A stretch of DNA of 64,000 nucleotides from a virus. Shown one piece after another: positions 1 to 64,000 of the stretch. Every line of letters begins with the position of its first letter. Positions within the stretch are counted from its first letter, which is position 1. The notes under the pieces are model-generated. The model was not told where the DNA came from. It searched no databases and was given only the letters and a program-made list of their open reading frames with translations. Position numbers and translations under genes: made by a program. The stretch is taken from IMG/VR virus record IMGVR_UViG_3300035659_000003, positions 1 to 64,000 of that record; one strand, written 5' to 3'.

Positions 1-88
1 GCCTTGCCGACAACCCGCGTTTTGTTACCGTACAGGCTCGTGGTGTAGACTAAGGGTAGCATGATTCCGCGCTTGTCCCAGCTCATCC

Positions 89-349
89 TTACATCTCCTC
101 GATGTCGGTGAGGCCCAGGCCTGCTAGCTCCGCAAGCATCGCGCTTGTCCGGCGCGCCCGTTCGTCATCCAGCTCAACGTGGACAACGCCGTGTGGTGTT
201 CCGCGCAGCACGAAATCGCAGGCGATGTAGAGCAGCACTCCGCCTAGCCCACCCGCCGTCATACGCACGGTCATCGGGTCGACGAACGCTAAAGAAGTGT
301 CGAAGGGCATACTCGCCATTGTGGTTGGCCCCATCAGCAGCAGGTTCAT
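89..349 (-). CDS. hypothetical protein (start trimmed to the ATG at 349)
   Basis: ATGA overlap with the stop of the upstream ORF at 346; GAGGA-like RBS. Confidence 0.5.
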   Translation of the reverse strand: MNLLLMGPTTMASMPFDTSLAFVDPMTVRMTAGGLGGVLLYIACDFVLRGTPHGVVHVELDDERARRTSAMLAELAGLGLTDIEEM

Positions 350-555
350 TCCTCGTCCTCCCATGTCCCGTCTTCCTCGGCGTGATCCATCACGGCGTGG
401 GGGCCGCAAACGGCGGCGTTCAGGTTGCAATCGTCGCAGACGTACTCGTGGCAGCCGTAGCAATAGTAGTCGTCGGGGTCTAGGCCCTTGTCCACGAACT
501 TCACCTCGCAGAAGAAGCAGTAGGCGTCGACGCCCTCGGGGTCGGCCTCATGCAT
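346..555 (-). CDS. small Cys-rich zinc-finger protein
   Basis: CxxC...CxxC-H-x3-CxxC...C..H pattern; overlaps the stop of the upstream ORF. Confidence 0.6.
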   Translation of the reverse strand: MHEADPEGVDAYCFFCEVKFVDKGLDPDDYYCYGCHEYVCDDCNLNAAVCGPHAVMDHAEEDGTWEDEE

Positions 556-736
556 GGGCGATCTCCTCGATGGTGACACGGACATAAGCGATGTCCTCGG
601 CGTCCCAGCCCATCTCCAGCAAGTCCTCTCGGCGCTCGCACACCGCGAAGTTGTAGTCGATCGAGCCGTCCTCGTTGATGGGCGTGTCCTCCACGTCCAT
701 CCGGATGACGTAGCCCTCAGCGCTTCTGTTTTCCAT
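548..736 (-). CDS. hypothetical acidic protein
   Basis: GAGGAGG RBS; directly downstream of the promoter-like element at 752-785. Confidence 0.6.
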   Translation of the reverse strand: MENRSAEGYVIRMDVEDTPINEDGSIDYNFAVCERREDLLEMGWDAEDIAYVRVTIEEIAHA

Positions 737-751
737 AAGTGCGCCTCCTCA

Positions 752-785
752 CTTACTATGACGATTCGGGCGGGGGTACGGTCAC
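752..785 (-). promoter_or_regulatory. ECF-type promoter-like element, class GTGACC-N16-CGTCATAGTAAG
   Basis: 28/34 identical to 61444-61477; both lie just upstream of an RBS; the -35 box overlaps the terL stop codon. Confidence 0.6.
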
Positions 786-2272
786 CGTAGGCGACGAGAG
801 AACATATCGTTTACATCGCCCAGGTCAACGAAGCTTGGGCCGGTGTCCGCCGCGTAGATGGCCAGGGAGTTGCTCCAGAAGCTGTCGCCGTGTCCGTCCT
901 CGCTCTCGTATGCGCTCAGGTCTTTCTTGACCGCGCATATCTGGCGCACCTGGCGGCTGTTCTCGGGGCCTAGCAAGATGAGCCCAGGCTCCCCAGGCTG
1001 GGAGTACACGCGCTTCTCGAACATAGTCGCCATTGTGACCTTGATGCCCTTTTTGAACTTCTTCCCTTGCGCGCGCTTGGACAAGGCACGGTCATCCAGC
1101 TCGGCGCGCGTGCTGTCGTAGAAGAACCTGGCGACGTCGAAGTGCTCGATGATCTGGTTCACGCGTATAGCCTGAGCCCTGAAGTCCATATGCGATAACC
1201 ATTCTTCGAAAATCTGCATCAGCGTGCCGTCCGGCATCATGGCGTGGATGGTGATATGGCTGGGGTGGACTTCCTTGCCCACGTCCATGCCGCCGTAGGT
1301 GGCGTAGCGCCCTCGGCCAGGCCAGGGCTCATCCGTCGTCCAGCGCTTGAGATTCTCGTCGACGATGTTATCAATGGCGAAGCGGGGGAAGTAGGCGTCC
1401 GCAGTAACCACAGGCTTGAGCAGGTATTCCACCTGGAACGCACGCGGCTTGACCTCGGCCAGTAGCTCCATCAGGCGGTTGTAATCGTACTTCTCCGGCC
1501 ACTGGGTCTCCTGCGTCACCTCGTTCTTGATCGCCGGATACCGCCGCCATTGCCAGCGCCTGTCCTTCTGCACGCTGTGGAGAACGTCGTTCTCGGCCTG
1601 CGGCGTCCCGACCAGGAGCAGGGATTGGTGCAGCTCCGGCATAGACATCACCACCTGGTGGAAGATGTTGTTGATGCGCACGACTTCCTCGGATTCCATA
1701 GGGTTCGCGAAGTCCGACAGGATGTCGTCGCAGACCACCGCCTTGGGGTGTCTGCCTCGTGACGCGCCAAGGATACCGGCAGGCTCCACGACGTAGTGCC
1801 ACGTCTCGTTCCCTGGTGGCCCCCACGATGCGGTGAAGTCTACCAGGCTGTCGCTCGTGGGCTTGTTGTCTACCCACCACCGGCAGTAGGGGTTGTTTAG
1901 GATGTAAGACTTGAGCGCGGTCGTGTGGTCGCGCGCTAGGTTATCCTTGTAGCTAAAGTAAACGGCGTCGAAGTCCTCCGTCTTCCGCATACCTAGCCAG
2001 AACAAGAACCCGCGCCCCAGGATGGTTGACTTTAGATGTCCGCGCGGGGCCAGGACGCATAGGCGGGAATATTGCTGCGCCGCCCCCGCCCACGCCTGGT
2101 GCATCGCCGAAAGGCGGAACGGGCTCCAGCGCTTGTTCGCCATGAAGTACTTCTCTTCGGCGAAGGACAGCGGATAGAACTTCAGGAGAAAGTGCCAGAA
2201 GAGCTTCGCTGAGCCGTTGATGACGACCTTCTCCTCGTCGGTCAGGGGATCGATCTCGGTGTCAATACTCAT
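782..2272 (-). CDS. terL: terminase large subunit
   Basis: Walker A APRGHLKST, Walker B VVCDD, GTP coupling motif, RNase H-like nuclease GMDVG...DGHGDSFWS. Confidence 0.92.
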   Translation of the reverse strand: MSIDTEIDPLTDEEKVVINGSAKLFWHFLLKFYPLSFAEEKYFMANKRWSPFRLSAMHQAWAGAAQQYSRLCVLAPRGHLKSTILGRGFLFWLGMRKTEDFDAVYFSYKDNLARDHTTALKSYILNNPYCRWWVDNKPTSDSLVDFTASWGPPGNETWHYVVEPAGILGASRGRHPKAVVCDDILSDFANPMESEEVVRINNIFHQVVMSMPELHQSLLLVGTPQAENDVLHSVQKDRRWQWRRYPAIKNEVTQETQWPEKYDYNRLMELLAEVKPRAFQVEYLLKPVVTADAYFPRFAIDNIVDENLKRWTTDEPWPGRGRYATYGGMDVGKEVHPSHITIHAMMPDGTLMQIFEEWLSHMDFRAQAIRVNQIIEHFDVARFFYDSTRAELDDRALSKRAQGKKFKKGIKVTMATMFEKRVYSQPGEPGLILLGPENSRQVRQICAVKKDLSAYESEDGHGDSFWSNSLAIYAADTGPSFVDLGDVNDMFSRRLR

Positions 2273-2312
2273 ACACTTGTTTGAAAGTGAAGGGCTTTCT
2301 ATCCGCCCCGCA

Positions 2313-2492
2313 TCACCACCCAGCCCGCTTGTACAGGATCGTTAGGCAGGTCTTGCAGGTGACGTCGGTCTTACGCATCGCGAAGCGCTCCCGTCGCTGC
2401 AGCCCTTCCAGGCCGCACACCGTACGGCACATCGTCCAGGGGACGCGTCGCCGCTTACCGCCGTTGCCAGCATCAGACCAGTGCTTCATCAT
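2313..2492 (-). CDS. 59-aa zinc-finger microprotein (below the ORF-track cutoff)
   Basis: My translation: MMKHWS...RTVCG...VTCKTCL; GAGG RBS; resembles 53092-53397. Confidence 0.5.
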   Translation of the reverse strand: MMKHWSDAGNGGKRRRVPWTMCRTVCGLEGLQRRERFAMRKTDVTCKTCLTILYKRAGW

Positions 2493-2698
2493 AGTGCCTC
2501 AATCGTAACGCGTACGGGGATGGTGTCGCCGGAGCGTCCGGTCAGGTGCCATTTCTTGGCCTGCGCCGTAGCGCCATCCACGTCACCCATGCCCGCCCAT
2601 AGAGCCATCGCTAGATCGCGCAGGGCGTCTTCCAGGGTGCTCTCGAATAAGCGCTCGGCGTCCTCGCGGGGCAGGTAAACGGTATCGGTCGTGATCAT
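2489..2698 (-). CDS. hypothetical protein
   Basis: Coupled start/stop overlaps with both neighbours. Confidence 0.5.
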   Translation of the reverse strand: MITTDTVYLPREDAERLFESTLEDALRDLAMALWAGMGDVDGATAQAKKWHLTGRSGDTIPVRVTIEAL

Positions 2699-2922
2699 CG
2701 GATCGGGTAATCGTCAGGATCGAACGTCGGCGGCTCATCGGGGCCGTTGTAGGGGCCGCAACCGCAGGTCACGCACTTGCCCTCCCGCACATGGGTAAAG
2801 GCCTTGAGCAGGGCAGCGGCCTGAAACGCCAGCTCCCGTGTTGGCGCGGTCTCCTCCAGGAGGCCCAGGGTGCTTAGGATCGCCCCCGCCCGCCACACGT
2901 TCATTTTCTGCCAGTCGGTCAT
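2695..2922 (-). CDS. hypothetical protein with CxxC
   Basis: ATGA overlaps on both sides. Confidence 0.5.
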   Translation of the reverse strand: MTDWQKMNVWRAGAILSTLGLLEETAPTRELAFQAAALLKAFTHVREGKCVTCGCGPYNGPDEPPTFDPDDYPIR

Positions 2923-3128
2923 CCCAGCTCCTCTGCCCGCTTGTCTAGGGCGCTGAATCCGTTGACGATCTCAATCCCTGTCGGTTCGCCGTCCATAAAG
3001 TCGATCACCACGTCAATACCCTTGGTGCCGAGCTTCAGGTAGCACCCTTCAGGATGGTCGCCGCATGCCTCCACGAACTCCACACCGTAGCTAGAGCCGT
3101 AGCGAGTCTTCTTCTTGAACGGCCACAT
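2919..3128 (-). CDS. hypothetical protein (weak DUF2283-like C-terminus)
   Basis: YLKL...VVIDFMDGEPTGIEI pattern. Confidence 0.45.
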   Translation of the reverse strand: MWPFKKKTRYGSSYGVEFVEACGDHPEGCYLKLGTKGIDVVIDFMDGEPTGIEIVNGFSALDKRAEELG

Positions 3129-3132
3129 CGTC

Positions 3133-3564
3133 TTAGAACAAGCGCAGGGGCAGATAGCCCACGAACGTGTTCAGCTCGACGCGGAGGAAGGGGAGCGGGA
3201 TACGCCCGAAGACACGGGTGAGCCCTGCGCCGAACGATCCATGCAGCTCGAACACAGGCAGGTAGACGGTCACCTCGGTCGAAATGACGCGGCGTATATC
3301 AAAGCCGATCGTGCGCACGCTATGGTCATGCTGGTAGGAGAACGGCCCGAAGGCCCGATGGGTGTAGCGGTAGTCGTCGTCAACCTCGTCATAAGGCACG
3401 TCGGAGAGCAGGGTCTCCTCCTCATATTCGGGGTCGTAGGTCTTGCGGTCGCCCGTGTCAGATACATAGCCCTCGGGGTAAGGTACTGCAGGCACATCGC
3501 TAGGTGGATAGCCGTTGGGATAGCTCGACGGGCCATCGTCCCCGATGTAGTCTCGCTCGTCCAT
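3133..3564 (-). CDS. beta-rich hypothetical protein, paralogue family
   Basis: GGAGG RBS; middle resembles 3638-3922, C-terminus near-identical to 3965-4288. Confidence 0.65.
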   Translation of the reverse strand: MDERDYIGDDGPSSYPNGYPPSDVPAVPYPEGYVSDTGDRKTYDPEYEEETLLSDVPYDEVDDDYRYTHRAFGPFSYQHDHSVRTIGFDIRRVISTEVTVYLPVFELHGSFGAGLTRVFGRIPLPFLRVELNTFVGYLPLRLF

Positions 3565-3637
3565 AGTAGGTTTCCTCCACTCCTCTGTATGATACCCCCC
3601 GCATTTGGGCAGGGCGTCAGTGTGGGCGCGCGCCGGT

Positions 3638-3922
3638 CTAGTTCTTGCCCAGGGATGCAGTTACGGTCAGCGTGAACGCGTCAACCGAAACGCGCAGCCA
3701 CGGGTAGGGCAGGCTAAGCTTGTAGCCGACGGTCACAGGGACGGTGATCTTCTCAACGTCGCCGGTCACGTTCAGCCCAAGGGCGCAGCCTGGCGTATAG
3801 GTCGACACCTGCAGGGTGAGGATGTTGGGGATGCGGATTCCAAGCGTCCGCGCATCGGCGTGGCGGCTGTAGGTGAACGGGCCGAATTCCTTAATGCTAC
3901 AATAAGTAACGTCGTCGCTCAT
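3638..3922 (-). CDS. beta-rich hypothetical protein, paralogue family
   Basis: AAGGAG RBS; FGPFTYSRHADARTLG versus FGPFSYQHDHSVRTIG. Confidence 0.65.
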   Translation of the reverse strand: MSDDVTYCSIKEFGPFTYSRHADARTLGIRIPNILTLQVSTYTPGCALGLNVTGDVEKITVPVTVGYKLSLPYPWLRVSVDAFTLTVTASLGKN

Positions 3923-3964
3923 GGTATTTCTCCTTTTCTAGAACAGTGATAGGTCGCTGCCGGA

Positions 3965-4288
3965 TTAGAACAAGCGCAGGGTCAGATAGCCCACGAACGT
4001 GTTCAGCTCGACGCGGAGGAAGGGGACGGGGAGGAACCGGAACTTGTCCGGCCCGATCAGCCGGATACCGCCGCCCAGCTCGACGTCAGCCACGTCCGCG
4101 CCGGACACATCCTCAAGGGAGGGCTTGTTGAAGTAGAGGGTGATGCTGACCGGCCCCAGGTGCAGGGTGGTCTCGACGTCGGGGAGGTCGCTCGTCTCGA
4201 CGTCGACCACGGTGTAGCCCAGGACGCCGACATCGTACCTGGTGTAGTAGTCGCAGTGGCGAGTCTTCTCGATCGCGAACAGCTTCAT
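3965..4288 (-). CDS. beta-rich hypothetical protein, paralogue family
   Basis: AAGGAG RBS; shares the C-terminal repeat. Confidence 0.65.
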   Translation of the reverse strand: MKLFAIEKTRHCDYYTRYDVGVLGYTVVDVETSDLPDVETTLHLGPVSITLYFNKPSLEDVSGADVADVELGGGIRLIGPDKFRFLPVPFLRVELNTFVGYLTLRLF

Positions 4289-4383
4289 AGGTGTCTCCTT
4301 CCCTCAGACCCGATTCTCCGGCCACACGGCGCAAATCCTGTGCCCTGCGTGCCGGAATCGGTATCCGTCTGCCTTCTCCGCTC

Positions 4384-4404
4384 AAAACGGGCTGTCAGGC
4401 CCGC
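4384..4404 (-). terminator. probable intrinsic terminator
   Basis: GCGGGC-CTGACA-GCCCGT hairpin followed by TTT, right after the stop at 4405. Confidence 0.5.
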
Positions 4405-4764
4405 TCACTTCATTCCCTTTTCGATCGGCTGTGGCCTGCCTGGTGGCGGGGCCAGAGGGAACCGATCCTGTGGTAGCTCTTCCTTTGGAACGCTAGCGCA
4501 GATGTCCCCGCAATCTCCATCGCAGGAACCTGCCTCGCCGCAACCGCGTTCATAGCATGTGGTGCAGTTAGTGCTGCCCAAGGGCCGTTGTAGGGGAACG
4601 GGCTCAAACGTATGATCGAACGCGTATTCACACTCATAGCATTTGCACTCGTACGAGCACGTCAGCCGACCGAAGGGGTCGTCGTGCGCGATGCCTATCT
4701 CATACCATTCGCGCAGCGCGCACTCGCCGCAATTCGGGCAGGTGGCGATGTTGCCAAAGCTCAT
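4405..4764 (-). CDS. Cys-rich zinc-ribbon protein
   Basis: CPNCG...CYEC plus a second Cys cluster. Confidence 0.6.
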   Translation of the reverse strand: MSFGNIATCPNCGECALREWYEIGIAHDDPFGRLTCSYECKCYECEYAFDHTFEPVPLQRPLGSTNCTTCYERGCGEAGSCDGDCGDICASVPKEELPQDRFPLAPPPGRPQPIEKGMK

Positions 4765-5279
4765 CTTCCACCCAGACGATCCATCCGCTCTGCCCGTTTC
4801 GGCGCGGTCTTGGGGCGAATGTGAACGCCCGCGTTCTCAATCTGCTCCGGTGACCAGTAAAAGTAGTCAGGCGCGGTCTCCTGCTTTTCGTAGTCAGGCT
4901 TTGCCGCCGTGGTGGGGGTCTGCGGGCAGGGTGGCGGACAGGTGCTCGTGCTCGGCACGTTTACCCAGGTCTTGCACACCCCACAGAGGAACTGGCCTGG
5001 GCCGCCGCTCTTGGCCATGATCGACGGGTGGGTACAGAACTTCGGATCGTCCAGCAGCGCGCCGTTCTGCCAGCGCCGCGTGAAGCGCGCCCCGCACACG
5101 TCGCAGCGGTAATAATGGGTTTCGACGTTGGGGTCGTGGGTCTCGATGACCCTACCTCGGTTGTCCACGCGGGTGTAGGCACCGCCCATAAGCGTCATGC
5201 TGATGCCCTCCGCCTTGAACGTGTCGCTGTGCCCGTTCGGGCAAACCAGCAGCAGGGGCTCGTGTCTATAACCGCTCAC
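4761..5279 (-). CDS. zinc-ribbon protein
   Basis: CPNGH...CDVCG, CxH...CGVC; GTG start overlaps the upstream stop. Confidence 0.55.
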   Translation of the reverse strand: MSGYRHEPLLLVCPNGHSDTFKAEGISMTLMGGAYTRVDNRGRVIETHDPNVETHYYRCDVCGARFTRRWQNGALLDDPKFCTHPSIMAKSGGPGQFLCGVCKTWVNVPSTSTCPPPCPQTPTTAAKPDYEKQETAPDYFYWSPEQIENAGVHIRPKTAPKRAERMDRLGGR

Positions 5280-5500
5280 ATTTCCTCCCCGCCGATGATG
5301 CCTGCCTCGTGCTGGCAAGGCTCCTCATCCAGGTTCTGGAACAAGGTAGCGATGATGGCGTAGCACGTCCGGCAAACGATGTCGCCCGCCGCCCAGCGCC
5401 CAGGGGTCGTGGGGGTGATGCAAGGAGTAGGCTCCTCGATGGTCGCCTCCGTCACCTTGTCGCAATTCGGGCAGTAAGCGTAGGTGTTCAGGCTTGGCAT
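5276..5500 (-). CDS. zinc-ribbon microprotein
   Basis: CPNC...CRTC; GAGGAG RBS. Confidence 0.6.
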   Translation of the reverse strand: MPSLNTYAYCPNCDKVTEATIEEPTPCITPTTPGRWAAGDIVCRTCYAIIATLFQNLDEEPCQHEAGIIGGEEM

Positions 5501-5518
5501 AATTGCTCCTCTCCCAGA

Positions 5519-5815
5519 TTATGCTGGCGGCTGCCTCTCGTCCGTGTACGGGTAGCGGCAATTCAGGCCGCAAGGCTGTGCCGGTGGGCCGTCGCATGTG
5601 CATATGCCCAGGCCGACGCCGCTCGCACACTCGCCCTGGGTGACGGCGGGGTAGACGGCCAGGGCCGCCTGAATCGTCTCCAGGCTCTCCTCCCAGATGG
5701 CGCGCATACAGCAGATGCACTTAGGCCCGCCCTGGTGCCCAGGTGCCCATTCCCAGGCGATGCCTGGCGTCGGGTGGCCGCAGATGCATCGCACGGACTC
5801 AGCCGTCAGGCTCAA
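5519..5815 (-). CDS. Cys-rich hypothetical protein
   Basis: CICGH...CICC; coupled to the upstream ORF. Confidence 0.5.
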   Translation of the reverse strand: MSLTAESVRCICGHPTPGIAWEWAPGHQGGPKCICCMRAIWEESLETIQAALAVYPAVTQGECASGVGLGICTCDGPPAQPCGLNCRYPYTDERQPPA

Positions 5816-6063
5816 AGCTCTACCTCCACGCCCGCGACGATGATGGTGTTGCGCCCAGGTCGGCCCTCATCCCCATCGTGCATCCAGGGCGGCCCCTCGG
5901 AGAGATACTCTTGCGTCGTGCGTGTAGCGAGGCACTCCGTGCCTTCGCCGTCCGTGGGGCAGAAGCCAGGTAGCCAGTAGGGGTTACAGGCCTCGCTATC
6001 GGGGTCTTCGCACTCGCAGCCCCCGCAATGGGGCGGGCAAGTATAGCTATCGTGCTTCATCAC
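5812..6063 (-). CDS. Cys-rich hypothetical protein
   Basis: GGAGG RBS; GTGA overlap. Confidence 0.5.
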   Translation of the reverse strand: MMKHDSYTCPPHCGGCECEDPDSEACNPYWLPGFCPTDGEGTECLATRTTQEYLSEGPPWMHDGDEGRPGRNTIIVAGVEVEL

Positions 6064-6860
6064 TCAGCCTCCTCCAGGTTCGCGTCAAGCGGCTTCGGTT
6101 CCGGCAGGATTGCGCCGACCTCCGCCGCCTCCTTGATCAGCATGTTGTAGGTCTCGCGCATCTCGCGGTCGACCTCCTCCATCTCCTTGCGGAGCAGCTC
6201 AACGTTACTGATAGTATACAACGTCGGGCCGACCGCTTGGCCGCCTTCTGCGGTCTGTTCGCCGCCTGTTCCTGGCATTTGCACGCGCATATCAGCGTGC
6301 AGCCGCGTGCGCTCAACCAGCATCCTGAACAGCTTCCCTACGGCGTTCTGCGCCGCGTTGAGGATGTGAATCTTGTCGTCTATGCTCGCCGCCGGAAGGA
6401 TCACGTACTCCTCGTGCCCGTGCGCGTTGGTGATCTTCAGCGGTACGCCGTCCGGCCCGTTGATGATCTCCGGTCGCTCCCGCAGGTCGCGCATCTTTTC
6501 CATAACCATGCCGACAAGCTGAGCCTGCTGCGTCGCCGCCGCGTCGAGCTGAGCATCCCAGTCCACGAAGTTGTCCAGGATGTGCTGCACCATATCCGCC
6601 AGCCAAGGGAAGACCCGCATCGGTAGGTGCGCAGGCTTGTAGCGCTTCAGGCCAACCTGAATCTGGAACACCGTCAACGGGAAGCCCATCTTCTCGGCGT
6701 GCACCGAGACCTGCGGGAAGGTGTAGACGCCGGTGGCCAGCCGATCCTGGATGTCCTGCCATAGTGGATGTCCTGGGTTAAACTCTGGCCGCCGCCCGTG
6801 GATCGGGTCGTTGGGATAACGCTTCCCTGGTTTCCTCTGGTGTGATCGCTTCCTGCTCAT
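6060..6860 (-). CDS. hypothetical protein, possible terminase small subunit
   Basis: Basic N-terminus, HTH-like segment and helical/coiled-coil body; function is inference only. Confidence 0.35.
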   Translation of the reverse strand: MSRKRSHQRKPGKRYPNDPIHGRRPEFNPGHPLWQDIQDRLATGVYTFPQVSVHAEKMGFPLTVFQIQVGLKRYKPAHLPMRVFPWLADMVQHILDNFVDWDAQLDAAATQQAQLVGMVMEKMRDLRERPEIINGPDGVPLKITNAHGHEEYVILPAASIDDKIHILNAAQNAVGKLFRMLVERTRLHADMRVQMPGTGGEQTAEGGQAVGPTLYTISNVELLRKEMEEVDREMRETYNMLIKEAAEVGAILPEPKPLDANLEEAE

Positions 6861-6869
6861 CTCATTAAC

Positions 6870-6878
6870 AGCTTAGCA
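6870..6878 (-). promoter_or_regulatory. extended -10 promoter TGcTAAGCT, near-leaderless transcript
   Basis: TG-N-TAAGCT ends 9 nt before the ATG at 6860; no SD present. Confidence 0.45.
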
Positions 6879-7701
6879 CACGCGCTGGCAATGCCGAAGG
6901 GGAGTGAATATTTGAGATTTTCTAGGATTGCCACAGGGCTCCTAGCCGTTGTCCCTTGTCAGGGTCTGCAGCAGCATGGCTGCCGTAGCCGTCTCCGCCA
7001 TCTTCACCAGGAGGATGTCTATAGCTGCTGATATGGCTAGGGCCATGTCAACGCACTCATCGCTAGTAACGGTGTGCTCTTGGAGAAAGTCGATGTCGAA
7101 GGGATTTCTCATCTCTTGGTATGCGCGCGAAGCCTCGCGGAGGAGGCTCTCCATGCGGTCGGTCATTGGGCTTTCTCCTCGCCGCTGCTCTCGCTGTGGT
7201 AGTAGACGCCGTAGACCTCGTTCTTCTCTCGGAGCCCACAGGCGTGGTGGAGGGAGAGGATGCCGAAGCGTCCGGCATTCAGCCATCTCCACAGGCGCTT
7301 GCCGAGGATGAAGCTTGCGATCCGAACGCGCAGCCAGTCGATTGGGGTTAGACGCTTCATGGACAGGCTCCTCCTCTCGGCCCCCGCCCGCTCCAGGGCC
7401 AGCGCCAATCTCCGGTGAGGGCGCAGGCGAAGAACCAGGCGACGGCTAGCCAGTAGATAACGGCTACAGTGATCTCAAGCGCTAGGGGCATTCTCTTTTC
7501 TCCGCGCCGGTCAGGGCTTCGTAAAACCGCGCCATCTCGTCCATGGAGTTGGCCATCGCCAGGGTTGCCTTGGCTACCTCACCCGACGCCCACACCATGG
7601 CATCCAGGGCAGCCATTGCCTTTTCCCAGCACTCACAGCGCCGCTCGTAACAGCGGCCCATCTCGCACCAGGAGGTGGCGGGGTCAAACCAGCGCCAGTG
7701 G

Positions 7702-8034
7702 CTAGCGATCCAGCGGAGCATCTGCTTCTTTCTCCATAGTGCGCTTTTCCTCTGCCGCCGCTACCTCGCCCCATAGCTCGTGCCACTGTTGAAAGGCCTC
7801 GACGCCGCGCGTCGGGACGGGGACGTTCTTCCGCAGCAGCCGTGTTCGGTAGGTGTGCTCAGTCAGGCCGCCCAGGTCGTCGGCGTAGCGCTGCCAGAAT
7901 GCATACTTCGCCTTGCCCCGCGTCTCGGCAAGCATAATGTCGATGACGCGCTCCATGCCGTAGATCGCGCCTAGCTCGCCCAGGTACTCCTGGCAAACGT
8001 AGACCTCACCGGCGTCAACGAGGTAGGCGTTCAT
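7702..8034 (-). CDS. hypothetical protein
   Basis: AAGGAG RBS before MNAYLVD. Confidence 0.55.
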   Translation of the reverse strand: MNAYLVDAGEVYVCQEYLGELGAIYGMERVIDIMLAETRGKAKYAFWQRYADDLGGLTEHTYRTRLLRKNVPVPTRGVEAFQQWHELWGEVAAAEEKRTMEKEADAPLDR

Positions 8035-8195
8035 TCCGTCTCCTTTGCTTGTCGTCTTGCCGCCGCTCGCGCCGCCCACGTGGTGTCCGTGCCAGGCGCT
8101 CGTCGTCGTCTTCCTCGAGCTTGTCCTTACGCATCCGATGCTTGCGCCCGCGCGGGATAGAGTAGAGAGGGATCAAGGTGTAAAAGGCCATAATA

Positions 8196-8453
8196 TCACC
8201 CCCTTTCCTCTAGGGAGTGAACTACGTACCATATCGTCTGATTGCACCAGGGGCAGCCGTTGAATAGGCCTTCTTGCCAGGACGCCCCGCACTTGCACTC
8301 TAAGATAGAGGGGCCGATCTGCTCCATACAGACAAGGCAGAACACGGTTGTATCCGTGCCCCAATCGCAGCCTAGCGTGTAGGCGTGCGCAGTAGCGTCG
8401 TCGTGATCGACGTCGTGGTTGCACTCCGACTCGTCGCCCAGGAACTTAGGCAT
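8196..8453 (-). CDS. Cys-rich zinc-binding protein
   Basis: CLVC, CKCG and CPWC motifs. Confidence 0.55.
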   Translation of the reverse strand: MPKFLGDESECNHDVDHDDATAHAYTLGCDWGTDTTVFCLVCMEQIGPSILECKCGASWQEGLFNGCPWCNQTIWYVVHSLEERG

Positions 8454-8540
8454 CGGGGTTTACCACTCGCCAGATCTCGGCCATCGCCATAAACATCGCC
8501 CAGAGAGAGCAGACGCTCAGGGCCTGGAAGAACAGGTCTG

Positions 8541-8822
8541 TCACGAGGCTCGCCTCGCCCTGTGGCCCTGCCACGCCCGTTCCCCAGCTACCCCAGCCCA
8601 CAGCAGGCCGCCGCAGACGGTGGAGGCGAAGCCGAACACTAGGCCCTGCGAGAGCAAGGCCAGGCCGATGACACCCAGGGCCAACGCCAACACCACGCTC
8701 GTACCGTAGGGCACGTCCTGGTGCTTGAGCCCGTGGCGCAGGGTGGGGATCACCCCGATGCTACACGCGATGTTCCCCAGGCCTACGATCAAGTCTGCCC
8801 AGGGAGAAATGAAGTCAAGCAT
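8541..8822 (-). CDS. small 3-TM membrane protein (PQ-loop/SemiSWEET-like layout)
   Basis: Three hydrophobic segments with IPT after TM1; family assignment tentative. Confidence 0.4.
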   Translation of the reverse strand: MLDFISPWADLIVGLGNIACSIGVIPTLRHGLKHQDVPYGTSVVLALALGVIGLALLSQGLVFGFASTVCGGLLWAGVAGERAWQGHRARRAS

Positions 8823-9430
8823 CTGCGTTCAGCTCCTCGTCCGTCCTGATCTCGGCTACCGCGCGGATCGTCCCGCGCAGCTTGAACGGGTAGAAGATCA
8901 ACCGAGCAGGGACGTTCAGGGTGCACTTTTGCCGGATCATATCCAGCACTTTGGGGTACACGTAGCCCTCCACGATGAGAGGGGTTCTAGCATGGTTCGT
9001 CATCCTCCACCTCCACCATAACGCGCGCGGCGACGATGTCGTCGCCTGGCTCGTCCGCCTCAAGGGTCTCCTCGGCGGCCTCACGGGTAGGGAAGATGAT
9101 GATCTCGATGTAGCCCTCGTCGTCCAGGTCAAGGTCACCCTTGAAGACGAATCCGGTGTAGACTTTGCACATCGCTAAGAGTTCCTTTCTCGCTGCCGCA
9201 ACGCGGGCGGCACCCACTTGTAGCCTTCGACAGCCTCTATGTACGCCAGGATCGCCTGGGTAACCGAGAACGGCGGGCACAGGCACTCGCCTACGACATC
9301 CGCCAGCTCATCTACTGTCTGCGGACGCCCTTGCCCCCAAGCCGCCGCACGATCGCGAATACACTGAGCGGCTTCGGGGCCTATTATGATCTCGTCGCTA
9401 ACTGGCCCCAGGAGCAAGATAAGACGCCTC

Positions 9431-9754
9431 TCAACGTCCGCTGGTAGGTGGCGCGGCATCCTGCTCCTCCTTTACGATTGCCTCCTTGAAGGCATCGAGA
9501 AGCTGGATGACTCTCCTAATCCAATGCGTGTCGCTGCCCGACGTGGTCGCATAGGTCTTCATCGACACCCTGGGGTACCTGGTAGGCTCCCCTAGCCAGG
9601 TCGTGTAGGTCAGCACGCGCAGATAGACGTCCCAGCCATCCTCCTGCACGCGGTAGAGCTGAGCATGAAGCTGATAGACATCGACAGAGTCCTTCTCCGC
9701 GCCCTTCCACGTGGCGGGCACTTCTCTGCGCACGGTCTCGTCGTACAGCTTCAT
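9431..9754 (-). CDS. hypothetical protein
   Basis: ATGA overlap with the upstream gene. Confidence 0.55.
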   Translation of the reverse strand: MKLYDETVRREVPATWKGAEKDSVDVYQLHAQLYRVQEDGWDVYLRVLTYTTWLGEPTRYPRVSMKTYATTSGSDTHWIRRVIQLLDAFKEAIVKEEQDAAPPTSGR

Positions 9755-10338
9755 TGGGGAAGAATCCCGTAGTCCGTCACCTGGCGCATGAACTCCTCAG
9801 CCTTTGCTAGGGCCTTAGTGCCGGTCTTCGTGGCCGGAAGCGTGTGGGTCAGAATCCACCAGAAGCCGTCGATGTAGGCTAACACCTGATGCCAGACAGA
9901 CGGCTCTACGTTCTCGATAGCGTTTGAGAAGGCGCGCTCAACAGCAGGTCGCAAGTGCGCGGCTAGCGCAGGGAACTTGGGCGGCTCCCCATCCCTGGCG
10001 AAGTCGTCCAGGAGGGCCTCGGTTAGGAGAAGGAGCATCGTGCGAACATTCTCCTTGTCGAGCGGGTCAACGAAGGTCGCCGCCGCTGCCGCGCCGCAAA
10101 CGAACCACCGGAACTCGATCATGGGTAGGTAGGCCACGTAGCCCTCCATCACCAGGTCGATGACCGCCGGATCGCTGTGGGAGATCGCAGAAATAGGCGG
10201 GATGTCCTTCAGGGCGCGCAGCCGCAGCACGGGGTCGCCGACGATATAGAAGCCGCGCGGCTCGAACCGTGCAACGCCGAGCGCCTCCAGATAGGCGATC
10301 CGATCCTTGGCCGTAACAGAATAGTCGATGGTGCTCAT
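9751..10338 (-). CDS. hypothetical protein
   Basis: ATGA overlaps; globular composition. Confidence 0.6.
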   Translation of the reverse strand: MSTIDYSVTAKDRIAYLEALGVARFEPRGFYIVGDPVLRLRALKDIPPISAISHSDPAVIDLVMEGYVAYLPMIEFRWFVCGAAAAATFVDPLDKENVRTMLLLLTEALLDDFARDGEPPKFPALAAHLRPAVERAFSNAIENVEPSVWHQVLAYIDGFWWILTHTLPATKTGTKALAKAEEFMRQVTDYGILPQ

Positions 10339-10922
10339 CGCTTGCCCAGCCCGTCTCTGACGGCCTTACTGAAGGTCTTGTCGATGCTTGCGGAAAACCC
10401 CTTCGCGCCGTCATCCTTGGGATCGACCGCTGCGTTCCGACGAATCTCCTCGATCTCGGCCTCGCTCGCTGGCGCAGTTCGAGGCTTACCAATCTGGATG
10501 CCCTGAACCGCTGCCGCCTTCAGCATCGGATTGTCCTCCGGTGCCACAGCGGGAAGCTCGTCCACGACCTCCGCGATATCCTCTATTCGCGCAGGAGCAG
10601 CGACGATGGGAACCGGCGAGGCAACCAGCCGCGTGGGGGTAGTGTGCACCGCGTCGCTGACGACGATGCCGTAGGTCTCGCGCAGCGTGATTGCCGTCCG
10701 CATCATCGCATCTTTTGTCAGGATCAGGGAGTCCGTGAGCTTGCTCACCTTCTCCTGCAAACTCGCAAAGCGGTTCAGCAAGACAGCGCGGGACGGGATG
10801 GGTGCTTCCTGTGGTTCCTCCTGAACCGGCGGTGCCTCGGCTACCTTATCTTTCCTGGTCAAGTTCCACCTCCGAATCCAGTCCGCCTGGGACTGGAACA
10901 TTCTACGCGCCAGCGACGGCAA
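10335..10922 (-). CDS. hypothetical protein with coiled coil (start uncertain)
   Basis: ORF track; coupled to neighbours. Confidence 0.55.
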   Translation of the reverse strand: MPSLARRMFQSQADWIRRWNLTRKDKVAEAPPVQEEPQEAPIPSRAVLLNRFASLQEKVSKLTDSLILTKDAMMRTAITLRETYGIVVSDAVHTTPTRLVASPVPIVAAPARIEDIAEVVDELPAVAPEDNPMLKAAAVQGIQIGKPRTAPASEAEIEEIRRNAAVDPKDDGAKGFSASIDKTFSKAVRDGLGKR

Positions 10923-11072
10923 CGAGGATGGCTCCGACGACTACCGCCAGCCCTCCGGCCATAGCGATCGTCCGGCGGTCGAGCAGTGCACCCTCAAGCA
11001 AGGCACTCGGTGCAAGCAGGGCTGCGACCAGCCAAGTAGCCCCCATCGCGACAGTGCCTCGGGCAAACCAGA

Positions 11073-11915
11073 TTAACTCAAGCATCCCTTGGGCTTCTTC
11101 TCGCTGGCGGCCTTGGTCTTCTTCGCTGCGTCGTCGGGCAGGGCGGGGTCGGCGGTGAGAATCGAGTCAACGAAGCCGAGCCTGAGTGCATCGTCGCTGT
11201 TGATCCACCAGTCCGTGCGCTTCCACTTGGCGGCGATCTGCCGCTCGGTCATCTTAGAGCGCGACGCGAAGATGTGCAGGATGCGCTTCTGGATCGCATT
11301 GACCCACTTCACCGTGTCCTCGATCTCCCCGATCTTACCGCTTGAGCCGAAGCTGGCCTCATGAATCAGGAGCCACGCTTCGCGGCCCATGATACGCTTG
11401 CTACCGGCCTGCAGGAGAATCCCTGCCATGCTAGCGGCCATACCCAGAGTAATCGTAGTGATCTCGTGCCCCTTGCGCCGAAGCACCTGGATGTAGTCGA
11501 ACAGCGTCATACCGGAGATGATCTCCCCGCCAGGGCTGTTGAAAACGATCTCAATCGGGCACTCAGGAACCGTCCGTGCCCAGATTGCCAACTGCGCGAT
11601 GCACTGCTTCACGGAGGCGTCACTAACGACGCCATTGAACGTGTACGTGAAGTGATACTCGTCGGCAGTCAGCTCCTTCTCGCGCTTGGTGCGCTCGCGC
11701 TCCAGGCCCATCTCGGACAGCTCAGCCCGAACCACGGACTCGCGCACGTCGTTGTCGAGCCGCTCGGTCTCCTTGTCCGCGCGCCGCGCCTCGGAGAGGG
11801 CCTTCGTTGCTTCGGCCTTGGCCTTCTCTGCCTCCGCCCGCACGTGATCGCGCTTGGCCTCTAGCAGCTCTTCCTTCAGCCGCTGTTCCGGTTCGGGTGT
11901 CGTCTTCTCGGCCAT
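11073..11915 (-). CDS. clpP: ClpP-like serine protease with an N-terminal coiled coil
   Basis: NSPGG, AASMA (Ser), LIHE (His), TDWW..DDA (Asp), GFVD. Confidence 0.88.
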   Translation of the reverse strand: MAEKTTPEPEQRLKEELLEAKRDHVRAEAEKAKAEATKALSEARRADKETERLDNDVRESVVRAELSEMGLERERTKREKELTADEYHFTYTFNGVVSDASVKQCIAQLAIWARTVPECPIEIVFNSPGGEIISGMTLFDYIQVLRRKGHEITTITLGMAASMAGILLQAGSKRIMGREAWLLIHEASFGSSGKIGEIEDTVKWVNAIQKRILHIFASRSKMTERQIAAKWKRTDWWINSDDALRLGFVDSILTADPALPDDAAKKTKAASEKKPKGCLS

Positions 11916-11950
11916 AGTGTTGTTCTCCCTCTGCTCGCTTGATTATCCCT

Positions 11951-11958
11951 AGTATACC
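11951..11958 (-). promoter_or_regulatory. sigma70-type -10 box GGTATACT
   Basis: The same octamer precedes the units at 25708 and 43508. Confidence 0.45.
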
Positions 11959-11987
11959 TCGCCGCTCGACCCACTCGATGGGCTTTT

Positions 11988-12305
11988 CTACTCTAACCTG
12001 TTCCGAATTGCCAGGAAGACGTCCGGCAGGCCGCTCAGCGTTCGGCCCACAAGGGCCAAGGCTAGGCCATCGATAAACCAAGCGACTACCCCAGGCTGCA
12101 CGTCGGCAAACCGCGCGAACAGGGCCAGCGTCAGGCCCGCCCATGTTGCCACGCACAGCCGACAACCGATTCCCTGGCCGAGGAAGGGGCTGAAACCCTC
12201 AACGAGCCGCCTCACGGGGGCGAACAGGCCGCCCTCAGCCACAATCGTGGCCCCTTGCCCACACGCCAACGCTAGCAGCACGAATAGCCACACGTTAGCC
12301 AACAA
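11988..12305 (-). CDS. DUF1360-like membrane protein
   Basis: F.PVR...CxxC..W between hydrophobic helices. Confidence 0.6.
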   Translation of the reverse strand: MLANVWLFVLLALACGQGATIVAEGGLFAPVRRLVEGFSPFLGQGIGCRLCVATWAGLTLALFARFADVQPGVVAWFIDGLALALVGRTLSGLPDVFLAIRNRLE

Positions 12306-12792
12306 AGTGCTTCTCCTTGATGTCGTCGGTGCGGCGTGACTGCTCTCGGCTCAGGGCGAAGTAGTGAGCCTTGTAAATCTCTATCTGGGCCTGGAGTGCC
12401 TCCACGACCGCCCGCTTCGTAACCAGGGCGCGGGTGAGCTTGGTCAATACCGGATCGCTGTCGACGGCAACGGCCCTGAGAACTTCCTTGACCTGGCGCT
12501 TCTCGCTTGCCAGTCTCGCCATCGCACGCCCCAGCAACAACTCGTAGATCGTCTCGAATGCGTGCAGGTCTAGCGCGGCCATCCCCAACAGCCTAGAACC
12601 GTAACCCTGCCAGCCTGACAGCCTTCCCATGAGCTGCCCTAGCTGAATCGAGGTCAGCGCTGTGACGTCTTCGGGCCACTCGTACTCAGCAGCGTACCCC
12701 GCAGGACGTTTTGGCAGCGGCAACGCACCCTTTTCCAAGAGCTGCTCAGCGTGCTTGACCGCGCTCTGATACGACCAGGCCTCTTCGCTCAT
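12295..12792 (-). CDS. helical protein, possible recombination mediator (UvsY-like)
   Basis: All-helical, ends ALSREQSRR, lies in the recA/exonuclease operon. Confidence 0.4.
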   Translation of the reverse strand: MSEEAWSYQSAVKHAEQLLEKGALPLPKRPAGYAAEYEWPEDVTALTSIQLGQLMGRLSGWQGYGSRLLGMAALDLHAFETIYELLLGRAMARLASEKRQVKEVLRAVAVDSDPVLTKLTRALVTKRAVVEALQAQIEIYKAHYFALSREQSRRTDDIKEKHFVG

Positions 12793-13595
12793 CGCTTTGC
12801 TCTCCCCAGCCGCCGCTTGATGTCCTGCGCCAATGCCGCGTCGCCGTCCTGAAGCCGGAAGCAGGGGTCTCGGTGCCAGCAAGTACGGCAGTTCGGGTGT
12901 CCCTTCAAGAACGGCGGGGCGATCAGCCGCTTCTCGATGCAGGCCCCCTGAGCCACCTCCGCGTTACTCAGCAGCTTACGCCACACGTCCTCCTCGTAGG
13001 CGATCAGATAGACTTTGTACTCCTGGGTATCCTTGTCCTCGAACAGCAAGAACCCATCCATCTTGATGGGACAAGCCCGCAAGTAGGTCAGCAACTGCCC
13101 GACGTATTTTGCGTGCTGCTTGGCCAGGGCATAGAGGTTAGTGCGAGGGTCGCGCGGGGGCGGCAGCCGCTTGAAGCCACCGCTCGAGATACTCTTCAGG
13201 TCGCCCAGGAATAGCTCGTTCCGAGTCGCCACAGGGCGTCGGAGAATGAGGTCTGCCGTCCCGCTGACCATCAGAGGATCGCGCAGCGCGAGCTTGATAT
13301 CCCACGCCCGCAGCATCCCCTGCTCTGCGAAGTAGGCCGTCCAGCGAACGTGCATACTCTTGCCGGTGTCGAAGATGCGCCCCAGGCGCGCCTCCACGGG
13401 GGACTTGTGCCCCAGCAGGCCGAGCTGGATGCTGCGCTGGCAGGGGTCTACAGCGCCGGACGGGTGGAGAAAGCAACTGGGCGACCACCAATCTTCCGGC
13501 TGCCGCTTGGCGAAGAACTCGTCCATCGCAGGCGTGATCCAATCGTCCGCCGCGAGGGATCGCAACAGCCCGATCAGTCCGCCAGTGCTAGCCAT
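12789..13595 (-). CDS. Cas4-like PD-(D/E)xK exonuclease
   Basis: HPS...C, G..MH, GTAD, DLKS, Q..Y and C-terminal CxxC-x5-C (Fe-S ligands). Confidence 0.8.
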   Translation of the reverse strand: MASTGGLIGLLRSLAADDWITPAMDEFFAKRQPEDWWSPSCFLHPSGAVDPCQRSIQLGLLGHKSPVEARLGRIFDTGKSMHVRWTAYFAEQGMLRAWDIKLALRDPLMVSGTADLILRRPVATRNELFLGDLKSISSGGFKRLPPPRDPRTNLYALAKQHAKYVGQLLTYLRACPIKMDGFLLFEDKDTQEYKVYLIAYEEDVWRKLLSNAEVAQGACIEKRLIAPPFLKGHPNCRTCWHRDPCFRLQDGDAALAQDIKRRLGRAKR

Positions 13596-14013
13596 TCCAA
13601 CCCTTTCCCCGCGCTCGCCGCCTGCGCGTACTCACCTCGCCGAGCTTATCGATGTCGTGCAAGAATAGGGCGATCTCTCCTGCTACCGCACCCTCGTCGG
13701 TTACATCCTTCACGATAAGCGTGGGCAGGGAGAAGTTCTCCCAAAGCCACTGCGCACGGGCCGCGTCTCGCTTGCCCCAGTGAGCAGGGCCATTATACTC
13801 GATCACCGCGTGGCATTCCGGCAGGTAGATATCCAGCTTATACACCCCCGCCGGTTGCTCGGCAACCGTCGTGTAGCCCATCCCCTGAAGGATACTAATC
13901 AACTTCTGATGAGGCCGACTCAACTCCGTCGGCGGCGGCCCCTGAAGCCGAGGTGCCTTCGAGTGCCTCGTGGACGGCTGCCCAGAGTCGGGTTTTGACT
14001 TTCTCATTCTCAT
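13588..14013 (-). CDS. DUF559/Vsr-like endonuclease
   Basis: EQ...YKLDIY.....VIEYNG..H..RD..R...L motif. Confidence 0.75.
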   Translation of the reverse strand: MRMRKSKPDSGQPSTRHSKAPRLQGPPPTELSRPHQKLISILQGMGYTTVAEQPAGVYKLDIYLPECHAVIEYNGPAHWGKRDAARAQWLWENFSLPTLIVKDVTDEGAVAGEIALFLHDIDKLGEVSTRRRRARGKGWNG

Positions 14014-14968
14014 CCAGCCATGCGATCAACCTGGCCCTGCCGAAGAACTTTTGATCCTCGAACTCGTAGTGCGGAGGCTTCCCACTTATCAAGCTCAGGT
14101 CTACGGCGACGTCGACCAGCCCCGCCGTCAGCTCTAGATGTCCGGTGCGGAAGTAGAACGGGATGGCGCAGCTCTGGAAGGGTGGGGCCTGCTTGTTCTT
14201 ATCGGTGCGGAACCCCATATTGAACCCTACCCGCCGCTGATCCTCGCCCTTCTTCGGAGACTTCTCGGTTAGCCAGCCCTCGCGGGTCACACGAACGATG
14301 CCCCATGCCCAGAACAACTGCCCCACGCCGCCAGGGAAGGTCTCCCCCGCGCCGAGGCGCTGCCCACCGATGGCTACGCGGGTCTGGTTCGTGAACAGCA
14401 CGACGCTGTGGGTGTTGACGTCTAGTAGGCGGCGGCAGCCGCCGTTGATCAAGCGCGCCTGCCCGCCGACCACGATCTTATCCATACCCTCTTCGGCCTC
14501 GGCGGTAGGCACCATCGCGGCTAGGCTGTCGACCACGATGAGATCAACTTTCGCTCGCGCCAGGGCCAGCACGACGTCGAACGCCTTCTCGCCCGTGCCA
14601 GGCTGCGACACTAGCAGATTGTCGGTATCGATGCCGACCTTGCGGAACCACTCTTCGTTGTAACACCGCTCCGCGTCGATGTAGGCCGCCACCCCTCCCT
14701 GCTGCTGCACCGCCTTGATCGCAAGTTGAGTGAAGTACGTCTTGCCGACGGCGTAGCGACCCACGACCAGATAGAACCGGCCACGGGCCAAGCCTCCGCC
14801 CAGCATATCATCTAGGGGAGTAACGCCCAGCGGAATCGCCTTGAGCTTCAGTACGGGGTCGGAACCGAACAGCAACGAGGTCTCCTTCATCTTCTTGTTG
14901 ACCTCTTCTCGAACCTCGCGCACCCGATCAACCGGCTGCGCTTTAGCGGCTTGCTTTACCACGCTCAT
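13895..14968 (-). CDS. recA: RecA-family recombinase
   Basis: LGGGLARGR, GRYAVGKT, YIDAE, LIVVDSLAA, FTNQ, KNK.APPF. Confidence 0.93.
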   Translation of the reverse strand: MSVVKQAAKAQPVDRVREVREEVNKKMKETSLLFGSDPVLKLKAIPLGVTPLDDMLGGGLARGRFYLVVGRYAVGKTYFTQLAIKAVQQQGGVAAYIDAERCYNEEWFRKVGIDTDNLLVSQPGTGEKAFDVVLALARAKVDLIVVDSLAAMVPTAEAEEGMDKIVVGGQARLINGGCRRLLDVNTHSVVLFTNQTRVAIGGQRLGAGETFPGGVGQLFWAWGIVRVTREGWLTEKSPKKGEDQRRVGFNMGFRTDKNKQAPPFQSCAIPFYFRTGHLELTAGLVDVAVDLSLISGKPPHYEFEDQKFFGRARLIAWLDENEKVKTRLWAAVHEALEGTSASGAAADGVESASSEVD

Positions 14969-15155
14969 CCCTCACCTTTCGTGCCCGTGCCAGCTCGTCA
15001 TACGTGCTGGGGGACACCACTAAGCTCACGCTCAACTGACAGCCGCTGCACGTGCCGGTTAGGGCAATCCCTGGCGGCTCGGCATACTCGCTGCACGTCC
15101 GCAGGCTAGTGATTGCTCGCGAGTGCCCACAGGCATAGCAGTAGGCGGAGATCAT
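14943..15155 (-). CDS. zinc-ribbon microprotein
   Basis: YCYACG...GTCSGC. Confidence 0.55.
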   Translation of the reverse strand: MISAYCYACGHSRAITSLRTCSEYAEPPGIALTGTCSGCQLSVSLVVSPSTYDELARARKVRDERGKASR

Positions 15156-15826
15156 GCCTCGGGAGTTTCCGGCAGGGCAGCCCTCCGTACCATCGCAGCC
15201 AGCGTGGTAATGTTCGCCTTGACTTTCTCGTCGAAGGCCTCCAGCGCGACAACGCGCTCGGCTAGGGTTGAGCCCGTTTCAGACTCGATGAGCTTGTCAT
15301 CCACCAACTCGCCGATGGTGTCGTTGATGCGCACGAACGCCAAGACTCCGGCAGCTAGTGACACCTCGATCTGGCCCTCGACGTCGGTGTAGGGGTTGAT
15401 GCCCCTGATCGCCAGTGCGGGCCGAATGTTCCCGAACTGGGCCGAAGGGATTGTCGCTCCCAAGTCGACGTCGACGCGCAGGTCTGGGTTGATGCCAGGG
15501 CCAGGAGAGGTCTTACCTTCGTGTGAAGGGAACTTCGCCGGATTCGCGGGCTTCGCGTCCGTTAGCGGCAGCGCAATCTGCTCAGGGGGGCCTGCTGCCG
15601 GTGCTGGTGTCTTCAGCTCCTCCTGGATGGCCTCCGCAATGACCTCTTGCGCGCTACCAGGCGATGTCGGGGTCTTCACCTTGGGAGGCGACTTCGGGCT
15701 CGGCGTCGAGGCCGAGACTGATGAGTCCTTCGTCGGGCTTGGGGATAGGCCGTCCGGTGGGTCTTTCTTCATGAGTCGCTCCCGTAGGGACTCCCGTGGG
15801 GAAGTCGTCTGTGCCTGCTCGTCCAT
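15152..15826 (-). CDS. hypothetical protein with a disordered N-terminus overlapping the SSB gene
   Basis: GGAGG 9 nt before the ATG at 15826; start uncertain. Confidence 0.55.
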   Translation of the reverse strand: MDEQAQTTSPRESLRERLMKKDPPDGLSPSPTKDSSVSASTPSPKSPPKVKTPTSPGSAQEVIAEAIQEELKTPAPAAGPPEQIALPLTDAKPANPAKFPSHEGKTSPGPGINPDLRVDVDLGATIPSAQFGNIRPALAIRGINPYTDVEGQIEVSLAAGVLAFVRINDTIGELVDDKLIESETGSTLAERVVALEAFDEKVKANITTLAAMVRRAALPETPEA

Positions 15827-16451
15827 AAGCGATGTCCTCCAATGATGTCAGAGTGGGAATGATGCTGGTGATGTCGGCGCGGATCGGAGCGGGAATGTCC
15901 GCGAGGAGATCGTACGAGGTCTCTAGCTTCTCGCCCGATCGGATTAGGGTGTAGTCGCGATCCGTGAGGGAGCCTATCCGCACGTAGTAGGTGTCCATCT
16001 TCGCTGCCAAGCGTGACCCTGCCAGGAGCAGTCTAGGAGCCTCGACCGGCTCGCGGTAGCAAACCATGTTCCCGTAGACGACCTGCTCCCAGGGCTTCGT
16101 ACCGGCCCGCGTGGAGGGGTTCTGCCTGGTGTGGTCGATGTAGTAGACCCACACCCAGTAGAAGGTGAGGAGACGCGAACGCGCGGAGTCCTCCTTGTTG
16201 CTGGCGCAGATCTCACAGGTATCGTCCTCGGAGCATAGAATGGGATCGCCGACACGGGTCTTCCCCGTTGCCGTGGTGACCGCCAGTCGGTGGAACTTGC
16301 CCACCACAAAGTCCTGCTGCTCGGTCAGGATTCTGATCTTAGATGCCTCTCCGCTGGCACGCAAGACGAGGAAGCGGCTCCCGCTGAACCCCTCCTGCGA
16401 CTGCTTGCTCAGGTAGTCTTGCAGGGCATCGCGCCCTCTGCTAATTGGCAA
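15654..16451 (-). CDS. single-stranded DNA-binding protein (gp32-like)
   Basis: RF...KIRIL, H..C..CxxC, DRDY...RSG...TSY; acidic tail ending in W. Confidence 0.75.
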   Translation of the reverse strand: MPISRGRDALQDYLSKQSQEGFSGSRFLVLRASGEASKIRILTEQQDFVVGKFHRLAVTTATGKTRVGDPILCSEDDTCEICASNKEDSARSRLLTFYWVWVYYIDHTRQNPSTRAGTKPWEQVVYGNMVCYREPVEAPRLLLAGSRLAAKMDTYYVRIGSLTDRDYTLIRSGEKLETSYDLLADIPAPIRADITSIIPTLTSLEDIAYGRAGTDDFPTGVPTGATHEERPTGRPIPKPDEGLISLGLDAEPEVASQGEDPDIAW

Positions 16452-16941
16452 ATGCTGCCTCCCTTCGCCCTTCTAGGAATCTCCGAATCTCGTTTCTGGC
16501 GCGGTAGAACCCCTTGTGGCCTGGCACGGGGTCTCCGAACGCTGGGCGGGCACCGCGCCCGCCGGTCTCCAGGACGACTCGGATAAACCGGATCGCGTCC
16601 TTGCTCAAGCCCGCGTGCTCAAGATCGATCTGAAATTCCGCGTTAGCCAGGGTGCGCGCTGAGGAGCTGCTATGAAGCGCCCCAGCATGCGTCTCCAAGC
16701 CGACCGCGTGACGGGCATCCCGCAGGCTCACCCGCTGCATATCCAACACGCAGTTGCGGGCCACTGTCCTAAAGTATACGGCAACAGGCAAGCGCAAATC
16801 AGGGTTTTCGGTGGTTATTTTGTGGAGTTTGATCGTCAGTATTTGCTCCACGTCGTCCCGATCCAGGCCCATACGAGCAGCCTGGCCGCGCCAATAGGCT
16901 ATGGTGGGCTGGCAAGCTGCCAGCGCCTCGTCAAACGTCAT
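16441..16941 (-). CDS. ECF-like RNA polymerase sigma factor
   Basis: Region 2 DRDDVEQ and YFRTVARNCVLDMQR; region 4 remnant RARNEIRRFL; AAGGAGG RBS. Confidence 0.75.
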   Translation of the reverse strand: MTFDEALAACQPTIAYWRGQAARMGLDRDDVEQILTIKLHKITTENPDLRLPVAVYFRTVARNCVLDMQRVSLRDARHAVGLETHAGALHSSSSARTLANAEFQIDLEHAGLSKDAIRFIRVVLETGGRGARPAFGDPVPGHKGFYRARNEIRRFLEGRREAAFAN

Positions 16942-16978
16942 GGGTATCGCCTCCTTCTGAAAATTGCCTTCTGGAGAA

Positions 16979-17007
16979 ACGATACCAGGCTTTGCGCCCG
17001 TTGTCAA
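16979..17007 (-). promoter_or_regulatory. near-consensus sigma70 promoter for the sigma gene
   Basis: TTGACA-N17-TATCGT with extended TG and an upstream A-tract. Confidence 0.75.
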
Positions 17008-17438
17008 GCATTTTTTAGGGCCACTCTATGAATAATGGCGTGACATCGACGGCACAAGGTTGTTAGATTATCTCGGGAGTTATTGGTGCGGTCGCCATCC
17101 CGATGATGAACCCCCAGTTTCTCCGTCGTTCCGCACGTCTGGCAGCAACCCTCAAGCCCGCGTATAAGTTTTGAGATCGCCTGCCAAAGCCGACCGTAGT
17201 GACTAACCGAGATACCACCTCGCCAGCAAGGATGATTCGGCCCGCGCTTCTTGTCAGACATCACGCGCCGCGCTGCTGGTGCAACGGCATGGCCGCTCGC
17301 GTTGTGATTGCCCAAACTCGCTTGGCGCATTCTCTCACGAAACTCAAGGGAGCGCCTGCCCCGCGCAGACGTATTACCGAGATGCGCTTGGCGGTTTTTC
17401 TCGTTCGCTTCAGCCGAGTGGCGATAGCCTTGTGGCAT
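17004..17438 (-). mobile_element. free-standing NUMOD3-HNH homing endonuclease
   Basis: HSAE..EK repeats, NHP.WRGG, CxxCG...VHH.DGD..NN...NL..LCxxCH. Confidence 0.85.
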
Positions 17439-18291
17439 CTGAGACTGCCTTTCTAAGTTCCTCGCAGTCACATTCGGCAGGGTCTTTCTTAGGCAGCGTA
17501 GCTACCCTGGCCCTTCCGCCCAGCAGCTTCATTGCGCGCTTAGTCGCGTCATGACCAGCGGCATCCATATCAAAGCAGAGGGTCACTTCCATGTAATTAG
17601 CGTTGATAATTTGCGCCTGTGCCTTTGACATAGACATGCCCAAAATAGCGACAACCGCATGCAGCCCGCATTGGTATGCCCACAAGCAGTCGAGTGGGCC
17701 TTCCACCACAATAAGGGGCTCGTTAGATGAGCGATGATCCCAACCAAATAGAATGCGTGATTTTGGCATACGCGGAGTATACTCGTAGCGAGGATATCCC
17801 TCCGGAATGGGCGGCACATGCCGGTAGATCAGGCCCACGGTATCCCCCTGCCACGTCACGGGGATGACAATCGCCTGGCGTGCGAAGTCCCACCCCACGT
17901 GCCAAGCCCTGAGCGTGTCCGGCGTGAAGCCGCGCTCGATCATGTAGTGATGCGTCTTGCCCTCAACGTAGTGGAACTCGGGTGGGCCGACGACCTCCTT
18001 CTCCGCCCCGACGGTTAGCGTCGGCGCTTCCGGCATCGCGGAGACCACCTTGCTATCCAGGTAGTACTGCGCGGTCTGATAACTACAGCCCAGGACGCGC
18101 TGCGCCAGGGTCAGTATGCCGCCCTGCCCACAGCCGGTGTAGCAAATCCACGCCCCCGTGTCTGAGTTGATTGCGAAGCTCGGATGGCTATCGTTGTGGA
18201 GTGGGCACAGCCCGATTAGCTCCGTATCGCTCTCGCTGGTGATCTCGATTCCCAGCACGCGGACAGCGGCGCGTACATCAATCCGCCGCAC
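17410..18291 (-). CDS. dnaG: DNA primase (CHC2 zinc finger plus TOPRIM)
   Basis: CPLH.D.HPS...C...C, VVEGPLD, FDMDAAG, KDP; GTG start with GAGGAG RBS. Confidence 0.9.
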   Translation of the reverse strand: MRRIDVRAAVRVLGIEITSESDTELIGLCPLHNDSHPSFAINSDTGAWICYTGCGQGGILTLAQRVLGCSYQTAQYYLDSKVVSAMPEAPTLTVGAEKEVVGPPEFHYVEGKTHHYMIERGFTPDTLRAWHVGWDFARQAIVIPVTWQGDTVGLIYRHVPPIPEGYPRYEYTPRMPKSRILFGWDHRSSNEPLIVVEGPLDCLWAYQCGLHAVVAILGMSMSKAQAQIINANYMEVTLCFDMDAAGHDATKRAMKLLGGRARVATLPKKDPAECDCEELRKAVSDATRLSPLG

Positions 18292-19576
18292 GTGCCATCT
18301 CCTCGCGCAGCTCGTCCGCCGTGACTTGCCGTATGTCGCCCACATCAACATCAAATGCAAGATGCACTCGAATCGTAACGGGCTCGCCGTCTCGGGTCTT
18401 CGGGACTTTCAGGTAGCGCAGCTTGGGCTGGCCCTTGGGCATCGCGAGGCTGAACACGCGGTCGCTATCCTCAATGAGGGCCTTGCCGTAGGCCCCGTGC
18501 TGCAGGTCAGGAGCCTCGCCCGTTGTCTTCATCGCCTCACGCACGACCTGCATCGCCACGATAACCACCATCCCGTTCCGCTGAGCCAGCGCCTTCAGCG
18601 TCTGACCCGCCTCGGCGATGACTTTCCACTGCTCATCCTTGCTGCCACCGATGAGGTGGAAGCCGTCGATCAGTAGCATATCCGGACGGTGCGCGGCAAC
18701 CAGGGCGGCGATATCCTTGAGGGCGAACTTGCCCGTCGGGGTCTCGGTGCTGTCGGCTGTAACCCAGCGGCGCTCGCTGCTCAGTTCCCCCAGCCACTTC
18801 TCGTAGAGCTGGAGGTCAACCGACCCGTTTATCAGTGAGCTGTTGCTAATTACCATATCGTAGAGACGGGACAGAACAGTGTCAAAGCGGAACTCAGTAT
18901 GGAGCTTGCTCATCTCCGGCGAGATGTAGAGGACGCGCTTGCCACAGTAATAAGCCACGCAGCCGAAGAAGAGCAGCAGCCATGATTTGCCGATGGTGCT
19001 CCGGCCCAGAATCGTGACTAGCTCGGCAGGCTGCCAGCCAACGCCAGTGTCGTCAAACAGGGGAAGGCCCGTAGGAATCCCGATGATCTCTCCCCGCGCA
19101 CGTATCTCACTGCGCTCCTTGACATTCCGGAGACGATCCATCGCGCCTGCGTCACTGAAGCCGAGGTGCTCGGACGTGCCCGCCTGCAGATTGGACAGCC
19201 CCGTGATCACGTTCTGGATGGCCTCTTCTGGCTCGCCATACCATAGCTCGGTCATCTGGGTCTGCATGGCGTCCTGCCCCTTGCGGATCAGCTCCTGCTT
19301 CCGCAACGTTCGTGCTAGCGAGTCGACGTCGGTGGCAGTCTTGTCCGGCGTGAACTGATAGAGCGCCAGCAACTCAGAGTCACTAGGGGGTTGGCCGGTC
19401 TCAATGATACGCCGCTCAATGTAGACAAAGAGATCGCGATAGACCGCCTGGGAAAACGAATCCGGTGTGACGCTCGCGCGCCGAAGCTTTGCCAGATCGC
19501 CCTGCGTTCGCATAGTTGACAGGAGTAGTCTCTCAACCACCTCCGGCGCGCTTTGCGTTGGCGAAAGGGGCTCCAT
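18278..19576 (-). CDS. dnaB: DnaB-like replicative helicase
   Basis: GIPTG, GRSTIGKS, SPEM, LIDG, Q..R, D.D, K.RDG. Confidence 0.9.
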   Translation of the reverse strand: MEPLSPTQSAPEVVERLLLSTMRTQGDLAKLRRASVTPDSFSQAVYRDLFVYIERRIIETGQPPSDSELLALYQFTPDKTATDVDSLARTLRKQELIRKGQDAMQTQMTELWYGEPEEAIQNVITGLSNLQAGTSEHLGFSDAGAMDRLRNVKERSEIRARGEIIGIPTGLPLFDDTGVGWQPAELVTILGRSTIGKSWLLLFFGCVAYYCGKRVLYISPEMSKLHTEFRFDTVLSRLYDMVISNSSLINGSVDLQLYEKWLGELSSERRWVTADSTETPTGKFALKDIAALVAAHRPDMLLIDGFHLIGGSKDEQWKVIAEAGQTLKALAQRNGMVVIVAMQVVREAMKTTGEAPDLQHGAYGKALIEDSDRVFSLAMPKGQPKLRYLKVPKTRDGEPVTIRVHLAFDVDVGDIRQVTADELREEMARAAD

Positions 19577-20034
19577 CAGACTTTCCCTCTCTGATTCAAG
19601 TAGCGCATTGCAAAGTAAAAACCAGCAGATAGTGCCTCTTGCTCTTCAGTCATCGGAGCCTGTGGCTTTCCATCAATAGCCCCGCGCGGCCCAATACATT
19701 GTGCGCGGTACTCTAAGGCCAACCACGCCCGTTCGCGCTTTACCCACAGGAGCGGGTATAACTCCTGCAATACCGACTCTGCCTTCGGGCCATCGATATA
19801 CCAATAGAGCTGCGGCTTTCTGCTCCCACGCCCAGCATGCGCATACAGCCGTCCCCCGAAGCGCCGCCGGAGAGCCTCTACGGGAGGCGCGAACGTATTA
19901 GCAACGCACAGGTTCAGCCCAAACCGTCCATACATACCCCGCCGTGACTTTCGACATATACTGATGCTACCCTCGCCGTCGAAGAAGCCCGCAAGATACG
20001 CGTCTGACACGTTAGTTGGCGGCAGGTCGTCCAA
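19576..20034 (-). mobile_element. free-standing LAGLIDADG homing endonuclease
   Basis: AYLAGFFDGEGSI, FGG, LYPLL.VK. Confidence 0.88.
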
Positions 20035-20572
20035 GGAAGGCCTCCAACAGCTTGTCTAGCTCCACCCGCGCCTCGGCGATCACCCGAGTGTCGTCCGCTG
20101 CGTCTTCCCATGCCGCGAACCACGGATAGCATTGCGCCCGCAGGGATGCCCCCGCGACGAAGTCCATGAGATAGGCATACCGCCCCATCCCCTCTGGCAT
20201 CCAGTACCAGGCGCGCAGCCGCGCATAGGCCCGCACGTCCAAGGTGTTCCACACCTCGCCGACGAGGTCTAGCTCGTGCCGTTTTGCCGCCGTCAGCAGG
20301 ACACAAGCGACCTCATAAGGATCGGGGTAGTCGATCATGATCTCACGGATCAGCCGCTCTACGGTAGCAAACGGGAACGCCATCTCGCCAGTCATTGTAT
20401 CGGCTAGTTGCCGAAGTGCCCCCGCCACATCAGCGGCGGATTCTAGTCGGATAGGAAACTCGGGCGCTCCAGGCTGGCGGCGGGCACGGGGCTGATAGAA
20501 CCCAGCGATCCTCGCAAGCCACTTCGCCCACTCGCGCAGCTCCTTCTCCTCTGGCGAAAGACGCAGCGGCAT
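20012..20572 (-). CDS. hypothetical protein
   Basis: ORF track; operon packing. Confidence 0.6.
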   Translation of the reverse strand: MPLRLSPEEKELREWAKWLARIAGFYQPRARRQPGAPEFPIRLESAADVAGALRQLADTMTGEMAFPFATVERLIREIMIDYPDPYEVACVLLTAAKRHELDLVGEVWNTLDVRAYARLRAWYWMPEGMGRYAYLMDFVAGASLRAQCYPWFAAWEDAADDTRVIAEARVELDKLLEAFLGRPAAN

Positions 20573-20573
20573 A

Positions 20574-21128
20574 CTACCAGCTTATGATATCCGTCAGCGG
20601 ATCGCGTTTCGTTTCTGGTTCCGGCGCGAGAGGCTCGCCCTTCTTGATCCGAGTATGCATCAGGCGGCAGCTCACCCTGCCCGCGTCAACGCAGGCCTCA
20701 AGCTGCGCCCGCGTGATCTCCTCCTTGTTGATGGCATCCCGCAAGGCCTCATAGTCCAGCTCGTAGGTCACGGTGGTCGTTGTGATCTCTTGCTTCTTGA
20801 CTACACGTGTGAACACCTCGGGGGCCAGGATGGTCTCGAGGCGGTCGTAGTGCACGATTGGCGAGCCGAACACGACGACGCGCTGCAGGCGTCGGCCTGT
20901 GGCCTTCACGTCGTAACTGTAGCGAGTGTCCGCGCCAACCAGCTCGGTCGCCAGCGCGAAGAATGCCTTGCGTAGGTCTTCGCGCTCCGTCTCCGCGCTC
21001 TCCCGCGCCTTCTCTGCCGCGACCAGCTTCTGGGACAGCTCCTCAAAGGCGACAATCACATCCGGTGCGATCTCGCCGCCCAAGACGCGGCCCGTGAGCA
21101 GGGTCATTTCGTCCTTGCTCTTTGTCAT
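20574..21128 (-). CDS. hypothetical protein
   Basis: GAAAGG RBS; coiled coil followed by an alpha/beta region. Confidence 0.6.
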   Translation of the reverse strand: MTKSKDEMTLLTGRVLGGEIAPDVIVAFEELSQKLVAAEKARESAETEREDLRKAFFALATELVGADTRYSYDVKATGRRLQRVVVFGSPIVHYDRLETILAPEVFTRVVKKQEITTTTVTYELDYEALRDAINKEEITRAQLEACVDAGRVSCRLMHTRIKKGEPLAPEPETKRDPLTDIISW

Positions 21129-21328
21129 ATTGGATACCTTTCTGCATTCCACCCCGCCGTCAGAGTCAGGAATACCAGCTCCAGGGTCACCACACCGTAG
21201 CGCAGCCCGATCTCGAAGACTGGCCCGCCGATACGCACCGTGGAGAAGCCCTCGCCGGACACGAACAGCCTGACCGGAGTGAGGGGAATCCGCACAGAGC
21301 CCTCCTTATAGAAGTAGAGGCTCTTCAC
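21125..21328 (-). CDS. small beta-rich protein
   Basis: GTGA/ATGA coupling; loosely similar to the 3.1-4.3 kb family. Confidence 0.45.
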   Translation of the reverse strand: MKSLYFYKEGSVRIPLTPVRLFVSGEGFSTVRIGGPVFEIGLRYGVVTLELVFLTLTAGWNAERYPI

Positions 21329-21606
21329 TCGCCAGGCCCTCCCGCTTGCCCCATCAACTGGTCATAGAGTTCCTTCGGAATCTCAAGGGGCTTGCTGATC
21401 AGCTCCATCGGTCGCAGACCGAGTTCCTTAATCACCCATGAGAACACGCAGACAGGGCAGTAGCGGTTGTCGGGGCCGGTAGGAAAGTCTGCGTTCGTGT
21501 TCTCGCCGAAGGTGATCGCGCCTTGGGGCAGCAACTCGTGCCCGAACGCGCACCGGCACACCTGCACGCTGTAAGTAGCGGTCTCAGCCTCTTCGCTCAA
21601 ACTCAC
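21325..21606 (-). CDS. Zn-binding protein (CxxGH...CxxC), tandem paralogue
   Basis: RCAFGH...YCPVC..WVIK..GLRPM. Confidence 0.6.
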   Translation of the reverse strand: MSLSEEAETATYSVQVCRCAFGHELLPQGAITFGENTNADFPTGPDNRYCPVCVFSWVIKELGLRPMELISKPLEIPKELYDQLMGQAGGPGE

Positions 21607-21919
21607 TTGGCAACTCCCTTCCTGGCACGATCAGCTTCGGCGGGACGGCCTGGTAGGAGCGCTTCCTGATGAAGAAGCGCATCGGCTTCAGGCCCGCCAC
21701 CTTAATGACATACAGGTTGATGCAGGATACGCAGTAAGGACTAAACTGCCCCTTCGGGCCATCGAAGGGAACGCCCTCGTCGATGGTCATTATCGGCCCA
21801 AGGTGCCCGTCCTCGCAGCGCACGTAGCCCTCCTCGCCAGGGCCAGGGTGATCCCCGCCCTGGGGGAAGGCCTCGCGCTCCGTCGCCGTCTCCTCTACGA
21901 TATTGTCTGCGTCTGTCAT
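21584..21919 (-). CDS. Zn-binding protein (CxxGH...CxxC), tandem paralogue
   Basis: RCEDGH...YCVSC..YVIK..GLKPM. Confidence 0.6.
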   Translation of the reverse strand: MTDADNIVEETATEREAFPQGGDHPGPGEEGYVRCEDGHLGPIMTIDEGVPFDGPKGQFSPYCVSCINLYVIKVAGLKPMRFFIRKRSYQAVPPKLIVPGRELPSEFERRG

Positions 21920-24564
21920 GTGGCTTTGTCTCCCCAACATTGAGTAGTCTCCACGTCCACCACCAAGGGAACAGGGAACCACACATCGGGGTCTAGCTCT
22001 AGCAGCGGCAAGGTCTCCATGATCTCCTTGAGCTTCGGAACGTAGTAATCGACCTTATCCTCGCGCACCTCGAACAGCAACGCGTCGTGAATCCAGGCCA
22101 CCAGTCGAATCTCGTCACGAGGTAGTATACCAGACAAGCCGAGCGCGATCATCACTTCTGGCGTGTAGATTCGGCCCATACTCCAGTAGGTGAAGTCGCT
22201 CGCGGTCGATTGGATCGGCGAGTTGACTGCCTGCCGCTCCGTATAGCTCTGCAGCCCCCTATCTGTCGAATCGATGTCTGGCAAGTGCCGCATACGCCCG
22301 AGCAGGGACTCCACTTGCTTATCGCTGTGCGCCAGCCCGCGATACAGCTCATGCCCTGCGACGACGCCTGGGTGCTGCTCGAAGAACACCCTCCGGTCTT
22401 CCTCGGCCTCCGACAGGGTCAGCCTCAAGCCATAGTTTCGGAACGCGTACCCTTGGTACTTAGGCGCGCCCATGCCGTAGAGGTAGCCAAAGTGCCGCCC
22501 CTTGGCGCGGGAGCGCTCCTCGTAGGTGACCGCGTCTAGGGCCTTGCCCGTCACCCATGCCGCGCCCTCGCGGTGAGGGTCGCGCCCCGCCGCAAAGGTC
22601 TTCAAGAACGGCCCGTCGTCCCACATCGCCGCTGCAACGCGAAGCTCGATCTGAGCGTAGTCAAGCGACACCAGCTTATAGCCAGGAGGCGCGCAGATCA
22701 CTGATCGGACGCGGGGATCGCGTGCCGTCTGCTGGACGTTCGGCTTCTCTGCCGACGCACGGCCCGTCACCGTGCCCCACGGATTGTAGTAGGGGTAGAG
22801 GCGGTGCGTCTCGGGGGAGATCAGCTTAGGCCAGCCCGTCACCTTCTTGGTCTTCGTGCCCTCCGTCTCCGTCCCCAAGTACGTATCCAGCAGCTTCTGG
22901 ACTTCCTTGATATCCAGGTACAGGTCGATGGCCGGACAATCGTCGCGGTGATAGGCTAGTTTCTTCTCCGATACGACAGGCCGCCCCGTCTTCTCCGTCC
23001 GATCCGTGATGGGAATGCCCAGCCCCCCAGGTGGCGGGCCGTAAATCCAGTTGATAAGGAAGGCCTGCTTGCGGAAGCTCTCGGGCTTGACACCGAACTC
23101 CTCGAACATCCGCTGATGCAACGTGCCCAGCAGCTTGCGAAGGTCGTTTGCGTGTTCCGGCAGTCGCTCAGGGTCGACGTAGACTCCGTTCAGCTCCATC
23201 TCGATGAGCGCACGATAGGCAGGCAGCAACACCATGCGGTGCAACCGCGCGAGCTTAGGCTGCTGGAGTACGCGCCCATACTGCAACGCGTCCAGCCGAT
23301 GCGTCCATACTGCGTCCTGTGCGTTGTAGTCTAGGAGATCGCCAAGGGAAAGAGGCTCGCCTCGTAACGCACAGGGGCCGATCCCCTCCTTGAAGTCCAC
23401 ACCCGCCGCGTAGTTGGGTGCTCCCAGCTCATCGCGGACGATCGGCTTTAGGTGATGCCCCTTCGGTTCATTCTCGTCTAGCAGGTGAGACATCACCTTG
23501 GTGTCGCGGGGAGGCTTGGCCATCTTCCAGATGTCAAACCCTCTGAGCCGCGCCAGCCAGCGAAGGTCGAACTTCGTAGCATGATTGGTGACCTGCTTCT
23601 CGTACAGCAGGCGGAATATCTCCTCGTAAACCGCGTCGAGTGCGTCTCCTCCCCAGGGGGACTGCGGGTGGTCGAGCGGGATCGCCCAGCCGGTCTTGCC
23701 GTCCCCGCACAGGGCGATGCTGAGAACGCGTGCCTCGGGCCGGTAGTCTATCAGGCCCGTCGTCTCGATGTCCGCCGCGATGATGTCGGCCTTCCCCAGC
23801 GCGTCAAAGCACTCTAGCGCTGTGTCAGCATCCAGCACGTGCCGAATGATGACGTCCTGGGCAGGGGCCTCTCCCCTGATCAGTTGAACGAACTTCTCCA
23901 GGTCTGCCCAGAACCGATCCAGCCTGCGCTGATCTCGCATCACGTAGGAAGGGTGGTAGGTCGGTAGGTAGTAGCAATCCTCCGCCGCATCATAGATTTC
24001 GCCGCCGCGCGCCGCCGTGATTTTACCTTTTCTGGTGAAGGCCCGCAGAGCCTCATCGCCTAGCAGGATGATGAAGCGAGGCTTGACATTCCGTAGCTCG
24101 GCCTCTCGATAGGGAGCGCAGGCCTTGGCTTGCTTGGCGGTCGGAGGAATCCGCTTCCCGTCCGCTGCGGTCTTGAGCTTGCACTTGAGGACGTTCGATA
24201 GGTAGACCTGATCTGGAGGTAGCCCCACCTCCTCTAGCGCCTTCCGCAAGAACTTACCGACTGGCCCCATCCAGGAGCGCCTGAGTGCATCCTCTTCCGG
24301 CCCAGGGGACTCGCCGTACACGGCAACGTCACAAGGCACCGGCCCCTCGCCCATGATGCAAGCGCTCTTGCAGCCTTCCCATAGCGAGCACCGGCGGCAG
24401 TTAGGATTACCATCCATCGTTACCGCCAGCGCAGACAGGTCTACCGGCGCACGCGGGCGCAGCGTGCGTGGCTGCTTAACCCGAAATGCGTCGGTATCGA
24501 ACAGGGCAGGGGCTGCGAATTCATCTTTTCTCATGAGACGGCACTGGGCGGCGAAGCTGTCCAC
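21916..24564 (-). CDS. polA: family A DNA polymerase with an N-terminal family-4 UDG-like domain and 3'-5' exonuclease (SPO1-type layout)
   Basis: GESPG and YHPS (UDG); DIETTG, FDL, YNAQD (exo); TGR, DYAQIELR, RAK..HFG.LYG, HDA (pol). Start may be 24534. Confidence 0.93.
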   Translation of the reverse strand: MDSFAAQCRLMRKDEFAAPALFDTDAFRVKQPRTLRPRAPVDLSALAVTMDGNPNCRRCSLWEGCKSACIMGEGPVPCDVAVYGESPGPEEDALRRSWMGPVGKFLRKALEEVGLPPDQVYLSNVLKCKLKTAADGKRIPPTAKQAKACAPYREAELRNVKPRFIILLGDEALRAFTRKGKITAARGGEIYDAAEDCYYLPTYHPSYVMRDQRRLDRFWADLEKFVQLIRGEAPAQDVIIRHVLDADTALECFDALGKADIIAADIETTGLIDYRPEARVLSIALCGDGKTGWAIPLDHPQSPWGGDALDAVYEEIFRLLYEKQVTNHATKFDLRWLARLRGFDIWKMAKPPRDTKVMSHLLDENEPKGHHLKPIVRDELGAPNYAAGVDFKEGIGPCALRGEPLSLGDLLDYNAQDAVWTHRLDALQYGRVLQQPKLARLHRMVLLPAYRALIEMELNGVYVDPERLPEHANDLRKLLGTLHQRMFEEFGVKPESFRKQAFLINWIYGPPPGGLGIPITDRTEKTGRPVVSEKKLAYHRDDCPAIDLYLDIKEVQKLLDTYLGTETEGTKTKKVTGWPKLISPETHRLYPYYNPWGTVTGRASAEKPNVQQTARDPRVRSVICAPPGYKLVSLDYAQIELRVAAAMWDDGPFLKTFAAGRDPHREGAAWVTGKALDAVTYEERSRAKGRHFGYLYGMGAPKYQGYAFRNYGLRLTLSEAEEDRRVFFEQHPGVVAGHELYRGLAHSDKQVESLLGRMRHLPDIDSTDRGLQSYTERQAVNSPIQSTASDFTYWSMGRIYTPEVMIALGLSGILPRDEIRLVAWIHDALLFEVREDKVDYYVPKLKEIMETLPLLELDPDVWFPVPLVVDVETTQCWGDKAT

Positions 24565-24622
24565 CAGGTATGGTCAGCAAACCGGCTTCGCTCTTATCTA
24601 CCTGGCAAGGCCCCCTTGCTCG

Positions 24623-25660
24623 CTAGTTGCTGGTGGCAGCGAACCGCGCTGCCGTGACTGGGGACAAGAGAGCCCCCGCTGCGACTTCCCATCGCAGCCG
24701 CAGGGCGGGGTTGGCGGAATCCCGCCCCAAGCGGGATAGCCCATTGTAGAGTCCGTAGACCGTGGCGTCTTCGCTGTGCAGGGCCTCGACCAGGTCGCTG
24801 CCCATCTTCCTCGGAACGCGCCCCAGCCGGAGCACATCGCGAAGCCAGGGCTTGCGGCTGTCGTCGGCGTCTTCGCCCTCAGCCAGCACGAAGTCCGGCA
24901 GTGGCATGTCCACTAGCTCAGGCAGCACTGCCGCCTTCGCTGCCACGATACCGTAGGCCTCCTCAACGTACTCGAAGGCCCGATCCAGGATGGCGTCGTG
25001 ATCCTGCCATCCGATCTGCCGCGCCCGCTTCGAGAACCCGACGTCGTGGGTGACAGCGCCGTTGGCGCAGACCAGTCGGTAGAACAGGGCCTGAACGTCC
25101 AGGTAGCCCTTGATAGACTCGTGGTTGATCAGATCAACGCCACACTCGACGATGTCTCCGACCTTCGGTGCCACGCGCGCCGTCGCGGTCGGGGAGGTGA
25201 TCCGCAGGCGCAGGTCTTCGTTGCGAAGGATGAACTCCTTGAGAACCGGCTCCTCGCGCACGGGGTAGCGCCCGATGTACTCCTCGGCGCGCTCGACGAT
25301 CCGCAGGTGCGGGATCGGGGTGTAGCTGTCCTTCATCGCACCGATGATCATGCCGTTCGCGACGGCCAGCTTCACACTCCCTCGCTGGCGCGGAAACCAG
25401 AAGTTGAAGTTGTGCGCGGCCAGGTCGTTCGGGGCCTGTGCCATGTAGCGAATGGGCAGGCCGGTGGGCCGGAGTAGCTTGGACAGGGCCAACTCAGTGG
25501 CGGGGCCGTCGAAACCGCCCGCACGGATATGGCCACTAGACGCGTCCATGCGCAGCTCGCTGCGCGGGATGGTGATGTAGTCGGGCTGGTTATGAAGCGC
25601 GGCGCTCCGCGCCTCCTCCAAGGTCGTGCCCTTCACGGGCTCAACGATAGCCAACCTCAC
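24623..25660 (-). CDS. DUF932-like protein
   Basis: YRLVCANG and TVYGLYNGLS motifs; AAGGAGG RBS. Confidence 0.7.
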   Translation of the reverse strand: MRLAIVEPVKGTTLEEARSAALHNQPDYITIPRSELRMDASSGHIRAGGFDGPATELALSKLLRPTGLPIRYMAQAPNDLAAHNFNFWFPRQRGSVKLAVANGMIIGAMKDSYTPIPHLRIVERAEEYIGRYPVREEPVLKEFILRNEDLRLRITSPTATARVAPKVGDIVECGVDLINHESIKGYLDVQALFYRLVCANGAVTHDVGFSKRARQIGWQDHDAILDRAFEYVEEAYGIVAAKAAVLPELVDMPLPDFVLAEGEDADDSRKPWLRDVLRLGRVPRKMGSDLVEALHSEDATVYGLYNGLSRLGRDSANPALRLRWEVAAGALLSPVTAARFAATSN

Positions 25661-25707
25661 AGAGGGTGCCTCCTTCCAGAAATCTGAAATACGGTTTTTG
25701 CGAGGCT

Positions 25708-25716
25708 AGTATACCA
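25708..25716 (-). promoter_or_regulatory. extended -10 promoter TGGTATACT for the replication operon
   Basis: TG-N-TATACT upstream of a strong RBS. Confidence 0.6.
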
Positions 25717-25719
25717 CGA

Positions 25720-25974
25720 CTACCGTGGCCGTCTGGGGGGTTTGAGCCAGGTCTTTGGGCGAACTTGTGGGGGATCGGCTAGGCCACTAGGATAGTCGCC
25801 GCCGTTGACGGTCGCCACCACGTCAACCATCAGCGCCGGTATCCCGTCGGCCAGCATCCGTGCCTCGCGGTCGCGCACGACACGGTCGTTGAAGCTGCGC
25901 AGCGTAAAAGTCCCGTCTGGGTTGAAGATGAGCAGCCGGAAGGGGAAATAAGCCGGAGCATCTAGTCTAGCCAT
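25720..25974 (-). CDS. hypothetical protein
   Basis: GAGGAG RBS. Confidence 0.55.
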   Translation of the reverse strand: MARLDAPAYFPFRLLIFNPDGTFTLRSFNDRVVRDREARMLADGIPALMVDVVATVNGGDYPSGLADPPQVRPKTWLKPPRRPR

Positions 25975-26061
25975 TCGCGCAGACTCCTCTCACACGCCGA
26001 TCCTGCGGCGCTGTGGCGGGCGACACGGGTACTCTGTTGCCAAAGCCGCAGACGGATACCC

Positions 26062-27372
26062 CTATGCCACACATGGGACGTAGATCGCCGGATTCCGGCG
26101 CTGGTAGCACGGCGCGTCGATGCAGCCACAGGTCAAGTCCGGCAAGGTCGCCTTCCGCACCTCGAAGTGGAGATGGATACCCGACGAGAGTCCAGTTGTG
26201 CCCGTCAACCCGATATTCGTGGCAGACGTGATCCACGTGTTCTGTGTAACGTAAACCGTGCGAAGGTGCGCATAGGCGGTCTCGACGGTCTGGGTGTAGT
26301 GATTATCTGCATGGCGCAAGACGACGTGGTTGCCCCATTGACTATCGTACCCTACCCGTGCAACCCACACCTTATTAGAACCGTCCGCCCAGCCCGCCGC
26401 CGGATAGACGCTGATGTTCGCACCAAAGGTGTCCAGGTCTACCCCCGAGTGACCGCCGGTGCAGCGCCCGCCAGAACAGTCTGGCAGCTCGCCCGTGCAG
26501 TGGTAACCAAGATAAGCCTCCCCGTAGCGCTGACTAACCGCGAAGCTCCCCCTCAGCGGGCACTGCCACACTAGAGACGGTGAGCCGCCGCCGCCGCCCG
26601 CGCAGGGGCTTCCCTGAGTGGGCAGGTTCGGCATAGGCCACGCCGAAGGTGTGTCCGGCGGCAGCGCAGGCATCGGCCTAGCAGACGCCACGCCAAACGG
26701 CAGGTCGGGCATAGGACTCGGCTCGCAGTTAGGGTCAATGGGTGTGGGCGGCGCATTCCCTGCCAGCCAGTCGCAGACCGCCGTGCGCATGTTGTTATAG
26801 GCCTTGATAATGTTCTGGATTCGGTACTCGTCGCAAGGAATACAACCTGGCCAGGAGCAAGGGTGCCCGCTGCCAGTTGCTGCGTTGCAGATGTTCGTCT
26901 CAATCGGCAGACCGTTATCCCAGTAGCGATTGATCGCATCTCTGATGGGCGGCAACGCGATCAAGAAGTGGGTAGCTGGTTGATGGAGTTCGGCAGGATT
27001 GCAAAGGTAGGCACGCGCCTGACCGCCGCAGGTGCTGAGCTGATACGGGCCGTGGGAGGTGTAGGCGTCCCCGTAGTGCTCGCGTGCCTTGTCCCACGGC
27101 GACTTCGTTCCGCCATCACAGATAGGCGAGCACATATTGCACTCGCCGCACTCGCCGCACGAACAACAGCCGCAGGGATACGCCCCGTCCGCATCTACCC
27201 GCCACCCACTCTCCGCCGCGCCGATCGCCAGGTACGTGGTTATCTTCTGGCAGTTGCCGTCGAAGGGGCTGGCTACGTGTCCCGCCGCACGAACGAAGTT
27301 ATAAAGGGCTGCCCACCAGTCCGAGGGGACGGAGTAGCTCCCGAAGATGACTGGAACCTGGGCGTCAGCCAT
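26062..27372 (-). CDS. virion-associated cell-wall hydrolase: Cys-rich lysozyme-like domain, Pro linker and M23 peptidase
   Basis: AIGAAESG and SHGPYQL; HSGVD, YAHL, G.TG.S.G.HLHFEVR. Confidence 0.8.
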   Translation of the reverse strand: MADAQVPVIFGSYSVPSDWWAALYNFVRAAGHVASPFDGNCQKITTYLAIGAAESGWRVDADGAYPCGCCSCGECGECNMCSPICDGGTKSPWDKAREHYGDAYTSHGPYQLSTCGGQARAYLCNPAELHQPATHFLIALPPIRDAINRYWDNGLPIETNICNAATGSGHPCSWPGCIPCDEYRIQNIIKAYNNMRTAVCDWLAGNAPPTPIDPNCEPSPMPDLPFGVASARPMPALPPDTPSAWPMPNLPTQGSPCAGGGGGSPSLVWQCPLRGSFAVSQRYGEAYLGYHCTGELPDCSGGRCTGGHSGVDLDTFGANISVYPAAGWADGSNKVWVARVGYDSQWGNHVVLRHADNHYTQTVETAYAHLRTVYVTQNTWITSATNIGLTGTTGLSSGIHLHFEVRKATLPDLTCGCIDAPCYQRRNPAIYVPCVA

Positions 27373-27375
27373 GCC

Positions 27376-27906
27376 CTAGCGATGCCCCTCCAATGGGGGC
27401 GGAACGGGCCGCTCCGAGCGCCCCTCCTCCCAGGGAGGGCCGTCCGCAATAAGTTGGGCCAAGCGTGCATCCTGCTCGGCGGTGACTAGACCCTGTTCTG
27501 GCAGGACTACGCTGCTCTCATCATTGACCCAGCGGCGCTCTAGCTCCTCGGCGGTGTATCCATAGTCAGACTCAATCGCATCCACGCGCTCGCCGACGGC
27601 GCGAAGCACCTCGGTAATCGCGGTCTTCTCCTGAAAGGACAAGAAGCCGAAGACAGTCAACTCCACGTGCAGGACGCCCTTCTGAAGCATATAGACGAAT
27701 AGACGCCCGCGCCCAGGCAGGTCGCGCAGGCAGGTGTGCTGGGGTGGAAGCCCCTTCTGATGCTTCTTAAGCGCCTTCTCGAACAAGCCGCACACACAAG
27801 CAGCCTCGGAGCCCAGAGTACGAGCAACGTCTCCGCCGATACAACACGGACACGCGTCCTTATGGACGCCCGTAACCGTCAGCTTGATGTAGTTGAGTCC
27901 CGCCAT
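27376..27906 (-). CDS. hypothetical tail-region protein
   Basis: GGAGG RBS; lies between the hub and lysin genes; Cys cluster. Confidence 0.55.
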   Translation of the reverse strand: MAGLNYIKLTVTGVHKDACPCCIGGDVARTLGSEAACVCGLFEKALKKHQKGLPPQHTCLRDLPGRGRLFVYMLQKGVLHVELTVFGFLSFQEKTAITEVLRAVGERVDAIESDYGYTAEELERRWVNDESSVVLPEQGLVTAEQDARLAQLIADGPPWEEGRSERPVPPPLEGHR

Positions 27907-27908
27907 AG

Positions 27909-29630
27909 CTATGCCTCCACTATGATCCGGAATGCCGTGTCCCAGCCCAGCTCAAGCCAGCCCCGAGAGGGGTCGCCAGAACCCGCCGCCTCGCCCTGCG
28001 AGTACCCCATAAAGTGTGCCCATCGGATGCGGATCGCATCTCGGTCAGAGCGCATAACCGCGTAGCCCACCCACCGACCATCCTCCTCGCGATACATAGG
28101 AGCGGCCTTGCTGATCGTCTTAGCAAACGGGCACCTGTCGTCCATCTCCTGGCCCGAATTGCTACACCCGTAGGGACGCGCCGTGTTGATCTTGGCGATT
28201 TGAACGTAGACGTTTCGGGGGACAACGCCCATATGGTGATAGAACTGATAATCAGAGCTGCCGACGTTCTCGTGCAAGGTGCTCCACCATGGGCCTACCC
28301 AGTGCTGACCCGATATCCCTTGGCGCGCCACATTCTGCAGGGCGGAGAGCTTCAGCCCCGCGTCATTGAGTGGTAGGCCCAGGTCGACCCGTGTCACGCC
28401 CTCCGGCGCGCTGTATGACCAGCGGCTGATCACGAAGGACTGGGCCTCGACGCCTGGTATCCCCTGCACGAAGATACGATAGCCTGGCAGGGGCAGCCCG
28501 CCAAACGCGGTACGCGGGATACCGACCGTGGTCAAGGTCATCTTGCGGCCCCTGTAGTAGTCGTCGTACCCATCCCCCTCTAGCTTAGCTTTCGCGTCCT
28601 TTGTGAGGGCATCCTTGTCCGTCTCGCCCACGCGCACCTCGCTCGCATCACGCTGCACGCGGAAGCGACCATAAGTGGGAGCCCAGGTAGTCTCTCTCGC
28701 GGCGCTCTCGCTATCGGTATCGGGATCGACAATCCCGTAGGAGTGCAGCGTGGGATTGCCCTCCAGCCCCGAAGCCTCCCCCGTACCCATCGCGTATGCC
28801 CGCGTGTAGACATCATAGGCGTGGTCGAAGACCTGGTAATCGGTAATCGTTACGCGGTTTGCGCCGTGCTCCTTCCAGGCCCATCGGATACTCTCATCCC
28901 ACCACAGCCGCCCACGCGGGAACACCACAAAGCGCTGCATTGTTCCCATGCTCTGCCGAAAGTCCCACCCACTGCGCACGCGGTAGGGTATCTTCAGCCA
29001 CGAAGCCCCGTTGCACAGTTCCTGAATAACCTGGAGAATACTCTTCGTTGGCGTGTGCAGGTAATCCGGCGCGATATAGTCCCCCGCGTAGTTTACCTCC
29101 TCGCCTAAGTAGTAGAAGCCCGTGAACGCGTGACGAGGACTCATCGCGAGCGCATAAACAACGTAGTAGCGAGGAACGCCACACTGCCCGCCTGGGTCTT
29201 GGCCGTCCCGACAGCCGGTGCTGTTGATCCCTGGCACGGCCTCTCTCCAGTTAGGCACCCGACGAGACCAGGCGTCGATGGGCATAAAACCACCGTTAGG
29301 CATCGGATGACCTACCGTGTTGTCGGCCAAGGCCGCCAGGAAGTCCCTGGCCCGTAGCTGCCAGATATGCCCTACGTTGGTGGTGTGGATAGGCTTAACC
29401 TCATCTATGCGTCCGGAGAACAAGGGATCATTCCCGTAATCTGGATCAAGCACGCGGATGCACGACAACAGCGCCGGAGGGGTGCCGCCCGAAGACCCAC
29501 ACTCTACCTCAAGCTGACTGGGATGATTCGAGTAGTAATCCAGATGCACGCGGTAAGTATGCGGAAGATCAGTCCAGCTAGGAGGATATGCCCCGCCCTC
29601 GCCATATTGGACTTTCAACATTCTTGCCAT
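27909..29630 (-). CDS. tail tip/baseplate hub protein
   Basis: LFSGRI....ARDFL..L layout typical of gp27-like hubs; follows the TMP and Dit-like genes. Confidence 0.6.
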   Translation of the reverse strand: MARMLKVQYGEGGAYPPSWTDLPHTYRVHLDYYSNHPSQLEVECGSSGGTPPALLSCIRVLDPDYGNDPLFSGRIDEVKPIHTTNVGHIWQLRARDFLAALADNTVGHPMPNGGFMPIDAWSRRVPNWREAVPGINSTGCRDGQDPGGQCGVPRYYVVYALAMSPRHAFTGFYYLGEEVNYAGDYIAPDYLHTPTKSILQVIQELCNGASWLKIPYRVRSGWDFRQSMGTMQRFVVFPRGRLWWDESIRWAWKEHGANRVTITDYQVFDHAYDVYTRAYAMGTGEASGLEGNPTLHSYGIVDPDTDSESAARETTWAPTYGRFRVQRDASEVRVGETDKDALTKDAKAKLEGDGYDDYYRGRKMTLTTVGIPRTAFGGLPLPGYRIFVQGIPGVEAQSFVISRWSYSAPEGVTRVDLGLPLNDAGLKLSALQNVARQGISGQHWVGPWWSTLHENVGSSDYQFYHHMGVVPRNVYVQIAKINTARPYGCSNSGQEMDDRCPFAKTISKAAPMYREEDGRWVGYAVMRSDRDAIRIRWAHFMGYSQGEAAGSGDPSRGWLELGWDTAFRIIVEA

Positions 29631-29631
29631 G

Positions 29632-30090
29632 CTAACCCCCGCTCGGCGGCCAGGCGATGACTGTGAACGTTAGGGAGTATTCCCAGAACGTCCGGCCCGC
29701 CGTCTTCTCTACTTGGCCGCCGGAGAACACCGTCTTGTAGGTGATGACCTGCCCGTCGCGCTTCCAGTAGGTCAGCAGCACCGTTGACTGGGGATTCGTA
29801 GCCGCGTTCCAGGATACCATCAAGTCCTTCCAAGACTTGCGGACGGCCTCCAGCAACTGCCACACCGTCACCAGATACAGGGCCTGGCGGTCGTCCTCGA
29901 TGATCCCCTTGAGCGTTATGTTCTGGGACAGCTCCCCGAAGTCAATGGCAAACGCGCGGGGTGTTCCGGTAACGTAGTCGCCAGGCATCGGCATAATAGA
30001 GACCGGACGGGTTAGCTGGTGAACGGACTGCTCAACGTGCAGCCAGTACTGCCCGCCTGTTCCTGGGACGATTAGAACGGTATCTGCCAT
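29632..30090 (-). CDS. distal tail (Dit)-like protein, paralogue 2
   Basis: LHVE...PMP...AF.IDFG....ITLKG.I; position. Confidence 0.55.
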   Translation of the reverse strand: MADTVLIVPGTGGQYWLHVEQSVHQLTRPVSIMPMPGDYVTGTPRAFAIDFGELSQNITLKGIIEDDRQALYLVTVWQLLEAVRKSWKDLMVSWNAATNPQSTVLLTYWKRDGQVITYKTVFSGGQVEKTAGRTFWEYSLTFTVIAWPPSGG

Positions 30091-30091
30091 C

Positions 30092-30589
30092 CTAGTTCCA
30101 CTTTATCACGGATAGCGACATGACGAATCCCCAGTATGGTTTTGCGCCCACGCGCGTCAGCGTCAACTGGCCCCACAGCACCGCAAAGGCCTGCCCCGCC
30201 TGGTTGTCCATCACAAGGCTCAGCAGCGTGTAATTCGTGGGCTCCATCCCCATCTCGTAGCGCTTCCAGCTCGTGCGGAACACTCGCTCGACTTCTGGCC
30301 ACGCCATCCAGGTTCCGCCCTTGTCGGGATCATCCGTATCGTGACGAGGCTCGGCGTTCGCGTCGTAGATGGTGCCCTCAAGCCTAATGGTCTCACTCAT
30401 CATCCCCAGGTCTAGGACAAACGCGACGGGCTCGCCAGTCGAGGCCTTGTTCACCATCGGCATCGGGATGACGGAGGGGTCGCGCTGAGGCGCGATCTGA
30501 ATCCTCTCTACGTGTAGCCGTCGTGACTCCCAGCCGCCGTAGACGCCTGGATACTGAATACTGATGTCTACACCAGAGAGATCGTTCAC
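30092..30589 (-). CDS. distal tail (Dit)-like protein, paralogue 1
   Basis: LHVE...PMP...AF.LDLG....IRLEG.I; directly after the TMP. Confidence 0.55.
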   Translation of the reverse strand: MNDLSGVDISIQYPGVYGGWESRRLHVERIQIAPQRDPSVIPMPMVNKASTGEPVAFVLDLGMMSETIRLEGTIYDANAEPRHDTDDPDKGGTWMAWPEVERVFRTSWKRYEMGMEPTNYTLLSLVMDNQAGQAFAVLWGQLTLTRVGAKPYWGFVMSLSVIKWN

Positions 30590-31707
30590 TAGGGTTTGCC
30601 TTCCCGACCCGCGTCAGCTTGCTGTTTAGCAAGCATGCGCTCGAGTTCCTGGCGCATAACCCAGGGATCACTCGTGTTGATGACGACGTTAAAGGTCGAG
30701 GGCGCAGCCAGCCGATTAGCCTCCGTCTGTGCACTGACCCAGGGCGCAGGGGCTTTGCTATAAAGCTGACTGCTTACCTCCATCCCGACGCCCACCCCGA
30801 GGCCGAGCCCAGTACCCACAATCGCCCCTGGAGGGCCAGCGATGCTGCCACCGAGCGTCGCCCCGCCTGCGGTCGTCCCTGCGATATCCCGCAGAGTCTC
30901 GTTACGGCTTCTGTCCTGGTTTGTGGCCAGGTCGTAGGCGCTCAAGCCCCCGATCACCGCCCCAGTAGCACCGATCATTGGTTTATTGAGTAGCATAGGC
31001 ACAGCTCCGCCGCCTGGGACGCCGCCCTTACCGCCGCCTACGCCTAAGAACCCAGAGATTCTTTGCAGTACCAGCATCGACGCAAGGGTACCGGCGATAG
31101 TCAACAGCGGGTCTCTAACTAGGCTCTGCATCCACGCCTTCATCGTAGTGCTGCCCAAGTCCCATATCGCGCCCGCGATCTTCCCAGGATTCATTTCCTT
31201 AATCCCCTCCACTAGCTCCTGTAGCGGAGGCCAGATCTCGTTCTTGACAAAGTTCATGAAGCGGATAACGCCCTCGCTGATCTTCTCCAGCACGCCGGAC
31301 GTTATCAGCCACTTGACCAGCATTGACATGCCGATCATAAGAACGTTGAATAGGGGAATGAACGGCATCAGGAGCAGGTCAATCGCCGCCCCGAACATCT
31401 TACCCATCGCGCCCAGGTAGGTGCCCGCGATGCGGCTTTGGCCCAGGACGCCCTGGATGCCGAGGTTGATGCCCATGAGCGCCGCGACGGGCTTGAAGAT
31501 GGACATGAACGTGGGCGAAGTACGAATGCTCTTCTCGAGGTTAACAGGCTTGCCACGGATGCGCTCCTCGCCGCCGCCCGCCGCCATGCCTGTCGCCTGC
31601 TCCGACGAAAAGCCCATGCGCTCCAGCACCCTGCCGAAGTCATCGGCAGAGAGGATCATCTTGACTTGAATCTCGCCCTCGACGCCGCCCGTGCCTGCTG
31701 TCACCAT
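30589..31707 (-). CDS. short tape measure protein
   Basis: Gly/Ala-rich hydrophobic helices; follows the frameshifted chaperone. Confidence 0.7.
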   Translation of the reverse strand: MVTAGTGGVEGEIQVKMILSADDFGRVLERMGFSSEQATGMAAGGGEERIRGKPVNLEKSIRTSPTFMSIFKPVAALMGINLGIQGVLGQSRIAGTYLGAMGKMFGAAIDLLLMPFIPLFNVLMIGMSMLVKWLITSGVLEKISEGVIRFMNFVKNEIWPPLQELVEGIKEMNPGKIAGAIWDLGSTTMKAWMQSLVRDPLLTIAGTLASMLVLQRISGFLGVGGGKGGVPGGGAVPMLLNKPMIGATGAVIGGLSAYDLATNQDRSRNETLRDIAGTTAGGATLGGSIAGPPGAIVGTGLGLGVGVGMEVSSQLYSKAPAPWVSAQTEANRLAAPSTFNVVINTSDPWVMRQELERMLAKQQADAGREGKP

Positions 31708-31708
31708 C

Positions 31709-32295
31709 TTACCGCCTCATCGCATCTAGCTCGGCTTGTCTCCGCTCCGCTATGAACTCGTTTATGTGGAAGTACGCCCAGACGTCCTCTTCCGACATCA
31801 CCTTCAGGTCGGCGTAAGGAATACCAACCTGGAGCAGGGCAAACTCCACGGCTTTTCTGACTATCAGGAGGTCGGTTAGCTGAACGCGCTCTCCCGATAG
31901 CGCCCTAGCTACTCTTTTTTTGTTGCCGCCGAGATGCCAGATTCGACCGCAGATGGGATGATCGTGGCGAGCTGCTCACCGACCTCGCGCCGCAGCTTGC
32001 GGAGCACCAGCACGTTAACGGGGAAGGGGGCCTGTGTGATCATGCGCTTCAAGCACTCCTCCACGTAGACCTCGATGTGGAACCGGCTGCGCAGGTTCCC
32101 CGTCTCATCCTGATAGTACTCGGTAGCCGCGCTCAGGGCCAGGTTCTTCTCCCAGTAGGTCAAGTCCTTGTAGACCACGGTGCCGGTCTTGCCGTTGATC
32201 TCGATAGTCAGCTCTTTGACGTTCGCGTCGTCCACTACGACATCCGCCATTGTGATGCCGCCCTCGCTTGTCACCTTTGCCGGTCGTCCGCTCAT
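31709..32295 (-). CDS. tail assembly chaperone with a -1 frameshift extension (gpG 31909-32295; gpGT ends at 31709)
   Basis: A AAA AAA slippery site at 31915-31921 just before the stop; the -1 frame stays open 68 codons to the TAA at 31709. Confidence 0.8.
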
Positions 32296-32304
32296 ACTCC
32301 CTCC

Positions 32305-32796
32305 TTATGTGATCCCTGGATCGCCGCTTACACTAACCCAGTCCATCCAGTCCTCAACTGCCTGCAGCCCGTCGGGGCCGCCCACGAAGCCGTGCTCCCT
32401 ATGCACTAGGCCCCGTGCCGGATCATACCGCCATTCGGGATGCGCCGCCAGCCAGTCTAGCCAGATTCGCTCGACTCGCTCGCACCACGCCCGCTGTCGG
32501 TCAAACGGCAGGGCCGTAATGTCATACTCCATGCCCATCCGATTCTTAGCCTCGCGATGGTAGCCCGCCTGGGCACCCAGGATGCGCTCCCTGACCTCGG
32601 CGTCCGGTATTGCCCGAACCGTCGGATCGCCTAGATACTGATCATGCGGGTTATGGAACCAGCGCAGCGCCTTGACTAGCTCGTCGCATACTGCATCCGC
32701 GACCTTCTGCGGCACGGTGTTCTCCACCGCCGTGTTTAGCTGGTAGCTCTCAAGGTCAAAGTCTTCAGGGAAGCCCTGACCCATGATGTAGAACAT
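32305..32796 (-). CDS. hypothetical protein
   Basis: ORF track; tail operon. Confidence 0.55.
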   Translation of the reverse strand: MFYIMGQGFPEDFDLESYQLNTAVENTVPQKVADAVCDELVKALRWFHNPHDQYLGDPTVRAIPDAEVRERILGAQAGYHREAKNRMGMEYDITALPFDRQRAWCERVERIWLDWLAAHPEWRYDPARGLVHREHGFVGGPDGLQAVEDWMDWVSVSGDPGIT

Positions 32797-32804
32797 GGCC
32801 TAGT

Positions 32805-32954
32805 TTATGGGTCGCGCGGACGGGATGGCCAGCTTATCCATTTTCGCTGCGTAGGGCACACCCTGTCCGGCTGAACAAACCTCTCAGGGCCTGGGAACGG
32901 ATCGTCTCCAGGCAAGATTGGCGTCTTCGTTTTGGTATCAGTTTCCGTAGCCAT
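32805..32954 (-). CDS. 49-aa hypothetical microprotein
   Basis: My translation MATETDTKTK...RPRDP fills the gap after the tail tube gene. Confidence 0.3.
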   Translation of the reverse strand: MATETDTKTKTPILPGDDPFPGPERFVQPDRVCPTQRKWISWPSRPRDP

Positions 32955-32956
32955 CT

Positions 32957-34021
32957 TTAATTCGCGTAGATGGTAACGTCGCTCACGTCCCAGGTCGCCA
33001 TTTGCGGCACGAGGCCAGTAGGCGGCGCGGGAATGTGCGCAGGGGCGCTGAGCAGGACGGAGCCTGGATGCGTCGTCGAGAACCCGCCGGTGGAGCAGAT
33101 GATCGTAAACACCTGGCCAGTGGAGCCCGTGTCGCCCATAGTATTGAACTGCATGTAGATCTGCCCGCCGAGGGTCGGCCCAGGCCAGGTGGTTGCGCCC
33201 TGGTCGAGCAAGAACTCCCAGACGTTTCGGTCGATATTAGGATCGGACAGGTCAAGTTCTGTCTCCAGACGGTAGACCTGCTTACCTGGCACCAAGTCCT
33301 TCGGATGCTGCGCGCCATCCGCGCTATCCGCACGGGCCAGGTAGTACTTCGCCTCGATCTGGTTATCAACGGTCAGCGAGAACCGGCGCACGTGAGCAAC
33401 GGTTAGGCCAAGAATCTGAATCTCCGCCGAGGAGAACATAAACCTGCCCGCTGCCGAGGGGCCTGGGTCTGTACCTACGGTAGCGCTAGCAGAGTACTTG
33501 GCGTGACCCGACAGTGGATACGCAAGGGCAGTAGAAGTATGGATCATGTCCTTGAACAGAATCTCGTCCAAGCCGATCCGAAGCTCCTCGCCCTCGTTTG
33601 CGAAGATGGTAGCACGGTTGACACGCCCGCCCAGATAGTCGCGGATCAGGGGGAAGTAGCCGTCAGTATCCCGCAGCCCCACGGCCATCGTAAACGACGG
33701 GAAGGGAATCGTAACGCCTCGGAAGTCGTCCTGGTAGTCGTCGCCGACCTTCTTGCCCAGGATCATCTCCAGAATGCCTGCGTTGCCACCCTGCATGCGG
33801 ATATCCGGCACGGCTCCCCTGAAGGACTGGCGGCCCCGCAGAATAGTCTGGCGGCCCCGCGTCGAGAAGATGCCGAAGTACGGATACCATTCATACTCAG
33901 GATCGGCCACGTTTACGACCTCATGGATTCCGAATCGCTTCCAGCCGCTGACGGGAAGGGAGCCGAAGGTCGACTCCTTGGCCCAAAGTACTGAGGCGCG
34001 CTCCGTTCTGATGATACTCAC
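32957..34021 (-). CDS. major tail tube protein
   Basis: WAKESTFG start, FPSFT, GGRVNRATI...GEEL, FSLTVDN. Confidence 0.7.
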   Translation of the reverse strand: MSIIRTERASVLWAKESTFGSLPVSGWKRFGIHEVVNVADPEYEWYPYFGIFSTRGRQTILRGRQSFRGAVPDIRMQGGNAGILEMILGKKVGDDYQDDFRGVTIPFPSFTMAVGLRDTDGYFPLIRDYLGGRVNRATIFANEGEELRIGLDEILFKDMIHTSTALAYPLSGHAKYSASATVGTDPGPSAAGRFMFSSAEIQILGLTVAHVRRFSLTVDNQIEAKYYLARADSADGAQHPKDLVPGKQVYRLETELDLSDPNIDRNVWEFLLDQGATTWPGPTLGGQIYMQFNTMGDTGSTGQVFTIICSTGGFSTTHPGSVLLSAPAHIPAPPTGLVPQMATWDVSDVTIYAN

Positions 34022-34037
34022 TTACTTCACCTCTCTC

Positions 34038-34676
34038 TTAGAATGCGTCCGGCCTCGGCGCGCGTGCGGGAGGCACCGGAATCTCCGGCTCCTCATGCGC
34101 GTTTTCTGTCAGTGGTGTGCGCTGCGGCACCGGCTCGGAGGCCGATGGTCGTGATGGCGTCTCGTAGCCCGTAACGATGCCCGTGACAACCGGCACGAGC
34201 CGACTCGTCAGGCGGATATTACAAGTGCCACGCCAGTAGCGGTTCAGGCCCTCGGACTGCTCCTGAAAGCCGTCCCAGTAGAGCTGCTGATAGGGCCGAA
34301 TCACCCGCTGGTAGGTGTATATGATTCGGCGAACCTCGGACATCAGGTTGTAGAGCCGCTGACGGCTGTGCATCGTATGAATCTCAAGAGGGGACAAGAT
34401 GTCCACGTCCTTGAACTCGTAGGAGAATCCGCGCTGCTTCTCGTCGACTCGCGTCTCCCCGATCACGATGTAGTCGGATCGCTTGAGCCACATCTGCTGT
34501 GCGTCCTGCTGCACGTCGTCCTTGATGCGAATCGAGGGTTTCGGCAAGGCTCCGGCAGTGATCCAGGCCCAGTCAATGAGATCGCGCATGATCTCAGCAG
34601 GCACGGGCTCCGCGCCAGGCGTCGTCAAGGACGGGGTCGGGAGGGTGATTAGACCCTCTTGCACAGTCACGCCCAT
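34038..34676 (-). CDS. tail terminator/completion protein
   Basis: Position before the tail tube gene; LEIHT..SRQRL..LM.EVRRI. Confidence 0.55.
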   Translation of the reverse strand: MGVTVQEGLITLPTPSLTTPGAEPVPAEIMRDLIDWAWITAGALPKPSIRIKDDVQQDAQQMWLKRSDYIVIGETRVDEKQRGFSYEFKDVDILSPLEIHTMHSRQRLYNLMSEVRRIIYTYQRVIRPYQQLYWDGFQEQSEGLNRYWRGTCNIRLTSRLVPVVTGIVTGYETPSRPSASEPVPQRTPLTENAHEEPEIPVPPARAPRPDAF

Positions 34677-35776
34677 TAGAGGATCACCACATACCGAAGA
34701 TGATCGGCGCGCTCCAGCGCCACTTCATACCATTCCCTGACTTTTTCGCTCTTGCTCAGCTCGTTCAACCCGCTAGACAGCCAGCCAGTCTGGTCGCTAT
34801 TACGTGCCAAGTCAGCACCCACTAGCCGGAGGATGATGTGCTGCACCTCAGCCATCTGAGGGCTAGTTTCAAAGTCCTGCCCTGCGAGGTAGTCGATACT
34901 CACGCTGCGCGGCTGCCGCAGGTAGCGGCTCAGCAGGAAGCTGTAGTAGCGTAGCCGGAAGGACGGGAGCATGAAGTAGAACATCCCCGAGTAGGGGTCT
35001 AGGAACCAGTCCTTGCCGCGCCCCTCCCGCATAGCCTCGAACGCCGTCCCCTGCCAGAGCCCCACGTTCATCACCATCTGCGGCGGCTGAATACGTAGCC
35101 GCATCCCATAAGGATTGAAGTCGTGCGTCTCCCCCCACACCATCTTGTAGCGCCACGTCCGGCGGCAGTACTGATCGAGCCAGTCCTCCTGATCACGGAT
35201 GGCGTGCCGGACAACGGATACCTCCGGTGCCGTCACGTCCGTAAACGAAGGCAGGCTCAGGAACTGCGCCACGTGGTTGTAGGCGGCGTAGGTGTTATAC
35301 ATCAGCGGGCGCGCCTGCTTCAGGGTGAGCGTCCCCGCTACCGATGAGAAGCTGATGCGAATCCAGAACTCCGTCGTAACGTCGTTCGGCGGATTCTCGG
35401 TCTTGGGCCAGTTGCTCGCCGCCGAGGGAGTGTCGAGTCCCCAGGCGTACGGAGAGCGCCCCCAGTAGGCCGCGCCGTCGCTCTTGAAGGTGAAAGCGCG
35501 GTCGAACGTGTGGCCGGTCATAATCGTCTGGTAGACGTCCTCTAGGTGCACGGCCCGCCAGTCGTCGCCATCCCACAACGAGATGGTGTAGCCGACGGCA
35601 GAAGGGTACGCGGACAAGAAGAACAAGATGCCGGACGTCCAGTCGTCCATACCTAGATACAGCTCATCAGCCGTCTGGATCGTGAGGGCCATATCCGAGT
35701 CCGCCAGCGCGGTCTTGTCAGTCCAGGTGCCAGGCGCTCCTGGCCTAAAATGCCACACCGCCGCGAAAAGCTTCAT
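34676..35776 (-). CDS. head-tail adaptor with an extra N-terminal beta domain
   Basis: C-half YA....VAQFL...DQED.LDQYC.R.W...Y.AG pattern. Confidence 0.55.
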   Translation of the reverse strand: MKLFAAVWHFRPGAPGTWTDKTALADSDMALTIQTADELYLGMDDWTSGILFFLSAYPSAVGYTISLWDGDDWRAVHLEDVYQTIMTGHTFDRAFTFKSDGAAYWGRSPYAWGLDTPSAASNWPKTENPPNDVTTEFWIRISFSSVAGTLTLKQARPLMYNTYAAYNHVAQFLSLPSFTDVTAPEVSVVRHAIRDQEDWLDQYCRRTWRYKMVWGETHDFNPYGMRLRIQPPQMVMNVGLWQGTAFEAMREGRGKDWFLDPYSGMFYFMLPSFRLRYYSFLLSRYLRQPRSVSIDYLAGQDFETSPQMAEVQHIILRLVGADLARNSDQTGWLSSGLNELSKSEKVREWYEVALERADHLRYVVIL

Positions 35777-35779
35777 GAC

Positions 35780-36025
35780 CTAGTCCTCGTCTACCGCTAC
35801 CTCGGCGCTGCCCTTGGCGTCGACCTTGATCACTACTTGAGTCTCGGATACCGTCTTGGTCGTGGGTCGCCGCGTTTGCACCGGACGTCGACCAAGCCTG
35901 CGCGCGCTGCGCGTCGGCGTAGCGACACCAGCCTCCATGATCAGGTTGCGCCCGAACACGCCCGCAAGGGCGTTCAGGTGGCTCCGCTGGGCCTCCTCCA
36001 GCAAGGCCATATCACGTGTGTTCAT
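35780..36025 (-). CDS. hypothetical protein (start trimmed to MNTRDM)
   Basis: ATG 4 nt after the upstream stop. Confidence 0.45.
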   Translation of the reverse strand: MNTRDMALLEEAQRSHLNALAGVFGRNLIMEAGVATPTRSARRLGRRPVQTRRPTTKTVSETQVVIKVDAKGSAEVAVDED

Positions 36026-36029
36026 GGTT

Positions 36030-36851
36030 CTACTCGGATTCGCTCCAGATGAGACGGATGTATTCGATGACGCCGATTTCCTCAATGCCGTCCGGAAGCA
36101 TGGACACGCCGATGCTGCCCACCGTGTGGACTGGACGTGCATTAAACCAGTTGCCTCCGCCCTCGACCAGGGATAGCGGCTGATAATCGGAGGGGCCGAT
36201 AGCTAGAACGTCCTCCCCCAGAACTCCGCCCTTGGGCGAATTGATAATGGTAAGGATGTCTACCCCCGCCCCTCCTGGGCCTTGGACTGAAAAGAGACCG
36301 CTAACCGTAGTGAAGCCCCTTATGCCATCGAAGGTCAGAACTTCGGTAAGGCCCGCAGCAATTTCTGAGCCTACTCCCAGCCATAGTTCCAACTGGTCTA
36401 TCTGATTGCCCACGCCCGCGCCCGTCTTCCAGAGGTAGAAGTAGTAGGTGTGCGGCAGCCCATCAGATATCAAGCCGCCAATCGGAGTGGCAGTCAACCA
36501 GCTCGTTCCGGACGCGTCGAGAACCGGCGCAGGGACGGCGATTGTCCGGTCAAATATCAAGTTGGCGGGAAGCTGGTCGTCCACATAGACGCGGACGCGC
36601 AGGTCGTTGCCGTCGTCAACCGTGAAGTTGACCGTCAATTGAAGAGCGACACTCAATACCGTGAACCTAGCGTCCGCTGGCGTAGCAAGAGTAATAGGAA
36701 CAGCGAAGTCAGCCGCGCCCAGTCCTGCGGCCTCTGCCACTGCCGCGATAACAAGGGGCGCGCCAGGCACCAAGTCGCCGGTGGTAAGAGCCCCTGGGGA
36801 ATAGGCTGCGTCCCTGACCGCGTTTACTTTTCCGTCTCTGATGATGGCCAT
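36030..36851 (-). CDS. putative virion structural protein
   Basis: Beta-rich, Gly/Ala-rich; head operon. Confidence 0.5.
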   Translation of the reverse strand: MAIIRDGKVNAVRDAAYSPGALTTGDLVPGAPLVIAAVAEAAGLGAADFAVPITLATPADARFTVLSVALQLTVNFTVDDGNDLRVRVYVDDQLPANLIFDRTIAVPAPVLDASGTSWLTATPIGGLISDGLPHTYYFYLWKTGAGVGNQIDQLELWLGVGSEIAAGLTEVLTFDGIRGFTTVSGLFSVQGPGGAGVDILTIINSPKGGVLGEDVLAIGPSDYQPLSLVEGGGNWFNARPVHTVGSIGVSMLPDGIEEIGVIEYIRLIWSESE

Positions 36852-36852
36852 C

Positions 36853-37224
36853 TTACCGTCCTACCTCTACTAGGTAAACGAGGATGCCGACGTCTACGCC
36901 TACGCCGCCGAGCGGGGCGACTACTTCAAGTCCGTCGTCCGAGCTAAAAAGAATCTCCTCTTCGGGAATCCAAGCGCCGGACTGCTCCGCGCTGAGCGAG
37001 ATTGTCCGGAGAGGAACCGGCCCGCCCACTACGCCGGATACCAGGTATATCTCGACATCGACTGTGGAGGCCACCGAGTAGTAGACGCCTACTGCGTCCA
37101 CGCGCCAAGCCGCACCGATCTGCTCGGTGTCGACGGTCAACGGCGCGCCAAGGGCAAAATCACTAAAGCGCAGCAACCTGCCTCTCGTGCCAGATATCTC
37201 GTCTGCTTTCTTTTCAAGAGCCAT
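36853..37224 (-). CDS. putative virion structural protein
   Basis: AGGAG RBS; beta-sandwich-like. Confidence 0.5.
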   Translation of the reverse strand: MALEKKADEISGTRGRLLRFSDFALGAPLTVDTEQIGAAWRVDAVGVYYSVASTVDVEIYLVSGVVGGPVPLRTISLSAEQSGAWIPEEEILFSSDDGLEVVAPLGGVGVDVGILVYLVEVGR

Positions 37225-37233
37225 GTATCTCTC

Positions 37234-37605
37234 CTACCCGATTAGCTTCACCACGAGCGCCGCGATTCCCGACGCCACACCTGCTGCCGCGATGGTTGTA
37301 GCAACCACATAGCGAACAGCGTCCTTGATCGTGATCACGCCCTTCTTGAAATCCTCCAGCTTGTCAAACCGGCCCCCACAAACGGCAACCTGTTTGCTGT
37401 AGTTACTCGCCGCCGCCGTCTGTTGATGATTCACGACGTTGCGAAGCGCCTCAAAGTCTTGACGACTAACAACTGCGTCAGCGCGGTCGCTTGAGGCACC
37501 CGAGGTCACACGCTCCTCTAGTGAAGTCAGACGATCATCGATCCCATTAAGACGGTCACGGATACCGGCCAGGACTTCGGTATAGGTTTCGTTGCCGTTT
37601 GCCAT
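37234..37605 (-). CDS. coiled-coil protein with a C-terminal TM (holin/XhlA-like layout)
   Basis: Heptad N-terminus, single C-terminal hydrophobic helix; GGAGG RBS. Confidence 0.5.
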   Translation of the reverse strand: MANGNETYTEVLAGIRDRLNGIDDRLTSLEERVTSGASSDRADAVVSRQDFEALRNVVNHQQTAAASNYSKQVAVCGGRFDKLEDFKKGVITIKDAVRYVVATTIAAAGVASGIAALVVKLIG

Positions 37606-37667
37606 GTCCGGCCTCCCTGTTGATTGGGGCGGGGTGATTTAGTCCCCGCCCCGTAGTTTATTCAGGT

Positions 37668-38963
37668 TTACTCGAACGCGAACACAGTGACACGGTCGGC
37701 AGCAAGAAGAGGAGAGGCCGCAATGCCCGTAACGGTTACGAGGGCAGGAATTCCAGCCCCCGCTGCCGCGAACACGACTGAGCCCGCAAACGGCAAGAAC
37801 ACGCCAGCAGTCTCGAGAACCACGATCCCCCAGAAAGCGTCGAAAGGAAGGGGAATCCGCACCTCGCCGAAACCAGCGCCCGCCAGTGCCTCGCCCGCGT
37901 CGGGGATCACGGTCACGCAACAGACCTGCTTCCTGCCTGGGTCTGCACCGCGCCACATGGTTACCTCGTCGAATACGCAGTCCAGAGGAATGACGGTGAC
38001 CGCGACGGTTGCCGGAGTAGCGGGGCCAAGGATATCAAACGTCAGGAGCAAGTCTATGCCCGCAACGAGGCTCTGTGCCGTAACGTTGTTGACCGCGCCG
38101 ATGGCGTCGTTGTCGTTGATGGTTGCCGCGATAAGTGGAGTGAGAACAACGGCAGCAACCGGCGCGCCGGTGGCCTGAGAGCCAATCGGAATATTGGCCG
38201 ACAGTGCAGTTACGTGTGATACGCTCCAGAAGATGTCTACTCCGTTAGCGTGTGGCGCTGCAGCCGTTCCGCAGCGTGCACGCCCGAAGGTCACGCTGGT
38301 GCCTGCAACGTTAAGGACGCGCAGGTATTCCGCGCCGATGAAAACAAGCTCGCCCACAATCACCGGAGTCACGCCGCCGATGCCGCTTTGCACGTAACCG
38401 CGCGCAGGGGTCAGCACGACGGTCAACGGGTTAGTGATGTTGTTGAAGTCGTTATTGGCTGTGTTGTCAGCAGAGTCCAACGTGATGTCGTCCAGCTCGA
38501 AGGTGTCCGTGCCGATCTGGTAGGTATCACCAGGAACAGGAACGCCGGTTCGCGCCGTGCCAGCGACTACGCGCGCCGTCCCCATCGCAAAACGACCAGG
38601 GTCGTCCAGCGGAGGAGACGCCAGAAGGTTAACGGCAAGTGCGGCAGGTTCAATCTTGTCAAGGGCTGTAGCCGCATTGAAGAAGTCATTCGCCATCTTT
38701 GCTCGGCCAGCCGCGTCAGCCGACAGTACATCGTCGGCGAGGTCGTCGGTATCAACCGCCAGGTTATCGATGGCCAAGCTAGTGAGCCCGCCCTTATCGG
38801 GCAAGTCCATCCATACCGCCAGGTTGATGATGATGGTGTCAGGGCTGCCCTCGATAAGGTAGACCGCGTCGGTCAGGGACGGATCATTTATGTAGGTGAC
38901 CTGCCTATAGACGGGCCGCGCCAGGTTCCCCAGTTGAGTCAGGGTCAGTTTAGTAAGTGCCAT
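37668..38963 (-). CDS. head fibre/decoration-like structural protein (start trimmed to MALTKL)
   Basis: Ala/Gly/Thr-rich; carries the E...R..GT...H..G module. Confidence 0.55.
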   Translation of the reverse strand: MALTKLTLTQLGNLARPVYRQVTYINDPSLTDAVYLIEGSPDTIIINLAVWMDLPDKGGLTSLAIDNLAVDTDDLADDVLSADAAGRAKMANDFFNAATALDKIEPAALAVNLLASPPLDDPGRFAMGTARVVAGTARTGVPVPGDTYQIGTDTFELDDITLDSADNTANNDFNNITNPLTVVLTPARGYVQSGIGGVTPVIVGELVFIGAEYLRVLNVAGTSVTFGRARCGTAAAPHANGVDIFWSVSHVTALSANIPIGSQATGAPVAAVVLTPLIAATINDNDAIGAVNNVTAQSLVAGIDLLLTFDILGPATPATVAVTVIPLDCVFDEVTMWRGADPGRKQVCCVTVIPDAGEALAGAGFGEVRIPLPFDAFWGIVVLETAGVFLPFAGSVVFAAAGAGIPALVTVTGIAASPLLAADRVTVFAFE

Positions 38964-38964
38964 A

Positions 38965-39429
38965 TTAGTAAGTCCTCTCGTCGTCGCACAGAATGTAGTC
39001 GAACGCAAGCTCGACCGTGCCCGCAAATGCGCCACCACAGATCACCGCGAAGATAATCGGCTGCTCCGCCGCCACCCGCAAGGCGTTAGTGGTCAACGCG
39101 CCGTAGACGATAGTGTTGTCGGCTGGCGTTGTCGCACCGAGAATCTGGGTGATCAGGCTATTGCCCGCCGCCGCCGCTTCGTCATAAAGCGATGGTGCCA
39201 GAAGGTCGATGCTTGTCAGCCCCGCGAGGCTCTCGCCCAGAATCCTGACATCAACGATGCGGATCGGGACGGTAGGAACCAGGCATGTGGCGCGAACCTC
39301 GCCGTTAATCGGCACGATCTTGACGGGATTGCTGGTGCGGAGCATCTCCTGCCCCTTTCCCAGCTCGTCCACCACGCGCTTGGCAGTGCTGTAAAGAACC
39401 CGTTGTCGCCTAGCTGCTGGGTACGCCAC
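38965..39429 (-). CDS. capsid decoration-like protein, copy 2
   Basis: Tandem paralogue of 39431-39889. Confidence 0.55.
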   Translation of the reverse strand: MAYPAARRQRVLYSTAKRVVDELGKGQEMLRTSNPVKIVPINGEVRATCLVPTVPIRIVDVRILGESLAGLTSIDLLAPSLYDEAAAAGNSLITQILGATTPADNTIVYGALTTNALRVAAEQPIIFAVICGGAFAGTVELAFDYILCDDERTY

Positions 39430-39430
39430 C

Positions 39431-39889
39431 CTAGTAAGTCCTCTCCTCGTCGCAGAGGATGTAGTCTACCTGCACCTCGACGGAACCCGTGGCCGCGCCT
39501 GCAGTTATCACAACAAGATTGATGGGCTGCTCCGCCGCTACCCTATTAGCCAACGGAAGAACCGCGCCGTAGACTAGGGTGTCGTCCGCCGCTGCTGCCA
39601 ACTCTGTGATCAAACGGTTACCCGCACCTGCTGCAGAATCATAGAGAGCCGGAGCTAGGACGTTGATGCTGGTAAGGTTGGCGACGCTCTCGCCCATAAC
39701 CTTGACGTCAACAATGCGAACAGGAACGGTAGGAATGCCCACGATCGCGCGGATCGTGCTTGCGCCCGCCTGAGTAATCTTAACCGGCCCAAATGTGCGC
39801 AGGGCCTCCTGACCCTTACCGAGTTCGTCGCGGACGCGCTTTGCGGTGCTATAAAGAACACGCTGTCTTCGTGCTGCTGGGTACGCCAT
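39431..39889 (-). CDS. capsid decoration-like protein, copy 1
   Basis: Follows the MCP; first 19 aa identical to copy 2. Confidence 0.55.
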   Translation of the reverse strand: MAYPAARRQRVLYSTAKRVRDELGKGQEALRTFGPVKITQAGASTIRAIVGIPTVPVRIVDVKVMGESVANLTSINVLAPALYDSAAGAGNRLITELAAAADDTLVYGAVLPLANRVAAEQPINLVVITAGAATGSVEVQVDYILCDEERTY

Positions 39890-39906
39890 CGTCACTATTC
39901 CTCTCT

Positions 39907-40067
39907 GGGAGGGGGGCCATGGGACTCCCCGCCTATGCTTTTCGCCTCTTCCCGTGTGAGCGCCAGGGCCGGAGAAAGGAGGCGAACTCCGGCCTGCGCC
40001 ATTTCAGCTTTCGCTGTCGTCCTTTTAACCAAGGAAGGGGGCTAGGCGGATGCCGTAACCCCGTCCC
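39907..40067 (-). ncRNA. candidate structured RNA between the MCP and decoration genes
   Basis: Nested helices, a GAAA tetraloop and an 8-bp stem with an anti-SD loop. Confidence 0.45.
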
Positions 40068-40085
40068 TTACTATGTTGTCCTTGT

Positions 40086-41507
40086 TTACGTCAGGTTGAC
40101 GCCGTCGCTCAAGTCGACGATCTTCGCCTGCTTCCTGAAGTCCATGCAGCGGAGGTTGAAGGCGGTAAGGTAGATGGCCTTGATGCCGAGCATGTTGTTC
40201 TGGAGGTAGTCACGGGATTCCATATACTGGGTGGTGAAGAGAACCGGAATCTCGAGGAACCGAGTGTCCATCACGTACACGTTCGGGCCGCGCTTCTCGT
40301 CACCGGCAGCCGCCAACTGGTAGCTAGTCGGGGTATCGAAGTCGTGGAAGACTGGGATGCCCTTGTAGGTTGCCACCTGGAAGCCGGTCGGGTAACCCTT
40401 CAGCGTGCCTTCGCCGCCGAGCTTGACCTGGAACTCGCCTTCACCGATGAAGTGCTGGTTGGCCTGGAGAATGGTTCCCAGTCGGGTCAACTGCTCGATG
40501 CCGGTTGTGACTAGGTCGGGCTCGCCGCCGTTCCGACGTACCCTGTCAATGGCCTGGTCTAGCAGGACAGTGCTCAGGTGCCGGAGTGGAGCCGCTGCGG
40601 AAGCAGCCTCAAACACGTTGCCTGCGTTCCAGGCCAGGGCATCGCGGTCGGCAAGAACGAGGGAGCCGTAGCCCGCAACTTCGGCGTTGGTGAACGTCGC
40701 GCCGTTGCGGATACGGGCCGTCTGGTCGACCACGTCGTCGAGGCTGTAGGAAGCGCCGCGATCGCGTGCGTAGAGGATGCGGTCGGTTGTGGTGATCTGG
40801 TCAAACGTGGCCACCGTGTCGGAAGTGATGCCGGTGCAGATGATGTCCTGTGCCTGACCTGCCTCGCGGAACGTGTCGCCCACGTTCAGCCACGAGGTGT
40901 CGATCAAGGTGACCGCGCCTGCAGGAGCAGCGCCTAGCACGATGCGCTGGTCACTAGATGCCAGAAGCATCTGGTTGAGGCGCTTCGTGTGGTCGATCAT
41001 CGCAGTCTCCTGCGCTACCGCCAGGGCGTCCCCGATACCACCCTCCAGGGTGCCCAGGAACTGTGCCAGAGCGGAAACGCCGATGGACGTCACGATGAAT
41101 CTCGGCTGGATGTAGACGGTCTGCAGGTCAGGGCTGTCGATGTCCGGCAGGGCCGCGACTTCCGTCACGGGCCGAGTCGAACGGTTACGACCAGACCGAA
41201 TCCTGTAACCTGTGGTTGGCCCCCACGCCACCTTTCGGAGCAGGTTGAACACCCTGGTCTGGGAGTTCAAACTATCCCAGACTTTGGCTCCAAAAGTATT
41301 GACAAAAAAGTCACCCGCAATGAATGCATCGGCAGGCGGGGACGAGGTGATGTCCTTCTGGAGGAGGCCGGAGCCTGGGCCGAAGTAGCCGTAGCGGAGT
41401 TCGCGGGGACTAGAGCCACCAGGAACGCGCTGCAGCCAGTCGGCTAGAGTTCTCGGACTCCAGTTGATGGCCTTGTTTAGTTGGCTGTTGCGGTAAGAGC
41501 TTCCCAT
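40086..41507 (-). CDS. major capsid protein (HK97 fold)
   Basis: Size; follows an acidic scaffold; NGGEPDLV.T, TYKGIPV and C-terminal LRC.DFRKQAKI.DL. Confidence 0.85.
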   Translation of the reverse strand: MGSSYRNSQLNKAINWSPRTLADWLQRVPGGSSPRELRYGYFGPGSGLLQKDITSSPPADAFIAGDFFVNTFGAKVWDSLNSQTRVFNLLRKVAWGPTTGYRIRSGRNRSTRPVTEVAALPDIDSPDLQTVYIQPRFIVTSIGVSALAQFLGTLEGGIGDALAVAQETAMIDHTKRLNQMLLASSDQRIVLGAAPAGAVTLIDTSWLNVGDTFREAGQAQDIICTGITSDTVATFDQITTTDRILYARDRGASYSLDDVVDQTARIRNGATFTNAEVAGYGSLVLADRDALAWNAGNVFEAASAAAPLRHLSTVLLDQAIDRVRRNGGEPDLVTTGIEQLTRLGTILQANQHFIGEGEFQVKLGGEGTLKGYPTGFQVATYKGIPVFHDFDTPTSYQLAAAGDEKRGPNVYVMDTRFLEIPVLFTTQYMESRDYLQNNMLGIKAIYLTAFNLRCMDFRKQAKIVDLSDGVNLT

Positions 41508-41525
41508 CGTGGTATCGCCCCTCCC

Positions 41526-42287
41526 CTAGATGATCGAATCCGGCAGATCACCGACCGCAACGCGGAAGCGGTTGATCTCCTGGAAACTCATGCCGCGAGC
41601 CCGATCTTCCAGCTCGCCCAGGTCAGGCGTGGGCTCCGACGGGGTCTTCCCCACGGTCGGGCCAACGGCCTTCTTGATGATGCCCGCCGAAACGAGAGCG
41701 GCCTTGATCTCTGCATTCTCGTCGAAGAGCTTCTTGAGGGTCGGCCCCATCTTGCTCTTCGGGATGATTGTGGCGTCGGCAGGCCAGTCCTTGGTGTCGG
41801 GAGTGATGGGAGGGTTACCTGGAACGTCCGAGTCCTTCTCGCCGAAATTGCTAGAGGCGTCGTCCTTGTCCACCTTGGCCTTGCGGGCCATACTGACCAG
41901 GCCAGGCACGTTCTTGGTGTCCTCTTCCGAACCGCTATAGCTCTCCGGCGACCCTAGATCGCTGTCGCCGTAGGGACTAAAGTCGGACTCGGTTGCGGAC
42001 TCGCCCAACTCGAACTCGTCCTCTTCGGGGGCCTCTTCGTCCTCCTCGGAGTCTTCGTCGCTGTCGAGCGCCATGACATGCTTGGTCAGGGCGGACATGG
42101 AGCGGGTAAGGTCAAGCATCAGCGTTGCCTGCTCGCGCAGGGCCTTGCTGAGCGAACTCACCTTGGTCTCTAGCGACTCAGCGGAATCCTCGTCGTCGTC
42201 CCCCTCGTCCTCGGACAGGAGAGACTCCAGGCTTTCCTCGTCATCGCCCTCGGGATTGTCTGCCAGACGTAGAAGTCTCTTATTCAT
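41526..42287 (-). CDS. capsid scaffolding protein
   Basis: Highly acidic with coiled coils, directly upstream of the MCP. Confidence 0.65.
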   Translation of the reverse strand: MNKRLLRLADNPEGDDEESLESLLSEDEGDDDEDSAESLETKVSSLSKALREQATLMLDLTRSMSALTKHVMALDSDEDSEEDEEAPEEDEFELGESATESDFSPYGDSDLGSPESYSGSEEDTKNVPGLVSMARKAKVDKDDASSNFGEKDSDVPGNPPITPDTKDWPADATIIPKSKMGPTLKKLFDENAEIKAALVSAGIIKKAVGPTVGKTPSEPTPDLGELEDRARGMSFQEINRFRVAVGDLPDSII

Positions 42288-42336
42288 ACGAAAACAACCT
42301 CCAACGTTGCGCTACACTCCCAGCTATTCGATGCGT

Positions 42337-42366
42337 AGCATATCATAATGGAGGCAGTTCTGACAG
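42337..42366 (-). promoter_or_regulatory. possible promoter for the head operon
   Basis: CTGTCA-N18-TATGCT with extended TG, just after a terminator. Confidence 0.35.
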
Positions 42367-42375
42367 AGCTACAAT

Positions 42376-42400
42376 AACAAAGGGCCGCCCGAAGGCGACC
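42376..42400 (-). terminator. intrinsic terminator
   Basis: GGTCGCC-TTCG-GGCGGCC followed by CTTTGTT. Confidence 0.6.
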
Positions 42401-42512
42401 TATCTCGGCGGAGCATCAAACCGCCCGCCAATCACACAGCGTAGTTGTTCCCCTTACCCACCCTCGGCAGGCATTATGCCCGCCTACTCCGAACAGCCCT
42501 CTCGCGAAGCTG

Positions 42513-42710
42513 CTAAGTTATTGGTGGCTTCCTGTTTTGCCACGCAGTCACGCCCGCCAGGACGGGAGCCATGACCCACAGCAGCAACAGGGCCTCCTCT
42601 GGTACGGCGTAACCCTCGTGTAGAGCGTACAGCAACGCCGCGTAGCCGACTAGCATCGCCCCGAACGGGGCCGCAACGTCCTGTATGATCTGTGCAACGG
42701 CTTGAAACAT
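42513..42710 (-). CDS. small 2-TM membrane protein (holin candidate)
   Basis: AAGGAG RBS, two hydrophobic helices, basic tail. Confidence 0.5.
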   Translation of the reverse strand: MFQAVAQIIQDVAAPFGAMLVGYAALLYALHEGYAVPEEALLLLWVMAPVLAGVTAWQNRKPPIT

Positions 42711-42726
42711 AAGTGGTTCTCCTTCA

Positions 42727-42800
42727 TGGTCGGGAGAGGAGGAATTGAACCTCCGCTTCCTGGCCCCAAACCAGGGGTGCTACCGTAACACTTCCCCCCG
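42727..42800 (-). tRNA. tRNA-Pro(UGG)
   Basis: Cloverleaf, CCTGG-TTTGGGG-CCAGG arm, C1-G72, A73, encoded CCA. Confidence 0.9.
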
Positions 42801-42875
42801 TGGTGGACTTGTTCAGACTCGAACTGAAATCTCGCCGCTTGCAGGGCGGCTGCTCGCCCGTTGAGCTACAAGCCC
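42801..42875 (-). tRNA. tRNA-Ala(UGC)
   Basis: Cloverleaf, G3-U70, GCCGC-CCTGCAA-GCGGC arm, TTCGAGT loop, encoded CCA. Confidence 0.9.
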
Positions 42876-43343
42876 GATGATATAGTCCTGCCCAAACCGC
42901 CCCTTCTCCGTGTGGTGTGTTGGGCACAACACCTGCAGATTCTCGATTTCGTTATTAGTGCGGTCGCCGTCAATGTGATCCACCTCGACGCAGATTCCCG
43001 CATAGCCACAAACGCAGCACACCGGCCCGAGCAATCTAAGTGCTCTGTCTCGATAGCTAGCAGCGCCGGTCGTCCTTGCCGCCCCCGCGCGGTAGCCTAA
43101 CCGTCGCGCCTCATCAGAATCCTGACAGGCAGGGCCACAAAAGAAGAAACCAGTCTTGTTACCCTTGATACGACTAGGCATCCGATGAACTGCTGTTCCG
43201 CACACGGAGCAGGGCAGGAAATGGCTCGCACGCACTTGGTGCCACACGCACCGGCATCCCTCCTTGTGAGGATGAGGCCGTCGGGCCATCTCTGGTTGCC
43301 CGCCGTGAAACGGACATTGACACCCTACCTTATGTGCACCCAT
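42813..43343 (-). mobile_element. zinc-finger HNH endonuclease
   Basis: CxxCG...FC...C and CxxCG...EVDHIDGDRTNN..ENL..LCPTHH. Confidence 0.85.
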
Positions 43344-43344
43344 T

Positions 43345-43503
43345 ACAAAAATAGAAGCCCCGCACTCCCCGCGACCGTCGCCGCAGGTGGCGGCCCCTTG
43401 CAGGGCCTAAAATCGCACCGGCCAGGGTCTCATCATGAGTTGAGGGCCGCCCCTGTGTCCAGCGCGTAACCTTGCCAGGGTGGAACCAGTCCACCCCTGC
43501 AAC
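43345..43503 (-). ncRNA. candidate structured RNA or leader ahead of the HNH-tRNA unit
   Basis: Own extended -10 promoter, multiple helices, ends in a T-tract. Confidence 0.4.
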
Positions 43504-43507
43504 GGAC

Positions 43508-43516
43508 AGTATACCA
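43508..43516 (-). promoter_or_regulatory. extended -10 promoter TGGTATACT
   Basis: GTGGTATACT identical to 25708-25717. Confidence 0.6.
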
Positions 43517-43529
43517 CAAGCGCTGGTGC

Positions 43530-43922
43530 CTACAAGGGCTTTTCGTCGGCCTTCCGAACACGCTTCTCAACGCGAGCAACGGACTTCTGCAGGGCCTCCA
43601 TACCGGCGCGCAGGACGTCGAGGTCGGTCTGAATCTCATCCAGGTCTTCGTCGAATTCCTTATCCTCCGCCTCTTCCTCTTCGGCCTGCTCCTCGATGGT
43701 CTCCTCTAGGCGGTGCTGGGCCAGGAGAATAAACGCCGCGAGGAAGATGGCCTCCAGGGATACCACCATCGTCAGCAGGCTATAAGGCCAGGGATCGCCG
43801 AGGCGTCCGCCCAGGACTAGCCAAAGAGTAAACCCCACGATATGCAGGTAGACGAAGAGGGGGCTGCCCGCGAAGCGGGACACCCACAGCGCGAAGCGCG
43901 TCTCCAGATCGTGCAGCCTCAC
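43530..43922 (-). CDS. DUF1003-family membrane protein
   Basis: FAGS..F...H......W......DPWPYSLLTMVVSLEAIFL..FILLAQ, then a coiled coil. Confidence 0.85.
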   Translation of the reverse strand: MRLHDLETRFALWVSRFAGSPLFVYLHIVGFTLWLVLGGRLGDPWPYSLLTMVVSLEAIFLAAFILLAQHRLEETIEEQAEEEEAEDKEFDEDLDEIQTDLDVLRAGMEALQKSVARVEKRVRKADEKPL

Positions 43923-44015
43923 AGCGGCCCCCTCTCTTGACAGGGTGCCCTCCCCCGCCCTGGTGCGTCAAGGGGCCAGGATTTGCCCCACAACGCGGCA
44001 GGATTGGCCCCAGAC

Positions 44016-44672
44016 CTAAGCCTGCGGTGTCCGCGCCCGTGCGTGGATCAAGAACTTCTGCGAGCTTAGGTAATCGTACCCAGGGGGGTCAGTGCCGTAG
44101 CGGATCGTGACCTGACCCTCGTAGAGTCCTGGCGTCCTAAAGACGTATCCGGACTGCAGCGCCACGTGGCCCTGTAGTGAGTTTAGAATCTGGCAGGGCG
44201 CGCTAGTCAAGAGCTTCGTGCCCTTGTAGCGCGAGACGTAAACCGTCACCAACGTGAGAACCTGAAGCTGGACATTTGAATCGTCCGAGTGCAGCGCGAT
44301 GGACGTGCCCTCCTGCGCGCGATCAGCCGTGAAGACATCGCCTGCGCGAAGCGTCACGAGCAGGGTCTCGGAACCGATAGACACGCGGTAAGGAGTCGCG
44401 GGTGGCGGAGTCGCCAGCGGGAAGAGCGTGCCCTGTCCGGCGTGCAGGCTGAAGACGACGGGGTCGTCAACGTCGTTCATCGGGCCGTCGAGCTGACCGG
44501 AGATCGCAGTAGGAGGCTCCAGGTCGACGTACCCGCCGTCGTCGTAGACTAGCCAAATGTCAAGGTCAGGCAGCGTATCCCCGACCCACACCGTGAGCGG
44601 GCCAGCGAAAGAGGCCAGTAGCTCTCGAGTCGTCTGATAGTCCATTGTCATTATGTTACCCTCCAGGGCCAA
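44016..44672 (-). CDS. BppU N-terminal-like baseplate/fibre adaptor with an inserted module
   Basis: GDTLPDL...VDL and TPGLYEGQVTI.Y flank a 70-aa insert. Confidence 0.55.
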   Translation of the reverse strand: MALEGNIMTMDYQTTRELLASFAGPLTVWVGDTLPDLDIWLVYDDGGYVDLEPPTAISGQLDGPMNDVDDPVVFSLHAGQGTLFPLATPPPATPYRVSIGSETLLVTLRAGDVFTADRAQEGTSIALHSDDSNVQLQVLTLVTVYVSRYKGTKLLTSAPCQILNSLQGHVALQSGYVFRTPGLYEGQVTIRYGTDPPGYDYLSSQKFLIHARARTPQA

Positions 44673-46650
44673 TCACGCGCAGGCGAAGTCTGCCGTGTCC
44701 TACCAGCAGCCGCAAGGCCGCCAGAACCAGCGCCGCCGTCGAGTACGAAGCCGTATCTAGCCCTGCGCCGGTGTCCGCTAGCGTGATCAAAATCCGTGCA
44801 ACCTCGGCGCTCACACCGGCGTCCGTCAGGAACAGCCGGATGTCCGCATACTCCGCGCCAGTGCCCGCCTCCAAGACCTGCTTGCTTGCGAACCCGACGA
44901 TCTCCGCTGCCGCGCCGACCTCTGTGGCGTAGTGAAGGATCGCCGCAACATCTGTACCGGAGCCTGGATCGTTGAAGAGCAGCAAGAGCCCGTAGGTGTC
45001 CACGCCCGCGCCCGCTTCTGCAACAGGCAGGTTGAGGAGCAGTGCGTCGGCTCCGCTGCCGACCTCGGCGGCGAAAATCCACGGGATATAGGGCGGAGGG
45101 CCTTCGTCTCCCACCCCAACATCGGTGGTAAGGACACCAGGCATGAACTCAAGCTCTACGCCGAGGCCGTACTCCAGCAGGGTGGCAGGGAGGATGTTCG
45201 CTAGGGCTTCGGTGCCCACGCCAGTCTCGAAGAGTTCCCACAGCTTGTCGTAGATCTCTATGCCGAGACCCACGTCGTCTAGCAGCAGGTTGAGGAGCAA
45301 CACGTCTAGCCCAGAACCCGCCTCAACTAGGGGCAGGATAAGCTGCATGCTATCGGCACCAGCGCCAGACTCCGGCGTTAGCGAGACAACCCCCAGCATC
45401 GAAACTGCATCAAGGCCCTCCCCCAGCTCCGTGGCAGGCCGCGTAGTTATCAGGGGCAGGGTGCCCGTGTAAACGCAGTTCGGCCCCCCGACCGCGTCGG
45501 TCTGGCTCCAGGCGATCATATAGATAGCACCTGGCAAGCTGTTGCTAGGTGTGTTAATCCAGTCCCACTCCTCGCCGGTCGCGTCCTCTTGGTAGAGGAA
45601 TAGCGCGGCCCAGTTCTGCTCCGTTGCCCAGTAAATGGTGCGGGTGACCGCGCCGTCGTCGCGTATCCAGTACATCCGGTAGTAGTAACCGTCCCAGGTG
45701 ATATCGGCTGAGAGCGTCCCGTCCAGCACGCAGACCTGCGTCGGGCCGGACAGCAAGGTGCCGTCTACTCCGTACTTGCGGAAGTAGGGCGTCTCGTTAT
45801 AGATATAGCACACCCCGACGTCGAGGGCCGCATACGTATTGCCCGACAGAGAAAAGCCCTCGCTCTCGTCCGCCACCCACTGCTCGATGCTGGTGTAGAC
45901 GACGGCGCTTGAGCCCCAGGCCACGTCAGTCGCCTTGTAGAGAACCAGCGAGCCGCCCGCGCGGGCGAGAACGAAGGTATAGGCACCCACCTGAATCATC
46001 GACGCCTTGTCGCTACCGCTTGCGGGTAGGACGTTCGGCGTCTCAACCGCGTTCTGCAGCGTCCATGGGGCCTGCGCGGTGAACTGTGCCCAGTCCCGTG
46101 TCGTGGCGGTCTTGCGAAGAGCGAGAACCTGTAGCTTGCCGTCTGCCGCGCCGGACAAGACCGCGTTTCGGTAGCCCGCAGCCAGCGCACCAAAGGAGAG
46201 CGCGATCTCGTTGCTCACTCGCCAGACAGGACTGGCGGTGTAGGTGAGGGTGCGATACCAGACGTCGTCACCCAGGGTCGGGTCGCCCCACCTACTGTAG
46301 ACGACATGGATGTCATTGGTAACGGGATCAGCAACAGCAGAGGCGTAAACGTCCGTGCGAGAGCTGATTAGCGCAGGGGCTGTCCACGTAGCGCCGTAGT
46401 CAACGGTGACAGAATACATCAGCCCCGCCGCGCCCTCTTGGTAGATCACCATCATGGCGAAGGGCGTGGCAATACAGATGGGCGAGTAGGGATGCGCGGT
46501 CGCCTTTTGGCTTGCCGAGGTGTCAACGCAGGTAACAAGCGCGTCGCCCCAGATCGCGGGGATATCAAGACCGGAACCGGCGTCCGCCGCCCCAAGTTCC
46601 GAGGTCTCCCAGGCGTCTAGGAAGTATCTATCTAGGTATGAGGTGTCCAT
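44656..46650 (-). CDS. virion protein: beta-propeller-like domain plus (D/E)xGxGx(D/E) repeats
   Basis: Asp-box-like TVDYGATW; about 14 periodic repeats in the C-terminal third. Confidence 0.6.
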   Translation of the reverse strand: MDTSYLDRYFLDAWETSELGAADAGSGLDIPAIWGDALVTCVDTSASQKATAHPYSPICIATPFAMMVIYQEGAAGLMYSVTVDYGATWTAPALISSRTDVYASAVADPVTNDIHVVYSRWGDPTLGDDVWYRTLTYTASPVWRVSNEIALSFGALAAGYRNAVLSGAADGKLQVLALRKTATTRDWAQFTAQAPWTLQNAVETPNVLPASGSDKASMIQVGAYTFVLARAGGSLVLYKATDVAWGSSAVVYTSIEQWVADESEGFSLSGNTYAALDVGVCYIYNETPYFRKYGVDGTLLSGPTQVCVLDGTLSADITWDGYYYRMYWIRDDGAVTRTIYWATEQNWAALFLYQEDATGEEWDWINTPSNSLPGAIYMIAWSQTDAVGGPNCVYTGTLPLITTRPATELGEGLDAVSMLGVVSLTPESGAGADSMQLILPLVEAGSGLDVLLLNLLLDDVGLGIEIYDKLWELFETGVGTEALANILPATLLEYGLGVELEFMPGVLTTDVGVGDEGPPPYIPWIFAAEVGSGADALLLNLPVAEAGAGVDTYGLLLLFNDPGSGTDVAAILHYATEVGAAAEIVGFASKQVLEAGTGAEYADIRLFLTDAGVSAEVARILITLADTGAGLDTASYSTAALVLAALRLLVGHGRLRLRVIGPGG

Positions 46651-46781
46651 CGTGAGCCTGCTCTAGCCTTTTCGCTTTCTCTACAGCTATGCGCCAGAGC
46701 AGCTTCACAGATGCACCATCCGTCTTGTGCGACAGCCTTTTGCGCCGCTGCTCTTCGCGACGCTCTCCTTTAGTCTCATCC

Positions 46782-47813
46782 CTATTCAACATAGGGGGCC
46801 ACCTTCAGGCTGCCGAGAACGGCCTCCAGAACTGGCACCGCACCCTTCAGACGGGTCTCGTAGTCGCGGATGCGCTGTAGCCGCTTGTCGGCCTTGACGC
46901 TAAGGGTTTTCAGTTGTGCGGCGGTTGCGTCCTGCAGTCGCTGAAGCTGGGCGATCTGATCGCTAGCTCCGCGCAGCCTGCCGTAAGCCGCGAGCAGTTC
47001 CTCGTTCATTTTCGCCAGCTTCTGCTCGCAGGTCTCGACCAGCACGCCGGTGTCGGCTTGCGCGATAATATCCCAGTTAGCCTGTGCAGTAACCCCACGC
47101 CGCCACAAGGATGTGCCGCCCCAGCCCATAGGGTCTTGCGAGCCCGCCAACTGCACCGCGCGCTCTAGTCCCTTGCGGAACCGCGCAGGGTCGTCGTCGT
47201 TACCAGGCAAGGCGAACACGACGGTCTTACCGTAATACTGCAGCCGCTCCCAGGTATGCTCGACCTCCCAGACGGGATCGGTGCCGAACGTGTCCCAGTA
47301 GTCCTGGGGCACCAGGCAGTTGACGTAGGGGAGCCACTCGTCGATGTGTATCTCCGCCATGTGATCAACGGTGTAGCCTCCGTAGGTTCCGTAACGAGGA
47401 TCGAAGGAGAGGCTGATCCAGGCGTCAGGACAGGCCGCACGGATCGCCTGCATGTACGGGTGCAGGTTAGACCACGGCCCCGTCCAGAAATACTGGTAGG
47501 GCTCAACGTCCAGGATGAGCCGGTTGCCGCCCGCGCGGATCACCTCGATAGCGATTGCAGCCTCGGCAGCAGGGTCTAGCCCCTTCGGAACGCACCACGG
47601 AGAGAACAGGATGCCCTGATTCCCGTAGACGGTTTTCAGGTGCGCGACCGAGGCGGCGTTTTTCGGCGCGGCGGGGTGGTTAGAAAACGCGGACATATAG
47701 GACACCCCATCGTGTGTCTTGACCCAGACCTCTCCGATAGGAAGTTTGGCGTCGTCCCCCTCTACCCCAGGGTAGTCACTCTCGAGCTGCCACACCCACG
47801 CGCGTGTCTTCAT
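46782..47813 (-). CDS. glycoside-hydrolase-type endolysin with a C-terminal coiled coil
   Basis: TIM-barrel-like VWVKTHDG, ILDVE, PQDYW. Confidence 0.6.
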   Translation of the reverse strand: MKTRAWVWQLESDYPGVEGDDAKLPIGEVWVKTHDGVSYMSAFSNHPAAPKNAASVAHLKTVYGNQGILFSPWCVPKGLDPAAEAAIAIEVIRAGGNRLILDVEPYQYFWTGPWSNLHPYMQAIRAACPDAWISLSFDPRYGTYGGYTVDHMAEIHIDEWLPYVNCLVPQDYWDTFGTDPVWEVEHTWERLQYYGKTVVFALPGNDDDPARFRKGLERAVQLAGSQDPMGWGGTSLWRRGVTAQANWDIIAQADTGVLVETCEQKLAKMNEELLAAYGRLRGASDQIAQLQRLQDATAAQLKTLSVKADKRLQRIRDYETRLKGAVPVLEAVLGSLKVAPYVE

Positions 47814-47820
47814 GTGCTGC

Positions 47821-48039
47821 CTAGCCCTTCGGCCCCTCCATCTCGCGGATGCGGTTCTGCAGCGTGAGAATGATCAGTTGCTGCCGACGGTTTTCCTTCG
47901 CCTGCTGCATGATCAGGATCGCCTGGTTGCCCAGGAACATCTGAATCTCCTCCAGGGTCAGGCCTGGCAGGGCTGGCCCCTCCTGCGGAACGGGTGCCTC
48001 TGGCACCGGAATCTCTTGTGGCTTCTTCTTGCTGCTCAT
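47821..48039 (-). CDS. small coiled-coil protein
   Basis: TAAGGAGG RBS; GGTATAAT upstream. Confidence 0.55.
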   Translation of the reverse strand: MSSKKKPQEIPVPEAPVPQEGPALPGLTLEEIQMFLGNQAILIMQQAKENRRQQLIILTLQNRIREMEGPKG

Positions 48040-48072
48040 AGCTAGTGCCTCCTTACTACGATTATACCCTAT

Positions 48073-50130
48073 TTAGCGTGTCAGGCCACGGATATACAAG
48101 TCCATTACATCCACGGTGAGAGTCGTGCCAGTACCGGCGGCGGCTCGAACATAGCATGTCGGCGTCACTGGTTGGGTTGGCATAGCTACGTTATGCGTCA
48201 CCTCGCCTGCTGCATCGAGAGTAAGGCCGACGCTCCCTGCAGTGATACGACGAATCCTGATCTTATGCCACGCGGTGTCTATCGGCACGCCAGTGTTGGT
48301 TCGGGTACTATCCACGCCGCCCGCGCGCGTGGTTAGATAGAAGTTCGCGTCGGCGGCACGTTTCTCGATAAAGTGACCGTCGGTTGGGGGCTCGCCCGCA
48401 GGGTCGCGACAGAGCCCTAGCCGAACACACGCATCTGCCGTGTTCCACGGCGCAAACACGAAGGTGATGTCGAAGTAATCCGTAATTGCCAGAGGGTGGT
48501 TGCTAGAGTTATACAGGGCGATCGCCCCATAGTTTCCAGTCCCCGCCGCGATGCTCATATAGAACTGCCCAGGGTGATTAGCGCCGCCGCTGAGGTTGTT
48601 AACAGTGGCACCAACCTGTATCAATGACCAGTTAAGCTCTCCGATGCCGATGGCGGAGGTGCCGCCCATAAACTCATCAAACAAATGAGAGTCAGCGATG
48701 CTGGGGCCAGCAGTGTTGCCCGCACCCAGGGCCACCCACGCCCCATTGACGCGCGCGTGTACGCCAGGAACGTCCGAGTCGTAGAGGATCATCCCGTTAA
48801 CTGCGGTCAGCGCGCCGCGCTGGGCGGTAGTCATGCGGTTCAGTAGAAGCGCACCCGTGGTGGACTGCAGCTCCAGCGTCGCGCTCGTCGCGGGATCGGC
48901 GTCCGCGCCGATTAGCGCGCGCCCGATCAGCCTAGAAATCAGCGCCACGTGCAGTGCGTCATCGGTTTTGAGGACGTTTGCCGCCGAGCGGTAGAGAGTC
49001 GTATCCAGCGCTGCCGCGCCCCCCGCGCCGAAGCTAACGCTCAAGTGCGAGATCTGAACCTTGGGGTTCGCCTCCCCAAGCACATGACCTGCGATCACTG
49101 TGGTACCAGCCGCCAGCGAATGGGTGATGGGGGCCTGTATCGCGATGTTGTTGCTGGCGTTCAGGCCCAGAAGAAGAACGTCAGCGGCACCAGCGAAGTT
49201 GCGTGCGTAGATGTACTGCGCGTTAGGGATACGAATAAGTCCTACCGTGGCCGGAGTCGTGCCGAGCTGAAGGTCGTCGGGGGTCGCCAGGACATTTGCG
49301 GCGGCCCGATACAGCCTGACGTCTACTGCGCTTGCGCCGCCTGCGCCGAACTGGATCTGCCCATGCTCGATGGTCGTCTTGGGATTAGCCTCAGCAGCGA
49401 CATAGGCAGAAAAGGCAACAGTACCACCGATCGCCCCCAGCATCCGGTGGGCGATGGGGGCCTCCATGTGGATTTCGTTGGAGACGTTCAGGCCGAGAAG
49501 GATGACGTTAAAGACGTTAGCCTGCTCGCGGGCCTGGATGTACTGAACGTTAGGAAGGCGAATCTTGCCCGCCGTCGCGGGGGTCGTGCCTAGCTGAAAG
49601 TCGTCCGGCGTAGTCAGTAGGTTTGCGCCACCACGCCCGATCTCTGTGTCGGCGGCAACCGCGCCCGTACCCCAGGCAATCTTCTCCTCCGTCCAGTAGG
49701 AGCGATCCTCTGCGTCGGCCCCGATCCGGCGTGCGATATGGACTCCGGCAGCCAGCGTCCACGTCCACTTGGCAGAGATGGTTTCGGCCTCGTCGATGAA
49801 CGCGCCCGTGACCTCGACGTAGTTGACCGCCACCTGCAGCTCGCTGAATAGTTGAGAGGTGGTATGAAGCTGAACAACCGAGCCGTTCACATGCACCGCG
49901 ATAACCGTGCCCTCGTCGGCGCGTGTGGCTGTGAGCACATCACCTACACGGTTTGTGACGTGTAGGATTTCATCGTTGATGGTGATGTGGAAAGGAAAGA
50001 CTGCCGGAAAGAACGCGCCCTCGCCAGCGTTAAGGGTGACGATGACGGGATCGTCGACGTTGTTTATCCCGCCAAGGAGCGTGCCGGTAGAGCGGTTCTT
50101 AGTCTTATGGAAGATCGTTGCTGCGGGCAT
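48073..50130 (-). CDS. tail fibre/receptor-binding protein
   Basis: Repeated FGAGG...D..LYR..ANVL.T.DD units, LLNRMTTAQR.AL motif, lectin-like C-terminus. Confidence 0.7.
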   Translation of the reverse strand: MPAATIFHKTKNRSTGTLLGGINNVDDPVIVTLNAGEGAFFPAVFPFHITINDEILHVTNRVGDVLTATRADEGTVIAVHVNGSVVQLHTTSQLFSELQVAVNYVEVTGAFIDEAETISAKWTWTLAAGVHIARRIGADAEDRSYWTEEKIAWGTGAVAADTEIGRGGANLLTTPDDFQLGTTPATAGKIRLPNVQYIQAREQANVFNVILLGLNVSNEIHMEAPIAHRMLGAIGGTVAFSAYVAAEANPKTTIEHGQIQFGAGGASAVDVRLYRAAANVLATPDDLQLGTTPATVGLIRIPNAQYIYARNFAGAADVLLLGLNASNNIAIQAPITHSLAAGTTVIAGHVLGEANPKVQISHLSVSFGAGGAAALDTTLYRSAANVLKTDDALHVALISRLIGRALIGADADPATSATLELQSTTGALLLNRMTTAQRGALTAVNGMILYDSDVPGVHARVNGAWVALGAGNTAGPSIADSHLFDEFMGGTSAIGIGELNWSLIQVGATVNNLSGGANHPGQFYMSIAAGTGNYGAIALYNSSNHPLAITDYFDITFVFAPWNTADACVRLGLCRDPAGEPPTDGHFIEKRAADANFYLTTRAGGVDSTRTNTGVPIDTAWHKIRIRRITAGSVGLTLDAAGEVTHNVAMPTQPVTPTCYVRAAAGTGTTLTVDVMDLYIRGLTR

Positions 50131-50216
50131 CCTACCACACTCCTCGTGCTAGGGTAATAGGGATGATAGGGGCGGGTCAGAGCAACCCTGTAGCGAAGTC
50201 CGCCCCTGCACGCCTC

Positions 50217-50738
50217 TTACGAAATTGTGATGCTGAGGGTCAGCGTCCAGCTCGCGCCCGCCGCCTTGGTGCCCAGACCACCGGCGGGAACCAGGTGGTT
50301 CAACATGGCCGAGGCCGGAGGAGCATTCCCGTTGAAGCACCCGATCTCGTTCCACACGTAGTTCGCGTCTCCTGCGCCGAAGGTGCTGCGGAAGGTGATA
50401 ACCGTAGTAACCACCTGTGGATAAGCGACGTCCTGTATGATGTAGGTCTTGCTGGGGCCGTTGATGTCGGTGTCGCCAGGTGCCGCAGCGCCCGCGCCGT
50501 TGCCGACGGCCAGGTAGGTGTTCCCGTTGGCGAACGCCGTGCCTACAGCGCCCATAAGCAAGTCCAGCAACACGTTGATGCCAACGTTGCACAGCAGGTT
50601 GCCGTCCTTCTCGATGACTTCATAAGGCTTAACCGTGGAGAGGAACTTCTCCAGGTCGCCGTCGAAATCCGCCTTGTCGCCCCAGCGCTTCTCAAGCCGC
50701 CAGTGTGCGCGCCAGTTGCCCTTGTCCGTTTGCTCCAT
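50217..50738 (-). CDS. tail collar/fibre-attachment-like structural protein (start trimmed to MEQTDK)
   Basis: NLL.NVG....L, YLAVG.G, NE.G.FN, LNH pattern; GAGG RBS. Confidence 0.6.
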   Translation of the reverse strand: MEQTDKGNWRAHWRLEKRWGDKADFDGDLEKFLSTVKPYEVIEKDGNLLCNVGINVLLDLLMGAVGTAFANGNTYLAVGNGAGAAAPGDTDINGPSKTYIIQDVAYPQVVTTVITFRSTFGAGDANYVWNEIGCFNGNAPPASAMLNHLVPAGGLGTKAAGASWTLTLSITIS

Positions 50739-50782
50739 TGTAGACCTCACTCCTGCTCGTTCTCGGCCCCTAGCGTGCTCAC

Positions 50783-51067
50783 CTAAGCTGGCCACGGGAG
50801 ACCGGCTTCCGCCGCTTCCTTCTTCAGCGCGCGGATGCGAGTCGTTATCTCGATTGCCCGCTGGCGCTGTGCCGCCACCTCCGGCGGAACGTTCCTGAAT
50901 GCTGGGTCGCTTGGATTGCTCAGATAAGCGCACTCTGAGCTGCAGTAGACCTTGCCTAGCACCGTGATGGGATGATCCACCTGACGCTCGCACAAGTCGT
51001 TATCGCAGACGTGCACCCCGTCGCACCCTGGCCGACCACATTCCTTGCAGTGTACCCGCTCAACCAT
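50783..51067 (-). CDS. zinc-finger protein
   Basis: CxxC..C..HC..C..YCS.EC; GGAGGGGAG RBS. Confidence 0.55.
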   Translation of the reverse strand: MVERVHCKECGRPGCDGVHVCDNDLCERQVDHPITVLGKVYCSSECAYLSNPSDPAFRNVPPEVAAQRQRAIEITTRIRALKKEAAEAGLPWPA

Positions 51068-51155
51068 GTCTTGCTCCCCTCCTGTGAGGATGTCTCTTCT
51101 CGCTACCCTTGTGCAGCTATCATACGACAACACCGGCGGTAGACGAAGGGCTCAC

Positions 51156-51186
51156 AAAACGCCCGCGACCCGCCGAAGCGGGCCGC
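51156..51186 (-). terminator. probable terminator
   Basis: GCGGCCCGC-TTCG-GCGGGTCGC followed by GGGCGTTTT. Confidence 0.5.
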
Positions 51187-51220
51187 AAAGCGGAAAGGTG
51201 AGATGCAGAAACTGTCTAGG

Positions 51221-51934
51221 TTAAGGGGTGTCGGACGCCTCGTCTAGTACTTGCTCCGCCCAAGCACACCAGGTAACGGCCTCCCCCAGGATATCCGAAT
51301 CCATAAGAGCCGTCTCCCCCTGAGCCGCGAGATATGCCCTCTCGTAGCATTGCAGAAAGGCTTCTAACTCCCCCGCTGCGGCGTCGTCGCGGGCAACACT
51401 GCCCCTCGCGTCGAGAAACTGCCTCACCCCACGGAGAACCGTGGTAAAGGGCGAGGATTCATATTCTGAGGTGGCCGCGCGCAGGTCATCAGCAGCCCCA
51501 CGCGGGAGAAGGAGATGATCAACGCGCCGCTCGTCCTCGGCCAGCGCCTTGAACGCGTTATCAAGGTCTGCCTCGGTTAGGGCAGGGTCTCTCCCCTTCG
51601 CACCTGGGGGAAGGGCGAGCACGTCGCGCCGAGTCAGCTCGTCCAAGTGGAAGTGCAGCTCGTCGTACAGGGGATTGCCTTCCTGCATAGTGATGCGCAC
51701 TAGCGCGCCGTCCTTGTGCACAAACAGAACCGTACCGAAGTCCCCGAAGAACTGAGAAGACTTATTGCTGATCGTAACAGAGTCACCGATCTGGAGCGCC
51801 CGCTCCTCGCTCGTCCGGCGGTTGTGAAGGAGCGCGTCCAGGTCTGCGTGGTGCCAGCGCAACTCGTGCGCGGGGATCACGCAGTCCCTTGGATCGTCGT
51901 GCCAGGTCTTGGCGTCTAGCGGGTTGAATATCAT
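51221..51934 (-). CDS. hypothetical protein with a KOW/SH3-like segment
   Basis: LQIGDSVTI...GDFGTV. Confidence 0.55.
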   Translation of the reverse strand: MIFNPLDAKTWHDDPRDCVIPAHELRWHHADLDALLHNRRTSEERALQIGDSVTISNKSSQFFGDFGTVLFVHKDGALVRITMQEGNPLYDELHFHLDELTRRDVLALPPGAKGRDPALTEADLDNAFKALAEDERRVDHLLLPRGAADDLRAATSEYESSPFTTVLRGVRQFLDARGSVARDDAAAGELEAFLQCYERAYLAAQGETALMDSDILGEAVTWCAWAEQVLDEASDTP

Positions 51935-51937
51935 CCC

Positions 51938-52276
51938 CTAGTACTCCGGCGCAGGCTCCGTCGGCGGCAGCCTGTCCATGCACGCAAGGATGGCCGCGCT
52001 GAGTTCGTCGGGGAAGTAGTCGGGGTCGTTAAGCATGTCTTCCTCCAGCGCCAGGAACTCGCCGATGCTGACGTTCGCCTCTAGCTCCCGCAGGGTGCAA
52101 TGGCAGTAGGGCAGGAAGTCAGGATCAAACGACGTCGCCTCCGAGCAGCCCACAATGAAGAGGTCTTTGACTGCCTGCGGATAGCGACCGACTTCACCGC
52201 CCCCGCCGCCGCCGGAACAGGCTGCAAACAGGGCCATCGTCAGGGCGATTACGCCCAGAATAAGAACGTGCTTCAT
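51938..52276 (-). CDS. lipoprotein
   Basis: Signal peptide with LFAAC lipobox, Gly linker, C...CxC...C domain. Confidence 0.75.
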   Translation of the reverse strand: MKHVLILGVIALTMALFAACSGGGGGGEVGRYPQAVKDLFIVGCSEATSFDPDFLPYCHCTLRELEANVSIGEFLALEEDMLNDPDYFPDELSAAILACMDRLPPTEPAPEY

Positions 52277-52445
52277 GAGGTGCCTCCTTCAATAAACAAG
52301 GGGAGGGCCGCGTCCGACGGTGTAGGCTCGGCTACCGGCGCGCGGAACCCGACATCGGCGGGCGCGGACTGCTCCCCGCCTAATCTTACGCCTGATTGCC
52401 GTATCACTCTAGACCCCGCCCTCTTCCAGCTCTTCACCACTCTGA

Positions 52446-52775
52446 TCACCCACCTTTCACTGATATAGACGGTGCCAGTAGCCCTGTGTTACACCTTTTC
52501 GGTGGGTTTTTCACTTTTTCTTGCAGGCCTAGCCGTGCCCGCTGACTGCCGGTCAGTTGCCGGAGCTGCTTAGGCCGGAACGGATACCAGACACCCCCTT
52601 CAACAGGAAACCCCCACGCCTGCAGGACGCGCACGGAGCGGGGGTCAAACGACACGAGCAGCCACCGCCCCTCCAGAACGGCCTCCACCTTGACTAGGTG
52701 ATCGTTGATCAGCAGGCAGTCGGGGTCGGAGAGGTAGTAGTGGTCGCCAACCCGAATCGTCGCGATCTGGGCCAT
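52446..52775 (-). CDS. hypothetical protein
   Basis: GGAG RBS before MAQIAT. Confidence 0.5.
   Translation of the reverse strand: MAQIATIRVGDHYYLSDPDCLLINDHLVKVEAVLEGRWLLVSFDPRSVRVLQAWGFPVEGGVWYPFRPKQLRQLTGSQRARLGLQEKVKNPPKRCNTGLLAPSISVKGG
52458..52492 (-). promoter_or_regulatory. ECF-type promoter GTAAC-N16-CGTCTATATCAGTG
   Basis: One of three copies with identical spacing. Confidence 0.7.
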
Positions 52776-53091
52776 TAGCGTATCTCCAGCCACACGGCCA
52801 GGGCGATCACGAGCATCGTCCCCACGCCCCATAGCTCCAGGATGATCAGCCAGGCCGGTAGGTCAAACCACATCCTAGAACCGCTCCTGCAGGGTCTGGC
52901 GTGATATGTAGGGCAGGCTGCCCAGCGCCGCCGACACGCGTGCGTAGAGCTGCGGCGCGTCGCGCTCCCCGAAGGGCGCGCCGAAGTCTGCGATGACCGA
53001 CTCCGTGCACACAGAGCAGGCGTACAGATCACCGCTCCGAATCAGCTCGCCCTCGCGAACGAAAACGCCGATCTCCTGGCACCGCATCGGA

Positions 53092-53397
53092 CTACCACAT
53101 AGTGGACACACAAGCAGCATCTCGGCTCCCCTTTCTGTATAGCGCCCATTCGTCCTCGACCTTGAACGCCTGGTATGCGTTGACGTTCGGAATCTGGCCT
53201 CGGATAAGCGCCTTCAACGTCTCGTCAGTAATCGCCGCACGGATTTCCTTGAGGCACGTGCGGCACGTCGCCCTATCAATATCGCCAGTGACGTTGGCGG
53301 GATTACGGAGCGTCTGCTCGCACAGGGTGTGGAACCGCACCAACATCTCCCCGTGCCCCTGGCGCGTGAAGGCTTGTCCTAGATGGATAACGCTCAA
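53092..53397 (-). CDS. zinc-finger protein
   Basis: H...TLC...TCRTC; TTGA overlap. Confidence 0.5.
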   Translation of the reverse strand: MSVIHLGQAFTRQGHGEMLVRFHTLCEQTLRNPANVTGDIDRATCRTCLKEIRAAITDETLKALIRGQIPNVNAYQAFKVEDEWALYRKGSRDAACVSTMW

Positions 53398-53633
53398 ACT
53401 ACCTCCGCCTCGAAGCCGGACTCGTGGAGCATCGTCGCCAGCTTGTGCGCGTTCTCGACGGCGCATCCGGCGGAGACCCCCGTGACCGTCGACTCATCGC
53501 GCGCGGTATTGACCGAGACGCCGCCTTCAGGGAAGACGCGCTTGAAGTCGCGCGTCAGCTCGTCGTTGTTAGGCAGCTTCTCGTGGATCACGTAGGCGTG
53601 ATACTTGCCGAACATGAACCGAACCGTAGGCAT

Positions 53634-53945
53634 CTAAACTACCCCCAACCGCGCCAGGTTGTATCCCGCGCGGACGCCGCGCCCATGCTTGCAGAGGGTG
53701 CTGCCGAACATGTGCCGGAACTCGTAATCGCCGCAAATGCACGTGAGCGTGGGCCGTTCGGGTTCCAGGTAGATGCGGTAGTGGCGGCCCTCCGGCGAGG
53801 TCAGGCCGATGTAGCCCCGCGCTGACCGGCGGTGGAAGCGGTAGAATACCAACACATCCAGCGCTTTCGGATCGAGGTTTCTCAGCCATCCCCCGCGCCG
53901 ATGGATGTTGCGCCGCTGCAACCTGGGCCAGGTAAGGGCTGTCAC
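53634..53945 (-). CDS. SWIM zinc-finger protein
   Basis: CICGDY.FR......CKH. Confidence 0.7.
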   Translation of the reverse strand: MTALTWPRLQRRNIHRRGGWLRNLDPKALDVLVFYRFHRRSARGYIGLTSPEGRHYRIYLEPERPTLTCICGDYEFRHMFGSTLCKHGRGVRAGYNLARLGVV

Positions 53946-53947
53946 CG

Positions 53948-54238
53948 CTAGACCTCCCGCGTGTAATGCAAGGCCTCGAGCCGCTCGCCGAGGCGCTTGA
54001 CGTAGTCATCCACACCCGTGTAACCAGCGTGGCCCCTGGCGTAGACCTTCCAGCCGTAGTCGTGGGAGCCTGTGTCACTGCGGAACCACACCGCGTAGCG
54101 CCGCAGAACGACCCCATTGCTCCGCACGGCGTACTCCCTGACGCGCGCGCTAACGAGATCGTCGTCCGGAGTGTCCCACTCCTTGCGCCAGCGGGCCAGG
54201 ATCGTCGTTCCCTTAGTTGTCAACTTCGCCATAATCAT
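53948..54238 (-). CDS. hypothetical protein
   Basis: First gene after the promoter at 54246-54280; GGAGG RBS. Confidence 0.55.
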   Translation of the reverse strand: MIMAKLTTKGTTILARWRKEWDTPDDDLVSARVREYAVRSNGVVLRRYAVWFRSDTGSHDYGWKVYARGHAGYTGVDDYVKRLGERLEALHYTREV

Positions 54239-54245
54239 CCACCTC

Positions 54246-54280
54246 CACTGATATAGACGGTGGTGGGCGAAGATCGTTAC
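54246..54280 (-). promoter_or_regulatory. ECF-type promoter GTAAC-N16-CGTCTATATCAGTG
   Basis: Intergenic; same motif and spacing as the other copies. Confidence 0.72.
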
Positions 54281-54294
54281 GCCTTTTTGCGCGA

Positions 54295-54774
54295 TTATCC
54301 GGCTTCTTCTACATCCAGCCCCGCGAACTCTAGAACGGCGTGCACAGCCTCCTCGCGACTGTGCACACGGCAGCTCGCGGCCTCGCGGACGAAGGCGTGC
54401 TCGTGGGGGTTCCCCTCCTTCTCCATGATGAGGACGACGAACTTGTGCAGGTGCGACGCCCAGGCCAGCTCGAACATCGAGCCGATGCTTGCCTTTGTTG
54501 CGCCCAGGAAGTCCGCGATGATCACGTCAACGGTAGACACATCGTGGTGGTCTCGCGCGAAGATGGCCGAGTCCGTTGACATAGCTGCGCGGTAGTGGCC
54601 GGACGGCAGCGGCTTGTTGCGGTATTGATGGGACAGGCTACGCTTCCCCCGCATAGGCGAGCGAACCTCGACTCCGCGCTTCTCCAGTGGCATGGCGATC
54701 TCCTCGCGGTGGGTGATCGCCTCGTCATATGTAAGGCCGGTTATGGGGCCACACAGATAACAAGATACGTGCAT
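54295..54774 (-). CDS. nucleoside 2-deoxyribosyltransferase-like protein
   Basis: YLCGPI, SP, IF.RD..DV...D, SIGS.FEL.WA. Confidence 0.85.
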   Translation of the reverse strand: MHVSCYLCGPITGLTYDEAITHREEIAMPLEKRGVEVRSPMRGKRSLSHQYRNKPLPSGHYRAAMSTDSAIFARDHHDVSTVDVIIADFLGATKASIGSMFELAWASHLHKFVVLIMEKEGNPHEHAFVREAASCRVHSREEAVHAVLEFAGLDVEEAG

Positions 54775-54785
54775 GGTTCCTCCTT

Positions 54786-55238
54786 CTAGAATACGTCCCC
54801 GTGAAGTTCGTAATGGCAGTTCTTACACAAGAGGACACACTTCTCAACCTCGCGGCAGAACAGATCGGTGTTGCTGCGCCACAGCCCTGCTGAAATTCGC
54901 CGCTCTTTAACCGCGCCGTCCTCATGGTGAAAGTCTAGTGAGCCGCCATACGTATTATACCCGCATTGCTGACAGCCGAGACCTTCTTTATAGGCAGAAA
55001 ACGCGTCTCGCCGCCGACCCCGAAATTTCCTAGCCCGCGTCAGGTAGGCTGCTCTGCGGCAGGGTTCGCTACAGTAACACGCCCCAGGAGATGGGAACGG
55101 AATCGGGCCTCCGCACTCGCGACAGGGGCGGCGACGCTTCATTCTATAGCAACGCTGCAGCGCGGCCCATCGTTCAGGATTGCGCGCGGCCCACGCGCGA
55201 GATCTAACCGTTTTAGGATTCTGGCTCAGGATAGACAT
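54786..55238 (-). mobile_element. HNH endonuclease
   Basis: CxxCG..YCS..C; CxxCGY.....LDFHH...EVEKC.LLC.NCH. Confidence 0.8.
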
Positions 55239-55536
55239 CGCCGTTCTCAGAACATTTGCGCCGCTCGTAAGGCACCACCACACGGCGATACAGCTCCTGA
55301 TCGACATTTTTCAACACACCGGTCAGCAGGGCAATCTTCCAGTATCTAGGCGTGCCCATGAGGTTCAGGACTAGCGTGGTGATGGCATAATTGAGCAGGC
55401 CCGCCTCCACGGTCATCCTATCCGCCTCTAGCTGTGCGGCAGGGGCCATCATGGTGCGCTCGTTGCGGATGGCATCTGCCAACTGACGCACCCAGGTGTC
55501 AATGAACTCGCGGTTCTTCTTCGGCACGTAGGGCAT
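55213..55536 (-). CDS. conserved phage hypothetical protein
   Basis: MPY...G.LNY.IT...ELYRR...PYE..K..ENGDV. Confidence 0.7.
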   Translation of the reverse strand: MPYVPKKNREFIDTWVRQLADAIRNERTMMAPAAQLEADRMTVEAGLLNYAITTLVLNLMGTPRYWKIALLTGVLKNVDQELYRRVVVPYERRKCSENGDVYPEPES

Positions 55537-56038
55537 CTACATACCTCCTACAGGATGGCCGCAGACACGGCACACCACGACTTCTTCGAAATACTGCTCG
55601 GTCGTAGGTCGACGCTCGATGATGTGCTCACCGTGTTGCACGCGCAGCAGCGAGGCATTCACCCGCACACGCTCGCGGTCAACGGGGACGATTCGGAAGC
55701 TGCCGTCGCAATGCTGCTCCAGACGCACCCGCTTGTCCATCAGCGGCTCCAGGTAGCGCTTAAGGAATACCTCCGTGCCGCAGCACGAGCGGATCAGAAC
55801 CGCGTCCCCCCGCCACTCCAATGTTCCCTCAGTCATACAGCCCTCCCTACTACCGGAACCACTGGCACATCCGCCGCCAGTGCCCACTGAACGGCCACTG
55901 TCGGCCCCTCACAGCGTGGGCAGTACCTGATTACCTGCTCTGGGCGAAACCGCCCGTGAGGGAAGTCCTCCGGTCTGGACGGGCGGTAGCCGTAGGGCCA
56001 GTCGCACGTGCCACACCGTGCCCCAATCAGGATCGCGT

Positions 56039-56533
56039 TCATGCCTTTTTCACCAGGTGGATGTGGGGATGGTTCGGGAAGCAGCTCCGGTCGGTGCTGA
56101 GCACCAAGTCGGGATAGCGCTTGATCCCGCGCCGAACCAGCTCAAGGATATAGCCTCCGTCACGGGGCCACACGCCGTGTCGTGCGTTGGTGTTCTCCTT
56201 CACCGCGATCACGATATCGCCGCAGTAGGGGCAGTCCGCCACCCAGATATCCACATCCTCGTACCACCACTGATAGCCCTTGTGCGGGCGCTCACAGAGG
56301 AAGCACGACCCCTTGGCCGGTTTCGGTAGGGGTGGGGGCGGGCACACGGGCTCCGACTGCGTCGTCGCCAGGAGCGTGCCGTCTTCCCACACCTTGAAAA
56401 AGGCGTAGCGGCCATCCAGCACCTCGAGGCACAACTGGTGCCCTTTCGGGATGATCTCGACGGGCACCGACGAAGCTGCGTGAACCTTCAGATCACGCCC
56501 TGTGTCGTTGAAGAATACGGCGTGTGCTGTCAT
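56039..56533 (-). CDS. HIT-like protein
   Basis: CFLC and HPHIHL histidine triad. Confidence 0.55.
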   Translation of the reverse strand: MTAHAVFFNDTGRDLKVHAASSVPVEIIPKGHQLCLEVLDGRYAFFKVWEDGTLLATTQSEPVCPPPPLPKPAKGSCFLCERPHKGYQWWYEDVDIWVADCPYCGDIVIAVKENTNARHGVWPRDGGYILELVRRGIKRYPDLVLSTDRSCFPNHPHIHLVKKA

Positions 56534-57199
56534 GACTCCTCCTTCTCCCGCGCCAACAGGATGCTGTTCCAGCTAAACTCTACCACGTCTGCATAGGGCA
56601 GGTCGTCCAGCAACCGATCTGCGATTGCCGTGCCCTCGTACTCGGCGAACTGAAATCGGATACCCTCGATCGTAGCAAACAGCCGCGTGCAGGTCGCAAC
56701 GATGTAGCGCCAGCCCTTGTCGTTCTCGGCGTTGTGGATGGCCCAGCATGGCACCAGCTCCGCGTCAATGCGCTCAACTGGAAGGCCCGTCAGTGTGCGG
56801 GCCGCCACACAGGTCAGCGCCAGAGCCATCTCAAGTTCCGTCCACATGTAGCTCATCCTTATGATACCAGGCCTGGGCTCCGCGTGCGGCATTGATCGAG
56901 ACCAAGAACCACCCGCGCCCGAATATCCCGTCAATGTCTTTCTGCCCACTCATAATGACGGTGCCGCCGCTCCCAGCGAAACACTGGAACCGCTGGCCTG
57001 GCGGCTTGATGATGGTAACGCGGGTTCCGCGTCTCACTTAGTTCTCTCCAGGCACTGTGTGATCCGGCGCGCCAGGAGCTTCGCGTCCCCGCGCGAGATC
57101 GTAAAGGCGAAGCCAGGCTTATCCTCTTCGGGGTAGATCTCCAGCTTCAGCTCCTGGGGGCTCGCCGTCGAGACGTAGCCGTTCGGGTATTTGCCTGGT

Positions 57200-57832
57200 T
57201 TACGCCAGCCCCACATCAGCCCTGGGATGTGCTTGGCCATTTGCTTCCTCCAGTATGTCTAACAGCGCCCCAACGCCAGGTATCCGCACGATCTTCGGGT
57301 GTTCGAGATGCCGGTTGTAGGGGTAGTCAAGAGTGAAGACCGTGATTCCCGCCTCTGCCAGGGCCTGCACAGCTCTCGGGTGGTCGTCCACCATAACAGT
57401 GATGCCTAGCTCCTCGCATTTGGCGGGCTTGTCGCTCGGCTTCTCGACGGTGAATACGGTAGGCTGTACCAGCAGGTGCCACTGCAGCCAGCGCGCCGTT
57501 TGCTCCGCCGCTGGCCTGCCCGTCACGCGCCCGCGCGCCGTAATCCAGGTCACCTCCCAGGTGTCCATCAAGCAGCGCAGCCGCCACCACTCGTCATCGG
57601 TTAGCAGACTAGGCACCCTCTCCCACGAGTTCGGAACCTTGTCGAACTCCCGCCACGCCGCGTTGATGGCCTTCTTGTCCACACCATAGAGCACGGCCAG
57701 GTCAGACACCGTGGCGTCGCCCCCTCGGATCGGCGTGACGGGGTTGCCTGCCGCATCCCGCAGGAACCGCGCCCAGTAGGTCATGAAGTCCGCGACAACT
57801 CCGTCCACATCCCAGCCTATGCGATAACTCAC
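57200..57832 (-). CDS. HAD-family 5'(3')-deoxyribonucleotidase
   Basis: DVDGVVADF, ITAR, K, VDD, PYNR; GTG start overlaps the upstream stop. Confidence 0.85.
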   Translation of the reverse strand: MSYRIGWDVDGVVADFMTYWARFLRDAAGNPVTPIRGGDATVSDLAVLYGVDKKAINAAWREFDKVPNSWERVPSLLTDDEWWRLRCLMDTWEVTWITARGRVTGRPAAEQTARWLQWHLLVQPTVFTVEKPSDKPAKCEELGITVMVDDHPRAVQALAEAGITVFTLDYPYNRHLEHPKIVRIPGVGALLDILEEANGQAHPRADVGLA

Positions 57833-58275
57833 TGTTGGCTCCGTCTCCCGCGTAGCGCCTGATAGATAATTGCGCGAGTGATTGCCACGAACGGGCCATG
57901 CCACCACCCACCACGATGCGCAGGTCGCCCACCCTGTCCCAGAATAGGAAATGCTACAAATAGCTCTGCGTCTGAACGCCTGCGTCCCCGAAAGTAAGGC
58001 AGCAACATACGGATGATCCACTGCGCCCTGCGTCCAGTAACAACCCAGTCTCCACAGAGCGCCCAGTTCTGCCGCTTTCGAAGTCGGATATCGCCCGCCC
58101 CCGTCCCGTCCTGACACGCCTGCAAAAGCTGCGTATCAGTGTTAGTCACGCGCAGTCTAAGAGCGAAGCCAGTCGGACATCGGTAGCACTGAAGGTGACC
58201 CTCGCCCTCCACGATGCCCGCAAGCCAGCCTAGAAACGAGTCTGAGGAATCCAAAACCCTAGTCCTCTTACGCAA
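57829..58275 (-). mobile_element. free-standing LAGLIDADG homing endonuclease
   Basis: WLAGIVEGEG, VTNTD..LL, LLPYF. Confidence 0.8.
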
Positions 58276-58457
58276 ACAGAATCACGCCTGCTATAGCCAA
58301 CGCAGGAAGCCCTACCATGACTAGGCACGCCGCCCAGAACGGCCAGCGAGGATAGCTGCAGACCACCAGCACGCATTCGCCGTCCAGCACACTACGCTCG
58401 CCGCAACGTGGGCAGATCTCAAGCCCCAGGCCGCCAGTGCCGGAACCGCCGCCCATG

Positions 58458-59066
58458 CTAGTCCTCCACCGCGTCGACCATACCCCACTCCAGAGCCTCT
58501 TCGGGGAAGAGGTAGACGGGGGTGTTGGCCTCTAGAATCGTGAGCCAGAACTCCTCGGTCTTGTAGGGTGTCCCCGCCGCCGCCGTGCTGCGCTCCGCAT
58601 GGAACTTGGCTGTCTCCCTGTGCAACCGCGTCAGAAGCTTCTGCTCCGCGTTGAGGTCGCGCAGGTCGCCCACCGTCCAAGACGTGATGCCGTGCACCAT
58701 CAAGAAAGCGCTCTTGCCCATCTTGCGGACGTTGCACGTCTGGAGAACCTCGAACGCAGCGCTCATGCCGTGCCCGTAGACCTCGCCGGTGACGATGCAG
58801 CCCTTCCGCTGCGCCGCGCGGATCGCGTCCACGATAGCAAACTCGGACTCCACACTGCCGCCGTTCGAGGAGATGCGGACGGTGATCGGGTCAGGCTTCT
58901 CGCTGAGAAGGCTGATCTCCCGAACGATCCTGGCCGCCATCTCCGACCCCACGCGCTCGTCCAAGTAGACCTCGCGGCGCTTGAGGGCGGCAAACCGAAG
59001 CGAATCCTCGTAGCCGCGTGGCTCCTTCGTCTCGTCCACGTAGGTAGGCTCGTCCTGAGTCCTCAT
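58458..59066 (-). CDS. clpP: ClpP-like protein (second copy)
   Basis: SSNGGSV, MSAA, MVHG, Y...EEALEWGMVD. Confidence 0.8.
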   Translation of the reverse strand: MRTQDEPTYVDETKEPRGYEDSLRFAALKRREVYLDERVGSEMAARIVREISLLSEKPDPITVRISSNGGSVESEFAIVDAIRAAQRKGCIVTGEVYGHGMSAAFEVLQTCNVRKMGKSAFLMVHGITSWTVGDLRDLNAEQKLLTRLHRETAKFHAERSTAAAGTPYKTEEFWLTILEANTPVYLFPEEALEWGMVDAVED

Positions 59067-59067
59067 A

Positions 59068-59262
59068 CTAGCCCTTCCTCTCCTTCTGATCGCTATCGAT
59101 CGTCCAGTTCGCGATGACATCCTCGGCGCAGCCTCCGCAGTAGCAGCCGTCGTCTATCCAGTGCACGCACCCTGAGCAGACCGCCAACCCGCAGGTCTCG
59201 CACTCGTGCTCCGGAAACTCCGCGCTGCAAAACCAGCAGGGGAACTCGCCCACGTCCATCAC
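59068..59262 (-). CDS. Cys-rich zinc-finger microprotein
   Basis: Four CxxC pairs. Confidence 0.6.
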   Translation of the reverse strand: MMDVGEFPCWFCSAEFPEHECETCGLAVCSGCVHWIDDGCYCGGCAEDVIANWTIDSDQKERKG

Positions 59263-59654
59263 TCCGCCTCTGACTCCTGCGGCGCGAACGCTCCGGCGCG
59301 AATGGCCTCGACCGCCTCGATGTCGCGACCGTCAAGTGCCCTGTCGTCAAGCTCAGGATGCGTCCGCTCATACTCCATCAGCGTCAACGCACACCAAGCG
59401 ACCGACGCCAACACATGCTGGCCGTCCTTCGGGTCGAGTGAGACCCCCTTGCGGAACGTCTCCAGGTGCCGCATCATTGCGCCGATGACACGGCTCCAGG
59501 CCATGCCCTTGCGCCAGTTGTGATCGGTGTATTTGCGGGCACCCATCGTGTAGACGAACGCCACCGCCCCTAGTGGCAACGGGGGGATCAGATCATAGCG
59601 GAGTTTCTCCGCGTCGTTCTTCCAGGCCGGTAGTTTGGCCTTCGGGCCGCTCAT
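59259..59654 (-). CDS. dATP/dGTP diphosphohydrolase domain protein (DUF5664)
   Basis: K.D..KLRYDLIP...GA.KY..HNWRKG......A..RH...D..DG.H. Confidence 0.85.
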   Translation of the reverse strand: MSGPKAKLPAWKNDAEKLRYDLIPPLPLGAVAFVYTMGARKYTDHNWRKGMAWSRVIGAMMRHLETFRKGVSLDPKDGQHVLASVAWCALTLMEYERTHPELDDRALDGRDIEAVEAIRAGAFAPQESEAE

Positions 59655-59947
59655 CACCAAGTCCTGTCCAGCTCCACCGGATAGGGATCGCTCGGCTCGT
59701 CGTCTAGAAACGAATCCTCCGGTGGCTCGCCCGTAGGAAACCCTCCACTCAGGACATAATCTGGGGAAGCGTAAGGGTCGTCGCGGGCCGCGTCGTCGAG
59801 GTCGAGTACAGGCCGATAGGCCCTGAACGGGGCCTTGTTGATGATCCTGACCGTAGTGGGGCTCCCTTGCCGCACTAGGTACTCTAGCGCCTTGCGGATT
59901 CCCCGCATCTCCTCCAGCATCTGCCGTTGCTGCTCGATACACATAGA

Positions 59948-60364
59948 CTAAGCCTCCTCTATCTCTCGTGCCCAAGGTGGCACCTCGGTCAGTGGTTCCA
60001 GTTCCGGCACGAGGCCGCTGAATTGCTGCAAGACAAGGAACACCTGCAGCAGCACCGGCTGTGCATTGTCATAGGACGTGCGCCCCAGGCTGGAGACAAT
60101 CATCCAGGCGTCGTCGAACGTCAAGGCCAGCTCCTGCTTATCGGCGCTAGGGGCAGCCGCCGCACCGTATCCGGCGATCGCCGCTGTGGTGGTGACGCCC
60201 TTTGGAAAGGTCAGGGCCAGGATGATATCTTGCACCTTGCGGAGTAGATAGTGCACCTCCGACTCGTCCTTCCCCAGCACGTGAGGGCCGCTAATGCCGC
60301 GCAAGAGTTCATGGATGGCCCAGCCGTCAGTCAGGCTCACCCATATCGTCTTCGTATCGGACAT
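59948..60364 (-). CDS. hypothetical protein with an internal duplication
   Basis: SLTDGW.I..LL...LL.KV versus TFDDAW.I..L....VLLQV; GGAGG RBS. Confidence 0.55.
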   Translation of the reverse strand: MSDTKTIWVSLTDGWAIHELLRGISGPHVLGKDESEVHYLLRKVQDIILALTFPKGVTTTAAIAGYGAAAAPSADKQELALTFDDAWMIVSSLGRTSYDNAQPVLLQVFLVLQQFSGLVPELEPLTEVPPWAREIEEA

Positions 60365-60582
60365 TGGGCACCTCCTCCGATAAGGAATCTACCGCTAGCA
60401 CAATCGTCTCCTCGAACTCAGGGTGCTCAGCGCGGAGAAACTCCGTAACCGCGCCGCACTTCTTGCAGACGCCATGCTCGTAGAAATAATGACTCCCCAT
60501 CACCCATGTGGGCCGATCCATAATGTAGTGATGGACGCAGTTCGAGTCCCCGCCACGGACGTTGACTCGCTGTGAGGCGTGC

Positions 60583-60948
60583 TTACCCACGCGTCCACCC
60601 CGTCGCCGCCGCCAGACGCTCCTGAGCAGTCGCGTCCGGCAGGGTATTGATCTCGGGATCGGTGCGAGATAGGCCCAGGATGCGGTCGGTGCTCTTCTCC
60701 TCGGGGTCGCCCCGCTGCTCGGCGTGTTCTCGCATCTCCTGCGCCAACGTGTAGGCGGGCCGGATATGGTCGGAGAATGTGTAAACGTCCAGTGCTCCGA
60801 ACCGGCCTAGTGGCACACGCACCGTTACGATTTCCCACGCGTGCTCCCCGAAGGCGTAGCGCTCGACGGCGACAACGACGCCGATCGCCCGCAGCGCTCT
60901 CCGCTCAGCCGTGTGAAGGATTTCTGCTAGCTCACCGAGCCTCGTCAT
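60583..60948 (-). CDS. hypothetical protein
   Basis: GGAG RBS. Confidence 0.5.
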   Translation of the reverse strand: MTRLGELAEILHTAERRALRAIGVVVAVERYAFGEHAWEIVTVRVPLGRFGALDVYTFSDHIRPAYTLAQEMREHAEQRGDPEEKSTDRILGLSRTDPEINTLPDATAQERLAAATGWTRG

Positions 60949-60966
60949 TGGTATTCTCCAGTGCTA

Positions 60967-61425
60967 CTAGGCCGCATTTGCCCGTCGCCTCCCATGAACT
61001 TCCTCGTTGTGCTGCGCCAGAGTGTCGTTCAATCTGTCAAAAGGCACAGTTGAGGTAGTACCGTCGCACCAATGAATCGGGACGGGCGGGTGAAACTGCA
61101 TCCGCCACGCAATGGCCTCGTCGCTCTTGGCGTTGGCGTCAAGGCGCGTGGCCTTGGTACCTGCAGGGACGAGTTTGAGCGGCGTCGGCGTGTCGACGAC
61201 CCTCGCCGCGACTGCTGCCCGCTGCCCCCCCTCGGCCAGGCTCCAGAAGCGCCAGCCGTTGCAGGCGACTCCGCCCGTGATTGCGCTCCCCGCCGCCGAC
61301 AAGCTCCCGAACTCCCGCCCGTCCTCCAGGCGGCAGCGCCCCCCATCGAGGACGGTGGCCCCGTAAGCGTCGCCCTTATAACGAGCCACCAATGGTGTGC
61401 CCGCTGCCAAGCTATGCCGAGCCAT
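60967..61425 (-). CDS. RAMA/DUF2924-like DNA-binding domain protein
   Basis: YKG..Y.ATV......G.EF.SLSAA..AITG...NGWRFW. Confidence 0.75.
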   Translation of the reverse strand: MARHSLAAGTPLVARYKGDAYGATVLDGGRCRLEDGREFGSLSAAGSAITGGVACNGWRFWSLAEGGQRAAVAARVVDTPTPLKLVPAGTKATRLDANAKSDEAIAWRMQFHPPVPIHWCDGTTSTVPFDRLNDTLAQHNEEVHGRRRANAA

Positions 61426-61443
61426 ACGCGACCTCCCTTTCTG

Positions 61444-61477
61444 CTTACTATGACGATCCGGCGGGGTCTTCGGTCAC
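61444..61477 (-). promoter_or_regulatory. ECF-type promoter-like element GTGACC-N16-CGTCATAGTAAG
   Basis: Matches 752-785; precedes the RAMA gene RBS. Confidence 0.6.
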
Positions 61478-61630
61478 ACCCCGCACCCGCTCAATAGGAA
61501 ACCGGATGATCTTATGGGCCTCCTTCTTGGCCCGCTGATAGTCAGCCATGAAGCGGTTCGCCACGCCCATGAATTTCAAGAAGCGGCGCAGCTCAAGGTC
61601 AATCGGCTCCTTGTCCATCGTCAGGCCCTC

Positions 61631-61864
61631 CTAGCTAAGCAGGGCCTCGACTAGCCCCTGCCGAAACGCCGCAATGATATCTGTGTTGCTCAGGCCCGCC
61701 GCGCGGAGTGCCTTGATCTTAGTCGCCGTCGCCATCTGGGTAGGCGTCCACAGACACGTAGCCTTCGAAGTCAGACTGAGAACCTCGGCGATGCGGGGCG
61801 CGGTGACGCTCAGCTCCTGCTGAAACTTCCGCACTGCTTCGTCGATCTCGTCTTGCGTAAGCAT
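61631..61864 (-). CDS. hypothetical protein
   Basis: Extended RBS GAAAGGTGGTGATC after the promoter. Confidence 0.55.
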   Translation of the reverse strand: MLTQDEIDEAVRKFQQELSVTAPRIAEVLSLTSKATCLWTPTQMATATKIKALRAAGLSNTDIIAAFRQGLVEALLS

Positions 61865-61881
61865 CCCCGATCACCACCTTT

Positions 61882-61916
61882 CACTGATAGAGACGGTCGG
61901 CTGGGGGGAGTGTTAC
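61882..61916 (-). promoter_or_regulatory. ECF-type promoter GTAAC-N16-CGTCTCTATCAGTG
   Basis: Intergenic third copy. Confidence 0.72.
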
Positions 61917-61919
61917 GGG

Positions 61920-64000
61920 TTATTCTGGGGATTTTTTAGGGTTCTTCCGACGAACAGGCCGGAATGTGGGCCGTGCCTTCCGATAGATCAGGAAGCAGCG
62001 GCAGTTAGACCGGCAGATCGTGCTGCCGTCTCGGGGTAGGCGGGGCATCCGGTTGGCGGGCCAGGGGCTCTGCGTGGCCATCTCCAGGCACGTAGCACAG
62101 TGCTCAGCGCCAAGGGTCAGCTTCCAGTGGGCCTTCATCTGCGGCAGGTTCTCCGAGACGGTCTGATGATACAGTCCGGCGGAGCCGTCCGCGTAGAGCT
62201 TGGCGCGCCAGATGGCCTGCTTCTCGGTCTTGACCTTGCCCGCCGCCAGATCGTCGCGGAAGCCGTCGAGGTAGTGGTGCTGATGTCTCAACTCGGCCAT
62301 GAGATTATCCCGTGCCCGCTGCCGTGCGTCCGGCGTTTCCTTGAGCCGCAGCGTCGAGGCGTAGGCCGACTTGCCATAGAGGTCATCAACCGCCGCGCGC
62401 ATCTGTGCGTGCCAGGTATCCACGTCGCCTTCGCCGCGCCACAGGGCACACGTTGCGGTCTCCATTGCCTTCTTCGTGCGCCCGATCTCCATGTTGACGC
62501 GCTCAAGCGGGGAGGGCCACCGGCGCTTGCCTCGCTTGTCCAGCTTAAAGTACACGCGGGAGGGCAGATCGGAGTCCACGGCGGTGCGGGCCTTGTTGAT
62601 GCCCATCGCTGCTAGGCGCATCAGCATCTCTGCATGCGCGATTTCCGCCAGGGTAATAGGCGCATTCCGGCTGTCCTGCACGTCCTGAGAACCAGCAACA
62701 CCCTGGTTCGTGGTGACGATCCCCGTCGTGACTTCCGGTGCGTTGCCGGTGTGGGCACGAGAATCCATCGGCTCGGTTGGCGCGCCCTTCTCAACCTCCC
62801 CACCTACGAATATCTGGATGTGCCGCCCGTCCGAGGTGGTCACGAACTTGCGGGGGGCGATCCCCAGCTCCTCACCGAAGTCCTTGTTCAGGGTATCCGC
62901 CTCGTCCTCGACGGGGTTCCACTCAAGCAGCTCCGCGATAGCGTCGTAAAGCCCCGAGAAGCGCCGCTTAAACTTAGTAGGGCTTATCGTCATGTATGCC
63001 ACGCACTCGGCGAACATCTCCGCCGAACTGTCGCGCCCGTAGTGACTCGGGAGACCGCGTGCCGTCTCCTGCGCCGCGTGGAAGGCATCGAGCCAGGTGT
63101 CAGAATTAGAGAAGCGACGCTCCGTGCCATCGTCCATGACATGAGCATACTCGTGGGCGATCACCGCCCGCATGGTGTCATAGGGGCCAGAGGGAAGCTC
63201 TCCCCCCATCGCGCTCCCCCACGACTGGGCGTCGAGGGTCAGGACACTGACCTCCGCCTCATCATATCCGACGTAGGTCATGCCCGCCGCCTTGCCCACG
63301 TCGTCTGGAGACAGCTCGCCCGCTTCTGCCAGATCTTCCATAGCACGTCTCATATCGTCGCGGGAGTAGGTGTGCCAGACCGCATTAGGTACGCCGTGCG
63401 GTGCGGGCATCAGCACCAGCACCTCAGCGACGATGGGCTGATCCTGAACGTAGACATCAGCGAAGTCATGCTGCTCGGCGATCTTGAGCGCGGTGAATAG
63501 CTCGTGGATTTTCTTCGGTATTGCCTCCCCGCCATGCCGGTTGATGTCGCGGATATGGCGAATCAGGGCGCTCCGTCGGACGTGGGCACCTCCGTGCTTG
63601 CCATGCTTCTTCTGATCATGCTTGCCTGGAAGGTGCTTCTCGACCCCACTCGCAGGCTGCAACGCGAACACATCATGCGTCTGCTTTGTCCAGTCGGCAT
63701 TATGCATGTCCTCGTCCAGCCACACGGCCTCTTGTGCGGCGAGTTCGATATTGTGATGCCGCATATCCTGCTCGAAGCGCTCCTCCCACGCCGGTAGTTC
63801 CTGCCCTCCAGCACGCCGAGCAACGACATCAATTTCCCCGCCGATGACTAGCATCTCATACTCTTCGGCGCAGCCAGGCCCTGTGCGGAACGTCGAAAAG
63901 ATCTTATCACGAGGCACGCGGGCGGCAACCAGCATCTGCTCTTCCTCATGGTGTATAGCAAAGCGCGTTGCAACCGAGTACTCGCTGGCGAAGGACGACA
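61920..64000 (-). CDS. MuF-type head morphogenesis protein with ART-like and zincin metallopeptidase domains (5' truncated)
   Basis: Frame open to the window edge; SSFAS...ATRFA...EEYE; AHEYAH...Y...AEMFAE; EHCATC...CRSNCRC. Confidence 0.75.
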   Translation of the reverse strand, partial: SSFASEYSVATRFAIHHEEEQMLVAARVPRDKIFSTFRTGPGCAEEYEMLVIGGEIDVVARRAGGQELPAWEERFEQDMRHHNIELAAQEAVWLDEDMHNADWTKQTHDVFALQPASGVEKHLPGKHDQKKHGKHGGAHVRRSALIRHIRDINRHGGEAIPKKIHELFTALKIAEQHDFADVYVQDQPIVAEVLVLMPAPHGVPNAVWHTYSRDDMRRAMEDLAEAGELSPDDVGKAAGMTYVGYDEAEVSVLTLDAQSWGSAMGGELPSGPYDTMRAVIAHEYAHVMDDGTERRFSNSDTWLDAFHAAQETARGLPSHYGRDSSAEMFAECVAYMTISPTKFKRRFSGLYDAIAELLEWNPVEDEADTLNKDFGEELGIAPRKFVTTSDGRHIQIFVGGEVEKGAPTEPMDSRAHTGNAPEVTTGIVTTNQGVAGSQDVQDSRNAPITLAEIAHAEMLMRLAAMGINKARTAVDSDLPSRVYFKLDKRGKRRWPSPLERVNMEIGRTKKAMETATCALWRGEGDVDTWHAQMRAAVDDLYGKSAYASTLRLKETPDARQRARDNLMAELRHQHHYLDGFRDDLAAGKVKTEKQAIWRAKLYADGSAGLYHQTVSENLPQMKAHWKLTLGAEHCATCLEMATQSPWPANRMPRLPRDGSTICRSNCRCFLIYRKARPTFRPVRRKNPKKSPE

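Follow-up and report, generated by a model that had tools for sequence, protein, structure and literature searches.

The pseudoknot in the leader of T4 gene 32 is an autogenous translational operator, and the preQ1-I/II, SAM-II/V and guanidine-III riboswitches are built on a compact H-type pseudoknot with conserved loop bases, the 3′ strand of which lies at or near the translation-initiation region. In the pistol ribozyme a hairpin loop pairs with a downstream strand and another hairpin comes next, and in small RNAs of the RsaE/RoxS type C-rich loops mask ribosome-binding sites. To our knowledge, only a handful of translational operators have been described for the structural genes of double-stranded DNA phages, and little is understood of how the dose of capsid accessory proteins is matched to that of the major capsid protein. 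Pistol ribozymes are described as often phage-associated (PMC4604425), and a comparative-genomics study of IMG/VR describes 10,006 candidate structured RNAs, some of them beside capsid genes (PMC10690425).

Here we analyse a locus in which the intergenic region after a phage capsid gene contains a real structured RNA of ~120 nt, conserved among relatives and lying on the sense strand. The window, i.e. the whole stretch of 64,000 nucleotides that was analysed, is part of a virus record of 109,910 bp with direct terminal repeats. The genes around the element all lie on the minus strand, as do the element's own features, so that coordinates below are minus-strand coordinates of the window unless a relative is named. 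The upstream neighbour of the element is the major capsid protein (MCP) gene (40086..41507, an ORF of 473 aa), which matches PHROG phrog_24667, major head protein (E 1.9e-10), and has homologues of 56–97% identity in more than 40 metagenomic or viral contigs. The downstream neighbour is gene A (39431..39889, 152 aa), followed by gene B (38965..39429, 154 aa, 67% identity to gene A) and then by a gene of ~225–290 aa. Between the MCP stop (40088-40086) and the gene A ATG (39889-39887) lies a 196-nt gap. The gene A/gene B tandem pair recurs in relatives, to which the gene A N-terminus MAYPAA is also common; gene A and gene B share an invariant GKG motif.

An earlier note on this DNA, made from the sequence alone, had proposed a structured RNA after the capsid gene, and every string that it listed (the MCP stop, the stems and loops, GAGGCGAA, CATAGTAAG and an ORF at 40002-39895) is present at its position on the minus strand. 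Folding energy did not set the region apart: the z-score was −1.14 for the gap (201 nt; 26 of 200 dinucleotide shuffles fold as well), −1.87 for the hairpin alone and +1.58 for the 120-nt core, and the energies of the relatives were likewise not beyond their shuffled controls. Since the note had itself named a folding energy no better than that of shuffled controls as a reason to doubt the structure, the case for structure was rested on relatives. A search with Rfam 15 at a permissive threshold, which the note had suggested, placed no family on the element at E ≤10, either in the region 38000-42000 of the window or in seven relatives, and self-cleaving ribozymes (pistol, hatchet, twister-sister, HDV-like, hammerhead) were among the families that gave no match on it. 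The sole Rfam match near the element is to Clostridiales-2 at 4412-4468 of the relative L007, upstream of the core, with 22 bits against a threshold of 58.6. We also observed a weak match to the narK RNA at 38101-38168 of the window (24 bits against a threshold of 43.2, E 0.15), which falls within a coding region and is probably due to chance.

Scans based on the MCP recovered homologues at 49–100% identity from 11 IMG/VR loci and 33 metagenome loci, and no match was found among INPHARED phage records by DNA or by protein. We read the DNA after each MCP stop and, by comparison with ~20 related uncultured-phage contigs, found the element in two groups: a window clade (the window, L052, L022, L021 and L038 and, more distantly, L007 and L010) and a distant clade with an MCP identity of roughly 50–63% (L034, L035, L037, L041, L044, L045, L048, L051 and L053). 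Since these sequences are drawn from few lineages, the number of independent events is small. One of the relatives, the 54-kb contig L007, carries at least 16 tRNA genes at 1-2030, upstream of the head-gene block. A profile scan of IMG/VR with gene A added only L059, a pattern scan of IMG/VR for the P3 module described below gave five matches, all in relatives at the same syntenic position, and scans of IMG/VR for two motifs returned only two known relatives and reverse-strand chance matches to ribosome-binding sites. A scan of genome contigs gave three matches, two of which received no score from the covariance model and the third of which (L056) received 15.4 bits; as this is far below the 31–143 bits of family members, we treated these matches as chance.

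Only the nine sequences of the distant clade went into the covariance model, which contains the helices P1, P2 and P3 without pseudoknots. It matches the element of the window at 39890-40003 on the minus strand (32.9 bits, E ~1e-7) as well as L052, L021, L022, L038, L007 and L010, and it detects partial forms in L028, L005, L003 and L059. The element is single-copy, with one match to the model in the 110-kb phage genome. Its 5′ part, module A (39959..40000), is a hairpin that appears in the MFE and centroid folds of the window and in RNAalifold, and consists of an outer stem P1 (GGCGC 40000-39996 with GCGCU 39963-39959) and an 8-bp inner stem P2 (GGCCGGAG 39994-39987 with CTCCGGCC, in RNA letters CUCCGGCC, 39974-39967). 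Its 3′ part is the hairpin P3 (39913..39930), with GGGG 39930-39927 paired to CCCC 39916-39913, which is conserved and had not been singled out by the earlier note.

These three helices are supported by base-pair exchanges. In the distant clade alone 96% of pairs are formed, nine pairs show double changes and none of 500 shuffles does as well. In an alignment of 16 sequences, which was fitted to the nested helices and therefore favours them, 92% of the cells are paired as compared with 36–57% when the partners are slid, a figure again reached by 0 of 500 shuffles, and double changes are found in 16 pairs. Double compensatory changes affect five of the six P2 pairs and seven of the ten P1 pairs in this set, and RNAalifold independently recovers P1, P2 and P3. 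In 17 sequences one position of the P3 stem is occupied by AU, GC, GU, CG and UA, and two others exchange GC for AU and CG for AU. G·U pairs are frequent, e.g. in 12 of 16 sequences at the end of P1, and this points to the coding strand as the folded one. Taken with the model built from one clade and finding the element in the other, the covariation and conservation bear out the earlier note's central claim of a structured RNA at this site.

P2 closes a 12-nt loop, UUCGCCUCCUUU (39986-39975), for which the consensus across relatives is GUUUnGCCYCCUUUC. The earlier note had observed that the loop could also pair with GAGGCGAA (39948-39941), and this pairing, PK1, is backed by covariation. Its 3′ strand, which can be extended to GGGAAGAGGCGAA (39941..39953), is a purine tract located 20–30 nt downstream of the loop, which follows module A after a joiner of 10–15 nt; it abuts P3 in relatives and lies 10 nt before P3 in the window. 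In all sequences scored the loop–tract duplex is worth between −12.5 and −18.6 kcal/mol, the value for the window being −17.0 kcal/mol; L035 is not counted among them since its partner lies beyond a 36-nt insertion, outside the search span. The central pair, which did not enter the model because PK1 is absent from it, is CG in nine sequences, UA in four and UG in two; C-G is the form of the distant clade, U·G that of L007 and U-A that of the window clade.

The same comparison changes how the loop itself is to be understood. The earlier note had taken it for an anti-Shine-Dalgarno sequence resembling the 3′ end of 16S rRNA. In 9 of 16 members the loop reads GCCCCCUUU, with CCCCC and not CCUCC, while the genes there use GGAG-type ribosome-binding sites and an AAGGGGG-type site occurs only once in 29 kb; the resemblance to 16S rRNA is therefore incidental. 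The ribosome-binding site of the capsid gene itself does not covary with the loop, and pairing between the two is not supported. Given the CCCCC loops, a partner tract that covaries and an MCP site that does not, the anti-Shine-Dalgarno likeness is best explained as a by-product of an internal pyrimidine–purine helix. A general caution follows, namely that the striking 16S-like loop of one genome turned out to be one strand of an internal helix once relatives were compared.

These observations also bear on the suggestion that the region encodes a stand-alone or processed small RNA acting in trans, the C-rich loops of which (CCUCCUUU in module A, UCCCAU in P3) would mask ribosome-binding sites of the phage or its host. 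The window-clade loop is a perfect complement of AAAGGAGG-type sites, which the phage often uses, and a 9-mer common to a promoter class lies at the 5′ edge. Against this, the loop varies in members whose genes keep GGAG-type sites, its cis partner changes along with it, and the capsid gene's site does not follow. There is no terminator after P3, and a scan of 38800-41700 found no sigma-70-like promoter or terminator near the element. The 9-mer, CATAGTAAG (40067..40075), has three exact minus-strand copies in the window and aligns with those at 752 and 61444 at equal spacing from a GTnA-C box. The spacing of the class-2 promoter copies is kept, but CAAC replaces CGTC, and in L021, L022 and L038 only AACATAG of the 9-mer is retained, which makes it a doubtful promoter −10. 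Taken together, we regard a trans-acting RNA as very unlikely.

The promoter-like boxes at 752-785 and 61444-61477 (minus strand) are near-identical (GTGACCG..N..CGTCATAGTAAG) and stand directly before ribosome-binding sites. A repeated promoter or DNA site was considered as an identity for the element as well and was rejected, as the two loop motifs, that of module A and that of P3, are each unique in the window and the covariance model matches the genome once only. A short CA-rich motif (GACAACA / CCAACAAC, window 40076-40082, minus strand) lies immediately behind the MCP stop, 5′ of the structured core, and recurs in the first 10–30 nt after the MCP stop in L007, L053, L044, L045 and L048.

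Not all of the additional features proposed for the gap withstood comparison. The MFE fold of the window gap does give the nested helices of the earlier note, but the outer ones find no comparative support: CCGCCTA 40049-40043 and TAGGCGG 39935-39929, present in the window, are reduced to CCGCC/GGCGG in L021 with no covariation, and the CUUCC/GGAAG helix is absent from that relative. UAGGCGG moreover overlaps the P3 stem by two bases and thus competes with it for two G residues. The hairpin with a GNRA tetraloop, CAGC-GAAA-GCUG (P0, 40005..40016), is part of the MFE fold and is conserved only in near-identical relatives; L021 keeps its stem but has GAAUA as the loop, L007 and L010 have at this position an analogue whose loop is AAUA, and the distant clade has none. 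We treat P0 as an accessory hairpin.

A further reading offered by the earlier note was that the 35-codon uORF at 40002-39895 is translated into a small protein. It is present in the window and in the near-identical L052 and L022. However, its ATG is ACG in L021 (87% capsid identity), L052 has lost the stop so that the frame continues for 140 codons, and the conserved motifs fall into different frames in L007. No ribosome-binding site precedes the ORF, and conservation tracks base-pairing and not codons. We therefore consider translation of this ORF extremely improbable. An extension of the capsid protein by frameshifting or read-through was likewise rejected, as each of the two alternative frames meets a stop within 20 codons of the end of the capsid gene, and so was a group I intron remnant, as both flanking genes are intact and no intron model matches.

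The 10-nt loop of P3, AGUCCCAUGG (39926-39917), is nearly invariant, with the consensus AGUCCCAUnG. Its CCAU (39922-39919) is predicted to pair with an AUGG downstream, forming a second pseudoknot, PK2. In the window this AUGG (39886..39889) is the gene A start codon plus one base. The partners are CCAU and AUGG across 17 sequences with the exception of L035, where both have changed, to UCAU and AUGA, and P3 and PK2 together are 90% paired in this set. PK2 comprises four invariant pairs and one flanking G-C pair; 9 of 17 sequences have a mismatch at the pair next to it. PK2 is thus plausible yet thinly supported, since the compensatory event is a single one and a neighbouring pair is often mismatched.

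The position of the AUGG partner is constrained. It always follows P3 by 13–25 nt and either is the start codon or has the ribosome-binding site directly after it. In relatives P3 is followed by an A/U-rich linker or a small hairpin, P4, and then by YWAUGGUG, and in clades other than that of the window the AUGG is 2 nt upstream of the ribosome-binding site; L028 has ~40 nt between it and the start codon. In the window clade, in which AUGG is the start codon of gene A, P4 (CCUC-CCAGA-GAGG, 39900..39912) pairs the ribosome-binding site, GAGAGG, part of which forms its 3′ strand. This optional hairpin is a putative one, read from the window sequence and the L038 fold, and has positional equivalents in L003 and L005, which differ by one compensatory change, and in L010 and L059. 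The window-clade arrangement looks like a deletion between two AUGG repeats of the other clades. Where AUGGUG lies upstream of the ribosome-binding site (L034, L041, L035, L003, L005, L044, L045 and L010), it opens mini-frames of 2–4 codons, e.g. AUG GUG UAG/UAA, ending in a stop that overlaps the gene A ribosome-binding site; the frame opened by the upstream AUG is longer in L048 and L053, at ~30 codons. Such mini-frames could be a coupling device of the start–stop style or a coincidence.

We next consider the gene that follows. Gene A has no Pfam or PHROG match, and gene B too is without a Pfam or PHROG family. The AlphaFold2 model of gene A is a jelly-roll (pLDDT 78) with a basic N-terminal arm of low confidence, and its best match in the PDB is the capsid chain 7eel_H of cyanophage Pam1 (E 3.6e-4, TM 0.51), with further matches to the KHP40 cement protein and a GP4 capsid chain at a TM of about 0.5. 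Jelly-roll cement proteins are described for BPP-1 and GP4 (PMC3863775, PMC9698820). On the strength of this model, gene A probably encodes a jelly-roll cement or decoration protein of the capsid.

The junction between the MCP and cement genes is also a hot spot for free-standing genes resembling homing endonucleases, LAGLIDADG-like and others. Such a gene lies between MCP and element in L038 (910-1494), its reading frame running into P1/P2; between P3 and gene A in L022 (about 4066-4715); directly after the element's ribosome-binding site in L037 (4148-4516) and L041 (1342-1752); between gene A and gene B in L021 (4592-5080); and just after the MCP stop in L001 and L008. In L037 and L041 the inserted gene takes over the ribosome-binding site of the element. 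As insertions separate the element from one neighbour or the other in L022 and L038, strict adjacency to MCP or to gene A is not required.

Because the partner of the 16S-like loop lies close by within the element itself, this RNA is most likely a translation-controlling leader and not a mimic of the ribosome, and because the next gene plausibly encodes a cement or decoration protein, an element that tunes translation in cis is the best reading. We put the probability that it is a cis-acting translational leader, folded across the translation start region of the first gene downstream of MCP, at roughly 0.5. The module A loop pairs with the downstream purine tract to give PK1, and CCAU of the P3 loop would pair with the downstream AUGG to give PK2. 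In most relatives the AUGG immediately precedes the ribosome-binding site; in the window clade PK2 would cover the start codon of gene A, and P4 would pair the ribosome-binding site as well. Folded in this manner, the leader would hide the region where translation of this first gene starts and could thereby set, or switch, the amount of the jelly-roll cement-like protein relative to capsid protein, possibly with the involvement of a protein bound to the conserved loops. Of the earlier note's idea of a cis switch for capsid:decoration stoichiometry, the conserved cis RNA and the plausible cement gene thus hold; PK2, an influence on translation and any partner, be it a protein or a ligand, are what we infer.

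Module A, with or without the pseudoknot, might instead be an element of the capsid mRNA 3′ end, i.e. a terminator, attenuator or exonuclease block, so that capsid transcripts would be abundant and stable and transcription would reach the cement genes less often. Where module A is lacking, relatives have a plain GC-rich hairpin in its place (L006, L039, L028, L049 and L050), in some cases with a U tract, and L003, L005, L028 and L059 combine a simple hairpin with the P3 module. In the low-GC relative L028 (2356-2447, 38% GC in the match) the P3 loop and AUGG are kept, and module A is replaced by a canonical U-tailed terminator hairpin. In addition, L022, L037 and L041 keep the element beside the capsid gene despite an endonuclease insertion downstream. 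However, no U tract comes after P1/P2, where the window has CACACGGG and the distant clade CCCUU plus an A-rich stretch, and a scan for a GC-rich hairpin with a U tract found no intrinsic terminator at the element. In L038 it is between capsid gene and element that the endonuclease gene lies, and the sequence-specific loops are left unexplained by a 3′-end role. PK1 covaries and needs sequence transcribed after the hairpin, so that it is the read-through RNA that is under selection. We consider a 3′-end element possible but doubtful as an account of the whole. Since module A sits where relatives carry a terminator-like hairpin, part of the element may serve the capsid mRNA 3′ end, and this role and that of a leader could coexist.

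The number of invariant unpaired nucleotides (GUUU..CCUUUC in the module A loop and AGUCCCAU) raises the question of whether the element is a ligand-sensing riboswitch of a new class or a self-cleaving or processing RNA, with the pseudoknots and invariant loop bases as binding or catalytic core. Two pseudoknots with a 3′ strand at the initiation region fit such a core, and the topology recalls pistol ribozymes and pseudoknot riboswitches. Yet the Rfam searches of the window and seven relatives returned no family on the element, module A is dispensable in some relatives, and why a metabolite should control a capsid accessory gene is not obvious; we rate this rather improbable. A more speculative proposal, to which we assign a similarly low likelihood, is that the leader represents a new class of riboregulator that imitates a translation-initiation complex internally, with a switchable two-pseudoknot core gating the cement protein. 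The loop CCUCCUUU or CCCCCUUU would then play the anti-Shine-Dalgarno towards the purine tract, the ..CAU.. loop would play the initiator anticodon towards AUG, and the core would be sensed by a protein or ligand or might possibly be catalytic.

The cis-acting leader remains the preferred reading, and several known systems bear comparison with it. With RsaE/RoxS-type small RNAs and the 3′ tail of 16S rRNA the element shares the anti-Shine-Dalgarno core CCUCCUUU of the window-clade loop and the UCCC of the P3 loop. It differs in that the central U is C in most members, in that both loops have covarying or invariant cis partners, and in that there is neither a terminator nor an Rfam match. Similarly to the pistol ribozyme, a hairpin loop pairs with a downstream strand and a second hairpin follows, but no Rfam match was obtained at E ≤10, and neither the enclosing P2 helix of pistol nor its conserved nucleotides were found. 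As in PMC10690425, so far as its candidates are described, this is a comparative-genomics RNA motif in uncultured phage contigs. The evidence for structure in the aligned sequences is solid, and the element appears to be a new RNA family of a known kind, which may or may not be among the 10,006.

With the pseudoknot riboswitches the element has in common the H-type pseudoknot, conserved loop bases and a 3′ strand, here that of the putative PK2, at or beside the initiation region. Set against pseudoknots that hide the ribosome-binding site, PK2 would engage the start codon in the window clade and lies 2 nt upstream of the site elsewhere, with one compensatory change; furthermore, the element is larger and bipartite, has no Rfam match, and stands in a gene context that suggests no ligand. 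The T4 gene 32 leader likewise is a pseudoknotted phage mRNA leader, single-copy and directly upstream of the ribosome-binding site of one gene; in the present element there is covariation in P1, P2, P3 and PK1, and the partner strand of PK2 abuts the ribosome-binding site or start codon. This likeness is one of structure, and it has its limits: there are two pseudoknots here, the gene is one for a capsid accessory protein, and in the window clade PK2 would pair the start codon itself. Compact, single-copy and supported by covariation, the element is, by analogy with the gene 32 leader, a candidate operator for a phage structural gene, the two pseudoknots of which are directly testable.
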